Below are positions 1 through 64,000 of a stretch of 64,000 nucleotides of DNA, one piece after another. A model generated the notes under the pieces. It was not told the DNA's origin, did no database searches, and was given only the letters and a program-made list of their open reading frames with translations. How positions within the stretch are numbered: position 1 is the stretch's first letter; every line of letters begins with the position of its first letter. The stretch lies in IMG/VR virus record IMGVR_UViG_3300028558_000016, positions 1 through 64,000 of that record; one strand, written 5' to 3'. A program made the position numbers and the translations under genes.

Positions 1-308
1 TAAGTGCCCTCTTCTAAATCTAAGAATTTGTTCCAGGACCTAATAAGTCCCTCTATGTTGTCCTTGCCGACACTGTTTGCACTATGGACGTTTATGTCCA
101 CGTTCCTGAGATCGTATTTCATCTCATGGATCATCCACTTGACGCAATCGTATCCTGTTGGTATTCCGTCTCCAAGGTCATGGTCGAATGACATTTCGTT
201 TGGAAGTCCTTTGTCAATTATAACATTCTTGAACTCCTCAAAGTTTCTCACTATGGTCCATCCCTCAAAAAATGGAATCCTTTCGTCATCCAAATATAGC
301 TTGTACAT
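1..308 (-). CDS. Cyclic-phosphate processing receiver domain protein (cREC-like); stop codon straddles window edge
   Basis: Not in the ORF track. Manual translation: MYKLYLDDERIPFFEGWTIVRNFEEF...EMSFDHDLGDGIPTGYDCVKW...VHSANSVG. The LYLDDxR, SFDHDLG and VHSAN motifs are typical of this RNA-repair-associated receiver family. Confidence 0.75.
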   Translation of the reverse strand, partial: MYKLYLDDERIPFFEGWTIVRNFEEFKNVIIDKGLPNEMSFDHDLGDGIPTGYDCVKWMIHEMKYDLRNVDINVHSANSVGKDNIEGLIRSWNKFLDLEEGT

Positions 309-309
309 C

Positions 310-495
310 TTATTCAGGTTTTAAATGCGGGAACAATTTATAAAAACGTTTCCATGCTGTCTTGCGGCATTTTTTAGGATACCTTATTTTGTTCCTATTA
401 TCTCCGCTGCTTCCAACATGTGTGTGCTTGTTATCGCGTCTGTCTGGTTTAGGCATTTGCTTATAACTCCACCATCTATGCCATCTCGATTCCAT
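310..495 (-). CDS. Small basic hypothetical protein
   Basis: 61 aa ORF packed between the HAD and cREC genes on the same strand; Arg/Lys/Trp-rich. Confidence 0.55.
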   Translation of the reverse strand: MESRWHRWWSYKQMPKPDRRDNKHTHVGSSGDNRNKIRYPKKCRKTAWKRFYKLFPHLKPE

Positions 496-496
496 A

Positions 497-1039
497 TTAA
501 TAATTTTTTAGCTTATGAATATCTTCAGGTCCGTTTAGCACAACCCAATCTCTGTCCTTAAACACAAAATGAATTGTAAGCTTTATGTCAGGCCTCTTCG
601 TCCACAGCTCAGTGAAATTCTCAATGTGTTCGATCATGTCATCAAAGAATTCTATCTCCTTAACGTCAGGATAATGCTCATCGATTATTCTTATCGCTCG
701 GTCAACCTTCTTTTTCCCGTCATACTTCAATGAATGGTGATGGAAATAAAGCTTGTTCTTCTCGAGTATTGGCATGATGTTTGGCTTTAGCCTATACATC
801 CTGTTTGTCAACACAACCTTTGCTGCAGTGTAATCCTCAGTTGCACGCATGTAATGAGGAAGTATACACTCCAACGGTTTAATGTTGAATTCAGGCATGA
901 GGCTTTCCCATCTACCCCACCAACCATTATGAGGATATGGAACACCTTTAATCCTCTCGTATTCCTTCTTCCCTTCATCGGGAAGAGGAACATCGAGAAG
1001 AGTGCCGTCCATGTCAAATATGTAAAGTTTTGTTATCAT
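497..1039 (-). CDS. HAD-family phosphatase, Swiss Army Knife RNA-repair-like HAD
   Basis: N-terminal FDMDGT motif, GWWG segment, C-terminal FFDD motif; adjacent to an RNA ligase. Confidence 0.75.
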   Translation of the reverse strand: MITKLYIFDMDGTLLDVPLPDEGKKEYERIKGVPYPHNGWWGRWESLMPEFNIKPLECILPHYMRATEDYTAAKVVLTNRMYRLKPNIMPILEKNKLYFHHHSLKYDGKKKVDRAIRIIDEHYPDVKEIEFFDDMIEHIENFTELWTKRPDIKLTIHFVFKDRDWVVLNGPEDIHKLKNY

Positions 1040-1065
1040 TTATTTCTATTTACTAATTTACTAAA

Positions 1066-2487
1066 TTAAACAATTACATTATAGCCTTTGATCAAATCGT
1101 TGTACAATTCTTTACCATCGAAATCCATCATGTATCTCTTAGAGCTTTTTGGACCTCCGATGAAATCAAAGAAGAACCCTTGGTGCTTCTTCAACTTTCT
1201 TTCTACAACAAATCTCATTACTTTTGCTGCCAACTTCTTTCTCAAGTTGGTCGCAGTTTCATCGCCTCTGTCGGAAGCACATTCTCTTATAGAAGATATT
1301 TCATCACGAGTGAATCCCAGCTTCTCAAAATCAACTGTGTCGATCTCAGCGATGTCTTTCACGTGAGTCAATCCAAGCTTAGCAAGAACATCTGCTCTCA
1401 AACCTCTCGATTCAAAAGTGATTGCATCCTTGTGCTTTCTGTATTCAATGAACTCCTCGTAAGTGGAAATTTCAGAAGTCAACTTGTCAATTTCTTTTAA
1501 AGTTCTCTTCCATCCTTCTTGCAAGTGTTCAATCTCTTCTCCTCTTCCTGGGAAAGTCGCCTTGTATTCGTTCACGTTGTCCTCACCAGATCTAACGATG
1601 TCGATCAATCTCCAGAACGCAGTTGAGTCCTTGAAGAAGTGGATTGCACAGTAAGCTGGATTCTTCATTTTTACACGAGGGTATCCAAACTCAGTATGCT
1701 TTCCATAATCACAAACAACATAACCTTCCTCACGGTAAGTCATGCCATCGAAAGACTCTTTCAATTTATCTGGAGAAGAATTCAATGCAAGAGTTGGAGC
1801 CATTGGCACACCAAGATCTTTTGATATAATCTCAAGATCAACGAAAGAAACTTCTTCCAAAGTATCAAGCTTTCTTGCACCCAACAAATAGACAGCACTG
1901 TCTTGGTGTGGTGTAACAACAATGTTGTACTTAGTACAAAGCTCAAACGCCAAAGTATATCCATCATATTTCTTAAACAAAGCTTTTACCCACTCAGTTC
2001 TAAGATCACAATGTTCCATCATTCTCACATCGTCATCTTCTCTCTTAACAGTCTCCATGAAAGCGTGAACGAACAAATCCGAGAATGTTCCTCCAAGCTT
2101 AGTATAGTGAAAGTTATCCACATCACCTTCTCCGTTAGCAGTTCCAGTTGTTCCGAAGCAAACTTCTCCTGTAACGTAATCAGTGTAAACGTGAATCATT
2201 GTTCCATCCATCTTTTTGAAGATCCTTGCAGACTCCCAGTTTATAGGTGCTGCGTGTCCTTCTCCAAGGTTGAAGAATTTTCTGAATGCAATGGACATAA
2301 CTCTCCAAGTATCTTTCTCAACTACAAGTCCTCTCGCATCTCTAACTTCCTCGTTAGTGAAGTTGGATTCGATAGAATCGTACTTAAGCAATACCTTGTG
2401 AGGATAGTCCTTGTGCTTCAATTTGAAGTCAGCAAGAGTCTTCTCAAGACCGTGCTCTTTTAGGTATTTTGTTATTGCGAGTTCCAT
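1066..2487 (-). CDS. rnl1: T4 Rnl1-like RNA ligase with C-terminal extension
   Basis: EVRDARGLVVE, AFRKFFNLGE, motif I KMDGT, AFEL, EEGYVV, RVKMK. Confidence 0.85.
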   Translation of the reverse strand: MELAITKYLKEHGLEKTLADFKLKHKDYPHKVLLKYDSIESNFTNEEVRDARGLVVEKDTWRVMSIAFRKFFNLGEGHAAPINWESARIFKKMDGTMIHVYTDYVTGEVCFGTTGTANGEGDVDNFHYTKLGGTFSDLFVHAFMETVKREDDDVRMMEHCDLRTEWVKALFKKYDGYTLAFELCTKYNIVVTPHQDSAVYLLGARKLDTLEEVSFVDLEIISKDLGVPMAPTLALNSSPDKLKESFDGMTYREEGYVVCDYGKHTEFGYPRVKMKNPAYCAIHFFKDSTAFWRLIDIVRSGEDNVNEYKATFPGRGEEIEHLQEGWKRTLKEIDKLTSEISTYEEFIEYRKHKDAITFESRGLRADVLAKLGLTHVKDIAEIDTVDFEKLGFTRDEISSIRECASDRGDETATNLRKKLAAKVMRFVVERKLKKHQGFFFDFIGGPKSSKRYMMDFDGKELYNDLIKGYNVIV

Positions 2488-2498
2488 TTCAAATATGA

Positions 2499-3023
2499 TT
2501 AGTAATGTTTACTTTTTCTTTTCTTTTTTCTACAAACAAGGTCAGCAGCGCAAGAAGCCGCGTAGGCATCTGGCTTTGATCTTACCCTGTATCCGGCAGC
2601 TCTTATGAATCCCATTCCAGAATCGTAAGCAATGTTGCTTTTCCATCTTGGATTTGGATTCAAGTCAAGGTCGATGTCAACAAGCTTCTCCATTGGAGAA
2701 ATTCTTGCATAAACCCCTTCAAGCTCCTTTTCAAGGTATTCGCCAACAGCGAAAGCTCGTTCAACTTCGCCCCAAAGCTTTGAATACATGTCCTTAGCTC
2801 TTGGAACGTTGTCAATACTGAAAATGTAGTGGGCACCTGCACCAACGTGGTATACAAGAACAACCGTTGCATAACGTGTCTTGTTTTTTTGATGCTCGGA
2901 GTCACATCCAACATAGATGCGGATTCCGTTTGGTGATGTGGACATGTGAGTCTTGATGTATTCCCTCATGTAGATACCGAGGTCATCAATGAATGCACCG
3001 CCAAATTTTTTAAAGTTTTTCAT
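2499..3023 (-). CDS. RNase H-like YkuK/DUF458 family protein
   Basis: IYVGCDS, GAGAHYIF, KLWGEV, DIDLDLN and KPDAYAASCAAD motifs. Confidence 0.8.
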   Translation of the reverse strand: MKNFKKFGGAFIDDLGIYMREYIKTHMSTSPNGIRIYVGCDSEHQKNKTRYATVVLVYHVGAGAHYIFSIDNVPRAKDMYSKLWGEVERAFAVGEYLEKELEGVYARISPMEKLVDIDLDLNPNPRWKSNIAYDSGMGFIRAAGYRVRSKPDAYAASCAADLVCRKKKRKSKHY

Positions 3024-3139
3024 TTTCGTTTCTCCTTTCTCTGTGTGTTTGTTTTAACAGCATAAAAGAGAGAAACACACGTCTCAAAATTATACCGGTT
3101 TTTATCGGTTTGTTTCTGAGAACGCGTTTGGAAACTAAT

Positions 3140-3337
3140 CTAATTCATTTCGAACCATCTTCGTTTAAACATTATTCTCAGCCTCGCGTAAGTACGAAGT
3201 CGCGACCATTTAAAATAGACGCTTTTTGTAGTCCTATTTGACCCTCGCGGGGAAACATGACCACATCTTTTTATTAGAATGTGTTCTGCACATTTTAAAT
3301 CTTCAAACTCCTTCATATTACAATCTTTAAAGTCCAT
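3140..3337 (-). CDS. Hypothetical protein
   Basis: 65 aa ORF co-oriented with neighbours; no motif recognised. Confidence 0.45.
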   Translation of the reverse strand: MDFKDCNMKEFEDLKCAEHILIKRCGHVSPRGSNRTTKSVYFKWSRLRTYARLRIMFKRRWFEMN

Positions 3338-3355
3338 TTAATATTATATATCATT

Positions 3356-3646
3356 TTAAAATAATCCATTCTCGAGTATGTCAACGTGTTTCTTCAAAAC
3401 ATCTCCGTGACAACTTGACGGTTTGCACCAACATCCTAAAGTTTTTCCTTTTAATTCTCCCAATCGATCCATCAGGTCTTTATTGTTCAAAAGGTATTCC
3501 TCGTATTTTTCAATTGCTTCCTTTCTCGAGGAAACCTTAAACTCAGCAAGAGTTCCCTCTTTATGAGAATAAGGATTTCCCCAAATGGAAGGACGTCCAA
3601 TATAGACGTCGTACTTATCTTTCTTACAGTGGACAACTTTACACAT
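3356..3646 (-). CDS. DUF4326 domain protein
   Basis: VVHCKK..DVYIGRPSIWGNPY...LKGKTLGCWCKP..CHGDVL. Confidence 0.85.
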   Translation of the reverse strand: MCKVVHCKKDKYDVYIGRPSIWGNPYSHKEGTLAEFKVSSRKEAIEKYEEYLLNNKDLMDRLGELKGKTLGCWCKPSSCHGDVLKKHVDILENGLF

Positions 3647-3657
3647 TAATTAATTTC

Positions 3658-4347
3658 TTATGCGTGCAGCTGTCTAATGTTTCCCTTGTACAACTCCTTG
3701 ATGGTTATTTTTCTTCCTGTTACGTGATCAAGAACAAAACCATCCTGTTCTCTGTAAGTTCTTCTCTTGTCGTTTCTGTTTCCATAACCGATTTGATTGA
3801 ACCTCGTCTCTTTCACCTTGGCACCTATCGCACCATCATTAATGTCCTTGAGCCTTTCTTCAAGTCGTGCCCAAGCAGTCTCTTCATTTTTTTCTCTGGT
3901 CCTGTGCTCTTCAACTCTCACTATCATTCCAGTTGGAATATGAGTCAACACGCAAACAGTTTCTACCTTGTTTCGGTTTTGACCGCCGTTACCAGATCCA
4001 CGAGTGTACTTTCGATGCACGTCGTTTCTATTTAAGACAAATTTTGGTTGGGAGTTTTCTTCCATTACAGCTACCGTCACGGTGCTGGTCTGTACTCTTC
4101 CTCTCTTTTCAGTTGGAGGAACTCTTTGCCATCTATGTCCGCCTGATTCGTTCTCAAAGAACTTCCTGACTCCGTTTCCAGTCAGTCATAGCGAGACATA
4201 ACCTGGCATTCAGTGTTCTACTGCAGAAGCAAATTGATTGATGCTTGCGGCCTTTTGATAAATGTCCGCCATTTCATTGACGAGGAGCTTTGCATCTTCT
4301 CCTCCTTCTGCTGCTCGAATTTCGAGCTTGATCTTTTCTGTTTTCAT
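3658..4347 (-). CDS. Short class I peptide chain release factor (RF1/PrfH-like, 229 aa) with two in-frame TGA codons (4210-4212, 4186-4188)
   Basis: Manual translation from ATG 4347: [22 protein letters not shown]...[52 protein letters not shown]...TRGSGNGGQNRNKVET. The RF motifs EIRAxxGG, ESGGHRxQRVP (PxT) and GGQ lie in one frame; the track ORF 3658..4080 is only the 3' part. Confidence 0.85.
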
Positions 4348-4427
4348 TTTTTATTCGGGTTTATATTTAAAAATTAAGTACACTCGCCTTTCAACCGAGA
4401 TTAAGGAATACGGAATTTCTTCCATGC

Positions 4428-5015
4428 CTACTTAAGTTTCTTTTTCTTTGTCAATTCTATTAATTTCTCTCTTGCCAATTGTTGTTCAACATAATCAGCG
4501 ATAATTACTATAGTTGAATCGCTTATCCACATGTGGCTTCTTCCGTTCACAGTAAGAGAAAAATCTCCATCACTTGGATCAAGAACAACCTCTGTTATCT
4601 TCTTGATTGGATTGTGCTTCTCTTTATCTTTCGCATCTCGTTCTAACGAGAATTTTGCCATTATGTCGCTGTTCCATTTCTTTGCATTTTTCTTGCTTTC
4701 TCCGGTGTAATTGAAATACTCAACATATTCTTTCAAAGGATTTCCTCCGTTTGCATTATTCAAACCACCTTTTAAAGTGTTTGCGTCTTCCATAATGACG
4801 TTTAAGTTTGTCCAGTCCTTCACCTTCTTCCAATTCTTATTCACATACACCTTCGCACATTCAGCAACTATTTGCATTGCTGCAATGTGTTGTCTATATT
4901 CGTTGTAGAAATTAGATGTCACAGAAAATTTTGAAGATTGCACTGTCTTTTCGTTTTCCTTGTCAGTCATCGAAACCGGGCGCATCATCATTCCATATAT
5001 CTCATTCTTTTTCAT
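4428..5015 (-). CDS. Hypothetical protein
   Basis: 195 aa ORF with phage-like codon composition. Confidence 0.7.
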   Translation of the reverse strand: MKKNEIYGMMMRPVSMTDKENEKTVQSSKFSVTSNFYNEYRQHIAAMQIVAECAKVYVNKNWKKVKDWTNLNVIMEDANTLKGGLNNANGGNPLKEYVEYFNYTGESKKNAKKWNSDIMAKFSLERDAKDKEKHNPIKKITEVVLDPSDGDFSLTVNGRSHMWISDSTIVIIADYVEQQLAREKLIELTKKKKLK

Positions 5016-5271
5016 CTTCTTTTATTGTTAGGTCGATTTCTACTATCTTCCATGTCAAACATTCTTCGAGATTCTCCACAAAAACAGGATGAACCTGATT
5101 ATCTCCTTTTTCTTTTCTCAACCAAACACCTTTGTTCCATTGAGAAACCCACCAGCCTATAGTTCCATCTGGTGCTTTAACTTTAATTTTATTTAAACCG
5201 CCAAATCCTTCAGGAAGATCAGCAATGGTTTTTATCTCCTTGCCTTCAAGAATTATCTTTTTGTTTTTCAT
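5002..5271 (-). CDS. Hypothetical protein
   Basis: 89 aa ORF directly downstream of the last tRNA. Confidence 0.65.
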   Translation of the reverse strand: MKNKKIILEGKEIKTIADLPEGFGGLNKIKVKAPDGTIGWWVSQWNKGVWLRKEKGDNQVHPVFVENLEECLTWKIVEIDLTIKEDEKE

Positions 5272-5297
5272 AAAAGTAAATGTAATAAAAAATTTTG

Positions 5298-5370
5298 AGC
5301 CGATGACAGGGATCGAACCTGCGACCTCCTCTTTACGAAAGAGGCGCTCTACCAGCTGAGCTACATCGGC
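5298..5370 (-). tRNA. tRNA-Thr(CGT)
   Basis: GCCGATG acceptor, GCTC/GAGC D-stem, CCTCT-TTCGTAA-AGAGG anticodon arm, GCAGG-TTCGATC-CCTGT T-arm. Confidence 0.95.
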
Positions 5371-5374
5371 AAAT

Positions 5375-5457
5375 GAAACCGAGCTTTTATTTAGGGACTT
5401 AAGGCAGGTTGCTCTGCTCTGATATTTGCCCAGGAGAATCTTACTCCTATCGGTTTC
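5375..5457 (-). ncRNA. Candidate structured small RNA (element D) in the tRNA array
   Basis: 8-bp closing stem GAAACCGA/TCGGTTTC enclosing the hairpins TAGGAG/CTCCTG and GGCA/TGCC. Confidence 0.4.
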
Positions 5458-5547
5458 TCATGGCTTGTCGTCCTGAAACATTTTGTATACAAGCCAACCC
5501 ATCACAATAACTGCAATGACAATAACTATGTAACAAAATATATCCAT
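5458..5547 (-). CDS. 29-aa single-TM micropeptide
   Basis: Manual translation MDIFCYIVIVIAVIVMGWLVYKMFQDDKP*, lying between RNA genes. Confidence 0.45.
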   Translation of the reverse strand: MDIFCYIVIVIAVIVMGWLVYKMFQDDKP

Positions 5548-5548
5548 G

Positions 5549-5634
5549 TGCAGTAGGTGAGATTCGAACTCACAACCCCCTGATTGGAAGTCAGGTGCTC
5601 TATGCTTTCGCGTCCAATTAGGAGCTACTACTGC
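5549..5634 (-). tRNA. Atypical tRNA with TCC (Gly) anticodon, enlarged D-loop, Lys/Arg-like body
   Basis: GCAGTAG/CTACTGC acceptor with A73, 21-nt D-loop containing GC-GAAA-GC, anticodon arm CCTGA-CTTCCAA-TCAGG. Confidence 0.8.
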
Positions 5635-5660
5635 AAGTGCGAACTTTCCATCGCATTAAT

Positions 5661-5720
5661 TGGAGCAACCTCAGTTAACTGATTCGCATTTCTGCGAGGG
5701 GGGAGTTAACCTCTGGTTGC
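5661..5720 (-). ncRNA. CCA-ended hairpin RNA (element A)
   Basis: GCAACC..GTTAAC..TCGCA-GAAA-TGCGA..GTTAAC..GGTTGC-T-CCA. Confidence 0.6.
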
Positions 5721-5725
5721 GTAAT

Positions 5726-5773
5726 TGGAGCCGAGGGGCCGTTCTCCAACGGTGAGTTCCCTTTCAACTCGGC
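5726..5773 (-). ncRNA. CCA-ended hairpin RNA (element B)
   Basis: GCCGAG..GGG..CCGTT-GGAG-AACGG-CCC-CTCGGC-T-CCA. Confidence 0.6.
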
Positions 5774-5778
5774 ATGTG

Positions 5779-5869
5779 CGGGGAAGATTGGAATCGAACC
5801 AATTAGTTTGATTTGCAGAAGACATTCTTTTTAAACAGAATGGTGCTCAGCCACCCGAGCATCTTCCCC
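5779..5869 (-). tRNA. Aberrant tRNA (Cys GCA-like remnant) with inserted hairpin; possible pseudo-tRNA
   Basis: GGGGAAG/CTTCCCC acceptor, GCTC/GAGC D-stem, ATTGG-TTCGATT-CCAAT T-arm. The central region has a CATTCT/AGAATG hairpin followed by CT-GCA-AA-TCAAA-CTA. Confidence 0.6.
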
Positions 5870-5874
5870 TTTTA

Positions 5875-6057
5875 TTATTTTCTCTTTCTCTCTTCGTCTA
5901 AATATCTATCATGTTCGTCTTTTGAATAGATCTCATAGTAACCACATTTTACTTTGTAATAAAATGGTGACATGTATTTCCATTCCTTGTTAACATCAAT
6001 GAATTTAGATTTTTCTAAAATCTGATTTTCCTCATCCGTCGGTTTGATTGTAATCAT
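5875..6057 (-). CDS. Hypothetical protein
   Basis: Track ORF 5875..6120; the in-frame ATG at 6057 (MITIKPT...) is the likelier start. Confidence 0.5.
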   Translation of the reverse strand: MITIKPTDEENQILEKSKFIDVNKEWKYMSPFYYKVKCGYYEIYSKDEHDRYLDEERKRK

Positions 6058-6195
6058 CGTTTTGTTTTTAGTTATTAAATAGGATGGGAAAACTTTAAGC
6101 GATAGTCTTTCGACAGGCAAGTTATTTTTTCATCGATGATTGATCAAGTCACCTCAAAATAAAATACTTTTCTACACTTCAGCACTTTCCCTCTG

Positions 6196-6268
6196 AGCGG
6201 AAAACGGGGCTCGAACCCGCGACCTTAACCTTGGCAAGGTTACGCTCTACCAACTGAGCTATTTCCGC
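6196..6268 (-). tRNA. tRNA-Gly(GCC)
   Basis: GCGGAAA acceptor, U73, TAACC-TTGCCAA-GGTTA; canonical cloverleaf. Confidence 0.95.
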
Positions 6269-6269
6269 A

Positions 6270-6400
6270 TGGTGCAGTGTAATTAAAAGGGTTGGACTTA
6301 TCTTCCATTCGTCAATGGCTCTTACCAACTTTCGATGTCACGATTAATTTTAAGCGCAAAACGATTCTATTGTCGAATTTTCTATTTGCGCCGACACTGC
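6270..6400 (-). ncRNA. 131-nt multi-stem RNA with 7-bp acceptor-like stem and ACCA end (element C)
   Basis: GCAGTGT/ACACTGC-A-CCA closing; internal stems GCGCAAA/TTTGCGC, AATTAA/TTAATT, GTTGG/CCAAC, CCATT-GACG-AATGG. Confidence 0.6.
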
Positions 6401-6407
6401 ATTTTTG

Positions 6408-6480
6408 AGCGGGAGACGAGGTTCGAACTCGCGACCTATAGCTTGGAAGGCTATCGCTCTACCAACTGAGCTACTCCCGC
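6408..6480 (-). tRNA. tRNA-Gly(TCC)
   Basis: GCGGGAG acceptor, U73, ATAGC-CTTCCAA-GCTAT; canonical. Confidence 0.95.
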
Positions 6481-6518
6481 GTGCGGACATTGTTTCGGGT
6501 ACAACGTCCAAAACCTAA

Positions 6519-6592
6519 TGGGGCCAGGATCGAACTCGCGTCCGACGAATGGAAGCTAATGAGGCCATCCAAACCGCTCATTATCGCCTGGC
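6519..6592 (-). ncRNA. 74-nt CCA-ended tRNA-like RNA lacking canonical arms (element E)
   Basis: GCCAGG/CCTGGC-C-CCA closing, TAATGAG/CTCATTA hairpin, GAGTTCGATC T-loop-like motif without a T-stem. Confidence 0.55.
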
Positions 6593-6645
6593 ATTTGTTG
6601 ATGATACACAACATTATATACCGACTGTATAAAAATGTTTTAATG

Positions 6646-6718
6646 TGACCCCGGTGGGGATCGAACCCACAACCACCTGATTAAGAGTCAGGAGCTCCAC
6701 CAATTGAGCTACAGAGTC
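6646..6718 (-). tRNA. tRNA-Lys(CTT)
   Basis: GACTCTG/CGGGGTC acceptor, CCTGA-CTCTTAA-TCAGG. Confidence 0.95.
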
Positions 6719-6748
6719 ATTTTGTTGATGCAATACGTCAAAGATCGT

Positions 6749-6973
6749 TCATTTCATGAAAAGATGTTTAATTCTTTCCATATCTACTTCAATAGTTTTA
6801 ATGTTCAACTTCTCTCCAGTCTTTTTAAAATGATCATACCAAAGTCTAACCTTTTCAGATTTTATTATCTGACCATTATAATTTTTCCTTTTCAACCATT
6901 CCTTTCCAAAATATAAAATTCGTTTTTCTGTTATTCTCGAATTCATTATATGTTTAAAAACTTTTTCAATCAT
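6749..6973 (-). CDS. Hypothetical protein within the tRNA array
   Basis: 74 aa ORF fitting exactly between two tRNAs. Confidence 0.55.
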   Translation of the reverse strand: MIEKVFKHIMNSRITEKRILYFGKEWLKRKNYNGQIIKSEKVRLWYDHFKKTGEKLNIKTIEVDMERIKHLFMK

Positions 6974-6974
6974 G

Positions 6975-7059
6975 TAGCGCTGGTGAGACTCGAACTCACA
7001 CTACCGTTAAGGAACCCGCTTATGAGGCGGGCACAATTACCACATCTGTTCACAGCGCT
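6975..7059 (-). tRNA. tRNA with CAT anticodon on a class II (long variable arm) scaffold
   Basis: AGCGCTG/CAGCGCT, A73, CCCGC-CTCATAA-GCGGG, 15-nt variable region, GTGAG-TTCGAGT-CTCAC. Confidence 0.85.
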
Positions 7060-7101
7060 ATCTCGTCTGCTTCTTTGTAGGCCCCGTACTATATCTACAA
7101 A

Positions 7102-7371
7102 TCATTTGGTGGGGCTGTCGGAAACAGCAGACTTTACTTTATTTTCTTTCTTATACGTCTTCAAGAATTCCAAAGCATTTTGCAATTCTTCGACCCTGTT
7201 CTTGTTAGAAGGAATGCTTCCATTTGCCTGTCTAACAGTCATCGGATCCGATGACGATAAATTCTTTTCAAAGAACTCTAAATTTCTTTCTTCCATTAAG
7301 AGTCTTTCTCTTAATAATTTTGCCACGTATGGCATCGGATCATATTGTCCTCTTTCTTCTTGTGTCTTCAT
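7102..7371 (-). CDS. Hypothetical protein within the tRNA array
   Basis: 89 aa ORF starting 2 nt after the CCA of the upstream tRNA. Confidence 0.6.
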   Translation of the reverse strand: MKTQEERGQYDPMPYVAKLLRERLLMEERNLEFFEKNLSSSDPMTVRQANGSIPSNKNRVEELQNALEFLKTYKKENKVKSAVSDSPTK

Positions 7372-7372
7372 T

Positions 7373-7464
7373 TGGTGCGCCCGGAGGGATTCGAACCCCC
7401 GTTGGTGTTATTCACACGTCTGATTAAAAGTCAGGACCATTCGGCCAGCTATGGGAACGGACGC
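7373..7464 (-). tRNA. tRNA with TTT (Lys) anticodon and long variable arm
   Basis: GCGTCCG/CGGGCGC-A-CCA, CTGA-CTTTTAA-TCAG, V-arm GTGT-GAATA-ACAC, GGGGG-TTCGAAT-CCCTC. Confidence 0.85.
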
Positions 7465-7478
7465 ATTTGTTTTTATTG

Positions 7479-7552
7479 TGCGCCCGGTTGGGTTCGAACC
7501 AACGACCCCCTGATTAAAAGTCAGGTGCATCTACCAGCTGAGCTACGAGCGC
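7479..7552 (-). tRNA. tRNA-Lys(TTT)
   Basis: GCGCTCG/CGGGCGC, CCTGA-CTTTTAA-TCAGG; canonical. Confidence 0.95.
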
Positions 7553-7774
7553 AAATATTTGGATATGGAAATCCTCTTGCATCTCGTATTTCAGCGAGAT
7601 GCCTTTACCGTTTATATTTCATTTTAGTTTTCATTATCATTATATTTTTTAAAAGAACAGAATACGTTTTTTACCTTTTCATTAAAATTGAAATGCTCGT
7701 TAGAGCTTGTTTGTTTTGCTGTACGTATTCTTTTTTCTTTTTAATTTCTACCACCATTCAGGATGCTTTTGTTT

Positions 7775-7880
7775 TGGCAAAGATTGGATTCGAACCAATG
7801 ACCTCTCGTTTACTTTCCTTAACAATGTTTCCATTGACGGGGATTTCAGGCGAGCGCTCTACCAACTGAGCTACTTATCC
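7775..7880 (-). tRNA. tRNA-Phe(GAA) with a 33-nt insertion after position 37 (intron-like)
   Basis: Standard D- and T-arms. Anticodon arm CTCG-C-CT-GAA-A-[33 nt including CAATG-GAAA-CATTG]-A-A-CGAG; the acceptor stem has two mismatches. Confidence 0.7.
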
Positions 7881-7908
7881 TTTTGTAATGCTGCATGCAT
7901 CCTTTTTG

Positions 7909-7981
7909 AGCCGAGAACCGGGGTCGAACCGGTGACCTTCCGCTTACAAGGCGGGTGCTCTACCAACTGAGCTATCTCGGC
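7909..7981 (-). tRNA. tRNA-Thr(TGT)
   Basis: GCCGAGA/TCTCGGC, CCCGC-CTTGTAA-GCGGA. Confidence 0.95.
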
Positions 7982-7984
7982 AAT

Positions 7985-8119
7985 TTACAAATATTCGTTC
8001 TTGTTACACTCAAAAAACAAAACCCACAACTCGTGAATTCTCTCATTCACTTCATCATTTCCATTTTGTCTCTTGTTTAACAAAGACATCAATTCGTTTA
8101 CTATGTCATCCTTTTTCAT
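7985..8119 (-). CDS. 44-aa hypothetical protein between Thr tRNAs
   Basis: Manual translation MKKDDIVNELMSLLNKRQNGNDEVNERIHELWVLFFECNKNEYL*. Confidence 0.45.
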   Translation of the reverse strand: MKKDDIVNELMSLLNKRQNGNDEVNERIHELWVLFFECNKNEYL

Positions 8120-8122
8120 TTG

Positions 8123-8195
8123 AGCCTACAACCGGGATCGAACCGGTCACCTCATCCTTACCAAGGATGTGTTCTACCAACTGAACTATGTGGGC
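8123..8195 (-). tRNA. tRNA-Thr(GGT)
   Basis: GCCCACA/TGTAGGC, CATCC-TTGGTAA-GGATG. Confidence 0.95.
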
Positions 8196-8317
8196 AATGT
8201 CTCCGATCGTAAAAATAATCTCTCAAATATTATCAAGATCATTTCCATTCTTTATTAAGCGGTCGGACACGCTACTACTAAATCCAAAAGTTGCAACTTC
8301 TGAATTTTTCATCTTTG

Positions 8318-8413
8318 AAGCGGGAGTGAGATTCGAACTCACGTTCTCTTTCGAGTTGAGGCTTATGAGGCCCTGCTGGCGTTTTGCAACTTCCATCTCC
8401 AGTCGATCCCGCA
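8318..8413 (-). tRNA. Initiator-like tRNA(CAT) with expanded D-loop and a V-arm
   Basis: T1:T72 mismatch plus GCGGGA/TCCCGC, D-stem CTGG/CCAG with long loop, GGGC-CTCATAA-GCCT, V-arm CTC-GAAA-GAG. Confidence 0.75.
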
Positions 8414-8419
8414 ATGTGT

Positions 8420-8541
8420 GCCGCTTCCTGGACCCTATCACCAGGATTTTCTTTGGACTACAGAAGAGAGATTCGCCAATTTTTTTCCATAGAATTAAAC
8501 CATATACGGCGCTTTTCTACACTCTCAACTTTCGCAAGCGG
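8420..8541 (-). ncRNA. Candidate structured RNA (element F)
   Basis: Closing CCGCT/AGCGG; internal GAGAG/CTCTC, CGCCG/TGGCG and TCCTGG/CCAGGA stems. Confidence 0.4.
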
Positions 8542-8552
8542 ACTTTTATTTG

Positions 8553-8624
8553 TAGCGGGAGATGGATTCGAACCACCGACCTCAGGGTTATGAGCCCTGC
8601 GAGCTACCCCTGCTCTATCCCGCA
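8553..8624 (-). tRNA. tRNA-fMet(CAT)
   Basis: 1:72 mismatch, three consecutive G-C pairs in the anticodon stem (CAGGG-CTCATAA-CCCTG), A73. Confidence 0.95.
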
Positions 8625-8631
8625 ATATTTA

Positions 8632-8747
8632 TTGGAACGCATACCAACTTCGCAAGAAGTTTCGGGTCAACAGTGACTCTTGTCAAGCTGCCTCCTACAT
8701 GATTGATCAAGCTCCATTCTTTCAGGGAGCACCATGGGCGGTTCCAA
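8632..8747 (-). ncRNA. Candidate structured RNA (element G), first RNA after the attenuator
   Basis: TTGGAAC/GTTCCAA closing; GCTCC/GGAGC, TGAC/GTCA and AACTT/AAGTT hairpins. Confidence 0.45.
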
Positions 8748-8782
8748 TTTTTTAATTTCAATAATTTCTTCAAAGAACAAGA

Positions 8783-8814
8783 CAAAAAAAATCCCAAACG
8801 TTTGGTTTGGGATT
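8783..8814 (-). terminator. Intrinsic terminator of the leader (attenuator)
   Basis: AATCCCAAAC-CAAAC-GTTTGGGATT 10-bp stem running into a U8 tract (the first two U also close the stem). Confidence 0.9.
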
Positions 8815-8837
8815 CGTAATTTCGTTATTAGTTAACG

Positions 8838-8933
8838 TCATTCGCACATCCCAAAACACATAGGCTTACCTTTCCCAGTTTTCGTGGTAGTAGTTGTACC
8901 TGTAGTTATTTTGAATATTTGTTGCGAATTCAT
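8838..8933 (-). CDS. Attenuator leader peptide (31 aa; Thr/Gly/Lys/Met/Cys/Phe-rich)
   Basis: ATG 8933 gives MNSQQIFKITTGTTTTTKTGKGKPMCFGMCE-TGA. It has 8 Thr codons using all four ACN; TTTGGGAT in codons 27-29 is complementary to ATCCCAAA in the terminator 5' arm. Confidence 0.8.
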   Translation of the reverse strand: MNSQQIFKITTGTTTTTKTGKGKPMCFGMCE

Positions 8934-8989
8934 GACGTTTTAATTTGTTATTCTACTCTATATACTTATCTTTGTTTCAATTTCTTTTA

Positions 8990-8997
8990 CAAATGTA
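8990..8997 (-). promoter_or_regulatory. Bacteroidota sigma70-type -7 element upstream of the leader
   Basis: TACATTTG matches TAnnTTTG, about 55 nt upstream of the leader ATG. Confidence 0.65.
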
Positions 8998-9094
8998 GAA
9001 CTTTTTTTAATAGCTTTAAAATAAATTTTTCGATGTGTGATTATTTATTCCATTGAAACTCACGTAATCTATTGAAAACTAATAGAATATAAGC

Positions 9095-9340
9095 TTAAAA
9101 TTTTGTGAATAATTTTATGATTGTATCCTTTGGATTGAATGGTTTTTCGATTGAATTGTAAGAAACGTAACTTACCTTTAAAACTTTTTCATTTTCTTTT
9201 ATGACAACGTTGCCATCAAGATCTGAATAATAAATTGCTTTTTCTGTTTCAACCTTAACACCAGTTAATGGCTCTTTTGTTTTGTTATCTACAAATAGAA
9301 TATTAAAAATCAATGATGAAGCAATAAATAGAATTTTCAT
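9095..9340 (-). CDS. CarboxypepD_reg-like domain protein with signal peptide
   Basis: VDNKTKEPLTGVKV...SDLDGN...VSYVSY pattern typical of Bacteroidota. Confidence 0.6.
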   Translation of the reverse strand: MKILFIASSLIFNILFVDNKTKEPLTGVKVETEKAIYYSDLDGNVVIKENEKVLKVSYVSYNSIEKPFNPKDTIIKLFTKF

Positions 9341-9439
9341 TGGAATTTACGTTTGTTTTATCTATGTTAAGTTTTTGAGTATTTTCGTATTAAATCATAC
9401 TTGTTAACATTATGATAATATATAAATAAACTATTCTTA

Positions 9440-9775
9440 ATGATGAAAAATATACTACTCATAGCATTCATTCTTATGAGCTCATTCGTGTTAGCTCAGA
9501 AGAAATTTGAAAAGAAATTCACAAATGGTTTGATCGAAGAAACAGGATTCTTTGACAAGACTGGTTTGAAAGACAGCGTGTGGATCTCTTACAATGAAAA
9601 AGGAATTCTAATAGGAGAAGGACACTTCTCACACGGAATTAAAACAGGAATCTGGAAGACCTTCTATGAAGACGGTAAAATAATGTTTGAGATACCTTAT
9701 GTAGAAGGACACAAAAAAGGAGAAGGCAAACAATTCAGCCAAGAAGGAGAATTGATTGCCTCTAAAGATTATTAA
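9440..9775 (+). CDS. MORN-variant repeat (YwqK-like) secreted protein
   Basis: Signal peptide, then repeats of G.W..Y.E.G. Confidence 0.7.
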   Translation: MMKNILLIAFILMSSFVLAQKKFEKKFTNGLIEETGFFDKTGLKDSVWISYNEKGILIGEGHFSHGIKTGIWKTFYEDGKIMFEIPYVEGHKKGEGKQFSQEGELIASKDY

Positions 9776-10374
9776 AATATTTTGTGAATAACTTTATTTT
9801 CTAACTTGTCTCTTACCAACGCAGCCTTCTCATATTCTTCTTTGTAAACAAAGATCTCCATGAGCGTTTTCATTTGAACATCTGATAAAAGCTTCTGTCC
9901 TTCTAATGCTGTTGTGACTATTCGGTCTGCAACAAATATGTGAAAGTCATCCATGGTAGGATCATACCCATCCATTAAACATCCTTGATAGAAAGCAAAT
10001 CCTATTTGTGGATCCACAATCATGCACTGTTCAAACTTCTCTATTTTTTTCAGGTATCCCTCGAAATGATCTTCGCCATCGTCGATTTCAGCATCGATTT
10101 CAGCATCAATGTTATTATCTGGAATATCTGAAAAAACAAATGAAGGGAGAAAATCTTTTTTCGTAAAAAATAAATTAGAAAAAGCAAGTCCCCATTCTCC
10201 AGCCTTCATGTTAGCGACGTCTTTCATCGCTCTTATTAAACTCCATCCCTTTATGGGTTCTCCGTAAATCAAAAACTCATCCATGCACCTTGTTAGGTTA
10301 TTTTTGCGGGCCGCTAACCTCTGAATCGAGGTTGGAACTCGCTGTGCCAGATATTGGATTATCTGGATTTCCAA
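9772..10374 (-). CDS. Hypothetical protein with C-terminal UVR-like motif
   Basis: KEEYEKAALVRDKL at the C-terminus. Confidence 0.55.
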   Translation of the reverse strand: MEIQIIQYLAQRVPTSIQRLAARKNNLTRCMDEFLIYGEPIKGWSLIRAMKDVANMKAGEWGLAFSNLFFTKKDFLPSFVFSDIPDNNIDAEIDAEIDDGEDHFEGYLKKIEKFEQCMIVDPQIGFAFYQGCLMDGYDPTMDDFHIFVADRIVTTALEGQKLLSDVQMKTLMEIFVYKEEYEKAALVRDKLENKVIHKIF

Positions 10375-10531
10375 ACATTAGGAAAAACCCATAGTCCTTA
10401 TCAATGATTTCTGGCAGGACATCCAATGGATTAAAATCCTCGAATGTATCTTCGTTAACTGTAACGTTTTGTTCTAATCTTGCCTTTTTAATTTCTTTAG
10501 ACATTTCATTAGATTTCTTATTGCTGCTCAT
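10298..10531 (-). CDS. Hypothetical protein
   Basis: 77 aa ORF that overlaps the downstream ORF start; boundaries uncertain. Confidence 0.45.
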   Translation of the reverse strand: MSSNKKSNEMSKEIKKARLEQNVTVNEDTFEDFNPLDVLPEIIDKDYGFFLMFGNPDNPISGTASSNLDSEVSGPQK

Positions 10532-10546
10532 AGTATTTATCTTTAA

Positions 10547-10903
10547 TTATGACGTAATTTCTCCAGTTTTCATTCTGTCCAAGCTGTCAATGGCTGCTAT
10601 TGCAACTGCGGCAACCTGTATAAGCTCATCTCTGTAATTTTTGATGTCTCCTTCAAGGATGGCTTTAGAAACCTCTCCAAACTCTTCCCCTAATATGGCA
10701 TTCCATTTTAAAGGATCATGATTCTGTTGTCCCCATTTTCTTTCTTGTTTTATTCTTTCTTGCAGAACTTCCATAAGGATGGGAACGTTTATGTCTGTTA
10801 TTCCCTGAACATATTCTAAATCTGTGTCCTTGACGTTTAATTGATATTTGGAAACTATTTGGTTTCCTCCTACCGGAATGTTTATGTCTAAAATTGTGTT
10901 CAT
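10547..10903 (-). CDS. MazG-like nucleotide pyrophosphohydrolase
   Basis: QERKWGQQNH..ILGEEFGEVSKAI..YRDELIQVAAVA. Confidence 0.8.
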   Translation of the reverse strand: MNTILDINIPVGGNQIVSKYQLNVKDTDLEYVQGITDINVPILMEVLQERIKQERKWGQQNHDPLKWNAILGEEFGEVSKAILEGDIKNYRDELIQVAAVAIAAIDSLDRMKTGEITS

Positions 10904-10907
10904 TGTA

Positions 10908-11900
10908 TTATGGATTTAAAATTTTCTGTACGTTAAAACAAAGACTCAATAAACAAACTATCGGGTCAATCACCAAATGTCTTTTCGATTGATGGTCTGC
11001 TGTGGTTATAAGAATATTAGGAACAAACTTAGTTCTTTCTGGATGTTTCTCTTTTAACCAATGTATGAATTCAGTTCCAATTTTTCCCATCACATCTTCT
11101 ACCATCGAAGAATAATTTGACATGATGAACTCATAATTGTCTATTGGGTTTGGTTTTCCAGCAAGAATCTTGTAAAGCTCTTCAAAGTCCCAATTCATTT
11201 CTTTTACTTTATCCTTGGTTATCTTCTTTATTCCTTGGATGTCGAATGATTGTATCTTGTTTAAGATGGATCTCATGTCAGGAAAATTCCTGTCAACCAA
11301 TTCTTGCAAAGCTTCTGGTTCTGCTGTAATTCCTATCTTATCAAGGATGTGAGTAATCCTTTTTTTCCATTCAGCCCTTACCTCATTCTCTTCTTGCTTG
11401 TTTGCAAAGTCAAAACTAATGCACTCAAATCTCGATTGAATGGATTCAGGAATCTTATTGATGTAATTACAAGTCGCAATGAACCTGCAATTCTTAGCGT
11501 ACTTTTCTATCGTTGCTCTTAATGCCTTGAAGAATTGATCAGAAGCTCCATCTATCTCATCCAATATGATTACTTTGATTGGAAGTCCATTGTCCTGCAT
11601 TGGTGCATTAGGATTAATCTCCTCTTCAAAATCTATTGCAATGCTCGAACAGAAATCAGTTATCTTCGTTCTGATGACGTCAACGCTTGATTCGTCAGAC
11701 ACATTTATGTACATGTTAGGAGATCCTGCAATCAGTACTTTTGCGGCAGATGTTTTACCTGTCCCAGGAGATCCGTACAGAAGAACGTTCTGCATCAATC
11801 TTCCATTTCCAAGAGAGGTTCTAACTCTCTCAGTCAATATCAAATGTTCAAACCTTTTAGGCCTGAGTTTCTCCGTTAGTAAGTCCTGTACTGTTGCCAT
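10908..11900 (-). CDS. Sliding clamp loader subunit (T4 gp44/RFC-like)
   Basis: TEKLRPK, GSPGTGKT, ILDEID, FIATCN, IQSRF, FPDMRS. Confidence 0.92.
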   Translation of the reverse strand: MATVQDLLTEKLRPKRFEHLILTERVRTSLGNGRLMQNVLLYGSPGTGKTSAAKVLIAGSPNMYINVSDESSVDVIRTKITDFCSSIAIDFEEEINPNAPMQDNGLPIKVIILDEIDGASDQFFKALRATIEKYAKNCRFIATCNYINKIPESIQSRFECISFDFANKQEENEVRAEWKKRITHILDKIGITAEPEALQELVDRNFPDMRSILNKIQSFDIQGIKKITKDKVKEMNWDFEELYKILAGKPNPIDNYEFIMSNYSSMVEDVMGKIGTEFIHWLKEKHPERTKFVPNILITTADHQSKRHLVIDPIVCLLSLCFNVQKILNP

Positions 11901-12288
11901 TTATTTCTTTATATTTTAAAATTATTAAATCTATATTTTTCGCTAATTCATCTTCTAAATTGCTTTCAAATACTATTGCCATGTTCTCGCAATATTTTCT
12001 GTAATTGTCTGCAAGAACTCCGGTCTCACACCAAGCTTTACATGATTCATAAAGCTCAATTATATCTGAATTAGGAATGTAATCCAGCACACCGTATCTG
12101 TCCTTATTAATATTATTCAAGTCTACCAACATTGTTTTTGCTGTGAATGTATCTTTCATTATCTTGCTTGCTGTGGCATCAATATTTGCTGCGGCTTCAG
12201 CCATCGTCTTGTCATCACCAAGCAAAACAGCCATTACTTGTTCCTGAGCATCCTGAAAGATCTTTTTTATTTTTTCTTCTTTTGTCAT
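11857..12288 (-). CDS. Hypothetical protein
   Basis: 143 aa ORF with ATGA overlap with the sigma gene. Confidence 0.6.
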   Translation of the reverse strand: MTKEEKIKKIFQDAQEQVMAVLLGDDKTMAEAAANIDATASKIMKDTFTAKTMLVDLNNINKDRYGVLDYIPNSDIIELYESCKAWCETGVLADNYRKYCENMAIVFESNLEDELAKNIDLIILKYKEINGNSTGLTNGETQA

Positions 12289-12914
12289 ATTTTTCTTCTT
12301 TCGTATTTCTTTCTAACTTTTTTAATATTTAACAGTACGTTTCTCTCTTCATCTATCATACGTTCCAGAACAGAATAAGACACTCCAAGTTCTTTTGCCA
12401 TGCTTGTTTTAGTCACATCTCCTTCTTCTCTTAATAATATTTTTAATGCTATAAACTTAGAGTCGTTTTTAATCTTGTATTTTGCTATGTCGAGTTTGTC
12501 TAATGACGTGTCATACTCTTTCATCATTAAATTTTTGATTTGAAATGGAACGTTTGAATCTATTCCAGCATATCTTCTGTAAATAGACAAGGTTTCATTT
12601 CCAGATAAATGCAAATTTATTTCATTACATCTATCATACTTAATATCATTCTTTATCCATTGAAGACATTCCATGTATGCTATAGTATGAAGCCATGTTG
12701 TAAATTTTGATTTCGTCTTATCGAATCCAGTCCGGTATAATATTAATTTTAAAAAAGTCTGTGATACAATGTCATCCGCTGCTATTGAACCAACTTTTTT
12801 AGAAGCAAATCTTTTAATTCTTGGTCCAAATATCAAAAATGCGTCTTCTATTAATTCAGATTTTTCGGAAATATTTTCCTGTATGTTTAATATTTTAAGC
12901 TTTTCATTCTTCAT
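12285..12914 (-). CDS. ECF-like RNA polymerase sigma factor
   Basis: ADDIVSQTFLKL, FDKTKSKFTTWLHTIA (region 2), C-terminal HTH MAKELGVS. Confidence 0.8.
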   Translation of the reverse strand: MKNEKLKILNIQENISEKSELIEDAFLIFGPRIKRFASKKVGSIAADDIVSQTFLKLILYRTGFDKTKSKFTTWLHTIAYMECLQWIKNDIKYDRCNEINLHLSGNETLSIYRRYAGIDSNVPFQIKNLMMKEYDTSLDKLDIAKYKIKNDSKFIALKILLREEGDVTKTSMAKELGVSYSVLERMIDEERNVLLNIKKVRKKYERRKI

Positions 12915-13272
12915 TCTTCATCAAGAAAACGTAATGCAATCTGTAATCTTCTACTTCGTTTTTCTCATTCAATGATCCAGTCCCCAATGGTTCTATCTTG
13001 TAACCGTTCATCATCAATTCATTGAACATTTGTCCTCTCGCATCAGAGAAAGGTCTTACCTCTGCGTAAATACCTTCTTGGTCCATGCTTATGTCAGCAA
13101 ATCCACAAGTACTGTCTCCGTTTAATGGAACATCAAATACTGGAATTTTATACTGATCTGTTAGAATGTCTAACGAGCAAAACATTTGTTTTGGTAATTC
13201 AGACACTTCGTGGTGCAAGTAAATTCTTCCATTCTGATTCTCTTTTCCAAATTCAATCAATGTTACTTTCAT
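12904..13272 (-). CDS. Prohead-protease (gp21/S77)-like protein, apparently degenerate
   Basis: ENQNGRIY motif, ARGQMF..L, LGTGSL, DYRL; the catalytic His and Ser motifs are not seen. Confidence 0.45.
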   Translation of the reverse strand: MKVTLIEFGKENQNGRIYLHHEVSELPKQMFCSLDILTDQYKIPVFDVPLNGDSTCGFADISMDQEGIYAEVRPFSDARGQMFNELMMNGYKIEPLGTGSLNEKNEVEDYRLHYVFLMKNEE

Positions 13273-13290
13273 TTTTTAAGAAAGTTATTT

Positions 13291-14475
13291 TTATATTGCA
13301 ATAGGCGCTTTAATCGCCGGGTGACTTTTGTATCCAACAAATTCAAAGTTCTCATACTTATATTCAATGATATGACCATTGTCACCATGCAAAGAGCTAT
13401 AAACTGTAGGTGGTTTTTTAAGTCTAAGCTTACATAATTCCATTGGCTCTCTATTTAATTGTTCATCGACTTGATCGAAATGATTTACGTATATGTGACA
13501 GTCTCCTCCGTTAAATACAAGCTCCTCAGGAACCATATTAACAGACTGAGCAATCATTTCCAATAACAATCCATAAGAAGCAATATTAAATGGCAATCCC
13601 AAAAACAAATCAACTGAACGTTGTTGCCACATTAGTGATATAGCACGTTTAGGAACATTCTGTTGGTCCAATTCAAAATCTTTCCAATCACTTTTATCTC
13701 CAGCCCAATTTTTAATGAACCACTCATTTCTTTCTTCTGTACTCATCTCACGCGTCCAACATTGGAATCCATAATGACATGGAGGAAGAAGCATCTTGTC
13801 TATCTCGGCAACGTTCCATGCATTCACCATCAATCGTCTTGAGTCTGGATTAGTCTTTAAGTCCTGTATCAAACGAAGTATTTGATCATACCACAGAGAA
13901 CCAAAGTCTTCTTTACCGGTATCTTCGTCCTCGTAATGCAACCATCCCTGCCACTGTCTCCATTGTTTTCCATAAACTGGTCCAAGCTCTCCCCATACAT
14001 CAGAAAATGAATCACGTGAAGCTGCAAACAATCCACTCAATTCGGATTCTTTTATTTTTTCAACAAACTCTTCTAATGTTAACGGAGGATGTTTTTCCAA
14101 TTGTTCTCTAATATATTTCACTGACATTGCATCTTCGGTTGTATCGGCTCTTCTAATAGAAGCCTCTAAGTCTTCTTTTAATTTTTCATGATGCTTCATG
14201 TAATTCTGCCAAGGCCATTCATTCCAAATGTTAACTCCATTGTCGACGAGATATTTTATGTTGTGTCCTCCTTGAAGGAACCACAGCAATTCATGGATGA
14301 CGCTTTTAGTGTGAATCTTCTTTGTCGTTAACAATGGAAATCCATCTTGCATGTTGAACTTTAAAGTTCGACCAAAAACAGAAACTGTTCCAGTTCCGGT
14401 TCTGTCAGATTTTCTAACTCCTTTTTCTCTAACTTCTTTTAAAAGATCGAGATATGCTTTATCTGTGTTGTTCAT
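13291..14475 (-). CDS. thyA: Thymidylate synthase with insertions
   Basis: DRTGTGT, FPLLTTKK, LGPVYGKQWR, NPDSRRL, LPPCH, QRSVDLFLGLPFNIASY. Confidence 0.97.
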   Translation of the reverse strand: MNNTDKAYLDLLKEVREKGVRKSDRTGTGTVSVFGRTLKFNMQDGFPLLTTKKIHTKSVIHELLWFLQGGHNIKYLVDNGVNIWNEWPWQNYMKHHEKLKEDLEASIRRADTTEDAMSVKYIREQLEKHPPLTLEEFVEKIKESELSGLFAASRDSFSDVWGELGPVYGKQWRQWQGWLHYEDEDTGKEDFGSLWYDQILRLIQDLKTNPDSRRLMVNAWNVAEIDKMLLPPCHYGFQCWTREMSTEERNEWFIKNWAGDKSDWKDFELDQQNVPKRAISLMWQQRSVDLFLGLPFNIASYGLLLEMIAQSVNMVPEELVFNGGDCHIYVNHFDQVDEQLNREPMELCKLRLKKPPTVYSSLHGDNGHIIEYKYENFEFVGYKSHPAIKAPIAI

Positions 14476-14753
14476 GTTTTCTGCTTTTCTTTTTCTTTTC
14501 TATACGCTTTCCAAAATTCTCGGTCTTCTTCTTCCTCTTCAGGTGTAAGTTTCCTTTTTGATTTAAACTTCTTTTCTTCTAATGGAGGATTATTATCCAG
14601 TTCTTCTTTTTCTTCCAATGTTTTACGAGCATCTTTTTCTGCATCACTAAGCGCTGGAGTCTCATAAAATATTTTCTGATAGGTTTTATTTGCAGCTTCC
14701 GCTTTGTCCTCGTAAAATTTACGCATGAGTTCCTCAGCTAACTCGGTTTTCAT
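14472..14753 (-). CDS. Hypothetical protein
   Basis: 93 aa, ATGA overlap. Confidence 0.6.
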   Translation of the reverse strand: MKTELAEELMRKFYEDKAEAANKTYQKIFYETPALSDAEKDARKTLEEKEELDNNPPLEEKKFKSKRKLTPEEEEEDREFWKAYRKEKEKQKT

Positions 14754-15034
14754 TATTGCTCAGTGCTCATTAAAAAATTCACAGACTCAATAACCTTTCT
14801 GAATCCCTCGATTGTGTTTATTTTCTTTGAATACGCAATTGGACGAGCATGCATTATTTGTGTCTTCTCGTCCCACAATAAAATTGAAGTGTAATCATTT
14901 CCGTTTGGACCACTGATTGTATATTTTCCCCAGCCCCAAACGTTTCCTAATATAGGATCGTTCTCTTCAAAGAATCCTATGCAATTAAGAAATCTGTAGT
15001 CCACCGGGTTTTTGTTGTATTCGTATGTTGCCAT
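14753..15034 (-). CDS. Hypothetical protein
   Basis: 93 aa, coupled to neighbours. Confidence 0.6.
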   Translation of the reverse strand: MATYEYNKNPVDYRFLNCIGFFEENDPILGNVWGWGKYTISGPNGNDYTSILLWDEKTQIMHARPIAYSKKINTIEGFRKVIESVNFLMSTEQ

Positions 15035-15035
15035 T

Positions 15036-15896
15036 TTAAAATAATGTATGTATTGTTGGTTTAGTTTCTTTTTCGTTTATTACGTCAAAATTGTTAAAGA
15101 ACACTTCCTGGTTCTCAGTCTCATTTCTTCTTAATGGAGATATGTTTTGCAACATCTTAGTGTTGTACATATTCCATCCCAAAGCATCGTGAGTGTCACA
15201 AGCTATGTCAGTGTAAATAACACTTCCCTTTAATGGCTTAATTAAATCTATAAACTTGATCAAGTCATCTTCCTTTGAATACGTCTTTTGGTATCCAACC
15301 TCGCTTCTTACAAAATATGGTGGATCGAGAAAGAACAAAGAATCTTTTGTGTCGTTCTCTTTTATAACATCAACATAATCCTTGGAAACTATCTCAACGT
15401 TTAAATTCAAACGTCTATTAAGCTCTTTGAACGTTGGTTCATCCACGACAAAGAATCTGTTTCCATAAGATTGATTGAATCCATTAGGTCCAATCCTAAC
15501 GAGAGAGTTGATACATGAGTTCATAAGAAAATGGAACATGAAACCTTCAGTCACCAAGTCTTTGTTCTTCCCAAAGTATTCCTCGTTGAACCAATTTCTG
15601 AAATTGTAATAAGATTCCTTGTTTGATTTAATGTCACCAAATTTATTGAATACATCTTCTTTGATGGAAATATATTGGCTGTAAGTTCCGTCTCTAAAAG
15701 ATTTTACGGAATTGATCACGTGTGGATTTACATCGTTGATCACATATTTCTCGTATTCCTTTGTGAGGTTAAAGAATATTGCGCCTGAACCAAAGAAAGG
15801 TTCGACGTAAGTCTTCTTGTCCAACGCAGATGTTATCGCATTGAACTTCTCAATGAAGTGTATCTTTGAGCCTGCATATCGAGAAAATCTGTTCAT
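15036..15896 (-). CDS. dam: DNA adenine methyltransferase (Dam/D12 class)
   Basis: YAGSK, YVEPFFGSGAIF, INDVN, FLDPPY. Confidence 0.9.
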   Translation of the reverse strand: MNRFSRYAGSKIHFIEKFNAITSALDKKTYVEPFFGSGAIFFNLTKEYEKYVINDVNPHVINSVKSFRDGTYSQYISIKEDVFNKFGDIKSNKESYYNFRNWFNEEYFGKNKDLVTEGFMFHFLMNSCINSLVRIGPNGFNQSYGNRFFVVDEPTFKELNRRLNLNVEIVSKDYVDVIKENDTKDSLFFLDPPYFVRSEVGYQKTYSKEDDLIKFIDLIKPLKGSVIYTDIACDTHDALGWNMYNTKMLQNISPLRRNETENQEVFFNNFDVINEKETKPTIHTLF

Positions 15897-15937
15897 TACT
15901 TATTATATTAGCAATGAATGATCATGTTTCTAAAAAT

Positions 15938-15962
15938 AAAAAAGCCGCATTGCTGCGGCTTT
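15938..15962 (-). terminator. Intrinsic terminator
   Basis: AAAGCCGCA-GCAA-TGCGGCTTT followed by a T-run on the minus strand. Confidence 0.8.
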
Positions 15963-16090
15963 CTACGCTGATGTACATTCAGCTTCTAAGAACAGTTGTC
16001 TGACCATCTAAAGAGCACTCAGATAAATCTGTGCGCATGAATATCAGACCATTTCACCTATTATTGCAAGGTTTCAGGTAATCATAGTTC

Positions 16091-16885
16091 TTATTTTCTT
16101 TTTAGCACCCATAAGCAATTTCTTGCTTCTTCAGGGAAGAATGGTGCCATGATGTTTGCAACTAAATTTGAGTCATAATATTCTCTCAAACCGTCGAACA
16201 TCTTTTTTTGCCAATCATTTAATTTTGGCTTGTAGTGTGTTTGAGAAGCGAAAGTACCATACTTCTTTTCGATGGTGAAATATTTCTCAATGTGTGCTTG
16301 CAATTCTTTATGATCGAACTCATGCACAGCTTCTCCTCTTCCATCGCCTGAGTCATAAGTGTGATTTCCTGCTGCTCCAACCTTCTCATCATAATTTGGT
16401 GTAGATAAGTAATAAGTAGCATCATCGTTTCCGCATGCTCTGAAGTTCTCCAAGAAAGTGTCGATGTTTTGTTTTCCAACATGCTCAGCAACTTCAAACG
16501 AAATTACCTTGTCTGCTTGGATCTTGTCGTATGGGAACTTGTCAACGATCAAGTCAACCGCATGGAATTCTGCCCAAGGCACCCCAGCGAAATGCTCTCT
16601 TGCTGATTCAATGGTCTTCTTGCGAATATCCATTCCAACATACTTCTTGCATTTGAATTTATTTCTGTAGAATACCTCAAGAAGGCTTCCACCACCGCAA
16701 CCGAAATCTGCGATTGTTTCTCCTATTGTCGCTTGGTTTAATACATGCGTCCAACGAAGGTAATGTGCGAATTGATCTCTATGATAAACGTGCTTTTCAA
16801 AAGACGTTTGAGGATCAAGATCTGTTGTGTTGTATTTGCTCTTCTTTTTGGAAACAACAGCTTCCGTGTTTTCTTCTTTGCTCAT
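16091..16885 (-). CDS. Class I SAM-dependent methyltransferase
   Basis: IADFGCGGG, YVGMDI, SFEVAEHV, YLSTPN. Confidence 0.9.
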   Translation of the reverse strand: MSKEENTEAVVSKKKSKYNTTDLDPQTSFEKHVYHRDQFAHYLRWTHVLNQATIGETIADFGCGGGSLLEVFYRNKFKCKKYVGMDIRKKTIESAREHFAGVPWAEFHAVDLIVDKFPYDKIQADKVISFEVAEHVGKQNIDTFLENFRACGNDDATYYLSTPNYDEKVGAAGNHTYDSGDGRGEAVHEFDHKELQAHIEKYFTIEKKYGTFASQTHYKPKLNDWQKKMFDGLREYYDSNLVANIMAPFFPEEARNCLWVLKRK

Positions 16886-16967
16886 GGTAATTGATAGGTT
16901 TATTTTGCTAAATTAATAAAAATATATGATAACAGAAAGTATATTTTTCGAACAGTTTTACGAACAT

Positions 16968-17186
16968 TTATTCATCTATTTTGACGTCTCTCATTGTGAT
17001 TATCATGTACAAGGCCCAACCGACAACAGGCACATAGAACCATAGCCACCAGGAATTCCAAAATGCCACTGCGAGCACTGCTGGAATGATGCTACAACAA
17101 AATGCAAAAATTAATAATGCTAAAAGCTTTAATATCAGTTTCATGTTGTTTTTATTGTTGTTCTGTTTATGTTGTACTGAATCCAA
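16968..17186 (-). CDS. Small membrane protein
   Basis: Two hydrophobic segments; the start is probably the internal MKLIL. Confidence 0.55.
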   Translation of the reverse strand: MDSVQHKQNNNKNNMKLILKLLALLIFAFCCSIIPAVLAVAFWNSWWLWFYVPVVGWALYMIITMRDVKIDE

Positions 17187-18034
17187 GCAAGTGCCGCTTC
17201 TGGAATATCATCTATTATAGTTTGGCCTCTTTCTATTGCATCGTGAACTTCCAACATTTTAGGTGTCATTTTTCCTTTTTCATCGATCAAATCAATTACT
17301 ATTTCTGGAATGAAATCCTCATAGAATCCAACCAACAACATGTCTTCAACCACACTGAAATTCCTTTCGTATAGGTGCATTGAATTTACTTGATGCGTGT
17401 ATTTTCCAAGCTCAAGATCAGGATATTCCTTCTTTAATAAATGATACATCTGTTGTTGGAGCATAGTAAAGAATGCAACATCTGTTGGAAGACCAAGTAT
17501 TGCATCATTCGATCTCATCATCAAAGTGAAATCAAGCTTATTCTCTCTTATGTGAAATATTCCATTCAATGTGCAAACGAAATCCTTGTTTGCAAAATGC
17601 TGATGCGTAGGAAGGTTGAAGTGCATCAATGCTTGTCGAGTGTCTCTGTCTCTTTTTAAAGATTCGTAAGCCCATTCCCACTGAGTCATTCCATGTTCGT
17701 TCTTAGTATTGAACAATAAATGCCCGTATGCGCTGTTAACAGTTCCATCTGGATTTGCGATGTCCTTCCAGAATTTTGCATACTTCTGAATGTATTCCAA
17801 ATCATTTCTTCCAGCGAAATAGAACACAAGCTCTGCAGCAATGTATTTGTATTGTGAACCTCTTATTGAATTCCTGTACAGACCTGACATTGGATTTTCA
17901 ATCTCAAGCGTGACATTTAAAATCTCATTTATCTTCTGATCTCTTGGTGCACAAACATATTCAGGATTTGTCGATAAATCCTTTAAAAGATCTTTGTATA
18001 CTTTTGCAAACGATTCTCCTTTATAGCTTCTCAT
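17141..18034 (-). CDS. Thymidylate synthase-family paralogue, dCMP hydroxymethylase-like
   Basis: NSAYG, DTRQA, catalytic VCT, MRSND, and LPTDVAFF (Asp where ThyA has Asn). Confidence 0.8.
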   Translation of the reverse strand: MRSYKGESFAKVYKDLLKDLSTNPEYVCAPRDQKINEILNVTLEIENPMSGLYRNSIRGSQYKYIAAELVFYFAGRNDLEYIQKYAKFWKDIANPDGTVNSAYGHLLFNTKNEHGMTQWEWAYESLKRDRDTRQALMHFNLPTHQHFANKDFVCTLNGIFHIRENKLDFTLMMRSNDAILGLPTDVAFFTMLQQQMYHLLKKEYPDLELGKYTHQVNSMHLYERNFSVVEDMLLVGFYEDFIPEIVIDLIDEKGKMTPKMLEVHDAIERGQTIIDDIPEAALAWIQYNINRTTIKTT

Positions 18035-18657
18035 TTCTTCACTTTCTTTGGTTTCTTCACTTTCTTTGGTTTCTTCACTTTCTTTGGTTTCTTCACTTTC
18101 TTTGATTTAAACATCTTAAGATTAATTCCAATATTTTTTACTTCCTTAACAATGGAATCTGCTACATCGTACACATCTCCTTCTACAATCTCGTAGTGTA
18201 TATGGTTTTGGTCGAGATAATTTATTATTTTAGCATCAACAATTTTTGCCTGTTTGAGGGTTTGAGTTCTGCCGTTTGGATTATAATCTTTTCTTCTGTT
18301 TATGTAATAATTTACATTCTTGAATTTCTTATGTTCTGACAGAATTAATTTCTTAAAATCGTGATTGTCTTCTGGGCAATAAATCGATGAATGCAAAAGC
18401 GGAGCATCTGTTATCACAACTTCTAATTTGCCATCTAATCTTTGTAATCGATGTAATTGTTTTCCAAAAATGTATATTTGATGTTCGAGTTTCTTTAAGC
18501 TTTCTTCCCACACGATGTCCTTTGCATATTCAAGAGACATCTCGCAATCAATTCCAAGCATTTTAAGTTTCACGAAAAGAAGAGCGCATAACGTACTCTT
18601 GCCGCTTCCTGGCCCTGCGAAGAGATTAACTACCAATGTTTTCTTTTTTATCGCCAT
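18031..18657 (-). CDS. P-loop NTPase / nucleotide kinase-like (AAA_28-like) with KKPKKV tail
   Basis: VNLFAGPGSGKST, EYAKD, ITDAPL, GRTQT. Confidence 0.75.
   Translation of the reverse strand: MAIKKKTLVVNLFAGPGSGKSTLCALLFVKLKMLGIDCEMSLEYAKDIVWEESLKKLEHQIYIFGKQLHRLQRLDGKLEVVITDAPLLHSSIYCPEDNHDFKKLILSEHKKFKNVNYYINRRKDYNPNGRTQTLKQAKIVDAKIINYLDQNHIHYEIVEGDVYDVADSIVKEVKNIGINLKMFKSKKVKKPKKVKKPKKVKKPKKVKK
18035..18106. repeat. 18-bp tandem repeat x4 encoding KKPKKV
   Basis: Unit TTCTTCACTTTCTTTGGT; the last copy has one substitution. Confidence 0.95.
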
Positions 18658-18695
18658 GAAAATTATATGGCCTTCTGCGGCATTGGTTTCAAACT

Positions 18696-18721
18696 AAAAA
18701 CCCACCAATTAAGGTGGGTTT
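18696..18721 (-). terminator. Intrinsic terminator
   Basis: AAACCCACC/GGTGGGTTT stem plus T-run on the minus strand, downstream of the portal gene. Confidence 0.75.
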
Positions 18722-18944
18722 CAAATTGTTTAACCGACTTATTATGGGTGATTCTCTTATTGACATATTCCCCAACATCATAGTCCGTAGATAGTCCGGT
18801 TAATTATCTTCCGTTACTGTAAACTATTTCATAGCTCAAGTAATATCTCTTTCTTACTTTTTTAGGTTTGGCCTGTTTCCTATTAACTGAACAACAAGCA
18901 AAACTAATTATCATAATCAACAATAAAAACTTTTTCATTATAGT

Positions 18945-20549
18945 TTATAGTTTAAATGCTTCTTCTTCTCCACCGCCTGCTCCTTCTCCACCTTCTTTCT
19001 TCTTGGAACCTTCACCTTCATCACCTGTTCCTTCGTGATCGTCGTTCCAATACTTCTGATTTTTTTCGATCTGTCCTTGTGACAAGTACATGTATTCCTC
19101 AATCAAGAATTTAGGATGGAAATAAGGTTTCTCTTCACCATTTCTTATTGTAGTTAAATCTTTTAATCCCGTGATGAACTCAGCTGACTTGCCAAGCAAA
19201 TCCATTTCTTTAGTTCTCTCAAACACGTTGTCCTTGTTAAACCTAACACCAACTTGAGATTTAAACATCTCATCGTCCATTAAGTCTGGAAAATCAAGAA
19301 TCATTTGCAAATATAAAGGCTTGGTCATAACCTCTTGGAAAATAGATCTCAACCTGTTGATGAATTTAGAAAAACGAATTTCCTCTCTGTCAACATTCTC
19401 AGAACCCATTTGCCATTGACCACCACCGTTTGCTCTGTCGAAACGAGCAACTGGAATTTTAGAGTCAATCCTTAATTTGTTTTCAAAGTACGCGAGAGCT
19501 TCCATGTTAGAAAGATCTGGACCTTCACCACCGATAACTTGAATATCTGTTTGCTCACCATTCTTAGATGGGAACATGTAGTTTTTATAGAACTGAATAT
19601 TTGGTCTTCCGTTGATGAATAACTCACCTGAATCGTAATCCAATCTAACGTCCTCTTTATAGATGGACATTAATTCTCCTAAAGACTCTCTCGCCTTTTG
19701 TGGAGACTTAGAACCAATAGGAACAACCATCTTCAACCTGAACGATGAGTTCATTACGTTCCAAATGATTCTCGTGTGTTCCATGATCCTCAATAAATTG
19801 AAGGATCTTATTAATCTTTCTACATAAGAAATTCTTGAAATGGAATTTCCCTTTGCGTATGAAATATAAATGATCTGAGAGTCATAAAGCTTTCTCTTCA
19901 AGTGAACGTCTTCCTCGTGCTGGTACCAAACGCTCTTGAATGTTCCATCAGGTTGCTTTTCTACTGCAGGCCTGATCGTGGTTGCATCAATCTCTTTGAA
20001 ACCAATTATCTTGCTTCCGTCCTCGTTGTAGATGATCTCAAATGCAAGGAATCCGTCCACCATTAATTGATAGAACAATTGCCATGCAGTGATGTCATCG
20101 TTGAAATGCCAATAAGAATAAATTCTCTTGAAGTTATCCTCGTATGCTTCTTTAACGTCATCATTGACGTCCTCGTTTATTGGGGTTTGATAACAGAAGA
20201 ATTGTCTTTCATCTTGGATGATTGCCTCATCTGTTATTGTATCAAGAATCCATTGGATCTCTCCATTCATAGAGAACTTCCTTAAGAATTCTCTTCTCGA
20301 TTTGTAGTCTTTGTCGAAATAAGCAATATACTTTTTTACAGTAGTATCACTCATTGCCAATGAATACATCATCGCTTCATCACCAATAACTCCTTGCTTA
20401 AGGAATTTAGATTCAGTTGTTCCAACCGCTTGGGAGTTCTTTACGACCATGTCGTCGTACCTCACTCCGAGGTTTGCGATTTCTCTAACTCTCGATTGGA
20501 TGTTATTGAATAGGGTGTTGTTTGTAATACGGTCAAGAAAACCGGCCAT
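18945..20549 (-). CDS. Portal protein (T4 gp20-like)
   Basis: 534 aa; YVERLIRSFNLLRIME, FPSKNGEQTDI..IGG, REEIRFSKFINRLR. Confidence 0.88.
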   Translation of the reverse strand: MAGFLDRITNNTLFNNIQSRVREIANLGVRYDDMVVKNSQAVGTTESKFLKQGVIGDEAMMYSLAMSDTTVKKYIAYFDKDYKSRREFLRKFSMNGEIQWILDTITDEAIIQDERQFFCYQTPINEDVNDDVKEAYEDNFKRIYSYWHFNDDITAWQLFYQLMVDGFLAFEIIYNEDGSKIIGFKEIDATTIRPAVEKQPDGTFKSVWYQHEEDVHLKRKLYDSQIIYISYAKGNSISRISYVERLIRSFNLLRIMEHTRIIWNVMNSSFRLKMVVPIGSKSPQKARESLGELMSIYKEDVRLDYDSGELFINGRPNIQFYKNYMFPSKNGEQTDIQVIGGEGPDLSNMEALAYFENKLRIDSKIPVARFDRANGGGQWQMGSENVDREEIRFSKFINRLRSIFQEVMTKPLYLQMILDFPDLMDDEMFKSQVGVRFNKDNVFERTKEMDLLGKSAEFITGLKDLTTIRNGEEKPYFHPKFLIEEYMYLSQGQIEKNQKYWNDDHEGTGDEGEGSKKKEGGEGAGGGEEEAFKL

Positions 20550-20566
20550 GCGTTGTTTCGTTTATT

Positions 20567-21310
20567 TTATGCCGCTCCAGTTTGAGAGTCTTTAAAATCC
20601 TTCTGCTTCTTTTTAATTTCTTCCTTCTTTCTATCAGCAGAATTCTTAAGCTTCTCATTGAGGTTAACCTCAGGTGGATTCGTCATTCTTTTTATATATT
20701 CGTTGTATATCTCCTTAGGCTGTTTTCCAGTTATTCCTCTCGTGTACAAAGGTATCACAGAAACCCAGTCTTCATAGTCATATACAGCAGGACGCGCAAC
20801 GTTTCCTTTTTCGTATACAGAAAACGCTAATTGCCATCCTAATTTATCAAAAAGCTTCTTAGCGACATCGTAATTGAGTTTCAAGGCCTTTTTGCCTTTT
20901 CTTCCCTCGTTGATATTGGTTTGGTTTTCATTGATGTCCTTCTTGTATATTCTATACAATTGATCAAGGACGAACACCCTAATCTTTGGAGGCATCAGCA
21001 TGAAATCTATTCCAATCTCGTAAATTTTATTGTTTGCTTGACTCACCATCTGTCCGAGCGACAGCAATATTGGTCTCCTGTCGATCACAGGTCGTGCCTT
21101 GTTTGGAGTGTCTGTTGTGGCGTAAAGAAATGAATATATTTTTCCAGGAACAAAAAACTTCTCTTCAACCTTTTCCTTTCTTGGATGGTTGATCTTATCG
21201 TCCTTGGAATATTTGTCTATGTATAATTTAAAAGATTCGTCAGCCGCTTTGTCGAGGCCTCTTTTCTCATGTAAATAATCCTTCCAAATCTCAGAGGGTT
21301 TCTTCTCCAT
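20567..21310 (-). CDS. DNA end protector protein (T4 gp2-like)
   Basis: PGKIYSFLY, IDRRPILL, GIDFMLMPP; located next to portal and gp4. Confidence 0.6.
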   Translation of the reverse strand: MEKKPSEIWKDYLHEKRGLDKAADESFKLYIDKYSKDDKINHPRKEKVEEKFFVPGKIYSFLYATTDTPNKARPVIDRRPILLSLGQMVSQANNKIYEIGIDFMLMPPKIRVFVLDQLYRIYKKDINENQTNINEGRKGKKALKLNYDVAKKLFDKLGWQLAFSVYEKGNVARPAVYDYEDWVSVIPLYTRGITGKQPKEIYNEYIKRMTNPPEVNLNEKLKNSADRKKEEIKKKQKDFKDSQTGAA

Positions 21311-21932
21311 TTAGTTGTTGTACATTTGTTTGATCGTCGTGTCTGTCGCTTGCTTCAGATAATGTTCTTGGGAATTTATATTTTCCAGCATAGAAATCAT
21401 CGAATGCCATTCTCATCTTTCTTGCACATTCTATTGGAGATACATTTCCAACTCCAGTTCCAAGACCTGACATAACAACGCTGTTTATGGATTCATTCTT
21501 TCTCACTGCGAGAAATACTGCTCTTGCTGCAAGATATACGTTAGCCGACATTCTTGTTGCAGTAGCCAATCCCATGGAAACTCTCATTGTTGGAGCTGAT
21601 ATAAGATAAGGAAAATCCTTGTGATCTGTTGGAACTGTCAAAGACTGTCCAACCAATAATTCCCCGTCAAATTCGTCTACAATTTTTTGTTGAACTCTTT
21701 GCATCACATGCCATCCAAGTTCTTGCGAAAGATAGAAATCAATTCCACCATTCATGAATCCAAAACTGTTCGCTGGACTAACTATTGCATCGCATGGAAT
21801 ATCGAATATTGAACCTTTGTGAAAGATGAATTCCACTTTTGTCCCATCATAAATCGAAGTTTCTACATCTGAGAATGCTTCCTTCCAAGCTTCCACCATC
21901 GGTCCGCTTATGTCTGCTAATACTATTTTCAT
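21291..21932 (-). CDS. Macro domain protein (Appr-1''-p processing / ADP-ribosylhydrolase)
   Basis: DAIVSPANSFGFMNGGID, LISAPTMRV, SGLGTGVG. Confidence 0.9.
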   Translation of the reverse strand: MKIVLADISGPMVEAWKEAFSDVETSIYDGTKVEFIFHKGSIFDIPCDAIVSPANSFGFMNGGIDFYLSQELGWHVMQRVQQKIVDEFDGELLVGQSLTVPTDHKDFPYLISAPTMRVSMGLATATRMSANVYLAARAVFLAVRKNESINSVVMSGLGTGVGNVSPIECARKMRMAFDDFYAGKYKFPRTLSEASDRHDDQTNVQQLNGEETL

Positions 21933-21936
21933 ACCG

Positions 21937-21944
21937 CTAATATA
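21937..21944 (-). promoter_or_regulatory. Putative host-sigma -7 element (TATATTAG)
   Basis: TAGTATATTAG lies 4 nt before the macro-domain ATG; similar elements at 43055-43062 and 61597-61604. Confidence 0.4.
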
Positions 21945-22196
21945 CTAAATATTTCTGACATTTGACAATGTCTTTATAGGTCCATATAGTATTGGATATG
22001 CACCAATTACGTTTCCGTATTTGTCTTTATGGGCCTCTTCTTCCTTTAGGAAATTCTGGTATTCCTCTTCCGACATAGGTTCCAAATCCAAATCTTCCAA
22101 GTCAGCCTTGACTGTCTCGTCGATCATCTCAAGCACAGCATTCTCGTATCTAATGTCGAGGATAACGTTCTGAACTGTATCAATGAAATTTTTCAT
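21945..22196 (-). CDS. Hypothetical protein
   Basis: 83 aa acidic ORF. Confidence 0.55.
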   Translation of the reverse strand: MKNFIDTVQNVILDIRYENAVLEMIDETVKADLEDLDLEPMSEEEYQNFLKEEEAHKDKYGNVIGAYPILYGPIKTLSNVRNI

Positions 22197-22208
22197 CTTT
22201 TATATTGT

Positions 22209-22739
22209 TTAGAATAGGAAATGTTCATCACACACTGCAAATTTACAACCTCTGTCTTCAGCAAACTTCTTTGCTGCAAGGAACTTAGCTCTGTTGATTA
22301 GAAGAGTTTTTAATTCTTGGTTGTATCTCTTCACCTTTTTGTCAGTTCTGTTTCCCTCGCTTATCATGTTACCCAACCTTGACAATTGTTCAGATGTTGG
22401 AACTTGCATTCCAGGCTTTATTTCAATTAGCCAAGACTGTGAACCGTCTTCCTTCTGAACTGTGATGTAAAAATCGACGTAGTAATTGTGCATGGCAGAT
22501 TGATACTGTCCATTGACAAGCTTTGCACAAGGATTGATGTATGGAATTGCAACTGGTTCTGAACTCCATTTAACGATGTTTGGATGTATGTCACACCAAA
22601 CCATGAAACGTTGTTCCCACATAGACCTGAAAATTATTTGGTTTGGATCACCTCTATATTTTCCAGGGTTAGTGGGTTTGAAATAACCTTGCTTGTAATT
22701 ACCGTTATGATTTGGCTTAAGATTCTTTATCTTATTCAT
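22209..22739 (-). CDS. Head completion nuclease (T4 gp4 / TnsA-N-like)
   Basis: QGYFKPTNPGKYRGDP, RSMWE, WSSEP, YYVDF, IEIKP. Confidence 0.9.
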   Translation of the reverse strand: MNKIKNLKPNHNGNYKQGYFKPTNPGKYRGDPNQIIFRSMWEQRFMVWCDIHPNIVKWSSEPVAIPYINPCAKLVNGQYQSAMHNYYVDFYITVQKEDGSQSWLIEIKPGMQVPTSEQLSRLGNMISEGNRTDKKVKRYNQELKTLLINRAKFLAAKKFAEDRGCKFAVCDEHFLF

Positions 22740-23098
22740 ATATTATATACCCCATCGTGGGATATAGAAAGCATTTGGCCAGCATCAGGGTGATGTAATT
22801 TTTTCCAACCTTTTGCCATTCCATTTTTTGCTATCTGAGAAAAATAAGCGAACGCATTTGGAATTTTACCAATTGCATACATCCTGTCTGGATCAAAGTT
22901 TTTCCAATACTTAAGAAGATCTTCTATCGCCGAAGCAACACAATCTTCTCTATCCATTGGATCTTTATACTTAAGTTTTTTCGACATTTCATTTGCAAGT
23001 CTTATGAACATGTCTACAGCTGCAGGAGTTAATTTTCCAGCTTTTTTAGATTCGACTATTTCTCTAATCAGATCAGAATTCTTTACGTAAATTGCCAT
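22736..23098 (-). CDS. Late-transcription sigma-like factor (T4 gp55-like)
   Basis: YVKNSDLIREI, REDCVASAIEDLLKYWKNFDP, NAFAYFSQIAKN. Confidence 0.7.
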   Translation of the reverse strand: MAIYVKNSDLIREIVESKKAGKLTPAAVDMFIRLANEMSKKLKYKDPMDREDCVASAIEDLLKYWKNFDPDRMYAIGKIPNAFAYFSQIAKNGMAKGWKKLHHPDAGQMLSISHDGVYNI

Positions 23099-23139
23099 CT
23101 TAATTGGATGGTTATTTTTGAGCGAGCTATAAAAGCAAA

Positions 23140-23162
23140 CCCGGATCGTGATGACCCGGGCT
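23140..23162 (-). terminator. Terminator-like hairpin with conserved loop
   Basis: GCCCGG-GTCATCACGAT-CCGGGT then TTGCTTTT; similar to 55377-55400. Confidence 0.55.
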
Positions 23163-23186
23163 CGAACTTTTTAAAAGATGTAAAAA

Positions 23187-26100
23187 TTATTTAGCTTCGT
23201 CGTCGGCTTTAGGCTCAGTAGATTTGTCGTCAACTGGAGCTTGTGCTGCGTCTTCTTTTGGTTCCAAAGTTTTTGCAAACTTTCTAATTTTTTCCTTTGC
23301 ATCTTCAATTGCTTTGCTTCCTTTTGTATTCTCGTCGTTAAGGAAAGTTTCAAGGTCTGCAATCTGCTGTAACACTGCTGCCACTTTAGAATCTGCATCG
23401 TCTCCACCATCCACTGGTTTTGCATCAGCCACGTTTAAATATTTCTTTGGAATTTCATTAACTCCGTCTTTAGGTTCCTTTAATTTGATTGCATCATCAT
23501 CTCCACTTGACGTGTAATTAGCTGCATCTATTTCCACTGTGTCTCCGGCCTTGAAAGGTCCGAGATCGATGGTTAATGTTGCTTGAACAAACATTGCTTC
23601 TTCCTTTTCTGTGTCTTGTCCTTCTTCACCTGGCGTTGCTGTTGTTGCTTCCTCGTTCTCGTATGCTCCAGGAGCTCCCATTCCTTCTTCGCTGTCTGCC
23701 GTAGCAGCATTTGCTGGATCCTCAATAGGTTTTTCGTTGTTTGTAATGTTCTGTTCGATTTCGTCTGCAACGTCTTCAAGATCTCCAAGAGCTCTTTCAA
23801 CTGTTTCACCGCCATCAAGCAGAATTGAAAATTCTTCATCATTTATAGCAGTCACTGTTCCATTCTGTCCGCTAACTTTGTCTTTTACTTTAGAGTCAAC
23901 TCTGATATTCTCAGAGATGGTATTTTTGTTTTCCTTTACTTCTGGTTCTTTATCACCGTCTTTTGCAACAACATCAATCACAACCGCGTCAGCATCTGCT
24001 GGAGCTTCTGATGTTCCAGCCGCAGCCGTTGCATCGTCAGTGTTATCTGCAGTTGGTGTGTTATCGACTGGAGCATCTGCTGGAGCTGCGTCAGTTGAAG
24101 ATGTAGGAATTTCTGCAGAAACTCCGCCAGGAATTACCTGAGCTGTATCTGCACCTGGTGTTAACACAGGAGTAGCTGGAGCTTCTTGACTAATAACATC
24201 TGCTGTTTGCATTGCTGCAGTTCCATTTTGTTGAGTACCTGCTGCACCTACAAAACCTGCATCCATTATTTGAGCGTCACCAGTTGCACCACCTGCATTT
24301 GCATCCATGTGGTCATTTCCTGGAATTCCTGTTGCAGCGGCTTGTGTACCTTCTGCACCAAGCAAACCGTTATCAACTACTGAAGTAGCAGAACCGGCTG
24401 GAGCTGTTGCCATGTTTTCTCCATCTGGAGTTCCTGTTGTATCTGCAGCTGTTGCTGTTCCTTCTGGTGTTGGAGGAGTATCTGTAACTTCTGCGTTTGC
24501 CTCTGGATCAGTATTGTCTGCTGGAGCATCAGTCGCAACGTTTGCTGCTTCTGCATCTTCAACATCATCTGCTGGAGCTGCCTTGTCATCTGCTGGTTCA
24601 GCATCTTCCTTTGGTTCTTCAGTTTCTTCGTCTTTTGGTTCTTCTTCCTCTTCTTCCTCATCATCACCGTTCTTTTCTATAACAGTTTCAAAGTTTTTAA
24701 GCTCATCACTTTTAGATTGCCATTGTGATTTAAGATTATTCAATTCGTTTTCGATCAAGGTTTTTGCATCAGCAATTTCTTTGATGTCAGCGTAAGAAGG
24801 ATCTTCTAAGATTGCTTTTTCAATCTTGTCAAGTTCTGCTTCAAGGATTTGGATGTTAGAAAGGACTGCGTCCATTTCACTTTCCATCATTGCTTTCTTC
24901 TTGAAGTCACCCTCAAGAAATTCTGCTAAGCTCTCAGACATGTTAAAGCTTAAAAATTCTTTAACCAAGTTTACAGTCTGTAAAGCATTTGCAGATACAA
25001 ATGAATTTTCATTCATAGATGGATTAACCTTGTTAATGTAGATCTTTCCGTTTGTTTTGAAAAGATAAGCACCAACTCCTTCAAACACGTTTGATAAAAC
25101 TGCTTTACCGTAATCGATTTCGCAAATGTTATCAAGGTTTTCGTATATGTTCATGGCAACGTTAGCCATGTTAGAAGTGTTTCTAAAAATAGTTTGCTGA
25201 GTGTGGAACATCAACTGAGAACCAAGTGTCGAAGGATCGATTTGTTTCTCGTTAACGAAGATTCTTTTCTCACCATCAAATCTAACCTTAGTGTTACCAA
25301 GATAAATCGTGATGTTTTCGTTTAATACTTTAACGTGTGGGTTGAAGAATGATTCGCATAATTCAAGAAATTCTTTTGGAAGTGCATTGATTTGCGCTTC
25401 TGTAAGTTTTTTGAATTTTCCTTCAGCTGCATGATAGAAGTTAGCACCAGCTTTGAACACTTGACCGTTTGTAGCTGCGTCAACGTGAACTGGAGAAACT
25501 ATTCTCTCAACTGAACAATTAGAATCTTTAACAGGAATGTTGAACTGAGTTCCCTTGCTGTTCTCCATTAACTGTAATCTGTTTGTAAGTTCCTTAACAT
25601 GTGGGTTGAACATGTAAGATTTCATTTCCTTAACAAGCTCGTGAACGCTCTTGTTATCTGAATATAACCATTCTGACATTCTGTTTGTGATGTCAGTGAA
25701 AAATCTCTTGTTGTCAGTAGACTTTATCGCATGGATAGTTTGTTGAACTTCAAGATCAGCTGCTTTTGAATTGATAGATTCTTGAATCTTCACTGTTGCA
25801 GCTTTAACTGTTGGGTCCCATTTGAATGGAGTGATCTGAGAAAGGAAATCACTTACTAATAAAAATTCAGAAGTGTTTTCTAATATAGATGACTCGAATT
25901 TAGCGAGAACATATTTTAAATTAGGGTGGCTTGCGATCTGACTTCCTTTAATTGCTTCGATTGATTCTCTAACGCAATAGTTGTCGATCTTTGATTTCTC
26001 TACAAATTTCTTTGCAGCAACATCATCAAGACCAGAAAGCTTTTCAAGGATAGCAGAATTTTCTGCAGCCTTTGCTTTGTTCTCATTTATAAGAGAGTTC

Positions 26101-26429
26101 TGAACGTGGTTTCCAACGTTAGAAACTTTCTTGTCTCTTCTTGTTGTATCCCAATTGTCAGAAAACCTTTGAGCAGCTTCCCTTGAGATTTGCGCCTCAA
26201 TGTCAGCGATGCTTTTTGAGTGTCCTTCTTTTTCATTTAACAATGAACCAACTTTAGAATCAACGTTAACGTAGTTCTTAAGATTGGTAAAAAGTGATTC
26301 AGCAATCATGTCTGTTGGATTGATGTCCTTGCCATCGGTTTCCTTTAGGAACGACTCGCAAACAGATTTAACCTCTTGCGAAGTAGTATTTTTTAGGAGG
26401 TCCTGGATCTTTTCTTTAAGATTTGCCAT
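23187..26429 (-). CDS. Large virion/prohead-associated protein with acidic low-complexity C-terminal half
   Basis: 1080 aa; late-type motif upstream; coiled coil plus Ala/Thr/Asp/Glu-rich region and a small SH3/KOW-like segment. Function inferred only. Confidence 0.6.
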   Translation of the reverse strand: MANLKEKIQDLLKNTTSQEVKSVCESFLKETDGKDINPTDMIAESLFTNLKNYVNVDSKVGSLLNEKEGHSKSIADIEAQISREAAQRFSDNWDTTRRDKKVSNVGNHVQNSLINENKAKAAENSAILEKLSGLDDVAAKKFVEKSKIDNYCVRESIEAIKGSQIASHPNLKYVLAKFESSILENTSEFLLVSDFLSQITPFKWDPTVKAATVKIQESINSKAADLEVQQTIHAIKSTDNKRFFTDITNRMSEWLYSDNKSVHELVKEMKSYMFNPHVKELTNRLQLMENSKGTQFNIPVKDSNCSVERIVSPVHVDAATNGQVFKAGANFYHAAEGKFKKLTEAQINALPKEFLELCESFFNPHVKVLNENITIYLGNTKVRFDGEKRIFVNEKQIDPSTLGSQLMFHTQQTIFRNTSNMANVAMNIYENLDNICEIDYGKAVLSNVFEGVGAYLFKTNGKIYINKVNPSMNENSFVSANALQTVNLVKEFLSFNMSESLAEFLEGDFKKKAMMESEMDAVLSNIQILEAELDKIEKAILEDPSYADIKEIADAKTLIENELNNLKSQWQSKSDELKNFETVIEKNGDDEEEEEEEPKDEETEEPKEDAEPADDKAAPADDVEDAEAANVATDAPADNTDPEANAEVTDTPPTPEGTATAADTTGTPDGENMATAPAGSATSVVDNGLLGAEGTQAAATGIPGNDHMDANAGGATGDAQIMDAGFVGAAGTQQNGTAAMQTADVISQEAPATPVLTPGADTAQVIPGGVSAEIPTSSTDAAPADAPVDNTPTADNTDDATAAAGTSEAPADADAVVIDVVAKDGDKEPEVKENKNTISENIRVDSKVKDKVSGQNGTVTAINDEEFSILLDGGETVERALGDLEDVADEIEQNITNNEKPIEDPANAATADSEEGMGAPGAYENEEATTATPGEEGQDTEKEEAMFVQATLTIDLGPFKAGDTVEIDAANYTSSGDDDAIKLKEPKDGVNEIPKKYLNVADAKPVDGGDDADSKVAAVLQQIADLETFLNDENTKGSKAIEDAKEKIRKFAKTLEPKEDAAQAPVDDKSTEPKADDEAK

Positions 26430-26453
26430 TTCTGATCGTGTTTATATTTTTAG

Positions 26454-26462
26454 TATATATCC
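26454..26462 (-). promoter_or_regulatory. Putative late promoter (GGATATATA)
   Basis: An RRATATATA motif recurs upstream of genes at 27388-27396, 34661-34669 and 61547-61555. Confidence 0.55.
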
Positions 26463-26489
26463 CCTAAACATTAGATTTTACCTAAAAGT

Positions 26490-27356
26490 TTATGGTTTGT
26501 ATGGTTTTATTGGATCGCCGTTGATGTCATAACCATACGGTCCCTTTAAATCCGGTTTCGGTTTGTTCTCATCCTGTTCAGCCGTTAATCCTGGAGCAGC
26601 TTCCGCGCTAAGTTTAGCAATGTAATCCACACCAGTATGTCCTGAAAGTCCACTAACCGAGAATATCTCATTTCCAATTCCATGGTCCATGACATTTCCT
26701 CTGAATCTCTCAGAAGGCTTGTCAAACACCGGCTGATAAGTCTCCATTTCCAAGGTGAACTTCATCATTATCTTGTTATCCTCACCATAAGAAAACGTCA
26801 CTGGTTTCTCAACGTTATAATCCTGAGAAAAACCAACCTGACACATTACTCTTAATCCCTTGAAATCTATTGCAAATATTGCAACCTTATAAAAGGTATC
26901 TATCGTCTGTTGAATTATTTTCAATGACTCAGTGTAAGTCGAACAAATAACTTCCACATCAAACAACAAGGTCAAAGGTATCGGATTTAAGTAAGCCGAA
27001 TAAGCTTTTAAAGTTCCATCAACTTCTTTATTGTATGTTCCTCTCACGAACTTGCTTGTCAAGGCTGCTGAGTTGATTGTCATCGAGGTCATGTTTATTA
27101 CTCCTCTTGGAACAGGATCAATGTTTCCTTCTGCAAATTGAGGACCGTCGCATTCCTGACCGTTCAATTGGTAGAAATCCTGCATGAACCTCTCATCATT
27201 ATACATGTATGGGAAAAATGGAACAGATACCTCCTGGACTTCGTCTGGACCTATCGTTTGATTGTAAACTATTCTCCTGTTTAGGAGGTTAAGAAGACCG
27301 ACAATTATATTCCTGTAAAGAACATCGTCGGAATTAAATTTCTCGTTGAATGCCAA
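26490..27356 (-). CDS. Tail completion / sheath stabilizer-like protein (T4 gp15-like)
   Basis: IIVGLLNLLN...VSVPF...VPRG...PIPLTLLFDVEV...IIQQTIDTF pattern. Confidence 0.6.
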   Translation of the reverse strand: MAFNEKFNSDDVLYRNIIVGLLNLLNRRIVYNQTIGPDEVQEVSVPFFPYMYNDERFMQDFYQLNGQECDGPQFAEGNIDPVPRGVINMTSMTINSAALTSKFVRGTYNKEVDGTLKAYSAYLNPIPLTLLFDVEVICSTYTESLKIIQQTIDTFYKVAIFAIDFKGLRVMCQVGFSQDYNVEKPVTFSYGEDNKIMMKFTLEMETYQPVFDKPSERFRGNVMDHGIGNEIFSVSGLSGHTGVDYIAKLSAEAAPGLTAEQDENKPKPDLKGPYGYDINGDPIKPYKP

Positions 27357-27387
27357 TGAAATAAGACGTTATTTTGCTCTTCAAATC

Positions 27388-27396
27388 TATATATCT
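27388..27396 (-). promoter_or_regulatory. Putative late promoter (AGATATATA)
   Basis: Recurrent motif about 30 nt upstream of the gp15-like ATG. Confidence 0.5.
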
Positions 27397-29066
27397 CAAG
27401 CTTTTTGGACTATTAGATTTGAAAAGTTATTTTTCTTTTCGATTTCAATTCTGTAATCGAACGTTTCGTTTGGAAGCTGCTGTATGTGTGATATGACAAA
27501 TGTGTTCAAACCGAGATCCTTAGATGTCTTTCCGAGTATCTTAAGTATGCCATATATTCCATCACTATCAACACCATCAAAGATCTCATCGAGGAACAAC
27601 AGGTTAATGCCTGGGAACCTCATCTTCATTAACCTAATGATTGCAATGAGAACAACAAAGTCAACCTTCTTGGTCTCTCCTCTGCTCAACGTGGCAATGC
27701 TTATGTCCTGTCCAAGATGTGTTATGGTCGCATTGAATTCCTCATCAAATATGACCTTGTAATCAAGATGCATCTCAGTCATCAACCTATAAATTTCGCC
27801 GTTCAAAGATGGAAGAATGGTCTTGATGGCCATTTGTTTAAGTCCTTTCTCTCCAAGTATCTCTTCAATTATCTTGTTCCAATTAAGCTTGTCCTCATTC
27901 TTTACCTTGTCAATTGTAGATTGCTTTATTTGATCTTCCATGTTGGTCACAATCTTTTTGATCGATTCCAATTGTTCGTCCTTTGGACCTGACGAAAGAT
28001 TTTTAAGCTCTGCTGAGAACGTGTTTATGTTGAATTTTATCTTAGACTCTTTTTCTATAAGACTTCTTTTTTCAGCATCGATTTCTTTTTCCTTCTCCTT
28101 CATCTCATTGAATGCTTTAGAGCTGTCTTCATAATCCTTGTTGGCAGTTCCCAATGCTGTAAGAAAATCATTCTTTACTGCATGGTGAAAATCTGTTGTT
28201 AAGTCTGATGCGCATGTTGGACATTTAGAATTGTCATACAATTTTAATTTTCCACTTATGTCCTGAACTGAATTGCGACTTGCATAAACCATGCTGTTTA
28301 GTTTATTCATCTCAGTCTTCAATTCTTTTTCCTTGTCAAGGAATTCTTGCATCTTGTTTTTGTGGAATTCCAAAAGATTTTTATACTTCTCAAGATTTGA
28401 AGTAACCTCATTTATTTTATCTCCAGAAACCTCTTGCAACTTCTTAGTTAGATTATCCAACTCATTCATGGAAGATTCAAGAGTCATTGTTTGTGATTGC
28501 ATCGATCTCACAATTGTGTCCAAGTTATCCTTGATCAATTTTGTTTGACCTTTTAAAAGCTCTCTCATTTGGTTAATGATGTGAAAGCCAAATATCTTAT
28601 CGACGATCTTTCTCTTATCATCGTTGCTCATCTTAAGAAAGCTTTTGAAATCATTAATGGAAATTGACACTATGTTATTAAAAACATGAAAAGGAATCTC
28701 TAATAATTCCTCTGTCAAATATTCCCTTGGGCCACGCATGTTTGCCTTGTCGTAAGGAACTCCATCAATCCACAGATTAATGAAGCTTGGATCAACACCG
28801 CTCTCAACAACAACTTCTTTATTCTTTGTTATGAGAGTTATTCTGACCCAAGCTTCTCCATTAATCCTATTTGGAATATCTTTGAGCTTCTTCCCGTCCA
28901 CCTTACCAAACAGACCGAATTTTATTGCTTCGCTTATGGTGGTTTTGCCAAAGCCGTTCTGTCCTACTACATGGAAGAAGCCAGATTGATCCCGAGGGAA
29001 CTCTATTACTTGAACCTTATTGCCGTAACTATTAAAGTTCTTGAATTCTAATTTGAGTATCTGCAT
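27396..29066 (-). CDS. Recombination endonuclease ATPase subunit (gp46 / SbcC-Rad50)
   Basis: FKNFNSYGN, GQNGFGKTT, zinc hook CPTC, LSRGE, LFLDEIFD. Confidence 0.93.
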   Translation of the reverse strand: MQILKLEFKNFNSYGNKVQVIEFPRDQSGFFHVVGQNGFGKTTISEAIKFGLFGKVDGKKLKDIPNRINGEAWVRITLITKNKEVVVESGVDPSFINLWIDGVPYDKANMRGPREYLTEELLEIPFHVFNNIVSISINDFKSFLKMSNDDKRKIVDKIFGFHIINQMRELLKGQTKLIKDNLDTIVRSMQSQTMTLESSMNELDNLTKKLQEVSGDKINEVTSNLEKYKNLLEFHKNKMQEFLDKEKELKTEMNKLNSMVYASRNSVQDISGKLKLYDNSKCPTCASDLTTDFHHAVKNDFLTALGTANKDYEDSSKAFNEMKEKEKEIDAEKRSLIEKESKIKFNINTFSAELKNLSSGPKDEQLESIKKIVTNMEDQIKQSTIDKVKNEDKLNWNKIIEEILGEKGLKQMAIKTILPSLNGEIYRLMTEMHLDYKVIFDEEFNATITHLGQDISIATLSRGETKKVDFVVLIAIIRLMKMRFPGINLLFLDEIFDGVDSDGIYGILKILGKTSKDLGLNTFVISHIQQLPNETFDYRIEIEKKNNFSNLIVQKA

Positions 29067-29076
29067 TTTATTTTTA

Positions 29077-29583
29077 TTAAGAGCCTAACACTTCTCCATC
29101 TTTATCCCATGTAAATTCATTCACAGGTAAATGTTTATTACATCCTGTACAAAATGTGGCACCATAGAATTTTGGATCTCTTGCATAGGTCTCAGACAAT
29201 TCTCTTCCCATTGAAGTTAATGCACCACAACCACCAAAATGTGTTTTCCTGTCAATGATGGCTTGAACTTCTTTTTGAGTGACATATCTCGCATACATGT
29301 GATGACCTTCAGGATATTTAATATAACCGCCATATCCATTTTCTTTGGTGTAATGATCATTCTTTGGATATTCTTCATCGTCGATTTTAATTAATCTACC
29401 AATAAGTCTACCTTCTCCATCTCTTTCTATCTTTGTACCTTGGTGCACATAAGCATCTCTGTGAGGTCTAATAAAACCTTTTGCACGTTCTTCTTCTGAC
29501 AAAATTAAATAGCATGTATTTTGTCCTGTTTCTTTTTGTCCATTCTTTAAGCATGGATCATTTCTATCCGTTGTTAATCCCAT
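29077..29583 (-). CDS. Conserved phage hypothetical protein with CxxC motif
   Basis: GCGALT..SETYARDPKFYGATFCTGC. Confidence 0.65.
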   Translation of the reverse strand: MGLTTDRNDPCLKNGQKETGQNTCYLILSEEERAKGFIRPHRDAYVHQGTKIERDGEGRLIGRLIKIDDEEYPKNDHYTKENGYGGYIKYPEGHHMYARYVTQKEVQAIIDRKTHFGGCGALTSMGRELSETYARDPKFYGATFCTGCNKHLPVNEFTWDKDGEVLGS

Positions 29584-29594
29584 TTTATATTGTT

Positions 29595-30077
29595 TTATTT
29601 TTGTATAACAAGCGAAGCTTTAACTCCAATTGACACTAATTTTTCAATTGCTTTTTCCGCTTCTTTTGTGAATTTTTTTATTTCTTTACTTTCATCAGCG
29701 AATGATAAATAATAATGGTCTTCAGAACCACATCCTTCATAATCCCATTCATCATAGAGATACTTTAATCCCAGTATGGTTTGTGGATCACTTGGCTCAT
29801 TACAAATAATATCTTGAATCAGAGGCAGTATAGCTTTTGTTTTTTCAGAACAATATGCTCCATGTTCATCTATGCTCACATTGCTAAAGCTTTTTAATTC
29901 TTTAATGAAGAATTTAAAAAAGTTTTTATCAAATTTTTCTGAAGAGAATGCATCTTTCAAACGATTCATTTGTTCTTCATCCAAATTTTCTGTTATTAAA
30001 GCTTCTAATTGTTTTACGTTTTCTTTATTCAATTCAATATCCTTATTGAATGTGAAATTCATGTCTCTTGCTGGCAT
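29595..30077 (-). CDS. Hypothetical protein
   Basis: Track ORF runs to 30182; ATG at 30077 follows the gp47 stop directly. Confidence 0.6.
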   Translation of the reverse strand: MPARDMNFTFNKDIELNKENVKQLEALITENLDEEQMNRLKDAFSSEKFDKNFFKFFIKELKSFSNVSIDEHGAYCSEKTKAILPLIQDIICNEPSDPQTILGLKYLYDEWDYEGCGSEDHYYLSFADESKEIKKFTKEAEKAIEKLVSIGVKASLVIQK

Positions 30078-30078
30078 A

Positions 30079-31179
30079 TTACATTTGTTGATAAATTTGT
30101 TGTTCAGTCTTGTGATATAATTTGGAAACAAAGTCATACAGCTTAGTTTTGGTATCGTCTTCGTATGGAAGAGTCTCCACATATTCTTTTGCGAATTTCA
30201 ATAAATCGAAATTTGTATCTTGAAATTCCTCGCTCGTTGGCATCTCATCTTGATCACCAAGCAATGGATGGAAATCTATTCTTCTATAACTGCCATCAAG
30301 AAGATCCATGAAAATATTTATTGGAGCTTTCAATGCTTGTTCTCCATCAATATAAATATCCACAAAATTATTCTTGAACACCTGATTCAATCTGCTTGGA
30401 GACATCTCAATTACATCCGTGAATTTCATCTTAATGAATTTAGGAGAATAATTATTTTCCCAATACGTTTCATTCTCAGTTGTCAAGTCAAGCATCGTCA
30501 CTCCTTTTTGATTTCCGAGATCACTTCTTGTTAATTGATATGGAGAACCAAGCATGTTAACATTCTTAATCTTCTGAGCATAGTGAATGTGTCCTGAGTA
30601 TACAGTCTTAAACACATCGAAGTTATCGATGTTACAACCTTCAGTTATGTCAGTGAACTTATTAAATTTCAATCCTTGTATGTCAGCGTGACACAGCAAA
30701 TAATCGTGACCTTTGCCTGTATTTTCGACGCATTCATTTTCGGCAGCATGGTCTTTTCTCCATGGCATTGCCAAGAATTTCTTCTGACCTATTTGCAAAG
30801 TTTCTGGTTCCTCATATATGAATATGTTTGGAATCCATTTCAATGATTTTAAAGAATTAATCTCATTGCTTGTCTTAGCCCAGATGTCGTGATTTCCAAG
30901 AATTATTATTATTCCATCTTTAAATATCTCTGAAAGCTTTTCAAAAATATTAACTCCCATACAAAGCACTTTTAAATTGATTGCATTCCTGCTATCAAAA
31001 ATATCACCAAGAACAAGAAGAACATCTCCCTGTTGGTAATTCTTTTTTACAAGTGGAATGAAAAACCTATCGAAATAGTTTTCTTGGATGTCCTGCCATT
31101 CTTGTGAATTGGAGCGAACTCCAAAATGCAAGTCAGTAAGCATCCAACATCTTTTTGCATGCGAGAAATCTTTTTTCAT
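30079..31179 (-). CDS. Recombination endonuclease nuclease subunit (gp47 / SbcD-Mre11)
   Basis: TDLHFG, LGDIFD, LGNHD, LCHAD, SGHIH metallophosphoesterase motifs. Confidence 0.93.
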   Translation of the reverse strand: MKKDFSHAKRCWMLTDLHFGVRSNSQEWQDIQENYFDRFFIPLVKKNYQQGDVLLVLGDIFDSRNAINLKVLCMGVNIFEKLSEIFKDGIIIILGNHDIWAKTSNEINSLKSLKWIPNIFIYEEPETLQIGQKKFLAMPWRKDHAAENECVENTGKGHDYLLCHADIQGLKFNKFTDITEGCNIDNFDVFKTVYSGHIHYAQKIKNVNMLGSPYQLTRSDLGNQKGVTMLDLTTENETYWENNYSPKFIKMKFTDVIEMSPSRLNQVFKNNFVDIYIDGEQALKAPINIFMDLLDGSYRRIDFHPLLGDQDEMPTSEEFQDTNFDLLKFAKEYVETLPYEDDTKTKLYDFVSKLYHKTEQQIYQQM

Positions 31180-31821
31180 TTAAAATAGTCTATTAATCTT
31201 CTTCTTGGACAGCATTTTATATTTGTCCTCGAGTTCGTTTATTAATTGTTCCTTCATTTTTAAACCAGCAATTTCATAAACTCTCTCGTAAGAGACGTCC
31301 ATGAATTCAGCAATACAAATAAACATGTCAATCGTTGTGAAATTATTTCCATCAAGTCCCTTGTAAAGGTCATTGAATATGAACGGTTGTAATTCCTTTG
31401 AAAACTTTTTATCAAGCGGAAGATTTCCCCATTGGCTTTCTTTGAAAACTTGAACGGTCATCTCGAGAATTTTCTTCTTCTCCATGTAATCTTCCATGTT
31501 ATAGCAATCATCGAGAATTGAATCAGCATATCCTGTTTCTATCTTGATGTCAGGAAATCTTTCTGGATCGATGTTTCCTGTATTGAAATCATTTCCAAAA
31601 ATCTTATCTCTCTTCTTCTCTTCTTCTTTCTTCTTTACTACTACTTCTACTTTCTTAGGTTCCTTTTTAATTCCAACCATCTCGTCATCGAACACTGCTA
31701 CATTTTTCTTCTTTTTGCCTTTAGGCTTCACCTTTGATGTTTTCTTAGGTATCGCTTTAGGTTCAACCTTCTTCTTCGGAGTCTTTTTCATAGTACATGA
31801 GGTTATTTTCTTTTTATACAA
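31180..31821 (-). CDS. Hypothetical protein
   Basis: 213 aa with Lys-rich N-terminus. Confidence 0.65.
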   Translation of the reverse strand: MYKKKITSCTMKKTPKKKVEPKAIPKKTSKVKPKGKKKKNVAVFDDEMVGIKKEPKKVEVVVKKKEEEKKRDKIFGNDFNTGNIDPERFPDIKIETGYADSILDDCYNMEDYMEKKKILEMTVQVFKESQWGNLPLDKKFSKELQPFIFNDLYKGLDGNNFTTIDMFICIAEFMDVSYERVYEIAGLKMKEQLINELEDKYKMLSKKKINRLF

Positions 31822-31840
31822 AAGGTTAGCTCATTTGTTT

Positions 31841-32395
31841 CTAAGGATTAAGCTCTCCTATTTTAACCAAATACTCAGTTCTGTGCTTGCAAAATGCCTT
31901 TTCGTCAAATTCATAAACTGAATCTTTTGGAAGGTGCGGTTCTATCATGTGTTTTAATATCCTATACCACAAAATTTCTCTTCCAGCCTGTACATCGATT
32001 TCAAATCTTTTTGGGGCATTAGTTCTTATCCAATTTTTAACTTTGTCATCCAATCTAAACATGAATGGAAGTCCTGTTGTTTTTAATGTTGGAAATGCAT
32101 TTAAAAATATCCAGGTTCCATTATCTATGTTATCAAGACAATGTTGAGTTATTTCATCTCCACATTTAACATCAACTTTGAATTCAGCTAAATTAAGACC
32201 AAGAAATCTAAAATCACCATTTACCAAGTTATATTGACGACTTTCATCATCACCCTCAATCACAATAAATCGTAAAATTCCTCCTTTGTTTGGAATTATT
32301 TGTTTTTCAAGAGCCAAACGAAATATTTCTTCGCCAATATTACCTTTTGCTACTCTTTCCTTAAATTCCGGCTTCTTGTTTTCCTTTTCCACCAT
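31841..32395 (-). CDS. Putative PD-(D/E)xK nuclease-like protein
   Basis: GNIGEEIF ... GDFRF ... VDVK arrangement. Confidence 0.45.
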   Translation of the reverse strand: MVEKENKKPEFKERVAKGNIGEEIFRLALEKQIIPNKGGILRFIVIEGDDESRQYNLVNGDFRFLGLNLAEFKVDVKCGDEITQHCLDNIDNGTWIFLNAFPTLKTTGLPFMFRLDDKVKNWIRTNAPKRFEIDVQAGREILWYRILKHMIEPHLPKDSVYEFDEKAFCKHRTEYLVKIGELNP

Positions 32396-32798
32396 GTTCG
32401 ATGTATTGTTTGATTCCTAAAATAAATGCAGTGAAGCTATCGAATTCAATAGCCCAAGATCCTTTTCCTTCTGGCAAATGCCAATCAATAAAACAGTGAA
32501 ACATTGCGTCTTCTTGCATCATTACTTCCACTCTGTGATCTTGACAGAATTTGAATATGTCGTCGAAGTCGAAGTTCTTCTTAGCATCTAAGAAACTCAT
32601 TGCTCTAATGTACTCCCTGTACTTCTCAGCATCTCCAGGCATTACCTGAGGTGTATCATTGGCTTTATCAAGCTCTTCAGCTTCTTTTCCATCTTGAATT
32701 ATAGACTCAAGACTTATTCCGCATTTATAACAAATGTACATTCCTTGTTTGTCATTTGTCAATTCATGCTTGCATACATTAATATTCGACTCTTCCAT
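32361..32798 (-). CDS. Hypothetical protein with N-terminal Zn-ribbon-like motif
   Basis: CKH...CYKCG. Confidence 0.55.
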   Translation of the reverse strand: MEESNINVCKHELTNDKQGMYICYKCGISLESIIQDGKEAEELDKANDTPQVMPGDAEKYREYIRAMSFLDAKKNFDFDDIFKFCQDHRVEVMMQEDAMFHCFIDWHLPEGKGSWAIEFDSFTAFILGIKQYIEHGGKGKQEAGI

Positions 32799-32961
32799 GA
32801 AGCAAATAGGTTAGTGGGTTCTTAAATATGTTCAAAATTCTTCTTCCTAAAGAATTTTTTGAAATTATGGTCACTCCTGTTTTGTTTGGAGAAGTTCCAA
32901 ATTTAGTTTCTGTTTGAGGATATTGTTCCTCGTGCTCAGGTAAAATGTGTTTATGTTCCAT
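32779..32961 (-). CDS. Hypothetical protein
   Basis: 60 aa ORF. Confidence 0.5.
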   Translation of the reverse strand: MEHKHILPEHEEQYPQTETKFGTSPNKTGVTIISKNSLGRRILNIFKNPLTYLLHGRVEY

Positions 32962-32976
32962 AGTGTTATAGTTAAA

Positions 32977-34287
32977 TTATTCCATTCCTCCTTCAATTAT
33001 CGGTGTAGGATCTTCTGTTATCCTCATGTGTGAGTAATCAATGTCAAACATCTTAGAACAGTTCTTGTATCCCTCGTCACGATTCGCAAGAACCTTTAAT
33101 TTGTATTTTCTGTTCATCAACATTGTTGGATCTTGTATGATACCAAACATCAAATCCACTGTTGCAACTAATGCAGAAGACTCAGAAGCTGCGGCCATGT
33201 TCATATCGCTTGAATCGAATGCAGATTGTTTAACTTGAGTTACAGAAACAACTGCCCAATTATTCGTCTGCGCCATTGCTCTAACATCCTCAGCGATTTG
33301 CTTGATCTTCATGTAAGTATTTTCTGAGTTTGGATTTCTCCAGTTTCTCATGATGTTCAAGTAATCAATAATGACCATCTTGAATTTAATTCCTTTTCTT
33401 TCTTCTGTTCTTCTTAAGTAATTCTCGATGTCCACAACAGATGCAGTTGATGTTGGAAATTCTTTTACCATTAATTGGCCAGGAAGAATTAATCCACCGC
33501 CTCCAGAAAGATTATTGATTTTATGTTTGATGAAGTCTGTGTCTGTGGCTGCTTTCTTGTATTCATCCATCTTGATGTTGATGAGATTAGAACCAAGTCT
33601 TTTAATGTATTTTGCTTCAGCCATTTCCAAACTTATCACAGCCACATTGTGTCCACTTAAAACTGCTTGAGCTGCGATATTTGCAAGCCAGATAGATTTA
33701 CCAACTTTAGCTTGACCAAGAAGAACGGTTAAAGTCTTTGCTGCAAATCCACCATCTGCAACCTTGTCCATAAAATTATAACCAGTGGAAAATGTGTTGT
33801 ATGTAGGTTGTCTGTGTTTGTCTGCATCAAAGAAATCAGAACCTTCGTCAAATTCAAAATCAAGGCTGTTTCTTGTTGTGATGATGCTCTTTGCCTGTAT
33901 GATTACTTCCTTAATGTTCTCGCTGTTGACGGTTGTGGTCTTTAAATAATCCACAAGGTCCATGGTGGAAATATCGAGATTCTTATATTCGATGAAGGTC
34001 TCAGTATTTTCCTTCATCCACTCGTCATCGTATTCTTTGAGATTCACATCCCACACGGTGTCGAGCTGATCGAGGCTAATGTCTTTTTCGAGGTTTTTGA
34101 TCTTGACAAGTTCTTTGACTTGTGCTGCTGTTGGAACTTGTTTGTACTTGGAGTAAAATTCTTTTATTGGTGGAATTAATTTCTTTAAGATGCTATTGTC
34201 AAAGAACCTGTGGTTCACTGCATCCAAGTACGGGGCGTTGTTGATAATGTTGTGGAAGAAAATCTTCTCTAAGTGTGGGTTAACCAT
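32977..34287 (-). CDS. Replicative DNA helicase (T4 gp41 / DnaB-like)
   Basis: FSTGYNFMD, GQAKVGKS, SLEMAE, VKEFPT, IIDYLNIM, VTQV. Confidence 0.93.
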   Translation of the reverse strand: MVNPHLEKIFFHNIINNAPYLDAVNHRFFDNSILKKLIPPIKEFYSKYKQVPTAAQVKELVKIKNLEKDISLDQLDTVWDVNLKEYDDEWMKENTETFIEYKNLDISTMDLVDYLKTTTVNSENIKEVIIQAKSIITTRNSLDFEFDEGSDFFDADKHRQPTYNTFSTGYNFMDKVADGGFAAKTLTVLLGQAKVGKSIWLANIAAQAVLSGHNVAVISLEMAEAKYIKRLGSNLINIKMDEYKKAATDTDFIKHKINNLSGGGGLILPGQLMVKEFPTSTASVVDIENYLRRTEERKGIKFKMVIIDYLNIMRNWRNPNSENTYMKIKQIAEDVRAMAQTNNWAVVSVTQVKQSAFDSSDMNMAAASESSALVATVDLMFGIIQDPTMLMNRKYKLKVLANRDEGYKNCSKMFDIDYSHMRITEDPTPIIEGGME

Positions 34288-34347
34288 TTTGCTTGAACGT
34301 ATTTATTTGTTCAAGTTGTACCCAAATCTTTTAAATTCGTTTCGAAA

Positions 34348-34656
34348 TTATAACTTAGATTGCTCCTTTGAAAGAGCTTGCATGGCTTGCGCTTCTTTCT
34401 GCATAGAAGCTGCTTGCATAGATGTTAGCTTTGCGATAGTAGTGAGCAGAGCGCTCTTCTCCTGTGTCTTCTGGAATAACTTTTTATTGGTGGCATCAAT
34501 CTTCGACATCTTGCTTCTTGCTATCTTGATTTGGTCCAAATATTGGGATTGCTTCTTCTGCTCGTTTTCAACGTCAATAGCTTTAGATTGAACTGCTTCA
34601 TTGACACTTTCGTGCACGGGTTCAAAAAACTCATTAAACGGTTTGATGTTATTCAT
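34348..34656 (-). CDS. Putative internal head protein (KxF/LxE N-terminal motif family)
   Basis: Starts MNNIKPFNEFFE; GAATATATA motif 5 nt upstream. Confidence 0.55.
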   Translation of the reverse strand: MNNIKPFNEFFEPVHESVNEAVQSKAIDVENEQKKQSQYLDQIKIARSKMSKIDATNKKLFQKTQEKSALLTTIAKLTSMQAASMQKEAQAMQALSKEQSKL

Positions 34657-34660
34657 GCAT

Positions 34661-34669
34661 TATATATTC
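34661..34669 (-). promoter_or_regulatory. Putative late promoter (GAATATATA)
   Basis: Identical to 61547-61555. Confidence 0.55.
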
Positions 34670-34672
34670 CAA

Positions 34673-35263
34673 TCACTTGGAAAAATCTGCAATTTCCGAG
34701 ATTGTCTTAACTATTCCCTTGATGGCTGGATTATCGAGAATGGTCCAGTTGTATTTGGTGTAATTGTTTGATACCATAAAGGTTGGAATTCCTATGCTTA
34801 TTGCATCCAGAACACCGTGAGGAGCATCGTCCACCCAAAAATCAATCTGCTTGGAAATCATAACCGACTTCTTCGATTGATCAACTCCAACCACATGAAT
34901 GTCCTTAATTTCCGGATAAAGCCTGTTTACCATCTTTATCGTACTTTCGCTCAATGACTCAGCTCTTGCAGTTATCAAAATAATTTCATGTCCTTGTTCA
35001 GTCCACTTCTTGATCGTTTCTTGACTCTGTTCTATTGGACGCGCTTGATCACACATGTGAGAAGGATCCATGAAGTATTCCATTATCTTGTTTCTGAGAT
35101 CTTCAGGAAAGTTTAAATGGTTCCATCGAGTAACATCCTTGTTGTGGATTGCATAGCCCAAGTCTTTAGCGGCGATTGCTGCCGCATGGGTTTCGATAAG
35201 AGTAGAATCAAGGTCTACTCCGATTTTATATCTTCTTTTTGTATCTCTATTTTTTCTTCCCAT
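34673..35263 (-). CDS. HAD 5'(3')-deoxyribonucleotidase (NT5C-like)
   Basis: IGVDLDSTL, ITAR, WVDDAP. Confidence 0.8.
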   Translation of the reverse strand: MGRKNRDTKRRYKIGVDLDSTLIETHAAAIAAKDLGYAIHNKDVTRWNHLNFPEDLRNKIMEYFMDPSHMCDQARPIEQSQETIKKWTEQGHEIILITARAESLSESTIKMVNRLYPEIKDIHVVGVDQSKKSVMISKQIDFWVDDAPHGVLDAISIGIPTFMVSNNYTKYNWTILDNPAIKGIVKTISEIADFSK

Positions 35264-35595
35264 TTTTCCTCCTTCTCTTCCTCTTCCGAGAGAGCTTCAA
35301 AATCCACTACTTCGACGTCTATATTTCCAACGACATATCGTTCGAGCTTCTTCTTTGCATAGAAGTAACCATTGGCTGGTATTTGAATGTGGAACACGCT
35401 GTCGCATGTTGCCATTCCATCTTTATCTCTGATGGCGAGCTTAAAGTGCATGTTATAGATCTTTTCAGGAGAATTCTTTGCCTCTACTTTTACTTTTTTG
35501 GCTTTGTATCTCTTGATCTTCCATTCTCTCACCTTTCTTATAATCTTCCCAAAGAGCAGATTTACAAGAAATTTATCTAAATCAACTACGGTCAT
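35215..35595 (-). CDS. Hypothetical protein
   Basis: 126 aa ORF. Confidence 0.55.
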   Translation of the reverse strand: MTVVDLDKFLVNLLFGKIIRKVREWKIKRYKAKKVKVEAKNSPEKIYNMHFKLAIRDKDGMATCDSVFHIQIPANGYFYAKKKLERYVVGNIDVEVVDFEALSEEEEKEEKWEEKIEIQKEDIKSE

Positions 35596-35616
35596 GCTTG
35601 TTTTATTAAAGAGATT

Positions 35617-36051
35617 TTAAATTGTTACTCCTTCATATACTTCTTCCGTTTCTTCATACACATTAACTTCTTTGATGACTTTAATACTTTCGATAGAAAT
35701 CCTAACTGTCATTGGATTTTTCTCTTTCTTCTCATCGGCGAATTCATTACAGGCTTCGTGAATGTGGCTAATCATTTCCTGTGTTGGTTTTTCTTTAAAG
35801 AATAATTCAAAAGCATTAGCATCAGTTGGACATGTTTGAACAGGTCCCCAATTTCCGTCATCACATAATCTTCTTTCCATTCTCTTTTCAAACTCTTCTC
35901 TCACTTCTGCTGATTGATAGAATCTCCTGTTTATTCCAGCCTCGCATTCGCCAATTTGTCCTGTGACAAATGCACATAATTCTTTTTCAAAATTTGTGGC
36001 GAACGTGTTTGTTGAAATCAACACCCGATATTTTATTTCTTCTTTTCTCAT
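35617..36051 (-). CDS. Hypothetical protein
   Basis: 144 aa, ATGA overlap. Confidence 0.6.
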   Translation of the reverse strand: MRKEEIKYRVLISTNTFATNFEKELCAFVTGQIGECEAGINRRFYQSAEVREEFEKRMERRLCDDGNWGPVQTCPTDANAFELFFKEKPTQEMISHIHEACNEFADEKKEKNPMTVRISIESIKVIKEVNVYEETEEVYEGVTI

Positions 36052-36497
36052 GACAATATAGTTTTTACGATTGAACTCAATTCTTTTCCATCATATTGAC
36101 CGTCGTGATTTGCTTTGAAGTATGCCATTACTTTTCCCATGCCATCTTTTCCTATCGCATTGTCGGCAACAAATTTCTTAACTGTGGATTCCATGTCATC
36201 TTTAGACATCTGTGTTGGTTGAACCTTTCCAAGATATTCATTGATTATCGACAATTCAACTTCTTCCTTCTTAGCAAGTTCTTCATTTCCTGCCTTTTTG
36301 AATTGTTCAATGCTGTCCATTCTCATCTTAACAAGAGGCTTCAATGCCTTTGCATAATTGATGTCCTGACCAGGATTTTCCTTTTCAAATTTATCAATGG
36401 CTCCCTTAACGGCTCTGACTGCTTCGAGCTTGGATGTATTCTTTTCTTTCATCGCAGTCTTCAAGTCCTCAAGAACTTCAGTCTTTAGATTTTCCAT
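36048..36497 (-). CDS. GatB/YqeY domain protein
   Basis: LKTAMKEK...VKMRMDSIEQFKKAGNEELAKKE...MGKVM. Confidence 0.9.
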   Translation of the reverse strand: MENLKTEVLEDLKTAMKEKNTSKLEAVRAVKGAIDKFEKENPGQDINYAKALKPLVKMRMDSIEQFKKAGNEELAKKEEVELSIINEYLGKVQPTQMSKDDMESTVKKFVADNAIGKDGMGKVMAYFKANHDGQYDGKELSSIVKTILS

Positions 36498-36748
36498 TAT
36501 TCCTTAATTGTTTTAATTGTTTTCTTAACTTCTTTAATAGTGCTTCTCGTCTTATCCCAAATAGAAGTGGTGTCAGGCTTAACCGGTTTTATCACCGTAT
36601 CATTCTTTTTAGATTCCTTGTAAAGGCTTATCCCTCCTTTAACTCCATCACGAATGAGAGTTCCAGCTTCATGTGCTACTCCGTCAGTTTCGACCTTTAC
36701 GCAAGAAGATAAAAACAAAATTGATGAAATTGTTATTATTATTTTCAT
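36497..36748 (-). CDS. Putative lipoprotein
   Basis: Lipobox-like LFLSSC after a hydrophobic stretch. Confidence 0.55.
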   Translation of the reverse strand: MKIIITISSILFLSSCVKVETDGVAHEAGTLIRDGVKGGISLYKESKKNDTVIKPVKPDTTSIWDKTRSTIKEVKKTIKTIKE

Positions 36749-36754
36749 GTCTTC

Positions 36755-37486
36755 TTATTTTATTGTGTTTGGATATTTCATTTTTAATCCTCTCATTGCC
36801 TCAACCAATTTCTTTGTTATCAAATAGTTTCTGTACCATTTATCATCGGCCGGAACTATATTCCATTTAACGTCGCACTTCTTGAATATTTTTTCGTACA
36901 CTTCCATATAATTGTCCCACTTCTTTGCTTCGGCCAAATCATTTGAATTGTACTTCCACTTCTTTTCGAGATTCGTAAATCTCTCTTTAAATCTCTCTTT
37001 CTGTTCACCCTTTGAAATGTGCAAATAAAATTTAAGAACTACCGTTCCGTTATCTTGCAACATATTTTCAAAGTCATTAATGTGATCATATCGTTTTTCA
37101 ATTTCCTTTTTGTCGAACAGCTTGTGCACAGTCGGAACTAAGATGTCTTCATAGTGAGAACGATTAAACATTCCAACTTGTCCTTTTGATGGAGTGTTCT
37201 GACTTATTCTCCACAGAAAACCTTTTGATGATTCAAACTCTGTTGGAGCTTTAAATGCATGAACATAACATGCCATAGGAAAAAGTCCTCTGTATAACGA
37301 GACGACACTTCCATCTTTTCCCGAAGCATCCATTCCTTGAAACACTATCAAGATTGAATGTTTTTCTTCTGCCCTCATTACCGTATGGAGTGCTCTTAAT
37401 TCATTTAGCAGCTCGTCGGTTTTTTTAAGAATATCTTTCTTAGAAAGATTCTTTGGTGCTTTTGTTGATAACTTAATTAGGTCCAT
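36755..37486 (-). CDS. ppk2: Polyphosphate kinase 2 family protein
   Basis: FQGMDASGKDG, FKAPT, FNRSHYEDILVP, KFYLHISK, VPADDKWYR. Confidence 0.93.
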   Translation of the reverse strand: MDLIKLSTKAPKNLSKKDILKKTDELLNELRALHTVMRAEEKHSILIVFQGMDASGKDGSVVSLYRGLFPMACYVHAFKAPTEFESSKGFLWRISQNTPSKGQVGMFNRSHYEDILVPTVHKLFDKKEIEKRYDHINDFENMLQDNGTVVLKFYLHISKGEQKERFKERFTNLEKKWKYNSNDLAEAKKWDNYMEVYEKIFKKCDVKWNIVPADDKWYRNYLITKKLVEAMRGLKMKYPNTIK

Positions 37487-37504
37487 ATTACTTCTTCTTT
37501 TAGT

Positions 37505-37777
37505 TTACGTTTTATCTCTTTCATCTTTTACCGTCATGAATTCGTGTGCCCAATTTTGTTTATATTCTCCACATGGGCAAACCCATCCATCCTTTGTTGC
37601 TATGAGCTTTCCATCATTTGCACATACGCTTCTTGTTCTTTCTTTAAATTTTCCGTTCTCATCTTCCTGTTCTTTCATTTGACCAATGCAAGTGAAAGGA
37701 TGAAATCTACCTTTCGCTTGATATTCATTCAATGCTTCTACTTGTTCATCCGTGAACGGCGCTTTTATCTGTTCCAT
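37505..37777 (-). CDS. Conserved phage hypothetical protein
   Basis: QVEALNEYQ..FHPFTC...LIATKDGWVCPC..YKQNWAH. Confidence 0.65.
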   Translation of the reverse strand: MEQIKAPFTDEQVEALNEYQAKGRFHPFTCIGQMKEQEDENGKFKERTRSVCANDGKLIATKDGWVCPCGEYKQNWAHEFMTVKDERDKT

Positions 37778-37986
37778 TTGTCAAGTTTATATTTTTCGGT
37801 TAACCATCCTTTTAAAAACCACCCTGTAAAATATCCGCCAATTCCCGACATAATCCATCCGAGCCACATTGGATCTATTGGAGTTGCTATCACAAAAAGC
37901 GTAGCAATCAGAAATAGGAAAAACATATTTTTATATTGCCACTTCATTTTTTTAATTCGTTTGCAAATATTTGACGTTGAGCCCAA
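37765..37986 (-). CDS. Small membrane protein
   Basis: Hydrophobic ORF; start probably at MKWQY. Confidence 0.5.
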   Translation of the reverse strand: MGSTSNICKRIKKMKWQYKNMFFLFLIATLFVIATPIDPMWLGWIMSGIGGYFTGWFLKGWLTEKYKLDKWNR

Positions 37987-38972
37987 TGTCCATGTTTTAT
38001 CTCAAATCCTTTGCTAACGAACTTAGCAACTGATTTTCTGAATTCACCATAGGAAAATTCATCGGCAATCCTTATAACATATCCCTCACATTTATTTCCA
38101 TCAATCTCTGATTTAAACAATGTTTTTATTTTTTCTTCATCGAATATTCCTCTGTATAAAACTGGAACTGTATTAAGCCCAAGAAGCTCAGCATATTCTA
38201 AGGTCTCATCCCATGATAGACAAACATTCTTTTCGTTCCACATAGAAAACATGTAAAAATAACTTTCGAGATTCTTGTATGGAATTGTGTGTATTGCATA
38301 CATGTCCTCTCCACACAATCTCCATCCTTCAGGAATTTCATAAGCAATCTTTCCCCAAAGACCTTTCACCCATTTCTTAGATGGGTGAGAATTGTGTTCA
38401 AGAGATCTTGCGTGAATGTGATCTCTGTACATGGAAGTATTTTCCCCATCCAGCTTCACAGTCACAACAACTTCTTTTCCTTCAAAATGTTTTGTTGATT
38501 CTAATTTTCTGTCATCCTTGGTCATCTTCTCAGTCCATGGAAGATGCATTGTTCTCGGATATTTGACATACTTTGAAAACAGATCCAACACCTTTCCTTG
38601 CTCGAGAATCTTTTGGACTGACTCATCATAGAACAGTTCTCCTCTCACCCTTGTTCCATTCGGCATGATTAAATTTCCCCATTTGTCGTAGGTATAATCA
38701 TTGTCGTTGTACAGGTGTGATGGTAACACGACTTCCTTGATGCCCGTTGCCTCTCTGATTTCTTCGCAGGAAAGGGTGGTCTGTTCTGCCTCTATATGAT
38801 GCGTTTGACAAAGAGACGCACCGTTAGATAGGTAGTAACCTCCATCATCGAATAACCTTCTTTCAATTATGTGATGAGCATCTTTTGCTGGTTGTTTGCA
38901 TATAACACATTGATGGGAATCCCTTTTAAAGACTCCCTCTCTGAATTCATCTCGTGTTAATAGCTTTTCCAT
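37944..38972 (-). CDS. RNA ligase family protein with N-terminal HNH-like domain
   Basis: N-terminus CVIC..DAHHI..NGASLC..HH; C-terminus KYPRTMHLPW, KLDGEN, GEDMY, EGYVIR, AKFV. Confidence 0.8.
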   Translation of the reverse strand: MEKLLTRDEFREGVFKRDSHQCVICKQPAKDAHHIIERRLFDDGGYYLSNGASLCQTHHIEAEQTTLSCEEIREATGIKEVVLPSHLYNDNDYTYDKWGNLIMPNGTRVRGELFYDESVQKILEQGKVLDLFSKYVKYPRTMHLPWTEKMTKDDRKLESTKHFEGKEVVVTVKLDGENTSMYRDHIHARSLEHNSHPSKKWVKGLWGKIAYEIPEGWRLCGEDMYAIHTIPYKNLESYFYMFSMWNEKNVCLSWDETLEYAELLGLNTVPVLYRGIFDEEKIKTLFKSEIDGNKCEGYVIRIADEFSYGEFRKSVAKFVSKGFEIKHGHWAQRQIFANELKK

Positions 38973-38990
38973 TACTCATTATTTTTCCAA

Positions 38991-39215
38991 TTAGCCTCCG
39001 ATGCAACCACATTCTTCCTCGTCTTGATCGGACGTCAAAATCGTTTTAGGAAATTCACCACGAACACGTGTATAATTAACTTCTTTGGATCTTGTTCCTT
39101 CTCTCCAAGATTTTCCATTAGGACCAACCCTGTACCAGAATATTGACTGTGCCGCAAATAATCCTGCTGACATTGTCACAATTAATATGGAAATAAAAAA
39201 TATGTTCTTTTTCAT
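38991..39215 (-). CDS. Hypothetical secreted protein
   Basis: Signal-peptide-like N-terminus. Confidence 0.5.
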   Translation of the reverse strand: MKKNIFFISILIVTMSAGLFAAQSIFWYRVGPNGKSWREGTRSKEVNYTRVRGEFPKTILTSDQDEEECGCIGG

Positions 39216-39222
39216 AATAAAA

Positions 39223-40044
39223 TTAATCTATATCAGTTGAATTCCAATTTCTTTTCGTAAATCTGTTTCTGTATCTTCTCAAATGATTTGGACTTCCAAT
39301 TCCGGCGTGCCATATAAATGTTATTCCAGTTAATACTCCGGCCAAAGCAAGATTGGCTATTATTCCAAGAATAAACAATGGAGCCCAATTCATCAACGCT
39401 GTAATTGTGGAGAACATAATGAAGAATGAAGCGAATTTAAACCAGCCCCAATGCAAACTTGTTTCTCTTACAGCTCCGATAATTCTACGGAAAATAGTAA
39501 AATCTTTTCCCCATTTGTGAACGAGAGCATACATGTCACCTTCGTTGGTGCTCATTTTATAGAACATCACAGGATCAACCGGCGGTGGATCTGGTCTCTC
39601 ATCCAAATTAAATGCTTTAGATGGAGCCATAATATAAAGATTGTTATTGGCTTCATAACTCTGTGCATTGATATTCTTTTCCTTAAAGAATTCCAAAATA
39701 GTTTTTCCAAGTGTTGGCTCAATTGCACCCTTGTAACGTTTTGATGAAAGAAATCTTAAACCGTATTTAATACAAGTGCTTTCTATTTCCTCATAGGTAA
39801 AAACCTTTGAACCAAGTTCTTCCTCCTTTTTGGTTCTTACCATGTTAACACCAACCTTCTTTTCCACTTCTCTTATGTTGAAGTCCAAACCAGCTTCTCT
39901 GAGAATGTTTCTCTCTTCAACTGCAGAGGTTTCCATTAAAAGCTTAATTGGTTCTTTCTTTTCTTGTGCTGTGTCAAAGGATTCTTTTCTTGCTTTGACC
40001 AAGTTTTTTTCAATTGTATTTGCCATGTTATTAATTTTATTCAA
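39223..40044 (-). CDS. Hypothetical membrane protein
   Basis: 273 aa with two C-terminal TM segments. Confidence 0.65.
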   Translation of the reverse strand: MNKINNMANTIEKNLVKARKESFDTAQEKKEPIKLLMETSAVEERNILREAGLDFNIREVEKKVGVNMVRTKKEEELGSKVFTYEEIESTCIKYGLRFLSSKRYKGAIEPTLGKTILEFFKEKNINAQSYEANNNLYIMAPSKAFNLDERPDPPPVDPVMFYKMSTNEGDMYALVHKWGKDFTIFRRIIGAVRETSLHWGWFKFASFFIMFSTITALMNWAPLFILGIIANLALAGVLTGITFIWHAGIGSPNHLRRYRNRFTKRNWNSTDID

Positions 40045-40363
40045 TTTGACTTATGGAACGATAGATCAATCCGGTGAAAAAGCTTGCGATGCAAACAATG
40101 CAAAACCAAGAGATGGCGAAATCAAATGGAATAAGTCCAAATGTAAGTCTAAGCTTATCGAAGTAGAAAGATAAAATTAAAAGAGATGGATAAAAGCTAA
40201 AGCAATATGGACATGAAAATAGTTCACCAAAAAATTCACTATTTGATTCTATTTTAGTTCTTAATGGTTTAAAGAACTTCGTCTTTGTCACAGTCAACGC
40301 TATTACTGACACTGCCATGGAAATTATCACAAGGTAGTATAAAGGGCTTAATATCCAATTCAT
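40037..40363 (-). CDS. DUF1360-like membrane protein
   Basis: FFKPLR....GELFSCPYC. Confidence 0.7.
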   Translation of the reverse strand: MNWILSPLYYLVIISMAVSVIALTVTKTKFFKPLRTKIESNSEFFGELFSCPYCFSFYPSLLILSFYFDKLRLTFGLIPFDFAISWFCIVCIASFFTGLIYRSISQIE

Positions 40364-40367
40364 AACT

Positions 40368-40631
40368 TTATTTTTTCGAAAAACACCCGCAGGCGTTGAA
40401 ACTCTTTTTTACAGAACCTACTGCATTGGAAACAACCGAATAAATTCCTGCAATGGTTGCATTCTTTTCATCCTGTTTCGCTCTTGTTATTGCACCTTCC
40501 ATGTTCTTCATGAAGTCTTGAACATCTGGAATCTCTTCCACCTCTTGCTCATCTTCATCAGAATCACTTCCAAATGTTTTATTTTTAGGGCCTTTGAAAT
40601 CAAAAGCACTTTTTGTTTTCTTTTCAAACAT
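40368..40631 (-). CDS. Hypothetical protein
   Basis: 87 aa ORF. Confidence 0.55.
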   Translation of the reverse strand: MFEKKTKSAFDFKGPKNKTFGSDSDEDEQEVEEIPDVQDFMKNMEGAITRAKQDEKNATIAGIYSVVSNAVGSVKKSFNACGCFSKK

Positions 40632-40632
40632 G

Positions 40633-41127
40633 TTACAGTTCCCTTTCTATGTAATCGGCAATCTCAGTGAATGATTTCTTTTGAGTATCATTCATGTCCA
40701 TTAAACCATCTGCTATGTGACTCATTTCATGATCTTCTCTCAAAAGAGATGGAACTTTTTCAAATCTTTCTGGAATGTTTCCGCCAGCTCTTCTAACCTT
40801 ATCGTTAGAATATCCAGCTACTTTAGCAGCAACTCCAAGAACGCAAAATCCCCACTCCTGTTTTGCACCCATTTCCATTTCCGTCTTGGTATGCTTTCTG
40901 GCAAGGCTTCCATCGATCTGTTCAAATTTTCCAGATCTTAAAGCTTCTAACCATTTCTTTTTAAATACAGGAGGAAGCTTTCCTTCTTTAGATTTTTTGA
41001 TCTCAGCATCCAACTTCTTCATTATATTTCCAACTCCAGCAGGTTTATCAAGCTGGACACCTACCACATTAGAACTCTTCTTATGCGGTGACAGTGGCTT
41101 TTTCTTTAGTTGTACTTGCGCTGACAT
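40633..41127 (-). CDS. Conserved phage hypothetical protein
   Basis: KWLEALRSGKFEQ..G.L.....FCVLGV.....ND....SF.EIADYIE. Confidence 0.7.
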   Translation of the reverse strand: MSAQVQLKKKPLSPHKKSSNVVGVQLDKPAGVGNIMKKLDAEIKKSKEGKLPPVFKKKWLEALRSGKFEQIDGSLARKHTKTEMEMGAKQEWGFCVLGVAAKVAGYSNDKVRRAGGNIPERFEKVPSLLREDHEMSHIADGLMDMNDTQKKSFTEIADYIEREL

Positions 41128-42688
41128 TTTCCTTTATTTTTATTGGGGTTATGTTTTTAATCTTATCGTTTTGTTCTGTCTGCAATTCATAGGCCAAATC
41201 CTCGAAATGGTGCTGGTGGTTCATCCTTGAGTTCTGTTTGAATGATTTCAATATTGAATCAGTCACATCATCAATGGTAACACCAGATGGTTTCTTTTTG
41301 TTTCCTTCCAAATCTCTGTTTATAGCAGAGGTGATTGACTCATTGACGATGGAAGCAATCATGGCTCCATTTATGATATGAGACATGCAGAAATCCATGT
41401 TAGAACCACTTTCCAATTCTATCTGGTACAGACGTAATGTTTTATCAAACACGAGCTGTGCGGCACTCTTAGAGATTTTCTTTGCATCAATGGTTGCAGA
41501 TGCACATGGAACTTTTTTCAAGTTGAGGTTGAATATCATTTCAACACTTTCCTGTGTTGGACGTGGAACTTTAATCTTCTTGTCAATACGTCCTTCGCGT
41601 ATTACTGCACTGTCCAACATGTCAGGTCTGTTTGTAGTCAATATTACAATTGCAGAGCTTTCATCAAGACCGTCCATTTCAGTAAGGAACTGAGGAACTA
41701 TCGTCTTGTCAACATCACTGCTTTTTCCTGAACCTCTTTTGCTTAGGATTGCTTCTGCTTCATCAATGAAGATTATTGCAGGACATCCGGTATTCTTTTT
41801 GTATTCGCGAGCTGATGCAAATATTCCACGAATTCTTTCTTCGCTTGCGCCAACGTACATGTTTAAAATTTCAGGACCTTTGATGTAAATAAATCCTGAC
41901 TCTTCTGTTTTGTATAACTCTGCAATGGATGAAGCAACAGCTTTTCCAATCATCGTCTTACCGTTACCTGGAGGTCCCCATAACAAAATACCCTTTGTTG
42001 GTTTTCTTCCATATTCAGAAAATAATTCTTTATATTTTATAGGATGCTCAATTGCTTCCTGCATGCTCTTCTTCACATCTTCAAGACCACCAATATCTGC
42101 CCAGGTAACTCCTGTTTTGGAAGTGAACACATATTGACCTTGATTTTTTCCAAGGTTCTTCATGATCAATGTTCCAGACTCATCGAGAATAACACGACAT
42201 CCTTTTTCCAATTTTTGTTTTGGATCTTTTGGATTTTGATCGCTGAACAATCCGGTTAAAACAATTCTAACACTTCCGTTAGCATCTATTTCCGCGTGAT
42301 GGTCATCAAGAATATCTTTAATGATCACGGTCATTCCATAACTAACTCCGTCGGTTTTTTCAACTATTCCAACACCGGCTTTAGTTGTCACCAATTTAAC
42401 GGTGTCACCAACCTTTAGTTTAAGAAGGTCTTTTTGCTTTTTAGTGTAAAGAACTTCTATGCGTTTGTTGTCATAGATCAACACGCAAGTGTCTTCTTTA
42501 TGTTTTGCACTTGGAAGATAATCTTCATCATTAGCTTCCTTTGGCATGGTGATTCTCTTATCGAGAGCTATCACAATTCCATAGGTAAATGATTGATCAA
42601 AAATTCCGCGCAAGTAATCTTGCTGCTGTGCGATAATTTCTTTTGCCTGTTCAAGGACTTCAGATGTTGCTGGCGTTTTACCTGACAT
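41081..42688 (-). CDS. AAA+ ATPase of the proteasome-associated ARC/Mpa type
   Basis: Coiled coil plus OB-like N-terminus; TWADIGGL, GPPGNGKT, IKGPEILNMYVGASE, FIDEAE..RGSGKSSDVDKTIVPQFLTEMDG, TTNRPD..D.A..REGRID. Confidence 0.8.
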   Translation of the reverse strand: MSGKTPATSEVLEQAKEIIAQQQDYLRGIFDQSFTYGIVIALDKRITMPKEANDEDYLPSAKHKEDTCVLIYDNKRIEVLYTKKQKDLLKLKVGDTVKLVTTKAGVGIVEKTDGVSYGMTVIIKDILDDHHAEIDANGSVRIVLTGLFSDQNPKDPKQKLEKGCRVILDESGTLIMKNLGKNQGQYVFTSKTGVTWADIGGLEDVKKSMQEAIEHPIKYKELFSEYGRKPTKGILLWGPPGNGKTMIGKAVASSIAELYKTEESGFIYIKGPEILNMYVGASEERIRGIFASAREYKKNTGCPAIIFIDEAEAILSKRGSGKSSDVDKTIVPQFLTEMDGLDESSAIVILTTNRPDMLDSAVIREGRIDKKIKVPRPTQESVEMIFNLNLKKVPCASATIDAKKISKSAAQLVFDKTLRLYQIELESGSNMDFCMSHIINGAMIASIVNESITSAINRDLEGNKKKPSGVTIDDVTDSILKSFKQNSRMNHQHHFEDLAYELQTEQNDKIKNITPIKIKENVSASTTKEKATVTA

Positions 42689-42708
42689 AATGGTTGGTTT
42701 TTAATTTA

Positions 42709-43029
42709 TTATACTTTTGTTTTTTCTTTTTTGCTTGTTACGTAAAATGCTGCCAATTGATCCTCAGGACTTCCTAATACAGCTTTTAAAATCTCCAAAA
42801 CATTTGAAACTGCTTCAGATGGAGATTTTACATCCTTGTCTTGAAACCAAGCTTCTTTTTCATCCTCATCTCCTCTTCCACCAATCGCTTTGGACATTAT
42901 TTCTTTTGGACCCTTTACTTTTAAAGTATGATCATCTCCACATTCTATGGTAATCATTCCTTCATCGGAATCCGGATTAGTTCTTATTGAATAAAGAACT
43001 CCTGTTGAATTTGTTGTTACTTTTATCAT
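42709..43029 (-). CDS. Hypothetical protein
   Basis: 106 aa ORF. Confidence 0.6.
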   Translation of the reverse strand: MIKVTTNSTGVLYSIRTNPDSDEGMITIECGDDHTLKVKGPKEIMSKAIGGRGDEDEKEAWFQDKDVKSPSEAVSNVLEILKAVLGSPEDQLAAFYVTSKKEKTKV

Positions 43030-43054
43030 TTTATTACTTCTTTCTTCAGTTGAG

Positions 43055-43062
43055 CAAATATA
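43055..43062 (-). promoter_or_regulatory. Bacteroidota sigma70-type -7 element
   Basis: TATATTTG matches TAnnTTTG, upstream of 43029. Confidence 0.55.
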
Positions 43063-43115
43063 CTAATTTTTTGAAACTTAGAAAAATTATTTGAATCATT
43101 TCTGGGGCATTGATA

Positions 43116-43715
43116 TTAACTACTTACTGCAATATCTGCAGCCATATTTTTTAGAATGCTCGAAATTACATCTTCGCCAATTAGATTTATCTCACCTATG
43201 ATTAGGTCATATTCTTTTTTGGTGATACTCTTCTTAGCTTTGGCCTTATTTATTTTACTTATCAACGCATTTACCTTTTTATCTCCTTCGGTCTTTTCCT
43301 TCTCTGATTTTTGATGATCTGGATTTTCCAATAAACTGTATCTTATATCATGGATATTAGCCATGAATGTTTTTACCGGAGAAGGAACAACATCGCCTTT
43401 CTCAGTGAGAACCCTAACACATGCATCAGCCATATCAATGATGATGTTCTGATTTGTTGTTATTATTCTGAATTCATCTTTCGATGGATTTTGGACAATT
43501 CTCGACACAATTGTTTTCAGTTGGTTGATAGGTAATTCTCTTTCAGGAAAAAGATATGTGGTCTTTGTGAAAGGAATTATTTTTTCCAATTGCTCATACG
43601 TGTGATAAGGAGCAACAAGACATTTAATGATCTTACCTTCGTAAAGCATCTTCGATGTTTCCATTTCTTCCTTGGAAAGATCAAATAAATTAGGTTTAAT
43701 TTTCGGACTTGCCAT
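43116..43715 (-). CDS. Hypothetical protein
   Basis: 199 aa ORF. Confidence 0.65.
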   Translation of the reverse strand: MASPKIKPNLFDLSKEEMETSKMLYEGKIIKCLVAPYHTYEQLEKIIPFTKTTYLFPERELPINQLKTIVSRIVQNPSKDEFRIITTNQNIIIDMADACVRVLTEKGDVVPSPVKTFMANIHDIRYSLLENPDHQKSEKEKTEGDKKVNALISKINKAKAKKSITKKEYDLIIGEINLIGEDVISSILKNMAADIAVSS

Positions 43716-43716
43716 A

Positions 43717-44574
43717 TTACTTTATTAATGTTTTAATTTTAACGCTTGGTGTTTGATACTTCAACCATTCATTCAATTTCCTTCTGATTGGTTTGCATTC
43801 GATTATTTCTTCTTTCTCTTGTTCAGATTCAGCTATCTTGTTTCTATATTCTTTCTTTTTAGTTTCATCTGTATTAATCTCAATTCCTCTTTTTGCCAAT
43901 TTAATTATTTGATCACAGATGTCAATACTTTTTTCATCTTCTTTTAATCCATTCTCTGACTCAACAAGACATTTTTTAACTGTCTGATTTTCTGTATACC
44001 AACTTCTTCCTTTGATCCATTTTATCTCATGCGCGGTAAATGGCATCTTTCCAGGCTTAGGTCTTTTTGCTTTGGAAACTTTATAGTAATCTTCCTCGAG
44101 ATTAACCATCTCTTCCAATTCCTTTTCATTTCGTTTTAACCACTTTGCGTATTCTTCCATGAACTCCAAGTTCTTGGCAAGAACCTTATACGATGGATGT
44201 ATTGCATTATACAATTCAGTTCTGTCTTCTTCTGGTTCTTCTTTAAGAATCCCAAGATAAAAACGAACATTGGTTAAATATCTTCCCTTGTGTCGAGAAA
44301 ATTTTCCATCAGTACCATCATCTTCCCATACATTATATCCCTTCGTTGGAACATAAAATATGTTTGATTCAGGATGTCCCAATGATCCTCCAGTATCACA
44401 TGCCTTAACAAGGCCTTCCTCGATTAATTCATCAAGATATTGTGTATGGAGATCTGAAAATTTTTCACCTCCAAGGACCTTGACAATCCCAGAAAGGCCT
44501 TGTCCCATTTTCTTTTGAACATCAACGACAAGTTGATATACTTCTTCTTTTGTTATAATTTTATCCTCTTTCAT
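43717..44574 (-). CDS. Hypothetical protein
   Basis: 285 aa ORF. Confidence 0.65.
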   Translation of the reverse strand: MKEDKIITKEEVYQLVVDVQKKMGQGLSGIVKVLGGEKFSDLHTQYLDELIEEGLVKACDTGGSLGHPESNIFYVPTKGYNVWEDDGTDGKFSRHKGRYLTNVRFYLGILKEEPEEDRTELYNAIHPSYKVLAKNLEFMEEYAKWLKRNEKELEEMVNLEEDYYKVSKAKRPKPGKMPFTAHEIKWIKGRSWYTENQTVKKCLVESENGLKEDEKSIDICDQIIKLAKRGIEINTDETKKKEYRNKIAESEQEKEEIIECKPIRRKLNEWLKYQTPSVKIKTLIK

Positions 44575-44977
44575 GAGACATTAATTTTTCTAATCCTTGT
44601 TTTGTTCCATCTTCATCTTTCCATTTTTGGAATTCTGCCAATTTATCTGGAGTGCTAATATCAGCATCAGATACCATTTGAAAGAATTCTTTTTCAGAAG
44701 CAAATCCTAATTGAGCAACCAATTCTTCAATCTCTTTATTTGGAGAAAGTCCAGGTTCATGTGAACTTCCATCTTTGTTGATAGTTATGGTCTCATTGAT
44801 CTTTTGCATGTTAACTCTATCATACTTCTTTTTAATCTCTTCAAGATCATCATCAGGCATAACGTATACAGGATAATCATCATAATCAAATGTATCACAT
44901 ACGGAAATAACATGCGTTGCACCTTTTTCCTTTGCGGTGGCTATCCACCGGTCTACATCTTTTCTACTTGCTGCCAT
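44561..44977 (-). CDS. Hypothetical protein
   Basis: 138 aa ORF. Confidence 0.65.
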   Translation of the reverse strand: MAASRKDVDRWIATAKEKGATHVISVCDTFDYDDYPVYVMPDDDLEEIKKKYDRVNMQKINETITINKDGSSHEPGLSPNKEIEELVAQLGFASEKEFFQMVSDADISTPDKLAEFQKWKDEDGTKQGLEKLMSHERG

Positions 44978-44994
44978 TTTATTTTATATTTATA

Positions 44995-46665
44995 TTACCA
45001 ATCTCCTGAAGCACCACCGCCGGATGAACTTCCACCGCCAAAATCTGAACTTGAACTTGAAGATGAACTGCTCGAAGAACTTGAGCTTGACATTGATGAA
45101 TACAATGCTGCTTGTCTTCTTCTTTCTTCTTCGGCTTCTTCCTCTCTTTTCCTTCTTCGTTTTCTTTCCTCTTCTTCGATGTCATCGTCAGCTTTACGTT
45201 TAACAGAATCAAGATCACTTATTAAAGCATACATCTCGCTGTAAGCAATCAATGGATTATTTGCTTCTCTGTACATTGCTGCTTTAGATTCAACCGTTCT
45301 AAATTTTGATTTAGTCGTGGATGAAACGTCACTATTTCCAATTCTTCGTTTAACATCATTAAGCAATGAATTTATTCTGCTTCTATTGGTTGATACATAT
45401 TTAACTGCATCAGATATTTTGTTTAACCTATCGTCGACAACTTTTAAGTGACCTTTTATTTCTCTTTCTGAGGTTTGAATCGAATGAAAATTCATCTTAC
45501 ATTCATCGTACTTTTCCATTGTAGACTCATTGATCTTATGTTGTAACTTCAATAAGGCATTATGCATATCGCTAAGCTTATTAATAAGCATCTTTTCTGG
45601 AAAGGCAATCTCAATAACACTGCTTGAATAGGTTGAAACCATTCTGGTGTAATTGGCATTGGTGTTCGTTATCGCTGCATTAATTTCCTGTGTGGTCTTG
45701 TAATAAGAATTGATGGAAGCTTTCAGAGTATTAAACTCTGTAAATCTAACATAAACAGCTCTTATAGATTCCAATAACGCAGATGAAATATTACGTATCA
45801 AAAGCTGTTCAGACTCCATCGACTCGATAGAAAGATTTCTTTGCGTAAGCAAATCATCCAATTTTCTTTTAGCCTCGTCATATTTGCTTAAGTCTGCAGT
45901 GAACACTGTTTTATTTTCCTTAGCCCACGCCAGCATCTTATTGTAATCATTTATAGAACTGTTATTATCGGATGTTAGTTTTTCCAATTTCATCTTCTTT
46001 TCTCTGGCCTCAGCAGCAATCTTCTCCTTTTTCCTTTTGTCAGTTATGTATAACACGATTAATGCAGCAATTGCAGCTCCTATAATTCCAAACCACGTGA
46101 AGAAAGTTACAAGACCATCGTTGAATGCTTGTTTGTCTTTTTCCATTTGTTCGGCCTGTTTTCTTTTAAGGTCTTTTCTTTCTTGCCACGACAACGGTCC
46201 AAGCTTCGTAGTGAAATCGTCTATGAGAGCATTAAAACCTGCTGTATAATTTTTCTGCTTAAGAAATGGAACCAATTTAGATTGTGCCTCGGTTCTTGCA
46301 TAACCATCCGTGATATATTCCTCAAGACCATCACCAACCTCTATTCTCCATTTTCTATCCGTAACAGATATGAGCATCAACAATCCATTGTTTAATTCTT
46401 TGGTTCCTATCCCCCATGCTCTAAATAACTCATTAGAATAAGAATCAACATCCTTGCCATCAAGAGACATAATAGTAACAATGGTCATTTCAATGGAAGA
46501 TTTATTTTTAAAATCTCTTATCTTCTTATCGAGAAGAGGTTCATCTGCATCATCGATGACATTTGCGAAATCGTTGACATACGTGTCAGTCTTATGCTCA
46601 GGCAAAGTCTGAGAATAAGTGTTCATCCATAAAATGGAAATAAATAGTACTAATGCTTTTTTCAT
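44995..46665 (-). CDS. TPM domain membrane protein with coiled coil and Ser/Gly-rich tail
   Basis: YVNDFANVI, WGIGTKELNNGLLMLIS, RIEVGDGLE, TM segment, C-terminal FGGGSSSGGGASGDW. Confidence 0.88.
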   Translation of the reverse strand: MKKALVLFISILWMNTYSQTLPEHKTDTYVNDFANVIDDADEPLLDKKIRDFKNKSSIEMTIVTIMSLDGKDVDSYSNELFRAWGIGTKELNNGLLMLISVTDRKWRIEVGDGLEEYITDGYARTEAQSKLVPFLKQKNYTAGFNALIDDFTTKLGPLSWQERKDLKRKQAEQMEKDKQAFNDGLVTFFTWFGIIGAAIAALIVLYITDKRKKEKIAAEAREKKMKLEKLTSDNNSSINDYNKMLAWAKENKTVFTADLSKYDEAKRKLDDLLTQRNLSIESMESEQLLIRNISSALLESIRAVYVRFTEFNTLKASINSYYKTTQEINAAITNTNANYTRMVSTYSSSVIEIAFPEKMLINKLSDMHNALLKLQHKINESTMEKYDECKMNFHSIQTSEREIKGHLKVVDDRLNKISDAVKYVSTNRSRINSLLNDVKRRIGNSDVSSTTKSKFRTVESKAAMYREANNPLIAYSEMYALISDLDSVKRKADDDIEEEERKRRRKREEEAEEERRRQAALYSSMSSSSSSSSSSSSSSSDFGGGSSSGGGASGDW

Positions 46666-47168
46666 GCTTCTTCTGTTTTTATTTCATCCTCATTTGTATA
46701 TGGATCTTCAACTCCGGCGTTGAGGATGTCTATCGCCTTCATTATTTCTTTATACCACTTAATTATTTTGGTGAGATGATAGTGTTTGAATTTAGTTCCG
46801 TCAAAATTAGGAACTATCTTCTCCATCATCTTCTCCTTATCGTCATTTGACAGATTTTCGAATCCATCAAGTTCTTCTCTTGTTATCTGTTTAGCATCTT
46901 CCATTGTTATCAAATTATCGATAACGCTTTCAAGACTACGTTCTCCACCAATCAAGAAAATCTTATATTCATCAATGGCAGCAACTTCCGAAACTTTTGC
47001 AGTAGTTATTTGTTTTTCATTCAAAAGACTTTGCGCACGACACATTGTCGGAGAACTTCCCTTAAACACCCACAATCCGGATTTTCCTTTTATTGTGATT
47101 AGATTTTTAATTTCAAATGGTTCCATCTTATCTTTGTTTAAATATTGTAATCTTAAACTTATGCACAA
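46662..47168 (-). CDS. DUF5606-like protein
   Basis: ITIKGKSGLW..., VPNFDGTKF...KIIKWY; family typical of Bacteroidota. Confidence 0.65.
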   Translation of the reverse strand: MCISLRLQYLNKDKMEPFEIKNLITIKGKSGLWVFKGSSPTMCRAQSLLNEKQITTAKVSEVAAIDEYKIFLIGGERSLESVIDNLITMEDAKQITREELDGFENLSNDDKEKMMEKIVPNFDGTKFKHYHLTKIIKWYKEIMKAIDILNAGVEDPYTNEDEIKTEEA

Positions 47169-47370
47169 AATATATTGACATGAATATTCTCAATAGAGGA
47201 AAGCCATACCCATAATATGGAAAATTAGAATTATAACTCGATGGTCCAAAAACCAAATAAGAAAATACCGACACTATAATTGTTAGCACAAGGTAAAATG
47301 CAATGAACATGATTAGCCAGTTCACTATAAACACTCTTGATTTAGACCACGTTACTTCTATCTTTTTCAT
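47128..47370 (-). CDS. Small membrane protein
   Basis: Hydrophobic 80 aa ORF. Confidence 0.5.
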   Translation of the reverse strand: MKKIEVTWSKSRVFIVNWLIMFIAFYLVLTIIVSVFSYLVFGPSSYNSNFPYYGYGFPLLRIFMSIYFVHKFKITIFKQR

Positions 47371-47552
47371 TATTGTGCAACTAAAGACTTCTCATGAAAT
47401 CTTGATTTATAATACGACATCTTTTTTCCTTTGTCATTGATGACGAAAACCTTGTTTTCTTCTTCTCCGAGTATTTCATAATTATTTCCAACTGTTAGGT
47501 CCGCATGCGAATTATGCTCGCACACCATCATTTTTTTCTGTTTCGTTTTCAT
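47370..47552 (-). CDS. Small SH3-like hypothetical protein
   Basis: LTVGNNYEI....V.VINDKG....Y..SRF. Confidence 0.55.
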   Translation of the reverse strand: MKTKQKKMMVCEHNSHADLTVGNNYEILGEEENKVFVINDKGKKMSYYKSRFHEKSLVAQ

Positions 47553-48546
47553 TTTGTTTAAGTTTGTTTTTTAGTTCGGACAATGCTGGTAAATCTCCCA
47601 GCGTCGTTTTTTCTTTTTTAAATAATGAGCCTTTCACTATATCCCATATAACAACATTCAACCTCGACATCTTCTTTTTCCATATTGAAAACATCAATGA
47701 TGAATATTGACAGGTCTTAAAGTGGTCTATTGTTTCTTGTTGTGTTGGAAATTCCTTATATTGCGATTTGATCAATTCAGATACTCTGTCATATTCAGCA
47801 AGACATTCTTTTTCTTTACCTTTTCCCCAATTAGGAACGTCTCTTTTTCTTTCTTCTATTAAGGATGGGTCAAGCACGGTATAAACAGTGTGATAGATGG
47901 AAGAATAAACAGCAAACACATCGGTTCCTTTAAATCGTATCTTCCTGTAGCTTTTTGAATTGGAAATAATATGAACCGTTTCAGAATGAAGCATGACATT
48001 ATCTCTGAAATCTGCGTATTCAGCAAGAGTCATATCAAGCGAATATCTTTCCTTCATTCGTTGTATTACGTGGTTAGCGTGATCGAGATTCCAATCATGG
48101 ATTTTTCCTTGCCTTTTCGCTTCAAACTCTTTCATGTGCAATGAACCCTTCTTAGTATTGCACACCATGCACATAGGCTGAAGATTTTCCAATTCATTAG
48201 AACCTCCTTTTGAACGAGCAGTCACATGATCCTTTGTGATCATTACTTCTCTTCCAAATGCATCTTTTCCATATAAGTTGAAATGCCAATTGTTGTATTT
48301 GTTTCTTCCATTACCAGGAGTCTTTTCAAGTGCAAAGTATTCTCCTTGTGTTGGACAACATGGACATTTAACTCCCTTGTGCTTAAACACTTTATAACCA
48401 AGAAGGCCTGACAAAACGTCAAAGCCTTCAAAGTTCTTTATTTTATGATCGGTATCAACGTTAGAGTCTGCTTCAACCCAGTCTAATACTGTTTTGATGT
48501 CATATACTCCTTGGCGTTTTAAACCACTGTTTGTCTTGGCAACCAT
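47512..48546 (-). CDS. HNH endonuclease domain protein
   Basis: TKDHVTARSKGGSNELENLQPMCMVCNTKKG. Confidence 0.85.
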   Translation of the reverse strand: MVAKTNSGLKRQGVYDIKTVLDWVEADSNVDTDHKIKNFEGFDVLSGLLGYKVFKHKGVKCPCCPTQGEYFALEKTPGNGRNKYNNWHFNLYGKDAFGREVMITKDHVTARSKGGSNELENLQPMCMVCNTKKGSLHMKEFEAKRQGKIHDWNLDHANHVIQRMKERYSLDMTLAEYADFRDNVMLHSETVHIISNSKSYRKIRFKGTDVFAVYSSIYHTVYTVLDPSLIEERKRDVPNWGKGKEKECLAEYDRVSELIKSQYKEFPTQQETIDHFKTCQYSSLMFSIWKKKMSRLNVVIWDIVKGSLFKKEKTTLGDLPALSELKNKLKQNENETEKNDGVRA

Positions 48547-48549
48547 GTT

Positions 48550-49146
48550 TTACTTGATATTGAATTCCACGTCAGGGGAATTCTGTGCGTTAGAATTTGC
48601 TTTAAAATAATCTTTGCGTGAATATCCAAATGCACCAGCCCAAACATTTTTTGGAAACACCTTGATGTATTTGTTATACTCAACAACGGTCTTGTTGAAA
48701 TCTTTACGTGATATTGTTATCCTGTTTTCAGTTCCAGCAATTTCGCTTTGTAAATTTAAAAATTGTTGATCAGCTTTTAAATTTGGATATTGTTCTGCAA
48801 CAACCATCAAACGTCCCAATGAACTGGAAAGTTGTGTTTGTGCGGCTTCAAATTGAGCAATGCTTTCTGAATTTAATTTAGATGGATCGATTGTCACCTT
48901 TGTTGCATTTGCTCTTGCTTCAATAACGGCTGTCAATGTTGACTTTTCGAAATTTGCATAAGCCTCAACGGTCTTAACGAGCTTTGGAATTAAATCCATT
49001 CTGCGTTGATATTGTGTTTGGACGTCTCCCCAACTTTGATCGACTGTTTCTTCCTTTGTTGCCATGTTGTTGAAACTTGTGCAACCATTCATAAAGATGA
49101 GTATTGACACAAATCCAATGATTCCTATTGTGATGTATTTTTTCAT
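48550..49146 (-). CDS. lemA: LemA family protein
   Basis: N-terminal TM; WGDVQTQYQRRMDLIP, EQYPNLKAD, ENRITISRKDFN. Confidence 0.93.
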   Translation of the reverse strand: MKKYITIGIIGFVSILIFMNGCTSFNNMATKEETVDQSWGDVQTQYQRRMDLIPKLVKTVEAYANFEKSTLTAVIEARANATKVTIDPSKLNSESIAQFEAAQTQLSSSLGRLMVVAEQYPNLKADQQFLNLQSEIAGTENRITISRKDFNKTVVEYNKYIKVFPKNVWAGAFGYSRKDYFKANSNAQNSPDVEFNIK

Positions 49147-49210
49147 GTTATTTGTTTTGGTTTATCTATGATTTAATTGTAAATATACTAACTTCTTTTC
49201 TAAAATAAAA

Positions 49211-49573
49211 CTACTTCCTAAATCGCTTGAACCTATCTAATACCTTGAGACTTCCTGATAATAAGACAGACAATAAAACCAAGGCTATTCCTGCGATGAA
49301 AAACTCTTTCGCGGCAACCATCATCTCAAGCATCCAAAATATATTCATGGCCAACCAACAGTTAACTGCCATTGAAATGGAAATATTTCCAGCATCAGGT
49401 TTTTCAAATGCTGATGCAACTCCGGTTAGAACAGTTGGAATGATTAAAAATGTAGCAATCTTAATCTCATCAAACATCCACAATGAGTCCATCGAAAACC
49501 ATAAAATGGAATTTGAAGCCTCAAGCCACATGAATATTTTATTCCTCGTTCCTTGTTCCATAATAACGATCAA
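49211..49573 (-). CDS. Membrane protein
   Basis: Four hydrophobic segments. Confidence 0.65.
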   Translation of the reverse strand: MIVIMEQGTRNKIFMWLEASNSILWFSMDSLWMFDEIKIATFLIIPTVLTGVASAFEKPDAGNISISMAVNCWLAMNIFWMLEMMVAAKEFFIAGIALVLLSVLLSGSLKVLDRFKRFRK

Positions 49574-50631
49574 TTGCCCGTGGTGCCATCCATGGCTTCA
49601 ATATTTGGTTCAGACGATTCTCTACTCTCTTCAGAAACGTCGATAATTTTGTCATTTGGTTTTTCATGCTTTTTTGGTTTGTTAGATTGTACAATATTTA
49701 ACGGAGTTGCTTTCACCCAAGTTCCATTTTCAAGCTGAGTGCATAAACTCTTCTTTACATAAATTGTTGTTTTGTGATCAAGCTTAACAGGAACCTTTTC
49801 TTCCTTCACAAGTCTCTGTTGGAATTCCTTCATCGTCTTAGGACTGTTAGCTTTAATTTCCTCGAGCTTCTTTTGTCTTTCCTCTGCGGCTTCTTTATTC
49901 TTCTTAGCTGCAAGCAATTTCTTCGAAGAAATTGCCATCTTCTTTGCGTTCTCTGCTCTTTTTGCTTTTTCTATTTTTTCCTTTTCTACTTTCTTTTCTG
50001 CCATCACAGCGAGAACTATTTCACGTTTTTGTTTCTTTTCTGCTTCTTTTTTCTCTCTTTCAATAGTTCGTTTTTTTCTATTTTCTTCCTTGATAGCATC
50101 CTTCTTTTTCTTTTCAACTGCTTTTTTCTCTTTTTCAATCACTCGGTTTTTTCTATTCTCTTTGTCGGTGATTTCTTTTTGTTCCTTTTTAATTAATTTC
50201 TTTTTTGCTTGTTCAAAGCGATCGTCTCTTTCTTTCACAAAAATATCATAACGCCACTTGCGAATCAATTTCAGATCATTGTAATCATCGAACTTTCCAT
50301 TCTTATACACGAGCATGTGTTTATTAGAGAAAGTACCATTCTTAGCATTCCATTTATCGAGATGATATTTAGCTTGATTCTTTCCTCTTCCACCACCCTC
50401 GATCTTTTGATTTCTTTTGGATATTTCTTTTGGATCAGGAAGCCTTCTTTTGGCCCATACTGCTTTCTTTTCGGCGTCAGTTCTAACCAAACCAAGTTCA
50501 GACATTCTTCTTTTAATTACTCTATGCGTCAGGCCGGTTCCAGCTGAAAGCTGGAAACCGTTCATTGTCTTGTAATTATCTCGAATGAATGAATCTTGTT
50601 TACGAGTAATTTTAGTTTTATTTGGGCTCAT
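49570..50631 (-). CDS. Lys/Glu-rich coiled-coil protein with N-terminal HTH-like segment
   Basis: FIRDNYKTM....LS...G.....IKRRMSELGL; long charged helix. Confidence 0.55.
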   Translation of the reverse strand: MSPNKTKITRKQDSFIRDNYKTMNGFQLSAGTGLTHRVIKRRMSELGLVRTDAEKKAVWAKRRLPDPKEISKRNQKIEGGGRGKNQAKYHLDKWNAKNGTFSNKHMLVYKNGKFDDYNDLKLIRKWRYDIFVKERDDRFEQAKKKLIKKEQKEITDKENRKNRVIEKEKKAVEKKKKDAIKEENRKKRTIEREKKEAEKKQKREIVLAVMAEKKVEKEKIEKAKRAENAKKMAISSKKLLAAKKNKEAAEERQKKLEEIKANSPKTMKEFQQRLVKEEKVPVKLDHKTTIYVKKSLCTQLENGTWVKATPLNIVQSNKPKKHEKPNDKIIDVSEESRESSEPNIEAMDGTTGN

Positions 50632-52043
50632 TATTTTACTTTTGCTTTAGTCAAACCTTTTGCGGCAGCTTCTATTTCTTGTATTGATTGAAGAGAGTCA
50701 CAAGTTGTTTTGTCATCTCTCAATGTTTTAAATACAGGATGCAATAAAGAATAATTTCCAGCTGAGTCGGATGATAATCCACAACACTTAACTTCAAGTA
50801 TCATTCCTTCAAGCTTCTTTTGGTTCTTAGTAATATACTCCATCATCGCTTCATCTATTCCGGTAGGACGTGTAAACACTTTTCCATCAGATGACTCGGC
50901 GTTCACGGAAGAAATAACGTTAGCATTTTTTCCTGTTCCGTAATTGAAACCAACAATTTTCAAATCAACATCCATTTCCAATTTCATCTTCACCTGCCAA
51001 TTTGGTTTACCATCTTTCCAGGTTCCCATTGATGCTTTAAGTATTGTTCCCTCTTGTCCAGTGTTAAGATTTTCCTGGAAGTGGATCATTGCTTCCTCGA
51101 AAGAATAAACCTTCTTTGTGGCAATGAATGAAACCATAGAAGGTTTAACCTTCTTCATAAGAGCTGACAAATTAACTAATCTGTCATGGTATGGAACAGA
51201 GCACTCAGCGTCAAAATATTCATCAACGGTTATGGTGTCCCAAACAGTGAAGCGAATTGCATTCAACGCTTCTCTATATGTCATGCCATGTTTCTTTTCA
51301 AACTTAGTTGTTTCTTCTACTATGCTTTCGCCGGCATTTCTTTTATCTCCAATGCTTACCAATGAAGCAACAATTCCATTGCTAATATAACGAGTAACTC
51401 CGTCGATAGTTAATTCACCGTTAAGAACGCAGTCATCAAACTTTTTTAGTTCTTCAACAAACTTTGCACCATCGAGAATTGTGGCATTTCCGCCACGACT
51501 TTCCAATTCAACTTCGCCACCACGTATGATTGCATTTGCATAACGACCATCCATTTTAATTTGGCTATAAGCATATCCCTTGTTTGATTTATCCTCGAAT
51601 ATTGCTTTACCTAATTTCTCGCTAAAAGCTTTTGCACCCATGTAAGGAGTATCTTCAATCAATTTAGGAAAGATCTTATTTATGTTTGTGGTTCCCATAC
51701 CAAGCTTACAATCCTTTTCAATTATTCGCTCTATAATATAAGCATCCTCTTTTGTAACAGATGAAAGCACTTTTGCTAAATGGTTTACGGCATCATGACC
51801 AGTTTTTTTCCTGTCAGATAACAGTGACAATGATTTAACGGCTGCTTCCAAATCTAATACAGGAGAAGTTGGAGTATCATAATCAGGAATTTGTTTGATA
51901 AAGAATTTAATTCTTTTTGAGTTTGCCAAGTACAGAACTTCTTTCAAAAGAGAGTTTGACTTGTAAGAAGAAAGAATTTCCATCTTCTTGTTGCTTCCTG
52001 GCTCGGAAGATATTTCGTTGAATATTGATTTGATTTTTGTCAT
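50631..52043 (-). CDS. ATP-dependent DNA ligase (T4 gp30-like)
   Basis: KMDGRY, LNGEL, FTVWD, EGTILK, VKMK, C-terminal OB domain with HPVF. Confidence 0.92.
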   Translation of the reverse strand: MTKIKSIFNEISSEPGSNKKMEILSSYKSNSLLKEVLYLANSKRIKFFIKQIPDYDTPTSPVLDLEAAVKSLSLLSDRKKTGHDAVNHLAKVLSSVTKEDAYIIERIIEKDCKLGMGTTNINKIFPKLIEDTPYMGAKAFSEKLGKAIFEDKSNKGYAYSQIKMDGRYANAIIRGGEVELESRGGNATILDGAKFVEELKKFDDCVLNGELTIDGVTRYISNGIVASLVSIGDKRNAGESIVEETTKFEKKHGMTYREALNAIRFTVWDTITVDEYFDAECSVPYHDRLVNLSALMKKVKPSMVSFIATKKVYSFEEAMIHFQENLNTGQEGTILKASMGTWKDGKPNWQVKMKLEMDVDLKIVGFNYGTGKNANVISSVNAESSDGKVFTRPTGIDEAMMEYITKNQKKLEGMILEVKCCGLSSDSAGNYSLLHPVFKTLRDDKTTCDSLQSIQEIEAAAKGLTKAKVK

Positions 52044-52078
52044 AGGTTTTGTTTTACTGATGATTATTGCTAATTTAA

Positions 52079-52390
52079 TTATTTAATTTTATTTTCTTCT
52101 GTTTTTATTTCAACCCAACCAACGTGGTCACATTTAAATGGTTTGCCGTTTCTAACTATCACATCGCCAACAGATGTTGAACGGCACGGTTGTTTCTTTG
52201 CTGTGATGTTTTTATTGAGCGTCCACGAATAATCTATATTTTGCGTTGACTCAAATGCTTCGTCGAGATCCATTGTTTCTGGTCCTTCTGCAACGAGTTC
52301 AAAATTTTTATCGTTGAATTCTTGATCATCTCCGAAACCGAAATTAGGTTTCTTTGCGTGATATACTTTTATGTTTTTGTTTTCTTCCAT
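52079..52390 (-). CDS. Hypothetical protein (RSTSVGD motif)
   Basis: LDEAFESTQN..SW.....RSTSVGDVI. Confidence 0.65.
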   Translation of the reverse strand: MEENKNIKVYHAKKPNFGFGDDQEFNDKNFELVAEGPETMDLDEAFESTQNIDYSWTLNKNITAKKQPCRSTSVGDVIVRNGKPFKCDHVGWVEIKTEENKIK

Positions 52391-52393
52391 TTT

Positions 52394-52870
52394 TTATGAT
52401 TTTAATTTAAGTTTTAATTGGGGGGTTATTTGATTTTTAGTGTGTTTACAAGATGGATAATTTGTGCATCCCATGAACAAGTGTGTGGTTTTGTTATTCT
52501 CTCTTATAACGAGAACACCACTACAATTTTTTTCAGGACACTTATGGTCTCTCACATGTCTGTATAATTCTCTACAACGTTCTTTTGTATTCTTAAGAGC
52601 TGATGCAGTTCTATGAACTCTCTTTTCAAGCTTCAATATTCTTTGTTCCTTGTTGTCATAAATGAAACAACGTATTGCATCAGAACCTTTTTGCCTGCTA
52701 ACGCTTTCTCCAACACCTATGGTTGAATAAACACGAATTTCCAATTCTGTATTCTTAATAGGGAATTTAAAAACTCTCTCAAAAGTTCCATCGATTTTAA
52801 CCTCTGTGAACTTCATGATGTCCATTAGCTTTTTAAAATCGGTATAAGTTATTTGTACGTATTTGCTCAT
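52394..52870 (-). CDS. Protein with C-terminal topoisomerase-type C4 zinc ribbon
   Basis: CPEKNCSGVLVIR.....FMGCTNYPSC. Confidence 0.75.
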   Translation of the reverse strand: MSKYVQITYTDFKKLMDIMKFTEVKIDGTFERVFKFPIKNTELEIRVYSTIGVGESVSRQKGSDAIRCFIYDNKEQRILKLEKRVHRTASALKNTKERCRELYRHVRDHKCPEKNCSGVLVIRENNKTTHLFMGCTNYPSCKHTKNQITPQLKLKLKS

Positions 52871-52871
52871 T

Positions 52872-53273
52872 TTAAAATTTCAATATTTTAGTGTGAAAAT
52901 TAACTGTATCTATATTGAACGCGTCTTGCATTCCTCTCCATTGAAATAAATTAAATTCAGTTTGTATATCTTTAGGCAAATCTTTGAAAGTAACTTCTTT
53001 AAAGGAATGTTCCAATAAATCTGAACGCATTCTTGTTGTTATAAATTCAAAACTCATATCACCACCGGTAATAATTCGTTCATTCTGCATATACACTCTC
53101 ATGTCGCATTTGCCGGCATTATCTGTGCATAGATAATGGAATTCGGCCGCCTTTTCTCTTTGAAAAGAAGCATCAGTCATTTGCACGTAATGACTAAAAT
53201 ATATCTTAGCCTTACTGTGTTTGATTGTTATTTCTCCGCAAATTAAATTGCTTGGTATGGTTTGTCTTTTCAT
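52872..53273 (-). CDS. Hypothetical protein
   Basis: 133 aa ORF. Confidence 0.6.
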   Translation of the reverse strand: MKRQTIPSNLICGEITIKHSKAKIYFSHYVQMTDASFQREKAAEFHYLCTDNAGKCDMRVYMQNERIITGGDMSFEFITTRMRSDLLEHSFKEVTFKDLPKDIQTEFNLFQWRGMQDAFNIDTVNFHTKILKF

Positions 53274-53281
53274 ATATTATC

Positions 53282-53734
53282 TTATCTTGTGATGTATTCG
53301 ATTATATTAGCAAGCATTGAAGCTCTGTCAGCAGGACTTGCATTTCTGTATGCTTCCTTAATTGGTTCTAATCTTTCTTTAAGAGGATTTTGATTTGACA
53401 CTCCTACTTGTTCCTTTTTACGTTTGATTGTTGTTTCAATTGCTTCTGAAGCTGTTCTCCATTCAGAAACTATTTTATAATCTTTTAAGAATCCTGATGG
53501 AATCATCTTCTTCGAAAAGTGAACAGTTTCTTTGTTGTTGGAAAATTCAACATCCAATATAGAACCAATTGCTCCACGAGAAAGCTTTGTATCATACAAA
53601 TTCAATTTGTCACTTATTTTTTCCTGTTCATCAATTTCATGATAACAATGCACTGGTTTTCCACCACCTGCAATTTTTACTCCTATGTAGACTAATCTAC
53701 CTTTGATTTTTTCGGTTGTTTCTGTTGTGCTCAT
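53282..53734 (-). CDS. Hypothetical protein
   Basis: 150 aa ORF. Confidence 0.6.
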   Translation of the reverse strand: MSTTETTEKIKGRLVYIGVKIAGGGKPVHCYHEIDEQEKISDKLNLYDTKLSRGAIGSILDVEFSNNKETVHFSKKMIPSGFLKDYKIVSEWRTASEAIETTIKRKKEQVGVSNQNPLKERLEPIKEAYRNASPADRASMLANIIEYITR

Positions 53735-55248
53735 TAGTTTAAGTTTAAATCGTTAATAGCTCTTTCAAGGAATGGCATTTTAGTTATATCTGAAATCCAA
53801 TCGCTAACATAAATCAAATTATTCTTAGCACGAGTTCTTGCAACATACATCAAGTTATATTCCTGAGCAATTTGCCAAGGTTGCATTGCATAAAATGCTG
53901 GACATAATTGTGCTTCAATAATAAACACGTTATCAGCTTCCAAACCTTTTGATTTGTGCATGGTGCTTAATATAATTCCTTTTGCATCTTCTGAGAAAAT
54001 TCTTGCGATAATATCTTTCATCTCGTCAGTAGATTTTGTCTTAGTCTCATTTGCGATGGCTCTAAGAGCACCAATCTTATCTGACATGTTAACCACTGTG
54101 GAAACTTTTTCAGCATCACGTGATGGATATAAAGCTTTAGTTTTTTCAACTAACTTTTTGTAATCTTTTTCAAGAGCATTGAATAAAGCATCTTGCGTTT
54201 TTGCTTTTGTCTTTTTAATCATGTTGGTTAAATTCTTTCCAATATCACCACCTTTGATTGTTGCCTTACGACCTTCTGAAATAAATTTCATGCACATTGC
54301 AACTAATGGACGTGTGTTACGACATAAAACGAAATCACCGTCTTGTATCTCTTTAAATGAACCAGCACGAACATTACCTTCTTTCGCAGTTGGTGAAGGA
54401 AGAATGTCAGCAACAATTTGTTGAGCATGCGTGATTATTTTTGAACCACAACGATAAGAAAATGATAAAGGAAGTTCAACAGTATTCGGTAAAAGAGTTC
54501 TTAAATTATTGAATGACTCAACATCAGCTCCAGCAAAACCATAGATGGATTGATTAGGATCTCCAACAGCAATCAAACGACCACCATTTGGGTCAACCAA
54601 CTTTTTCAACATCTCATGTTGAGCACGGTTTAAATCTTGACACTCATCGATAAAAACATTTTTAAATTTACGCAATTTCATTTGATTTGAAAAAGCTGGA
54701 AAATAAATCATATCTATGAAATCGAAAGTCTTGGTATCTTTTCTGCAAGCATAAAGAACTTCCTTGGCACGTTCAATCTCACCGTTCAACAATTCAATCT
54801 CATGCTTCTCGCAAAGCTCCATAACTTCAGCAAGCGATTGTGGTAACGCAAACCTAAACATGTCAACTAATTTTTCAACACGGTTTGAATACGCATCAAC
54901 TTCTTCCTCAGCAATTCCCCAAGATGGAATCATGGTTTGAATAATCTTGTAAACTTTGGACTCATCAACTGAAACATTCTTGAACTTGTACACAAGTTCC
55001 TTCATGCCCCAAGCGTGAAGCGTCGAAACTTTAACGTGACGTGGAACGCGAGCTTCCAATTCGCGAACGATGTCCTTGTTGAACGCAAGGAAAATAGTTA
55101 ACTCAGTCTCAGGTATTTTTTTCAACGCACGAACAATGGTTGTGGTTTTTCCACTTCCAGCTTTTGCATTGATCAGGATATTTCTTCTTCTTTGGTCTTC
55201 AATCTCATTGAAAATCGCAATTTGGAAATCTGAATCTTGAAAGGTCAT
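53734..55248 (-). CDS. UvrD/Rep-like SF1 helicase
   Basis: AKAGSGKTT, FIDECQD, VGDPNQSIYGF, LSTMHKSKGLE, YVARTRA. Confidence 0.93.
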   Translation of the reverse strand: MTFQDSDFQIAIFNEIEDQRRRNILINAKAGSGKTTTIVRALKKIPETELTIFLAFNKDIVRELEARVPRHVKVSTLHAWGMKELVYKFKNVSVDESKVYKIIQTMIPSWGIAEEEVDAYSNRVEKLVDMFRFALPQSLAEVMELCEKHEIELLNGEIERAKEVLYACRKDTKTFDFIDMIYFPAFSNQMKLRKFKNVFIDECQDLNRAQHEMLKKLVDPNGGRLIAVGDPNQSIYGFAGADVESFNNLRTLLPNTVELPLSFSYRCGSKIITHAQQIVADILPSPTAKEGNVRAGSFKEIQDGDFVLCRNTRPLVAMCMKFISEGRKATIKGGDIGKNLTNMIKKTKAKTQDALFNALEKDYKKLVEKTKALYPSRDAEKVSTVVNMSDKIGALRAIANETKTKSTDEMKDIIARIFSEDAKGIILSTMHKSKGLEADNVFIIEAQLCPAFYAMQPWQIAQEYNLMYVARTRAKNNLIYVSDWISDITKMPFLERAINDLNLN

Positions 55249-55376
55249 ATTATGGTCGGTTTTGATTTACTCTATAAAATTACTAAATTTTTATCATATA
55301 TAAAAATGATTGCATTAATAAATGGAAATCTAACCTATTGATAATCAATGAGTTACGTAAATACTTATTAACAAGA

Positions 55377-55400
55377 AAGCCCGATCGAATGACCGGGCTT
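55377..55400 (-). terminator. Terminator-like hairpin with conserved loop
   Basis: AAGCCCG-GTCATTCGAT-CGGGCTT then TCTT. Confidence 0.6.
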
Positions 55401-55427
55401 AAATTTAGATAAAAATGGAATGAATTA

Positions 55428-56333
55428 TCAGTCTAATGACTCTCCGCAAGATGGGCAGAATTTCCATGAAGATTTCTTCACTCGAGTGCGACATCCTGGA
55501 CAATATTGCCTTATGTCTTTTACCTCAACTGGTTTTTGAGATTCAGGTAGGAGCTTATATTCTTTTGATGTGAAATAATAAGTCTCGAAATCACCATAGT
55601 AACTCGAAAAGGATTGATCAGAGGTTGCTCCCTTTTCAATTCTGCCTGTTTCCAATGTGTTTGAATCCGCTGTTTGCGACATGTCACAATTATTGGTTGT
55701 TACGATTGGTGCAGATAATCCTGAAGTTGGCGTTGACGAACAATAAAAGCTGTTTGAACTCGCATTTCCTGTTGTTCCTGATGTAAAAAATCCACTTGAT
55801 ACACTGCTTGTTCCACTTAAACCGCTTGCAGTGCTAATTATGGTTGATGTGTTTGGAACGCATCCTCCAGTTGTTCCAAAGTAAATATTACTTGGTGCAA
55901 TGGTAATCGTTGGATTAATGTAGTACGGATAGTTTAAATAAGTGTAAGTTGGATAAACAGTCGTCAAATTTATGGCAGGAGTTTTCTCGTTGTAAAACTC
56001 AATTCTCACTTCACCATTCTTCTTGATTGCTTCCTTCACTTCCTTGGAATTCTCAACATTGTAAGTCTCAAACTGAAACTTTCTGTTGTCATCGAGGTAC
56101 CTTTCGAGATAAGATCTCTCTCCTGGTTTAATAACCAATAGGCTGCTTGAAATGGAATTTCCATTAATCAAGATCTTTGCTCCTATAGTTCTTGTCGTGG
56201 GATTAAAGAGTTCGATTTGAAACTCTTCTCCGTCTTTTATGAAGACGTTTTTGCCGTTGTAGATTTTCAAACGGCTTTTGTTCCTGCCGACAGACACATA
56301 GGCCTCCGGCAAGCTGTTGCTTGTGTAGTTCAT
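55428..56333 (-). CDS. Hypothetical protein with Ser/Thr-rich linker and C-terminal zinc ribbon
   Basis: YCPGC....WKFCPSCG at the C-terminus. Confidence 0.7.
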   Translation of the reverse strand: MNYTSNSLPEAYVSVGRNKSRLKIYNGKNVFIKDGEEFQIELFNPTTRTIGAKILINGNSISSSLLVIKPGERSYLERYLDDNRKFQFETYNVENSKEVKEAIKKNGEVRIEFYNEKTPAINLTTVYPTYTYLNYPYYINPTITIAPSNIYFGTTGGCVPNTSTIISTASGLSGTSSVSSGFFTSGTTGNASSNSFYCSSTPTSGLSAPIVTTNNCDMSQTADSNTLETGRIEKGATSDQSFSSYYGDFETYYFTSKEYKLLPESQKPVEVKDIRQYCPGCRTRVKKSSWKFCPSCGESLD

Positions 56334-56466
56334 GATTTTAACTTGCTATTTTTGATATTCGTGCTAATGTCTTCGTTGCCCGGGACAACTCAAAGGTATT
56401 TAAACCCAACACTAACCCGACGGTTAAATCACTTGTTATATAAATTCCAAATGGAATTGTTTCAAC

Positions 56467-56760
56467 TTATTTTTCTAATATTGAAATAATTCCCTTAACA
56501 TCTTTAGAGTCTTCCAAATAAGTAGCTTCTTTTCCAGAAGTCTTATGCTTAAACGTGTATTCCTGCTTATGACCGACCTTCTTAGAATCTTCCAATTCAA
56601 GAATATTCTTTGGATCTACTGAAATGAATGGTTCTTTCTTTTCATCGAAATATGCTTTGTGGTAACCATCTCTTCTCAATTGTCCACAAATCTGATTAAG
56701 AATCATGTCTGAGAAATTGGTTTGACTCTCGAAATCCTCAAATAATTTTACGTGTTTCAT
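56467..56760 (-). CDS. Putative internal head protein
   Basis: N-terminus MKHVKLFEDFE. Confidence 0.6.
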   Translation of the reverse strand: MKHVKLFEDFESQTNFSDMILNQICGQLRRDGYHKAYFDEKKEPFISVDPKNILELEDSKKVGHKQEYTFKHKTSGKEATYLEDSKDVKGIISILEK

Positions 56761-56761
56761 G

Positions 56762-58015
56762 TTATTCGTAAGAACATTGCTGAATGATCATGCGTTTTGC
56801 ATCACCCAAATCATCCACGTTCTTTAATATTTTTATAGCCTTCAATAAGGTTCTCATATTTAATTGAACCTTTTTATTAACCGCCGCAACACTTTTAATA
56901 GTGTTCAACGCTCCATTCTTCAAAGACATCGGTTCCTCAGGCATAACCTTTGGCATTAATTCCTCAATGTATTTAACCATGTCATCTGGAGACAATGCAA
57001 CTTCAAGAACAAAAGCTCTCGACTTGATTGCAGGGTCAATTTTCTTCTGAGGCAAGTTACTTAAGAATATTACTCTTCCATTAAAGTTAAAACTTCTTGG
57101 AACTGTTTCTCCTGTCGTAGGATCTTTAATCTCTCTTGCAACTTCCCATGTGATGTCTCTCTCAGATTCCTCAGAGTCAAGAGCACCTTTCAATATGTTT
57201 ATCGCGTTGTCATCCTTGAAAACGCTATCACAATCATCGTATATTATAAGCTTTCCATTATTTCTGTATAATGAAATGTACATTGCGGCCGCAGTAGTTT
57301 TACCTTTAACCTTGACCCAATCTTTTCCTTTTTCAAGTCCTGCCTTCTTGATCTCATCAGCAGTTATAAACGTCTTACCAACACCTGGACTTCCTGTAAC
57401 GAGCAAAGCCGGTTGGGTTCCATTAATAACCATCTTCACGTATCTTCTCAAATCATTGAAAATAGTTTTTGGATCTCCGTATTTGTATTCTGCGATGGTC
57501 TTGTCGATCTCATCTGCTTTCGCATCACCTGATTTCAATTCAGTTTTAGGAGTGTCAACCAAAGCTAATTTCTTTTTAGGATGTATCTTATATCCTGGAA
57601 TATTATCTGCTGTATGTGTTTTATCTTTAACAAGCTCATTAAGGCTTTCCTTAATCTCTCCAACGTGCGGATCCTTCATCAATTTTGGTATCAATGAAAT
57701 AACTTTATCCACATTTCCATCAACAACATACAATGTTGATTCAGGAGACGTTGATTTAGGAAGCCAAAAATCCACACTGTATAAAGTATTAGTGTCTGCA
57801 GTAAAGTTCAAAGAAAACGAATGTCCTTCCTTATCTGAAAATAAATAAGCTATCTGTTTAGGCTCAGGTCCATTTTCTCCTTCTCTATGCACTTCCTGGA
57901 AATCAGGAATATAATAAAGATTATCTCCAACAGTGTCCTTGACACTTTTAATTATGTCGCCCTGCGCTTGATTCGCTTCATATAACGATTCCCACAGTCT
58001 GAATTTTTTTATCAT
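56762..58015 (-). CDS. AAA+ ATPase with KxFxE-type N-terminal motif
   Basis: GSPGVGKT, IIYDDCD, FLSN, KSRAF; starts MIKKFRLWESL. Confidence 0.8.
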   Translation of the reverse strand: MIKKFRLWESLYEANQAQGDIIKSVKDTVGDNLYYIPDFQEVHREGENGPEPKQIAYLFSDKEGHSFSLNFTADTNTLYSVDFWLPKSTSPESTLYVVDGNVDKVISLIPKLMKDPHVGEIKESLNELVKDKTHTADNIPGYKIHPKKKLALVDTPKTELKSGDAKADEIDKTIAEYKYGDPKTIFNDLRRYVKMVINGTQPALLVTGSPGVGKTFITADEIKKAGLEKGKDWVKVKGKTTAAAMYISLYRNNGKLIIYDDCDSVFKDDNAINILKGALDSEESERDITWEVAREIKDPTTGETVPRSFNFNGRVIFLSNLPQKKIDPAIKSRAFVLEVALSPDDMVKYIEELMPKVMPEEPMSLKNGALNTIKSVAAVNKKVQLNMRTLLKAIKILKNVDDLGDAKRMIIQQCSYE

Positions 58016-59352
58016 TTTGTGTATTTGTCAAATTGTTTATCAAGGTCAGCTTTGCTTAAATCCTTTTTAAGCAAGTTTCCTTTTTCCTTATACTTGTAAA
58101 TCTGCACAGCAAAATCAATTAGACCAAACTGTAAAGTCTTTTGAGACATTTCCGGCTTAGCCTTTATTATCATTCCAAACAATGCGATTAAATCATTTTT
58201 CAAGTGATCAAACACTGCATCGTCTATTTTGTCTCCGATTGCTTCTTCTATAGTTCCTTTAGCCTCAGCGAAATTCTTTTTCACTTGCGTCATGTCGACT
58301 GTAACTTCAGGCTTTTTAGTCTCTTCCTTTTTTGCATCATCCTTCTTAACGTCATCGGTTGGAGTAGCGTCTGTTTTTGCTGTTGTGTCAGCCGCTTTTT
58401 CTTCCTTATTTCCTTTTGCGGCAAGAAGCAATTGATCAATGTAATTTATCTTCGATTGAATTAAATCAGAAGCGCTTTTAACCTTCTTGGAAATTTCATC
58501 AATCTCTTTTGCCTGTTGGTCCTTGTCGGAAGTTCTATTCTTGATGTTCTTGATGTCATCATCTTTTTGATCTTTCATCTTCTTCAATTCCTTTTCAAGG
58601 TAACTCAATATGTCGCTGAGCTTGTCAGCTGAAGTTGATTTCAACTTTTGTTGAATTTCAGAAATTGGTTTCGATAACAAATCCTTGATCTTGATTCCAG
58701 CAACAGATAAATCCTCATCCTCATCTGGTGTCTGATCAAATTTTCCAGAAGATACAGAGCCGTATTTCTCTTTGAACTCAGCATCTTTTTTTCTTGCAGC
58801 TTTTGCAGCCTTTTGTATTTCAGTATCAAACAGATCATGTAGAGTTGTATCGTCAGAAGATTTCTTGATCTCATCAAAAGATTCTCTTGCAGCTTCTTCA
58901 TCGACCTTTGCCTTCTTCATTTCCCAATAATCTTTTAGTCTTGTGCTGTCCTTGATTATGTTTGTTGCTTGTCTCGAGAGAGCATCATTAACGTCTTTTC
59001 TCTTCGTCTCGACTTGAGCCTGAAGTTTTTTAACTCTTTCCTTTTGCTCTTCATATTTCATTCTATCCACTGGATCTGATTTTGCTTCTCTTGAAAGAGC
59101 ATCAGCCTCAGCGAATCTTCCACGTGCATCCGCCCAATCAGTCCAATAGTCTAATTCGTTATCCTTATATTTTCTTAATATCTTATCGAGTTTTGAAACA
59201 GCTCCACCCAACATTCTTGAAAAGAAGTTTTTGATCGAAGATAAAACACCTTCGTCCAATTGCTCGGATTCATTCAAAGAGATTTTATATTCTCCTCTTT
59301 CAATGGCTCCAATGGAAAGACTCTCAAATAATTTGAATTTATCTATTATCAT
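58012..59352 (-). CDS. Putative internal head protein, coiled coil
   Basis: Starts MIIDKFKLFESL; LNESEQLDEG; charged helices. Confidence 0.6.
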   Translation of the reverse strand: MIIDKFKLFESLSIGAIERGEYKISLNESEQLDEGVLSSIKNFFSRMLGGAVSKLDKILRKYKDNELDYWTDWADARGRFAEADALSREAKSDPVDRMKYEEQKERVKKLQAQVETKRKDVNDALSRQATNIIKDSTRLKDYWEMKKAKVDEEAARESFDEIKKSSDDTTLHDLFDTEIQKAAKAARKKDAEFKEKYGSVSSGKFDQTPDEDEDLSVAGIKIKDLLSKPISEIQQKLKSTSADKLSDILSYLEKELKKMKDQKDDDIKNIKNRTSDKDQQAKEIDEISKKVKSASDLIQSKINYIDQLLLAAKGNKEEKAADTTAKTDATPTDDVKKDDAKKEETKKPEVTVDMTQVKKNFAEAKGTIEEAIGDKIDDAVFDHLKNDLIALFGMIIKAKPEMSQKTLQFGLIDFAVQIYKYKEKGNLLKKDLSKADLDKQFDKYTK

Positions 59353-59747
59353 TGTATGTTGAATAGTTTTTTAACCGTTTTTAATTTAGCAGGTCCAGCT
59401 TTAATATATCTTCCGATAGACTCCGGTCCTCTCTCGCTCATTATACCTTCTGCGCCATCTACTATTTTCTTTGCTATGGAAGTTAATGCTTCCCAATTGT
59501 TTACAACGTCAGCAGCATATTTCAATTTGCTTGGAATGTTTTCTGTTTGGCTTCCCATCAAATCGTTGATCTCCTTATTAAGAGCTTCCATGTCTCCCCA
59601 ATATCTGTCGTCCTTTGTAACTTCTCCGGACTCAGCGTAACCATCATACAAGTCAATAAGCTTTAACAAAGCATTATATCCTTGCATCGCTGTTGTTGTA
59701 TCTATTGCTTCATTAATAAAGCTCTCAAAAAGTTTGATGTGTTTCAT
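59349..59747 (-). CDS. Putative internal head protein
   Basis: Starts MKHIKLFESFINE. Confidence 0.6.
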   Translation of the reverse strand: MKHIKLFESFINEAIDTTTAMQGYNALLKLIDLYDGYAESGEVTKDDRYWGDMEALNKEINDLMGSQTENIPSKLKYAADVVNNWEALTSIAKKIVDGAEGIMSERGPESIGRYIKAGPAKLKTVKKLFNIQ

Positions 59748-60616
59748 TATACATTTTTAATTAGTTTCTCGAGAGACTTTTTGTTAACGACAAAACCATT
59801 TGGAGTGTTTTTTGTTTTGACCAAAACCATTCCATCTTCCAATTTTTCTCCTTGGTGATTTTTTTCAAGATCGACTATCTCAGCCTCTTGCTCATGCTTT
59901 TTAGCATCATGTCTCAACCACACTTGACCGACCTTTGCGTTAGCAGGATCATTTGCTTTTTTATCTTCCTCTTCTTTTTCCTTCACCTTAGCATCCTCGA
60001 TGGCTTTCTTTTCTTGTTCTTTCTTTTTCTTAAGGTCGTTAACTTCTTTTTCCAACTTATCAAGTTCTTCTTCACTTGCATATTTTTCAGCATCATCTAA
60101 TTTCTTTGTTGCCACGTCTTCTTGGATCTGAAGCAATTGCATTTGAGCGTAATTCTTAACGATGTCGCTCTTATCTTTGGTTAACATTTGTAGTTTTCCA
60201 TAGATTGCATCCTTCTTGCTTTTGCTTGCTTCTTCAATTGCTTGAATTGCTTTTTCAGCTCTGTTCACAAGCTCCTTGTTTCTTGGACTTTCTTTGTCAT
60301 CCAAATTAGCTTTGTATATTTTATCTCTTTCTCTTTTTGTCTTATCGTAAATTGATAATTGAACATCCTTGTATTCTGTTAGGACTGCGTCGATCTTCTT
60401 AAGAAGGTTTCCAGGAATTGCTCTAAGGACCTTTTCTTTTATCTTGCCGAACAATCCACCAATGATGTCACCGAGAATTCCTTCGTTGATCTTCTCAAGC
60501 TCCTCACGAGTAAATCCATTCTCCAATAACACGTCATCACTGATCGTGTCAATAGAATTTTCCAATATGATTGCAGCTTTTTCAAACTGTGCGAATGTTA
60601 GTTTCATCTTATTCAA
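59747..60616 (-). CDS. Putative internal head protein, paralogue-like to 58012..59352
   Basis: INEGILGDIIGGLFGK...LKKIDAVLTEYKD resembles LDEGVLSSIKNFFSR..SKLDKILRKYKD. Confidence 0.55.
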   Translation of the reverse strand: MNKMKLTFAQFEKAAIILENSIDTISDDVLLENGFTREELEKINEGILGDIIGGLFGKIKEKVLRAIPGNLLKKIDAVLTEYKDVQLSIYDKTKRERDKIYKANLDDKESPRNKELVNRAEKAIQAIEEASKSKKDAIYGKLQMLTKDKSDIVKNYAQMQLLQIQEDVATKKLDDAEKYASEEELDKLEKEVNDLKKKKEQEKKAIEDAKVKEKEEEDKKANDPANAKVGQVWLRHDAKKHEQEAEIVDLEKNHQGEKLEDGMVLVKTKNTPNGFVVNKKSLEKLIKNV

Positions 60617-60893
60617 TATTATATTTTATGGCCAACGACTTAATAGTCTTGCTGTCCTTTCCGTGATACTTCAAATGGAAAGTTATAATGCTTCTTATCA
60701 TCTCAAGATTCCTATTCTTAAAATCTGCGCTTTCCTCGCATTGCTTATCAAAGTCCTGAATTATTTTATCAAACGTCTCAGGGTATATGTTCAACAAAAT
60801 GTCTTTTGCAGAAACTCCTTCAAGACCAACTTCTTGGTAATGTTCAGACTCTGCGTTTGCACCATACTCGTTTAACTGCTTTATGAATTTCAT
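60609..60893 (-). CDS. Putative internal head protein
   Basis: Starts MKFIKQLNEY. Confidence 0.55.
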   Translation of the reverse strand: MKFIKQLNEYGANAESEHYQEVGLEGVSAKDILLNIYPETFDKIIQDFDKQCEESADFKNRNLEMIRSIITFHLKYHGKDSKTIKSLAIKYNIE

Positions 60894-61090
60894 GCTGAGA
60901 ATTTTTGTAATATTTCTATTAACTCTTTTGCTTGTTCTTTGTCTATGACTACCTGTTGAACAACATTTCCAAGGTCTTGTTGAACATAAAGAAATTTCTC
61001 AGTAACTTCCAATTGCAAATTGAGATTGGCAGCTGATGATTTGATGGTCTTCTTTTCTAAATCCTCGTTTAAGCTTTTTATGTATTTCAT
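60890..61090 (-). CDS. Putative internal head protein
   Basis: Starts MKYIKSLNED. Confidence 0.55.
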   Translation of the reverse strand: MKYIKSLNEDLEKKTIKSSAANLNLQLEVTEKFLYVQQDLGNVVQQVVIDKEQAKELIEILQKFSA

Positions 61091-61134
61091 TTGTGGTTGT
61101 TTTCTTGTTTTAAGTTTAGCATATAGGTCTTTTG

Positions 61135-61524
61135 TTATGCTCCCCTCTTTTTTAGAAACCCGGCCTTTAACTTTTCGAGATTCCTCTCTAACCTCCCTGA
61201 ATTATCGATCATTCCAGTAAACGAACCAGACTGTTCTTGCTTTTTAAGAGCACCAAGCATATTGTCGATGTTGCTCTTCATATTATTAATTGTTCTCATG
61301 GATTCAGAATCGAGGTTGTCGTATGACAACTTCAATGCAATAATCTCATCGCTCATTTCTGTCAATAACTGATGGATGTCAATTAAAGTTTTCTTTATCT
61401 TGGAAACCTTCTTTAGGTTGTCAGAAATCTCAAATCTGAACTTTGCTTTCTCAGGCGTAACTGCTTCGCTGAGAGGGGCTTGAAAGTCCTTTCCGAATTC
61501 TTCTAATGGCTTGATTCTCTTCAT
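61135..61524 (-). CDS. Putative internal head protein
   Basis: Starts MKRIKPLEEF; GAATATATA motif upstream. Confidence 0.55.
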   Translation of the reverse strand: MKRIKPLEEFGKDFQAPLSEAVTPEKAKFRFEISDNLKKVSKIKKTLIDIHQLLTEMSDEIIALKLSYDNLDSESMRTINNMKSNIDNMLGALKKQEQSGSFTGMIDNSGRLERNLEKLKAGFLKKRGA

Positions 61525-61546
61525 TCTGGATGATGTTACTTTGTTG

Positions 61547-61555
61547 TATATATTC
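61547..61555 (-). promoter_or_regulatory. Putative late promoter (GAATATATA)
   Basis: Heads the KxxKxF/LxE gene cluster. Confidence 0.55.
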
Positions 61556-61794
61556 GAAAATCACACTACTATGGTGACTATCTTATATATTTTTCGTATA
61601 TTAGCAAACGATGACCAAAAAGATAGTAAATCCAGACAATAAAAGCTCTAAGATTCAGGACTTAGGAGGCATATCTCCATTGACCAAAATCCAGAGCATA
61701 ACACGGTTCGACATCGTTACGAAGCCGCCGGTGGAACTTTCATCAGAACAAAATCCTTTAATTGAATATAAGAGAAATAGAATAAGAACAAACA

Positions 61795-62208
61795 GTGACA
61801 ACAACAGCGAAAATACTCGTCATAACGAGAGGGGTTCCCGGTGCGGGAAAGACCTCGTTCTGCCAGGACCTGGCGGGACCGGGAGCCGCTGTGATCGCTG
61901 CTGATGATTATTTCTATGACTCAAACGGCAAATACAGCTTCGATGCAACCAAACTTGGTTTAGCTCACGGTGACTGTAAAAGGAGATGTGAGGAAGCAAT
62001 GTTAGAAGGAATCAACGTATTCGTCAATAACACTTGCATCAAGGAACAAGAAATCACACCTTACAGAAAGCTTGCTGAAGAATATGGGTATAAAACCTAT
62101 GTCATTGTAGTTGAAAACAGACACGGAGGAACTAACCAACACGGCGTGCCTGAAGCAAAACTCCAAGAGATGGAGAGAAACCTAAAGAACAGCATAAAAC
62201 TTAGATAA
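61795..62208 (+). CDS. P-loop kinase (AAA_33 / polynucleotide kinase-like)
   Basis: RGVPGAGKT, AADDYF, VNNT, HGVP; GTG start. Confidence 0.8.
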   Translation: MTTTAKILVITRGVPGAGKTSFCQDLAGPGAAVIAADDYFYDSNGKYSFDATKLGLAHGDCKRRCEEAMLEGINVFVNNTCIKEQEITPYRKLAEEYGYKTYVIVVENRHGGTNQHGVPEAKLQEMERNLKNSIKLR

Positions 62209-62211
62209 AAG

Positions 62212-62236
62212 ACCGGCATTGTTTGCCGGTTTTTTT
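62212..62236 (+). terminator. Intrinsic terminator
   Basis: ACCGGCA-TTGTT-TGCCGGT followed by a T-run. Confidence 0.8.
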
Positions 62237-62249
62237 GTATATTTATATC

Positions 62250-62498
62250 ATGAAAAATGATAAAAGCGATATTCTTTTTTCTTTTATTCTTGGATGTTTT
62301 ATAACCATGATCATCTTAGCATGGACATCATGTAAACCAAAGCCAGAATTTTACATTAATGGAAAACCGTATTACACAAGAAGCGTTTGCGTCGAAAGCC
62401 ATCTTGAATTAAAATTCATGGGTGAACCAACGTTTGAAACAGAATGCGACAAATACAAAATTGATACAATTGAAATTAAACCAGAATGCCTGAAGTAG
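62250..62498 (+). CDS. Putative membrane-anchored/lipoprotein
   Basis: MKNDKSDILF... hydrophobic stretch then WTSC. Confidence 0.5.
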   Translation: MKNDKSDILFSFILGCFITMIILAWTSCKPKPEFYINGKPYYTRSVCVESHLELKFMGEPTFETECDKYKIDTIEIKPECLK

Positions 62499-62782
62499 TA
62501 GGAATATGTCCGATATGTGAAAGAGAAATGTGGAAGGGACCAACCATCGACAAGCATCACTTTACTCCAAAGTGTAGAGGTGGAAAAGAATCAGAATATC
62601 TACACAAGATATGTCACAGAAAAATCCATTCAATATGGACTGAGAAGGAATTAGAAAAAGAATTCAACGATCCAAACAAAGTAATAGCTCACCCTGAAAT
62701 GGAGAAATTCATTGCGTGGGTTCAAAAGAAGGATCCTGAATTCATGGATAAGAACGAACAACATAACAGAAAGAAAAGATGA
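62486..62782 (+). CDS. HNH endonuclease family protein
   Basis: CPICER....DKHHFTPKCRGG...LHKICHRKIH. Confidence 0.8.
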   Translation: MPEVVGICPICEREMWKGPTIDKHHFTPKCRGGKESEYLHKICHRKIHSIWTEKELEKEFNDPNKVIAHPEMEKFIAWVQKKDPEFMDKNEQHNRKKR

Positions 62783-63174
62783 CAAAGAAACCGCCAATAA
62801 CAAGCTACAAGATAAAGTGGATGGACAAGCCTGAAGCACACAACTATCCTGCAGCAGAATCTTATCTTGGATTAATTTATACTGCTGTGGAAGCAAAGAA
62901 ATTGTCCAAGGATTTGAAATCAAAGAAAGTAACCTACTTTAAAGCAAAGGACATATTCAGAGCTTCCAAATTATCTCTGCTTGGAATAAGCAACTCACAC
63001 GTCGAAAAGAATTATAAGAAGATTCGTGATGGAGAAAAGATTTCACCAATACTGCTTGTGAGAGATCGCAAAAACAGAATATTGATCGTGGCTGACGGTT
63101 ACCACAGGATGTGCGCAGTGTATCATTATGACGAAGATGTTTTAATACCATGCCAAATAACAAACGGAAAATGA
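62779..63174 (+). CDS. ParB/Srx-like domain protein
   Basis: ISPILLV....IVADGYHR. Confidence 0.65.
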   Translation: MTKKPPITSYKIKWMDKPEAHNYPAAESYLGLIYTAVEAKKLSKDLKSKKVTYFKAKDIFRASKLSLLGISNSHVEKNYKKIRDGEKISPILLVRDRKNRILIVADGYHRMCAVYHYDEDVLIPCQITNGK

Positions 63175-63932
63175 AAGATAAAAACGTAATAGAAATTAAG
63201 CCTCCGGCAATGTTAGGAAAATCAAAAGAGAGATTTGACATTTTTCTTGCAGGCTCAATAGAGAACGGAAAAGCAGAACCATGGCAAGAAGCATTGGTGC
63301 AAGAGTTAGAAAAAACAGTTAAGAGACCAATAGGAATATTCAATCCTCGAAGAGAAGATTGGGATCCTACATGGAAAGAAGGAAGCAAGGAATTGATTAA
63401 CCAAATAGAATGGGAAGTTGAACGTCTCGAACAATCGGATTTGATCGTAATGTATTTACAACCTGGAACAATCTCTCCAATCTCTCTTTGGGAGCTTGGT
63501 TGCTTCTGTAAAGATGTTTATGCAATGAGAAAAAGAATGATTGTTTTATGTCCTTCTGGATTTCATAGAAAAACAAACGTAGATGTTTACTGTCAATATT
63601 TTGACATCACAATGGCTAAGGACATGAAAGATCTTATTAAAAAGACGAAGCAAGAAATAAAAGATTGGGATCCGACGCTTGATGATAAGATGCATGAATT
63701 AGGTAAAAAAATTGCTGAACTCAGTACAAACACAAAAATAAAAGAACTGAAGAAATCTCTCAAAGAGTCAAGAAAGGATTACAACAAAGCAATGGAGATT
63801 TCGTTTCAAACAAGTGAAGAGAATAATTCCCTCAAAAAAGAAATAGAGAAGCTCAAAGGAGAGAAAAAGAAAATATATTTAAGATCTCAAAAACAAGTCA
63901 CCGAAATTCAAGAATTAAAAAAGAAGAAATAA
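63150..63932 (+). CDS. Nucleoside 2-deoxyribosyltransferase-like protein with coiled-coil tail
   Basis: IFLAGSIENG...WQ, FNPRR..WD, QIEWE, SPISLWELG. Confidence 0.8.
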   Translation: MPNNKRKMKDKNVIEIKPPAMLGKSKERFDIFLAGSIENGKAEPWQEALVQELEKTVKRPIGIFNPRREDWDPTWKEGSKELINQIEWEVERLEQSDLIVMYLQPGTISPISLWELGCFCKDVYAMRKRMIVLCPSGFHRKTNVDVYCQYFDITMAKDMKDLIKKTKQEIKDWDPTLDDKMHELGKKIAELSTNTKIKELKKSLKESRKDYNKAMEISFQTSEENNSLKKEIEKLKGEKKKIYLRSQKQVTEIQELKKKK

Positions 63933-64000
63933 TGGAATTCAAATTACCAAGCGAATGCATGGAGTGCAAGACTCCTATAACAAATCAAGGACACGTAAAA
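63932..64000 (+). CDS. Partial hypothetical protein (5' end)
   Basis: TAATG overlap; MEFKLPSECMECKTPITNQGHVK, runs off the window. Confidence 0.5.
   Translation, partial: MEFKLPSECMECKTPITNQGHVK

What the first reader, a model, noticed from the sequence alone, without database searches (positions are those of the whole stretch)
7775..7880. tRNA-Phe with a 33-nt intron-like insert at the canonical 37/38 position
Seen: the insert (7811-7843) sits after A37 and contains CAATG-GAAA-CATTG. Established: 37/38 is the canonical archaeal/eukaryotic tRNA intron site; bacterial tRNA introns are long self-splicing group I/II introns, which this is too short to be. I could not see a clean bulge-helix-bulge. 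Inference: either spliced by a phage nuclease plus the linked HAD/cREC/Rnl1 enzymes, or an unspliced decoy. The two acceptor-stem mismatches also allow a pseudogene.
Basis: partly seen in the sequence, partly recalled or inferred. Interest (0 to 1): 0.68.

Follow-up and report, generated by a model that had tools for sequence, protein, structure and literature searches.

The report
Insert-bearing tRNA-like gene in megaphage
A 482-kb soil phage carries a conserved tRNA-shaped gene whose anticodon loop is interrupted by a 33-base hairpin; it resembles the unexplained "introns" already reported in megaphage tRNAs, and nothing here shows that it is spliced.

Summary
On the minus strand, 7880->7775 is a 106-nt match to the Rfam tRNA model (51.3 bits). 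A 33-nt insert (7843->7811) follows A37 of a CUGAAA loop and holds the CAAUG-GAAA-CAUUG hairpin. It is not an assembly artefact: independent contigs carry it unchanged.

One related phage lineage has an ortholog. There the insert is 31/33 identical, the exons 65/74 and the flanking spacers only 53-73%. The T stem shows one compensatory change, so a plain pseudogene is unlikely.

Splicing is unsupported:
- There is no bulge-helix-bulge.
- The phage has no EndA, RtcB or convincing Tpt1 homologue.
- No insert-less allele and no RNA read was found.
- The ortholog's exons would give an 8-nt loop on a 3-bp stem.
- Two normal tRNA-Phe(GAA) genes exist elsewhere in the genome.

The linked cREC/HAD/Rnl1 genes, with a 2H phosphoesterase and a T4-like Pnkp, form a known jumbo-phage RNA-repair kit. 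That kit explains the linkage without invoking splicing.

My best reading (0.4) is an unspliced, non-decoding tRNA mimic. A true intron cut by an unknown nuclease is the main rival (0.3).

Lak megaphage tRNA "introns" (2019) are the precedent, so this is a new member of a known but unexplained kind.

The parts
7775..7880 (-). Whole tRNA-like gene, 106 nt (Phe-type, GAA, if the insert is placed at 37/38)
   Evidence: Rfam RF00005, 51.3 bits, full-length match. Ortholog at L013:4522-4628, 41.8 bits.
7844..7880 (-). 5' part, tRNA positions 1-37: acceptor 5' strand, D arm, anticodon-stem 5' strand, loop CUGAAA
   Evidence: cmscan alignment and sequence. The D arm is identical in the ortholog.
7845..7847 (-). 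GAA triplet at positions 34-36
   Evidence: ARAGORN calls the virtual spliced form Phe(GAA).
7811..7843 (-). 33-nt insert; 31/33 identical in the ortholog and unique in the genome
   Evidence: P(>=31/33) is about 9e-4 at 70% neutral identity.
7823..7836 (-). Hairpin CAAUG-GAAA-CAUUG: 5 bp with a GNRA-type tetraloop, invariant in all three alleles
7775..7810 (-). 3' part, positions 38-73: anticodon-stem 3' strand, variable loop, T arm, acceptor 3' strand, A73
   Evidence: The T-stem pair U51-A63 becomes G-C in the ortholog, a compensatory change.
1066..2487 (-). Context only: Rnl1-family RNA ligase, 473 aa
   Evidence: Pfam RNA_lig_T4_1, 7e-14. Nearest solved structure is T4 Rnl1. Not shown to act on this RNA.
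497..1039 (-). Context only: HAD phosphatase of the 'Swiss-army-knife' RNA-repair type (weak match)
   Evidence: Pfam HAD_SAK_1, 23.4 bits against a 25.6 cut-off.
3..308 (-). Context only: cREC (cyclic-phosphate-processing receiver) domain protein. The gene runs over the contig junction.
   Evidence: Pfam cREC_REC, 3e-27. Contig ends overlap.
2499..3023 (-). Context only: PF04308 RNase H-like protein of unknown role. It is the only nuclease-fold candidate in the operon.
   Evidence: Pfam, 6.6e-22. Homologues occur in KVP40-like and huge phages. No solved relative.

Best explanation
This is a real, selectively maintained tRNA-shaped RNA gene inside the phage's tRNA operon. A 33-nt hairpin cassette has rebuilt its anticodon arm.

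I think it most likely works unspliced, as follows:
1. It is transcribed with the neighbouring tRNAs.
2. RNase P and 3' processing enzymes trim it, because the acceptor, D and T parts still form the tRNA elbow.
3. It folds into an L-shape whose anticodon arm is an irregular rod about 12 bp longer than normal, capped by a GAAA tetraloop. The UGAAA 'anticodon' sits in a purine-rich internal loop.
4. Such an RNA cannot decode. It would act as a tRNA mimic in the conflict over tRNA cleavage, for example as a decoy or competitor for a host enzyme that targets the anticodon loop, or as a ligand of the phage's own repair enzymes.

Shown: the gene, its conservation and the predicted fold.
Inferred: transcription, processing and the decoy role.
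For: - **Conservation pattern.** The insert is the best-conserved part: 31/33 against 65/74 for the exons and 53-73% for the spacers. All variation in the insert falls in a predicted unpaired stretch, at insert positions 4-5.
- **tRNA elbow kept.** The D arm is identical and the T stem has a compensatory change.
- **Decoding parts not kept.** The ortholog has an extra G in the loop, A39->U and G43->U (3 Watson-Crick pairs left) and A73->C. ARAGORN cannot assign it an anticodon after virtual splicing.
- **Weak acceptor stem in both.** Each version carries two mismatches.
- **Redundancy.** Two canonical Phe(GAA) genes lie at 392512-392586 and 392718-392791.
- **No splicing signal or enzyme.** No BHB and no splicing endonuclease.
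- **Setting.** The gene sits beside a tRNA-repair kit, in a genome full of remodelled tRNA paralogs.
Against: - No RNA data exist, so transcription and the unspliced state are both unproven.
- The window's own version gives a perfectly canonical Phe anticodon loop after virtual splicing.
- A second gene in the same genome, Ile-GAU at 417828-417974, has flawless stems and a 73-74-nt insert at the same site. That looks more like an intron system.
- I know of no described decoy tRNA with such an insert.
- Only two lineages carry the gene, so the comparative power is low.
Confidence: 0.4

Rival explanations
1. It is a true intron. An unidentified phage or host endonuclease cuts at both ends of the insert. 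The ends are healed by Pnkp, cREC, the 2H esterase and HAD, then sealed by Rnl1, which yields a working tRNA-Phe(GAA).
For: - The insert sits at the canonical 37/38 site, and virtual splicing gives a canonical Phe tRNA with U33, A37 and A73.
- A second insert at the same site lies in a flawless Ile-GAU gene.
- A full heal-and-seal kit is encoded: Rnl1, cREC, HAD, 2H and a T4-like Pnkp.
- High conservation of the insert could reflect recognition by a sequence-specific nuclease.
- An RNase H-fold protein of unknown role lies in the operon.
- Lak megaphage tRNAs have comparable 'introns' (PMC6784885).
Against: - No BHB at any usable pair of cut sites, in either ortholog.
- No EndA, RtcB or convincing Tpt1 in the phage.
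- The ortholog would splice to an 8-nt loop on a 3-bp stem, with C73.
- No insert-less allele and no spliced joint in any contig.
- Redundant with two intact Phe genes.
- The repair kit is explained without splicing (PMC7824862).
Confidence: 0.3
2. It is a decaying tRNA pseudogene that picked up a chance insertion and has no function.
For: - Acceptor and anticodon-stem mismatches, and a degenerate anticodon arm in the ortholog.
- The gene is absent from the syntenic Thr(UGU)-Lys(UUU) interval in two relatives whose clamp loader is 69-70% identical.
- ARAGORN does not call it.
Against: - About 90% identity over 106 nt, while the adjoining spacers are 53-73% and genuine neighbouring tRNAs are 61-93%.
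- P is about 1e-3 for the insert alone.
- Compensatory change in the T stem.
- The insert hairpin is invariant in three alleles.
Confidence: 0.17
3. The conserved 33 bases act at the DNA level or as a processing signal, for example as a protein-binding site, or as a cleavage site that yields tRNA halves or punctuates the operon transcript.
For: Sequence-level conservation without covariation. Location inside a long polycistronic tRNA array.
Against: No promoter- or terminator-like site on the insert. The motif is unique in 482 kb. Nothing specific points this way.
Confidence: 0.08

Closest known systems
'Enigmatic introns' in Lak megaphage tRNA genes (Devoto et al. 2019, PMC6784885)
   Same: - A huge phage with many tRNAs.
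- An insert beside the anticodon that is neither group I nor group II, including one in tRNA-Phe(GAA).
- Inserts highly conserved among relatives.
- No Rfam family for the insert, and the splicing mechanism is unknown.
   Different: Lak inserts are 79-114 nt, and several contain nested tRNA-like pieces such as a T arm. This one is a 33-nt simple hairpin with no visible sequence similarity. The hosts differ too: gut Prevotella there, soil or rhizosphere here. Insert-less alleles are known for Lak; none was found here.
Archaeal and eukaryal protein-spliced tRNA introns (EndA/Sen endonuclease with a bulge-helix-bulge motif; review PMC4090602)
   Same: Canonical position one base 3' of the anticodon, short length, and a C32:G pair possible three bases before the 3' junction.
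   Different: No BHB (only 2 of 4 central pairs), no EndA homologue, and a bacterial-type phage: it has a sigma-70 factor, a gp44 clamp loader and an initiator tRNA with a 1:72 mismatch. The insert is also more conserved than the exons, the reverse of the usual pattern.
Self-splicing group I introns in bacterial and phage tRNA anticodon loops (PMC3984707)
   Same: They interrupt the anticodon loop of a bacterial-type tRNA gene.
   Different: Those are 200 nt or more with a catalytic core. This insert is 33 nt and gives no Intron_gpI hit even at E<=1.
T4-type tRNA repair (PrrC cut healed by Pnkp and sealed by Rnl1) and jumbo-phage RNA-repair modules (PMC7824862)
   Same: Rnl1, a T4-like Pnkp, cREC, 2H and HAD are all encoded. 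Most of them lie directly downstream of the tRNA array.
   Different: Repair reseals a single break. Removing an insert needs two precise cuts, and no nuclease for that is known.
Phage tRNAs that evade or neutralise tRNA-targeting defences (PMC10264068, PMC11464382), and T4 stable RNAs C and D in its tRNA cluster (the latter from my own knowledge)
   Same: Phage tRNA-cluster RNAs whose value lies in the conflict over tRNA cleavage, or is unknown, rather than in simple codon supply.
   Different: The known evaders keep a normal 7-nt loop with point changes and still decode. None carries a hairpin insert.

Membership tests
tRNA (Rfam RF00005) | Cloverleaf covariance-model score above the gathering cut-off | tested here: met
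   51.3 bits against 29, model positions 1-71. Ortholog scores 41.8 bits.
tRNA (Rfam RF00005) | Contiguous 7-nt anticodon loop on a 5-bp stem, and a 7-bp acceptor stem | tested here: not met
   The loop is interrupted by 33 nt. Non-pairs are C31.A39, A3.G70 and U4.U69. The ortholog is worse.
Protein-spliced (BHB) tRNA intron | Insert at position 37/38 | tested here: met
   cmscan alignment. The boundary is ambiguous by one base, and other placements change the anticodon.
Protein-spliced (BHB) tRNA intron | Bulge-helix-bulge: two 3-nt bulges separated by a 4-bp helix at the junctions | tested here: not met
   At the 37/38 junctions only C32:G and U33:A pair. A scan of all cut-site pairs found none that is shared by both orthologs and leaves a tRNA. 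The minimum-free-energy fold shows a 3x3 internal loop instead.
Protein-spliced (BHB) tRNA intron | EndA/Sen-family splicing endonuclease available | tested here: not met
   PF01974 has no match in the 482-kb phage at E<=1, while the controls ring. The host is unknown, so the host side is not testable.
Protein-spliced (BHB) tRNA intron | Exon ligase (RtcB, or a heal-and-seal Rnl/Trl1 type) | tested here: met
   RtcB is absent. Rnl1, Pnkp, cREC, 2H and HAD are present. A Tpt1-like hit of only 12.5 bits is not convincing.
Protein-spliced (BHB) tRNA intron | Spliced RNA product exists | not testable with these tools
   No RNA run was listed for the gene. The one RNA library laid has zero depth over 7774-7890.
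Group I / group II intron | Catalytic core of 200 nt or more, recognised by the Rfam models | tested here: not met
   The insert is 33 nt. No intron or ribozyme family appears in 5000-9500 even at E<=1.
Megaphage 'enigmatic tRNA introns' (Lak type) | Huge-phage tRNA gene with a conserved insert beside the anticodon that is not self-splicing and matches no Rfam family | tested here: met
   482-kb phage with 62 tRNA-model hits, a portal protein, and the insert conserved in a relative.
Megaphage 'enigmatic tRNA introns' (Lak type) | Sequence or architectural similarity to the Lak inserts (nested tRNA-like arm) | tested here: not met
   The Lak Phe, Tyr and Thr inserts in Table S6 are 79-114 nt with T-arm-like pieces. 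No such piece and no similarity here. This was a comparison by eye, not a statistical one.
Megaphage 'enigmatic tRNA introns' (Lak type) | Insert-less alleles in close relatives | tested here: not met
   An exon-only pattern found just insert-bearing copies in viral and metagenome contigs. More distant relatives lack the whole gene.

The most novel reading that the evidence does not exclude
Bacteriophages may have their own tRNA splicing pathway that does not use a bulge-helix-bulge motif. In this reading, a phage nuclease excises short, sequence-conserved hairpin inserts from the anticodon loops of the phage's Phe and Ile tRNAs. The uncharacterised PF04308 RNase H-fold protein in the repair operon is the obvious candidate. 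The exons are then healed and sealed by cREC, 2H, HAD, Pnkp and Rnl1. Maturation of these tRNAs would then depend on phage enzymes, and the precursors would be immune to host anticodon nucleases.
Probability: 0.12. Interest if true: 0.85.

Novelty: new member of a known kind. Interest (0 to 1): 0.45.

Why it matters
No protein-dependent tRNA splicing is known in bacteria or their viruses, and the "introns" reported in megaphage tRNAs in 2019 remain unexplained.

This locus is a compact, tractable example. The insert is only 33 nt, an ortholog exists for comparison, a second insert-bearing tRNA (Ile) lies in the same genome, and a complete RNA heal-and-seal kit is encoded next door.

If the insert is spliced, this would be a new RNA-processing pathway. 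If it is not, it would be a new class of tRNA mimic in the phage-host conflict over tRNA cleavage.

On present evidence it is an interesting but unresolved curiosity in an uncultured phage.

Tried and rejected
- **ARAGORN.** Does not call the gene, with or without intron mode. At a lowered threshold it proposes inconsistent introns: Ile-GAU in the window, Asn in the ortholog.
- **BHB.** A manual check and an exhaustive scan both failed.
- **Splicing enzymes.** EndA and RtcB are absent, and the Tpt1-like hit is only 12.5 bits.
- **Known RNA families.** No ribozyme or intron family over the region at E<=1.
- **Mobile repeat.** The insert and its hairpin are unique in the genome.
- **Promoter or terminator in the insert.** None.
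- **Thermodynamic stability.** z = -0.47, not informative.
- **More orthologs or an insert-less allele.**
  - The insert pattern and the exon pattern in viral contigs returned only L013/L014.
  - The exon pattern in metagenome contigs returned only the window's own contig (L029), an identical copy from another sample (L040) and the L013 lineage; the other hits are bacterial tRNAs.
  - The 3'-exon pattern found nothing in 185k prokaryote genomes.
- **Relatives reached through the clamp loader.** Contigs of the 88-89% relatives stop before the tRNA array. The 69-70% relatives lack the gene at the syntenic spot.
- **Recent paralog origin.** The closest tRNA in the genome is only 72% identical.
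- **RNA evidence.** No RNA run was listed. Laid contigs show no joint 7810/7844 and no RNA depth over the gene.
- **Orthologs of the Ile insert gene.** None found.
- **Eukaryotic-virus reading.** Rejected. Portal, gp44-like clamp loader, sigma-70 and SbcC matches, together with a bacterial-type initiator tRNA, mark this as a phage.

Full report
**Where we are.** The window is the first 64 kb of a 482,156-bp IMG/VR virus record from a rhizosphere metagenome. The GC content is 36.8%. It is a tailed phage, not a eukaryotic virus. It has a T4-type portal protein, an SbcC-like nuclease, a DnaB helicase, a DNA ligase, a gp44-like clamp loader and a sigma-70 factor. Its initiator tRNA has the bacterial 1:72 mismatch. 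The contig ends overlap imperfectly by about 140 nt, so the genome is probably circular. The genome gives 62 hits to the tRNA model, in six clusters.

**The observation.** Rfam's tRNA model matches 7775-7880 on the minus strand over its full length, at 51.3 bits (cut-off 29). A 35-nt unaligned block lies in the anticodon loop. Read 5'->3' on that strand, the gene consists of:
- an acceptor stem with two internal non-pairs, A3.G70 and U4.U69;
- a perfect D arm;
- an anticodon stem CUCGC/ACGAG with a C31.A39 non-pair;
- a loop that begins CUGAAA;
- 33 extra bases (7843-7811);
- then A38, the 3' half of the stem, a 5-nt variable loop, a perfect T arm and A73, with no encoded CCA.

The insert contains the hairpin CAAUG-GAAA-CAUUG (7836-7823). 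ARAGORN does not call the gene in any mode. It does call the virtually spliced sequence a 73-nt tRNA-Phe(GAA). The exact boundary is a model choice. A cut at 36/37 gives the same product, whereas a cut after position 35 would give a CUGAUAA loop, i.e. Ile-GAU. The sequence is not an assembly artefact. An independent JGI contig (L040) and a Logan contig of run X3 spanning 7601-7963 carry it unchanged.

**Comparative evidence.**
- One related lineage has the same tRNA array in the same order. It is contig IMGVR_UViG_3300032053_000382, held as L013, L014 and L038. Its Rnl1 is 71% identical in protein and its clamp loader 88%. It carries a 107-nt ortholog at L013:4522-4628, scoring 41.8 bits.
- Overall, 96 of 107 columns are identical. 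The insert is 31/33 identical and the exons 65/74. The spacers on either side are 73% and 53% identical.
- At a neutral identity of 70%, 31 or more matches out of 33 has probability about 9e-4.
- A third allele (L019, L041) differs only at the same two insert positions, 4-5, which lie in a predicted unpaired stretch.
- The T stem shows one compensatory change, U-A to G-C.
- The parts needed for decoding have drifted. The ortholog has an extra G in the loop. A39->U and G43->U leave only three Watson-Crick pairs in the anticodon stem. A73 becomes C and G1 becomes A, while A3->C repairs pair 3:70. Virtual splicing of the ortholog gives an 8-nt loop to which ARAGORN cannot assign an anticodon.
- The genuine tRNAs in the same array differ by 7-39% between the two phages, and their stem changes look compensatory in the alignments.
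- Two more distant relatives, with clamp loaders 69-70% identical, keep the Thr(UGU)...Lys(UUU) neighbourhood but have no such gene between them.
- No insert-less copy turned up in viral, metagenome or prokaryote genome collections. No tRNA in the genome is more than 72% identical to the exons.

The element is therefore young and restricted to one lineage, yet constrained. The constraint is strongest on the insert and on the tRNA elbow.

**Is it an intron?**
- *Structure.* At the 37/38 junctions only two of the four central bulge-helix-bulge pairs can form. A scan of all cut-site pairs found no candidate that both orthologs share and that leaves a tRNA. The predicted fold puts the two junctions around a 3x3 purine internal loop (AAA/AAG). 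Above it lie a UCC:GGA helix, a 4x4 loop and the capped hairpin.
- *Self-splicing.* The insert is far too short for that, and no intron or ribozyme family matches even at E<=1.
- *Enzymes.* The phage has no EndA-type endonuclease and no RtcB, and only a 12.5-bit Tpt1-like hit. It does encode everything needed to heal and seal RNA ends: Rnl1 (1066-2487), a Swiss-army-knife-type HAD (497-1039), cREC (3-308), a 2H phosphoesterase just across the contig junction, and a T4-like kinase-phosphatase at 327.6 kb. Exactly this combination is described as the jumbo-phage RNA-repair module that counters host tRNA-cleaving effectors (PMC7824862). The linkage therefore needs no splicing to be explained.
- *The missing step.* What is lacking is any enzyme for two precise cuts. 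The only nuclease-fold protein of unknown role nearby is the PF04308 RNase H-like protein at 2499-3023.
- *RNA data.* No RNA run holds the gene. The laid contigs show neither RNA depth over it nor a 7810/7844 joint.

**A point in favour of an intron system.** The same genome has a second gene with an insert at the same site. This is Ile-GAU at 417828-417974, directly after a normal Ile-GAU gene. Every stem is flawless, and 73-74 extra bases include a CACGG-CUCAUAA-CCGUG mimic of an anticodon arm. The two inserts share only the octamer AAUGGAAA, which could be chance.

**Verdict on mechanism.** The conservation pattern is strict for the insert and the elbow and loose for the anticodon stem, the loop length and the discriminator base. 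The genome also holds two intact Phe(GAA) genes. Together these fit a non-decoding tRNA-shaped RNA that works unspliced better than a decoder, and I give that reading 0.40. A genuine intron removed by an unknown nuclease and joined by the repair kit remains plausible (0.30). A neutral pseudogene is disfavoured by the conservation (0.17). Other roles take the remainder. Only the gene, its conservation and its predicted fold are shown. Transcription, processing and function are inferred.

**Comparison with what is known.** The closest precedent is the set of "enigmatic", "highly conserved" introns reported in Lak megaphage tRNAs, including a tRNA-Phe(GAA) (PMC6784885). Those inserts are 79-114 nt, and several contain nested tRNA-like pieces. 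Insert-less alleles exist for them, and no mechanism has been shown. A pattern scan of IMG/VR suggests insert-bearing tRNA-model hits may be widespread in viral tRNA clusters. Of the 70 loci it returned, nine were checked with Rfam. Each holds a 99-122-nt hit of 43-55 bits lying among other tRNA hits. This locus is therefore a new member of a known but unexplained kind. It is not a member of the BHB intron family or of the group I/II families.

**Limits.** There are only two lineages and three alleles. The host is unknown and there is no RNA. I could not retrieve the ~95% relative present in run X7 over the gene itself.

Noticed in passing
window 7373-7464(-), 5778-5869(-), 6974-7059(-); genome 124757-124843, 386605-386692, 387507-387591, 413915-413998, 414375-414464: Normally short (class I) tRNAs occur as extra copies with a long variable arm and a Ser/Leu-like D arm, most next to a normal copy. 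These are Lys-UUU, Asn-GUU, Met-CAU, Glu-UUC, Gln-UUG, His-GUG and Trp. The long Lys copy is 67% identical in the relative L013, so it has diverged far yet is still recognised as a tRNA there. Lys, Glu, Gln and Asn, His are the classic anticodon-nuclease targets (from my own knowledge). The huge phage LR756508.1 has an Arg-UCG with a 26-nt variable arm.
   Followed up: partly
genome 417828-417974 (+) = L012:6829-6974: A second tRNA gene with an insert in the anticodon loop: Ile-GAU with flawless stems and 73-74 extra bases at 37/38. The insert contains a CACGG-CUCAUAA-CCGUG hairpin that mimics a Met or Ile2 anticodon arm. The gene lies 3 nt after a normal Ile-GAU gene. No ortholog was found in viral contigs.
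   Followed up: partly
window 5549-5611 (-): A 63-nt tRNA-like gene without a D arm, with a CUUCCAA loop (UCC). It scores 31.8 bits, is 90% identical in L013 and has a fully compensated T stem there (GUGAG/CUCAC becomes AUCGG/CCGAU).
   Followed up: partly
genome 358020-358092(-), 368276-368349, 374278-374351: Three tRNAs with a CUA anticodon (amber suppressors), which hints at TAG recoding in part of the genome. The ORFs in this window look intact under the standard bacterial code.
   Followed up: no
L049, L050, L056, L065, L067, L071, L078, L089, L099, L111 and others (positions): A recurrent family of ~110-122-nt tRNA-model hits in the tRNA clusters of many IMG/VR contigs. The anticodon arm is replaced by a hairpin followed by an 'ACAGCAA'-like motif. 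No Rfam family other than tRNA matches them.
   Followed up: partly
L055, L064, L068, L069, L085, L095, L097, L103, L105 (positions): Another conserved viral tRNA-like family of ~100-122 nt. Its internal segment has 'GGTGAAGGACC...GGTAAA' motifs in place of a normal anticodon arm, and most copies end in CCA.
   Followed up: no
L088:3122-3235 (-): In a 133-kb viral contig, a 114-nt tRNA-model hit (54.5 bits) with a UCA (opal-suppressor-type) loop and an insert of about 40 nt in the anticodon loop.
   Followed up: no
window 1-308 with genome 481451-482156 (L045): The contig ends overlap imperfectly by about 140 nt inside the cREC gene, so the genome is probably circular. A 174-aa 2H phosphoesterase with two HxT/S motifs follows, with weak matches to 2_5_RNA_ligase2 and Acb1. 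This extends the repair operon across the junction.
   Followed up: yes
window 7376-7539: A 168-nt contig from a peat metatranscriptome library (run X12) is identical, apart from a 2-base insertion, to the stretch spanning the long and the normal Lys-UUU genes. This may be a precursor transcript of a close relative, but DNA carry-over cannot be excluded.
   Followed up: no
window 3658-4080 (-), 3356-3646 (-): An RF-1-domain protein of 140 aa and a DUF4326 protein lie between the tRNA array and the repair genes. From my own knowledge, the size of the RF-1-domain protein suggests an ArfB/ICT1-like peptidyl-tRNA hydrolase. Together with the repair genes this would make the block a translation-rescue neighbourhood.
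   Followed up: no
L123:12940-13660; L128:9680-11040: More distant relatives keep a reduced version of this tRNA array. In L123, three of the four tRNA-like genes found (Lys-UUU, Lys-CUU, Gly-UCC) are the long-variable-arm type. In L128 a Pnkp-like gene directly follows the array.
   Followed up: partly

Follow-up and report, generated by a model that had tools for sequence, protein, structure and literature searches.

We found that a tRNA gene array of a huge phage is preceded by a 31-codon reading frame, a terminator hairpin and a competing hairpin, and that the codons of this frame are those read by the tRNAs behind it. Although this rests on sequence and comparative evidence without any experiment, the phage probably measures tRNA supply through ribosome speed and makes more tRNA when decoding is slow. 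We analyzed a 64,000-nt stretch (hereafter the window, positions 1 to 64,000 of IMG/VR record IMGVR_UViG_3300028558_000016), which comes from a 482-kb contig. Nearby genes include a gp44-type clamp loader (10908-11900), small secreted-looking proteins with CarboxypepD_reg and MORN domains, and a MazG-like protein, and relatives carry a T4-type portal and thymidylate synthase. The nearest GenBank phages by clamp loader are the Prevotella Lak megaphages, at about 40% identity, and a Bacteroidota host is therefore likely.

All elements lie on the minus strand, where a preliminary description had placed them. A TAcaTTTG box is at 8997-8990, and an unannotated ORF of 31 codons runs from ATG at 8933 to TGA at 8840-8838. 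The hairpin, GAATCCCAAAC / loop CAAAC / GTTTGGGATTT, lies at 8815-8789, has 11 pairs, the outermost a G-U, and folds at -13.3 kcal/mol. The run of 8 T is at 8791-8784. The preliminary description had counted 10 bp, ended the element at 8783, which is a G and one base too far, and given a gap of about 25 nt from the stop codon to the stem, which is in fact 22 nt. The segment TTTGGGAT at 8855-8848 (codons 27-29) is a copy of the terminator's 3' arm and is complementary to ATCCCAAA of the 5' arm (8815-8805), the strand shared by the two alternative structures. The hairpin is the only strong terminator-like site on that strand in 4500-10500, and the region folds better than all 200 shuffles (z = -3.3). 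The leader/5'-arm duplex (-13.2 kcal/mol) is in the top 0.6% of same-length windows of the window sequence. Downstream on the same strand, from 8624 to 5297, ARAGORN finds eleven tRNA genes: Met, Thr(GGU), Thr(UGU), Lys(UUU) x2, Met, Lys(CUU), Gly(UCC), Gly(GCC), Asn and Thr(CGU). Rfam finds eleven as well, two of them tRNA-like genes that ARAGORN does not call. The array also holds one conserved structured RNA and three small ORFs.

TAcaTTTG matches the Bacteroidota sigma-A -7 promoter consensus TAnnTTTG (PMC7366714). Alone, this motif carries little information here and is not enriched in the window as a whole, with 82 matches against 72 expected. Its support comes from being kept at a similar distance upstream of the related leaders of both classes described below (in one relative, L013, it lies much further upstream), and from being the only copy on that strand between 8997 and 3092. 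A second conserved box, TTGAAACAAAGATAAG-TATATAG-AG-TAGAAT-AA at 8980-8948, may be a second or alternative promoter or a 5'-UTR element. It is identical in the three closest variants although the ORF has diverged, and it occurs only once in the window, so it is not a general promoter there. A GAAACA...TATATA(G)...TAtAAT pattern, 10-27 nt before the ATG, recurs before the leaders of both classes and of the GenBank phages LR756501.1 and LR745206.1, and directly before one leaderless tRNA-Met in LR745206.1 (locus L110). A sigma-70-type scan found no promoter for the leader.

To find homologues of the leader, we first scanned viral contigs for exact patterns of the terminator and the 5'-UTR box and for a loop-tolerant terminator pattern, but these returned only the same three variants. 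A metagenome scan added identical copies and one chance hit (L012), an exact look-up of the leader peptide found no called gene, BLAST of the region against GenBank phages hit only the tRNA-Met, and a near-identity search with one locus, L014, found nothing. Following clamp-loader relatives through a large protein collection gave more. Eight distinct versions head the homologous Met/Thr/Lys/Gly array, in phages whose clamp loaders are 63-100% identical to the window's, and all have an ATG-started ORF of 30-32 codons that ends 22-30 nt before a terminator. In L013 the contig ends just after the terminator, and the loci L020 and L021 lack the array. The peptide drifts, as in MSQQIITKIKGMPTTKKTSGKGKLMYLGICE, MLSLNLNTNKKTMVTTMKGGKGKIMPFGKCD and MLSTYGCIFMTGKTTNKMTFTGKGTAVYWDE, yet the frame is open in all 11 homologues tested, while both other frames carry 1-5 stops; shuffled interiors stayed open in only 7-12% of trials for these versions. 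The terminator helix is 96% paired across the eight versions, and two of its pairs show compensatory changes. A conserved GTTCTTTGAAG box of unknown function (8778-8768), which is not a TAnnTTTG match, follows the T run in six of the eight Thr/Lys/Gly/Met-class relatives.

We next compared the leader codons with the array. In the window, 19 of the 30 codons after the start encode Met, Thr, Lys, Gly or Asn, against 8.8 expected from the phage's own long ORFs (p 8.5e-5). All nine anticodon classes of the array are sampled at least once, namely ACT/ACC, ACA, ACG, AAA, AAG, GGT, GGG, AAT and ATG (simulated p 0.002). Codons 8-23 (8912-8865) are Thr, Lys and Gly codons plus ATA, and the Asn codon at position 2 and the Met codons at 25 and 29 complete the set, although a stall at these two Met codons would block rather than favour antitermination. 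The stretch GGG-AAA-GGY is invariant in all eight homologues, which fits selection on particular codons rather than on amino acids.

An independent class was found in relatives of 58-63% clamp-loader identity, which carry a Ser/Leu (plus Arg) array at the same genomic place. It is headed by unrelated leaders, such as MKKNLSLSSLLSLLSSKRDSRAMS (locus L018), MKKNLSLSLSLSLSSNRAGQAMS (L022) and MKKSLSLSLSSLSLLKGTGWTLC (L105). In the L018 leader, codons 20-22 (aGTCGGGCc) copy the 3' arm of a different terminator, GCCCGAC...GTCGGGC, and 7 of 7 anticodon classes of its array are sampled (p 1.7e-4). The Thr/Lys/Gly and Ser/Leu leaders are reciprocally specific (Fisher p 3e-6). In this class the first tRNA starts 10-16 nt after the T run, so it can only be reached by read-through. 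A scan with the start of the Ser/Leu leader found only the known contig and three chance hits (L101, L103 and L104), and 75 more distant clamp-loader loci (55% identity or less) had no tRNAs in their flanks.

To examine generality, we wrote a detector that looks upstream of any tRNA for an ATG-ORF of 12-60 codons ending just before a perfect hairpin with a T run and ignores composition. In the first set of loci it fired only before the first tRNA of arrays. In 230 kb of two GenBank huge phages, LR756501.1 (735 kb) and LR745206.1 (635 kb), it fired ten times, and each ORF mirrors the sub-array behind it. We observed MTTTQQIQQQQINQTD before three tRNA-Gln, MKTINNTSKSSSRSSSMSEIRLYS before Arg and Ser, a His/Lys/Phe/Trp/Ser-rich leader before His, Phe, Trp and Lys, ...ISIAVIGNGAGAI... 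before Ile, Gly, Met, Gly, Gly and Ala, ...SYESYYEEG... before Glu and Tyr, ...IQEQMQQIQ... before Met, Gln, Ile and Glu, and a Thr/Met/Asn/Leu/Val/Ile-rich leader before an array of just those tRNAs (29 of 37 codons); Pro/Asp and Leu modules were also among the ten. Over twelve class representatives the own array ranks first for nine, with mean z 4.45 against -0.13 off the diagonal, and 0 of 200,000 permutations reach the observed sum, although three of the twelve have weak composition p-values of 0.03-0.09. Modules are 18-fold denser within 450 nt upstream of tRNAs than elsewhere. However, some arrays in the same genomes lack a leader (the first array of locus L109 and the first tRNA-Met of L110), and phage T5 (23 tRNAs) and a Lak-B1 region (19 tRNAs) contain no module, so the design is not universal.

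These data bear on two alternatives. A chance ORF next to an ordinary terminator might be considered, as short ORFs are common in AT-rich DNA and a shuffled interior stays open in 7-26% of trials, but conservation, co-variation, the codon statistics and recurrence in unrelated sequence contradict this, and we regard it as the least likely reading. An independent small gene, encoding a functional micropeptide with its own terminator while the tRNAs use separate promoters, also seems very unlikely. The ORF is conserved and has a promoter-like box and a terminator, the Ser/Leu leaders resemble signal-peptide N-termini, and the window has a 150-nt spacer (8775-8625) before the first tRNA. Nevertheless, the peptide sequence is poorly conserved while codon class is kept, and twelve unrelated peptides each mirror the tRNAs behind them. 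In several modules the tRNA starts 7-26 nt after the terminator, which leaves no room for a separate promoter. In the window, no TAnnTTTG lies on that strand anywhere in the array, and neither TAnnTTTG nor a sigma-70-like site lies between the terminator and the first tRNA, although a phage-specific promoter in the spacer cannot be excluded for this class.

We then analyzed the antiterminator. For the first ten leaders, the best duplex between the last 45 nt of the ORF and the terminator's 5' arm (plus 10 nt of flank) is -11.6 to -15.6 kcal/mol, similar to the terminator itself, and each lies in the top 0.5-4.5% of same-length windows from its own locus. The Ser/Leu leader of L105 is weaker (p 0.06). 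Nine of the ten new modules show the same, with a combined p of 2e-9 over the ten, whereas one has no convincing antiterminator (L114 22689, p 0.47). In nearly all leaders the segment ends at, just before or just after the stop codon. Notably, the pairing follows the arm. In L019 an A-to-C change in the 5' arm is matched by T-to-G in both the leader segment and the 3' arm, so that ATCCCAAC pairs with GTTGGGAT, and in L002, L013 and L015 the pairing slides onto the co-changed 5' flank. In L025, of the Ser/Leu class, a CGG-to-TGG change (Arg to Trp) keeps the pairing through a G-U pair. The motif TTGGGAT is kept although its reading frame differs between the window and L017/L019 (tTT GGG ATg against taT TGG GAT), and the constraint is therefore on RNA, not on the peptide.

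Folding with nucleotides masked as a ribosome footprint, and with the 3' arm not yet made, gave the predicted switch. With a stall at codon 12, 4-9 nt of the 5' arm are paired to the leader in all eleven leaders, whereas with the ribosome at the stop codon none are paired and the terminator forms. Array-matching codons are 57% of the zone upstream of the last eight codons but only 27% of those eight (p 1.5e-6), which is the placement the mechanism needs. In full-length RNA the terminator is usually a few kcal/mol more stable than the antiterminator fold, so the switch has to be kinetic, as in classical attenuators. The preliminary description had likened the geometry to thrL/trpL-type attenuators, but the trp-type 1:2 hairpin this implies is predicted in the window only and is not conserved, and in most relatives the naked nascent RNA forms the antiterminator, so the untranslated default may be read-through. 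A long hairpin closing the ORF's start onto its stop, seen in the window's minimum-energy fold, is likewise not supported in relatives, where the changes are not compensated.

We also considered that the module may be an RNA-processing or stability element, in which the hairpin with its U-tract and the translated ORF control cleavage or decay of the tRNA precursor, for example as an RNase III or RNase E entry site or a protective 5' hairpin. The tRNAs must be cut out of long precursors in any case, the hairpin sits close to the first tRNA in several modules, and the GTTCTTTGAAG box follows the T run. However, the hairpins have the full intrinsic-terminator form, a 9-12-bp stem with a GC-rich core followed directly by 5-9 T, and a processing site needs neither the conserved competing pairing with the ORF's 3' end nor the placement of the matching codons. 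We consider this reading unlikely.

Taken together, the sequence-level evidence supports the interpretation in the preliminary description, and we consider it likely that this is a ribosome-mediated (leader-peptide) transcription attenuator that meters a phage tRNA operon, with translation of the ORF, termination, the kinetic competition and the physiological signal inferred. In this model, transcription starts upstream of the leader and runs through the ORF. If the codons are decoded quickly, the ribosome reaches the stop codon and covers TTTGGGAT, the 5' arm stays free, the hairpin plus U8 forms, and transcription ends before the tRNA genes. If any of those tRNAs is scarce or uncharged, the ribosome stalls 15 nt or more upstream, TTTGGGAT and its flank pair with the 5' arm as it emerges, the terminator cannot form, and RNA polymerase reads into the array. 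The tRNA product would thus feed back on its own transcription through decoding speed. Leader-peptide attenuation is considered likely in Flavobacterium (PMC9723704) and is suggested for Bacteroides 5' UTRs, so the host lineage can plausibly support it.

More broadly, and with less certainty, though we think it more probable than not, these modules may form a clade-spanning system in huge phages of Bacteroidota, in which each amino-acid-specific tRNA sub-array is headed by its own codon-matched leader and tuned separately by how fast ribosomes decode exactly those codons. This would explain why these genomes sort their tRNA genes by amino acid, and could let the phage sense and compensate for loss of particular host tRNAs during infection, including cleavage by host anticodon nucleases. 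If confirmed, huge phages would regulate their large tRNA complements by demand, set by set, rather than expressing them constitutively, a class of unannotated small ORFs would be added to phage annotation, and the leaders would offer a natural library of compact sensors of decoding speed for many codon sets. We found no prior description of such an arrangement in the literature searched, in line with the preliminary description's view that it is not a described one, and the paper that published the two GenBank genomes does not mention attenuators, leaders or terminators. As far as we are aware, tRNA genes have not been described as targets of ribosome-mediated attenuation in any cell or virus.

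Among known systems, T-box riboswitches also couple the state of a specific tRNA to a terminator/antiterminator choice upstream of translation-related genes, but they bind uncharged tRNA directly, without a ribosome, through a specifier codon and a conserved T-box sequence, neither of which is present here. We wondered whether the leader RNA, which displays the cognate codons next to a terminator/antiterminator pair, could similarly bind anticodons without a ribosome. This appears improbable, as there is no T-box match at the gathering threshold over the whole window, nor at E up to 5 over 8380-9060, the leaders are short and show no conserved specifier-loop or NCCA-binding structure, and the codons always lie in one open frame that starts with ATG and ends 19-38 nt before the stem, which only translation explains.

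The multivalent leader-peptide attenuators thrL and ilvL of enterobacterial amino-acid biosynthetic operons are closer. There too, a short translated leader carries a run of regulatory codons for more than one amino acid and is followed by an intrinsic terminator, with a mutually exclusive antiterminator whose upstream strand lies next to the leader stop codon, and ribosome position decides which forms. In contrast to thrL and ilvL, the phage design is a three-segment form without a conserved 1:2 pause or anti-antiterminator hairpin, and it shows no sequence homology, as Rfam Thr_leader (RF00506) scores 17.8 bits against a threshold of 55 (E = 1.1). A MicC match is also far below threshold. 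Up to 5-7 amino acids are sampled, at the level of individual isoacceptor codons, the element is viral, and the genes it is proposed to regulate are not enzymes but the tRNA genes themselves, with one codon-matched leader per sub-array.

Inside the tRNA arrays, we found a conserved structured RNA of about 125 nt, located at 8418-8548 of the minus strand in the window, and also at 9548-9680 in L015, 13474-13602 in L017, 10282-10412 in L019, and 8702-8838 in L002, which are loci from related phages. RNAalifold predicted 29 pairs, 19 of them with compensatory changes, and an invariant GTCCAAAG..AAATCC..GGT.ATA.GGT motif was present. This RNA has no Rfam match, and is a candidate new phage non-coding RNA co-transcribed with the tRNAs.

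A 150-nt spacer (8625-8775, minus strand) lies between the terminator and the first tRNA. It is flanked by GGAAC...GTTCC and is partly conserved in L001 and L002, two related loci, and may represent a degenerate tRNA, another RNA, or a hidden promoter. In L017, about 100 nt of the leader, comprising the 5' UTR plus the first codons, is repeated in inverted orientation roughly 300 nt downstream, between the terminator and the first tRNA (13595-13690 versus 13205-13310).

The array also contains extra tRNA-like genes on the minus strand that were not called by ARAGORN. Rfam found a 106-nt tRNA with an insert (7775-7880) and a 63-nt truncated one (5549-5611). By eye, we noticed two more degenerate CAT-anticodon-like copies, at about 8330-8420 and about 6520-6590. 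Further, three small ORFs of 89, 74, and 81 aa (7102-7371, 6749-6973, and 5875-6120, minus strand) are interspersed among the tRNA genes. They have no convincing Pfam match and would be co-transcribed with the array.

Translation genes sit inside or next to the tRNA islands of relatives (L017 17452-18639; L014 13261-13809; L109, a locus of LR756501.1, about 3400-3620), namely EF-Tu, an RF-1-like protein, and an ORF that, read by eye, ends like ribosomal protein bL12 just before an array of LR756501.1. Additionally, across the twelve loci compared (the window, L014, L015, L017, L018, L022, L109, L110, and L112-L115), 35 small-ORF-plus-terminator modules lie away from tRNA genes, and some of them could be attenuators of other genes, such as synthetases or translation factors.

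The ATA codons of the leader, kept in 7 of 8 homologues, suggest that one of the CAT tRNAs other than the first may be a lysidine-type tRNA-Ile. The remaining locus, L014, has no ATA codon in its leader, and no CAT tRNA was found in its array. The first tRNA of the array itself (8552-8624, minus strand; anticodon CAT) has, as read by eye from the sequence, three G-C pairs next to the anticodon loop, as initiator tRNAs do.

Follow-up and report, generated by a model that had tools for sequence, protein, structure and literature searches.

A predicted 5-hydroxymethylcytosine pathway with a linked Hen1-like methyltransferase in a 482-kb soil phage

A thymidylate synthase (TS) paralogue placed between a nucleotide kinase and a methyltransferase raises the question of which modified base, if any, these genes introduce into the DNA of a phage. 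The locus is found in the window analysed here, the 64,000 nucleotides that form the first 64 kb of a 482-kb T4-like huge phage from rhizosphere metagenomes (IMG/VR record IMGVR_UViG_3300028558_000016). The first-pass annotation had proposed a kinase, a dCMP-type TS paralogue and a SAM methyltransferase, with a possible Dam, as a cytosine-modification module making 5hmC, 5mC or a further methylated derivative. All these genes were confirmed at their coordinates on the - strand, and the inference of a dCMP-specific TS paralogue making a modified dC, with the kinase and the methyltransferase as partners, was supported by all the tests that could be run. However, Dam is not part of the module, 5mC is the less likely product, and the Hen1-like character of the methyltransferase makes O-methylation the leading guess.

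The TS paralogue (17141-18034, -, 297 aa) matches the profile PF00303 at 1.2e-20 (74.2 bits against a cut-off of 24.3). The genome also encodes a canonical ThyA (13291-14475, -, 394 aa) that supplies dTMP and matches PF00303 from end to end (1.1e-95). The paralogue reads MRSNDAILGLPTDVAFF where ThyA reads QQRSVDLFLGLPFNIASY. The best solved relatives of the paralogue are the CMP hydroxymethylase MilA (3e-20) and T4 gp42 (4e-14), and it is only about 30% identical to the gp42 of T4-like Aeromonas phages. In E. coli numbering, the catalytic residue Cys146 is present (KDFVCT aligns with SDFMCT of T4). Asn177 of ThyA (LPFNIASY) is replaced by Asp (LPTDVAFF), in the same column as Asp179 of T4 gp42 in the HMMER and MAFFT alignments, and Asp at this site gives cytosine specificity (PMC13326640, PMC8670742). 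Leu143 is also replaced by Asp, as in T4 gp42 and SPO1 gp29 in our alignment and in MilA according to PMC13326640; an acidic residue at this position, which admits water, correlates with hydroxymethyl products (PMC13326640). The residues Ser167 and Arg126 (MRSND and DTRQ in the alignment with MilA) are of the deoxyribose type, whereas MilA and BcmA have Ala and Lys (PMC5175136). Finally, Asp169 is kept, contrary to the 5-hydroxy-dCMP synthases of RB69, DLP3 and RL38JI (NAR 2026), which share Asp177, an acidic residue at position 143 and a dNMP kinase partner but carry the diagnostic change D169N; no arabinosyl- or glycosyl-transferase cluster was seen here either. The residues are therefore those of a dCMP hydroxymethylase, and not those of a 5-hydroxy-dCMP synthase or of a MilA-type CMP enzyme, and we predict that the paralogue is a 5hm-dCMP synthase.

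The stop of the kinase gene (18031-18657, -, 208 aa) overlaps the TS start as ATGA. The protein displays the P-loop GPGSGKST and a C-terminal Lys-rich (KKVKKP)n tail, and matches Pfam AAA_28 (8e-07) and phrog_2107 "thymidylate kinase" (7e-14). It does not reach the cut-off of the Thymidylate_kin profile, and no PDB sequence match was found at E of 1 or below. Nevertheless, the best folds matching its AF2 model (pLDDT 91.8) are thymidylate kinases, including those of Thermus and Brugia, and the NadR kinase domain, with TM of 0.68-0.73. Kinases of the AAA_28 family also sit next to or near the TS homologue in three relatives, designated L005, L007 and L021. This enzyme is thus proposed to be the kinase for the modified dCMP.

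The methyltransferase (16091-16885, -, 264 aa) belongs to class I of the SAM-dependent enzymes (Methyltransf_12/25/11/23). With a profile of its family, the five best PDB hits are all Hen1 2'-O-methyltransferases (1.8e-7 to 2.4e-5), with shared DFGCG, EVxEH and STPN motifs. The SAM loop DFGCG is found at residues 60-64, and the residues E131, E134 and H135, invariant in 36 homologues, align with the metal-binding motif EVIEH of Hen1. The similarity is limited to the catalytic core, and the score against TIGR04074 is far below the family cut-off (26.5 versus 340 bits), indicating a related family and not a Hen1 orthologue. In addition, structural searches gave a flat list of small-molecule methyltransferases, both N- and O-methylating.

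The linkage of this methyltransferase with the TS paralogue is the new result. Of the 80 IMG/VR loci that hold a homologue of the methyltransferase, 77 have a TS with Asp143, Asp169 and Asp177 on the same strand, at most about 3.6 kb downstream, and the three exceptions are cut at most about 1.1 kb after the gene. These TS proteins form 21 clusters at 90% identity and 13 at 70%. The usual order is DUF6378, methyltransferase, MazG-like, dCMP deaminase and TS, which is the backbone described for the 5hmC carbamoyltransferase clusters (MetaGPA study, eLife 2021; for example Xanthomonas phage Xp15). In these clusters, however, the enzyme decorating the 5-CH2OH group is a NolO/TobZ-type carbamoyltransferase. 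Homologues of the methyltransferase are also carried by the GenBank phages AXL3, PW916, MW202510 and MW202621. The three loci inspected (AXL3, MW202510 and MW202621) show methyltransferase, NTP-PPase, TS and dCMP deaminase, with an annotated kinase in AXL3 and MW202510. Stenotrophomonas phage AXL3 is a cultured siphovirus of 47.5 kb and 63% GC, with a separate ThyX for dTMP; in its gp27-gp31 region the methyltransferase is 31% identical to ours, the TS is of the Asp177 type and the kinase is not detectably similar to that of the window. The DNA of AXL3 resists 35 of 37 restriction enzymes and is cut only at AT-only sites, although its modification has not been identified chemically. In one 193-kb phage, the methyltransferase is flanked by a SAH hydrolase and a SAM synthetase, which fits a bulk demand for methyl groups.

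Taken as a whole, these data suggest, with moderate confidence, a pathway working before replication, in which every chemical step is inferred, above all the atom that is methylated. The TS paralogue would convert dCMP into 5-hydroxymethyl-dCMP with methylene-tetrahydrofolate and water, as T4 gp42 does, the coupled kinase would phosphorylate this nucleotide so that it reaches the triphosphate pool and is built into DNA, and the probably metal-dependent methyltransferase would cap the new hydroxyl, on the nucleotide or on DNA, to give 5-methoxymethyl-cytosine. The methyltransferase would thus take the place held by glucosyl-, arabinosyl- or carbamoyl-transferases in other phages, the likely purpose being protection from restriction and from enzymes that recognise plain 5hmC. 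As in the T4 pathway (gp42, gp1 dNMP kinase, gp56 dCTPase, cd deaminase and alpha/beta-glucosyltransferases), the genome holds a dedicated nucleotide kinase, a separate canonical TS, a dCMP deaminase located elsewhere, a Dam gene nearby and a T4-like virion and replication gene set. It also holds a dUTPase-family gene and DUF6378 elsewhere. No glycosyltransferase was found among the 30 window ORFs scanned with Pfam, and tblastn detected no relative of T4 beta-GT, of a Lactobacillus-phage GT, of the Xp15 carbamoyltransferase or of gp56 in the 482-kb genome. There were no MazG or MazG-like profile hits either, so full replacement of C is not assured. More tentatively, the reading could extend to the whole methyltransferase family, which comprises over 1,200 proteins at E of 1e-5 or below in a word-based protein search and is found on at least 263 IMG/VR contigs from gut, soil and other sampled habitats; these phages would then carry 5-methoxymethyl-cytosine in place of C, a natural base not named in any paper of the library searched. 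Phage DNA hypermodifications defeat restriction enzymes and have given reagents such as 5hmC glucosyl- and carbamoyl-transferases and 5mC-selective deaminases. If a methyltransferase always travels with dCMP hydroxymethylases, this suggests a third and very compact way to cap 5hmC, with effects on the behaviour of these genomes in sequencing and in restriction-based methods, and the enzyme could become a simple SAM-dependent tag for 5hmC.

Among the alternatives, it remains possible, although unlikely, that the methyltransferase modifies another atom of the cytosine nucleotide, for example N4, giving a doubly modified base such as N4-methyl-5-hydroxymethyl-cytosine. The linkage only indicates that the enzyme works with the TS product and not where it methylates, and the best structural matches include the tetrahydroprotoberberine and phosphoethanolamine N-methyltransferases. 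On the other hand, the closest sequence family is the O-methyltransferase Hen1, with its ExxEH motif invariant, no (D/N/S)PP(Y/F) motif of the kind seen in amino-methyltransferases is visible in the sequence, and the enzyme takes the cluster position of transferases acting on the 5-CH2OH oxygen.

Slightly less likely is a TS paralogue acting as a dCMP methylase, as in Xp12 and PaMx74, the DNA then carrying 5-methylcytosine and the methyltransferase adding something else or serving another purpose. Asp177 alone also fits dCMP methylases, five deaminase-linked Asp177 TS homologues from metaviromes made 5mdC when tested, and the small-phage clusters share with PaMx74 the backbone NTP-PPase, TS and deaminase. 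However, PaMx74 gp52, the only 5mC-phage enzyme compared, has Asn three residues before the catalytic Cys (NVPC) and a TS-like C-terminal tail, with a DHFR gene close by in the same gene row. The window enzyme (DFVC) and all the methyltransferase-linked TS homologues have Asp at this position. The window protein has an unrelated C-terminal extension, and the short homologues end right after the HxY motif, as gp42 does. The Asp143 rule is nevertheless a correlation, which separates the window enzyme from that of PaMx74 by Asp versus Asn only.

It is doubtful that the methyltransferase is a true Hen1-type RNA 3'-end 2'-O-methyltransferase, working in RNA repair and placed beside the TS gene only by genome layout. 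Hen1 is its best solved relative and the window encodes Rnl1-like and Rnl2-like RNA ligases, but the linkage to an Asp177 TS is essentially 77 of 77 across at least 13 TS clusters and several phage types, in gene neighbourhoods where no RNA ligase or Pnkp was seen, and the protein has no RNA-binding or Pnkp-interacting domain. Lastly, a free modified pyrimidine or nucleoside, made along MilA or bacimethrin lines, is very unlikely: MilA is the top solved hit of the TS paralogue and bacimethrin synthesis probably uses a TS homologue, a methyltransferase and a kinase, but Ser167 and Arg126 are of the deoxyribose type, no N-glycosidase was seen, the predicted fold of the kinase is that of thymidylate kinases and not of ThiD, and the partner genes in other phages are dCMP deaminase, MazG and DNA polymerase.

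Two details absent from the first-pass annotation concern the limits and content of the module. A 58-codon ORF (16968-17144, -), whose ATG overlaps the TS stop, lies between the TS gene and the methyltransferase gene; it encodes a small hydrophobic two-helix protein, conserved at the same place in L021 and in two further relatives, L034 and L035, with 40-51% identity. A terminator-like hairpin (15939-15964, -; 11-bp stem with 5 G-C pairs, then a T run) follows the methyltransferase gene and marks the likely end of the kinase-TS-methyltransferase transcription unit, before Dam. Another hairpin followed by a T run (18698-18721, -) lies between the portal gene, plus a 44-codon ORF, and the kinase gene; it is the likely terminator of the upstream unit, so the module probably starts its own transcript. 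The Dam-like gene (15036-15896, -, 286 aa) encodes a D12-class N6-adenine DNA methyltransferase with the DPPY motif (FLDPPYF) and matches PF02086 at 2.7e-25 (90 bits against a cut-off of 22), whereas its score against TIGR00571 (104.8 bits) is just under the cut-off of 114.85. This gene is a neighbour of the module: it is lacking in the relative L004, and L021 and L035 carry in that place a D12 gene that is only 27% identical.

The virus record, of 482,156 bp, is rated complete by CheckV. The GC content is about 36% and nearly all the genes lie on the - strand. The gene content is T4-like, with a gp20-type portal, a gp15-type sheath stabiliser, a gp44-type clamp loader, a gp46/47-type nuclease, a DnaB-type helicase, a DNA ligase and two RNA ligases. 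The latter, one Rnl1-like (PF09511) and one Rnl2-like (PF09414), are located at positions 1066-2487 (-) and 37944-38972 (-) and point to an RNA repair capacity, as in T4. A megablast search of the region against 50,697 phage records found nothing, and relatives exist only at the protein level. The same DNA occurs, letter for letter, in contigs of several rhizosphere metagenome runs from different studies; the public runs hold the phage only as such assembled contigs, which give no information on base modification or expression.

The first-pass annotation had proposed a candidate cytosine-modification module composed of a kinase, a dCMP-type thymidylate synthase (TS) paralogue and a SAM methyltransferase, possibly with Dam. 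The observation is confirmed and its interpretation is supported, except that Dam probably lies outside the unit. The - strand contains a 208-aa P-loop kinase (18031-18657), a 297-aa TS-family protein (17141-18034), a 264-aa class I SAM methyltransferase (16091-16885) and a 286-aa D12-class adenine methyltransferase (15036-15896). A canonical ThyA is found at 13291-14475 (-), and the TS paralogue reads LPTDVAFF where ThyA reads LPFNIASY. ThyA has 394 aa yet covers the 266-position Pfam profile end to end, and so carries about 130 extra residues in inserts; relatives have versions of 408-432 aa, and in L035, a locus from a close relative, the gene appears in two ORFs. The stop of the kinase gene and the start of the TS paralogue overlap as ATGA. 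A 58-codon ORF for a small two-helix hydrophobic membrane protein (16968-17144, -) is coupled in the same way to the stop of the paralogue, and it is conserved at the same place in the three close relatives L021, L034 and L035 (40-51% identity). A hairpin with an 11-bp stem and a T run (15939-15964) follows the methyltransferase gene and precedes Dam, whereas another hairpin with a T run (18698-18721) precedes the kinase gene. Between the portal gene and this second hairpin, a 44-codon ORF (18804-18938, -) displays a signal-peptide/lipobox-like start (ISFACCS) and is conserved in L034 (59% identity). The likely unit is therefore kinase, TS paralogue, small ORF and methyltransferase. The T4 late promoter motif TATAAATA is not enriched.

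The best solved relatives of the TS paralogue are MilA, a CMP 5-hydroxymethylase (3e-20), and the T4 dCMP hydroxymethylase (4e-14), ahead of true thymidylate synthases. Following the residue scheme set out in PMC13326640 and PMC8670742, the protein contains the catalytic Cys146, Asp in place of Asn177 (cytosine rather than uracil) and Asp in place of Leu143, the position that correlates with hydroxymethyl rather than methyl products. It keeps Asp169, whereas every tested 5-hydroxy-dCMP synthase has Asn at this position. To test the alternative of 5mC as the product, we examined the TS homologue of phage PaMx74, which replaces C with 5mC according to a 2024 preprint. This protein has Asn, not Asp, three residues before the Cys and keeps a TS-like C-terminal tail, and a DHFR gene sits close by in the same gene row; our protein differs on the first two counts. 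The comparison favours hydroxymethylation but rests on one reference enzyme and a one-atom difference, and the same preprint shows that other deaminase-linked Asp177 homologues make 5mdC, and a hydroxymethylase activity is considered probable rather than established. The choice between ribose and deoxyribose rests, in the study of MilA (PMC5175136), on Ala176/Lys133 in MilA against Ser/Arg in T4 gp42 and TS, and our protein has Ser (MRSND) and Arg (DTRQ); it should therefore use dCMP, not CMP.

Concerning the kinase, Pfam detects only AAA_28, PHROGs names the family thymidylate kinase, and no PDB sequence relative was found at an E-value of 1 or below. A confident structural model (pLDDT 91.8) best matches thymidylate kinases, along with the NadR kinase domain, with a TM-score up to 0.73. 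Homologues are common in huge phages. In two loci of relatives whose TS paralogue is 50-54% identical (L005 and L007), an AAA_28 kinase again lies just upstream, no homologue of the methyltransferase was detected, and an epimerase-like gene lies downstream in L005. The kinase and the TS paralogue thus look like the stable core, with an exchangeable tailoring gene. In L035 the kinase homologue (1118-1619) is split into two adjacent frames, by either a frameshift or an assembly error. The kinase studied here ends in a Lys-rich tail (18031-18130, -) in which KKVKKP is repeated about four times. This tail is peculiar to the copy of this phage, and it might bind nucleic acid; a kinase acting on DNA cannot be excluded.

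The main result is the linkage of the methyltransferase. A word-based protein search recovered 1,257 homologues at an E-value of 1e-5 or below. In the GenBank phages with a homologue whose loci were inspected (AXL3, MW202510 and MW202621), the gene belongs to the row methyltransferase, NTP pyrophosphatase, TS homologue and dCMP deaminase, with an annotated kinase in the first two. In metagenomic contigs the row is usually DUF6378, methyltransferase, MazG-like, dCMP deaminase and TS, and a group of gut phages has a dUTPase-family gene in between. Three loci (L011-L013) come from samples labelled human gut metagenome; they are phage contigs, with primase, helicase, dUTPase and TS genes, and none was taken for human DNA. 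A close relative of our phage has exactly the same order, namely portal, kinase, TS, methyltransferase, D12 methyltransferase, two small ORFs and ThyA. A scan of IMG/VR detected 263 contigs with a homologue. Of the 80 loci kept, 77 contain a TS homologue on the same strand, at most about 3.6 kb downstream, and the other three end at most about 1.1 kb after the methyltransferase. Every one of these TS proteins has Asp143, Cys146, Asp169 and Asp177, and they fall into 21 clusters at 90% identity, 13 at 70% and 3 at 50%. The IMG/VR contigs L028-L032 (5-53 kb) carry a methyltransferase 89% identical to ours, paired with a short TS (about 218 aa) of a quite different type, which suggests a recent exchange of the methyltransferase gene between small phages and this huge phage. 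The methyltransferase therefore moves between phage lineages and works with unrelated TS partners, which argues that it recognises the common product rather than a partner protein. In a 193-kb phage contig (L014, 4557-8021), the homologue is flanked by SAH hydrolase and SAM synthetase, as expected if methyl groups are needed in bulk, with no TS gene within 6 kb. The only physical datum is that the DNA of AXL3 resisted 35 of 37 restriction enzymes and was cut only at AATT and TTAA, which fits a modification of G or C.

The DUF6378 protein (about 90 aa) is the usual upstream partner in small phages. It occurs in 75 of the 88 loci examined (for example L022, 3249-3518, and L026, 5518-5787) and is directly upstream of the methyltransferase in most of the representative loci. 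It has no solved relative and is not related to the two 93-aa ORFs beside Dam. In the genome studied here, this domain (264059-264292) forms the N-terminus of a 313-aa protein far from the module.

Searches with the single methyltransferase sequence gave weak hits to UbiG, cyclopropane synthases and bacterial Hen1. A profile built from 36 family members found Hen1 as the five best solved matches, from 3jwg (1.8e-7) to plant HEN1 3htx (2.4e-5), with an alignment that covers DFGCGxG, the block (F/L)EVxEH and STPN. In plant HEN1, the Glu, Glu and His of EVIEH, together with His860, hold the Mg2+ that binds the hydroxyl to be methylated (PMC10781085). The corresponding residues E131, E134 and H135 are invariant in the phage family, whereas the counterpart of the fourth ligand could not be placed. 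The score against the Hen1 family model is far below its cut-off. Fold searches do not single out Hen1, Foldseek and VIA-align giving a flat list of class I methyltransferases (TM about 0.5, Z 17-18) that cannot separate N- from O-methylation, and the ESM Atlas gave only generic names. The enzyme represents a related family and not a Hen1. It occupies the cluster position held elsewhere by a beta-glucosyltransferase (Lactobacillus phage ATCCB), by a carbamoyltransferase (Xp15 and the MetaGPA clusters) or by the T4 glucosyltransferases, all of which act on the 5-CH2OH oxygen. Together with the Hen1 motif, this makes O-methylation of 5hmC the most economical reading. No paper was found in the searched library on methoxymethyl-cytosine or on a methyltransferase partner of dCMP hydroxymethylase.

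The TS paralogue and the kinase are of types already known. What is new is the tight and widespread coupling to a Hen1-like methyltransferase, which differs from the tailoring of 5hmC by sugar or carbamoyl groups and whose product is not known. It is likely that these three genes together make a C5-modified cytosine for the phage DNA. The full pathway as proposed is about as likely as not, and 5-methoxymethyl-cytosine as its product remains tentative.

Elsewhere in the genome we detected a dCMP deaminase (449795-450115) and one dUTPase-family gene (236007-236417), 45% identical to the one inside the gut-phage cluster. Searches for MazG, MazG-like and T4 gp56 proteins were all negative, leaving the dUTPase-family gene as the only candidate dCTPase, and without a recognisable dCTPase the full replacement of C cannot be asserted. 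No relative of the glucosyl- or carbamoyl-transferases tried was found, nor were SAH hydrolase and SAM synthetase found by tblastn.

Dam is a D12-class enzyme with the motif DPPY. The relative L004 lacks it between the methyltransferase and ThyA, whereas L021 (4113-4982) and L035 (3848-4402) have at this place a D12 gene that is only 27% identical, although their Hen1-like methyltransferase is 85-90% identical and the flanking genes are 60-90% identical. The slot looks like a swappable cassette, and Dam is a variable neighbour, probably for adenine methylation, that is not part of the cytosine pathway. Also on the - strand, a sigma-70 region-2 protein (a possible phage sigma factor) is encoded at 12285-12914 and a 556-aa protein with a TPM phosphatase domain at 44995-46665. 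Finally, a macro-domain protein (21291-21932, -; PF01661, phrog_2613) lies two genes from the portal gene, after a 247-aa ORF (20567-21310), and is a possible ADP-ribose-related counter-defence gene.
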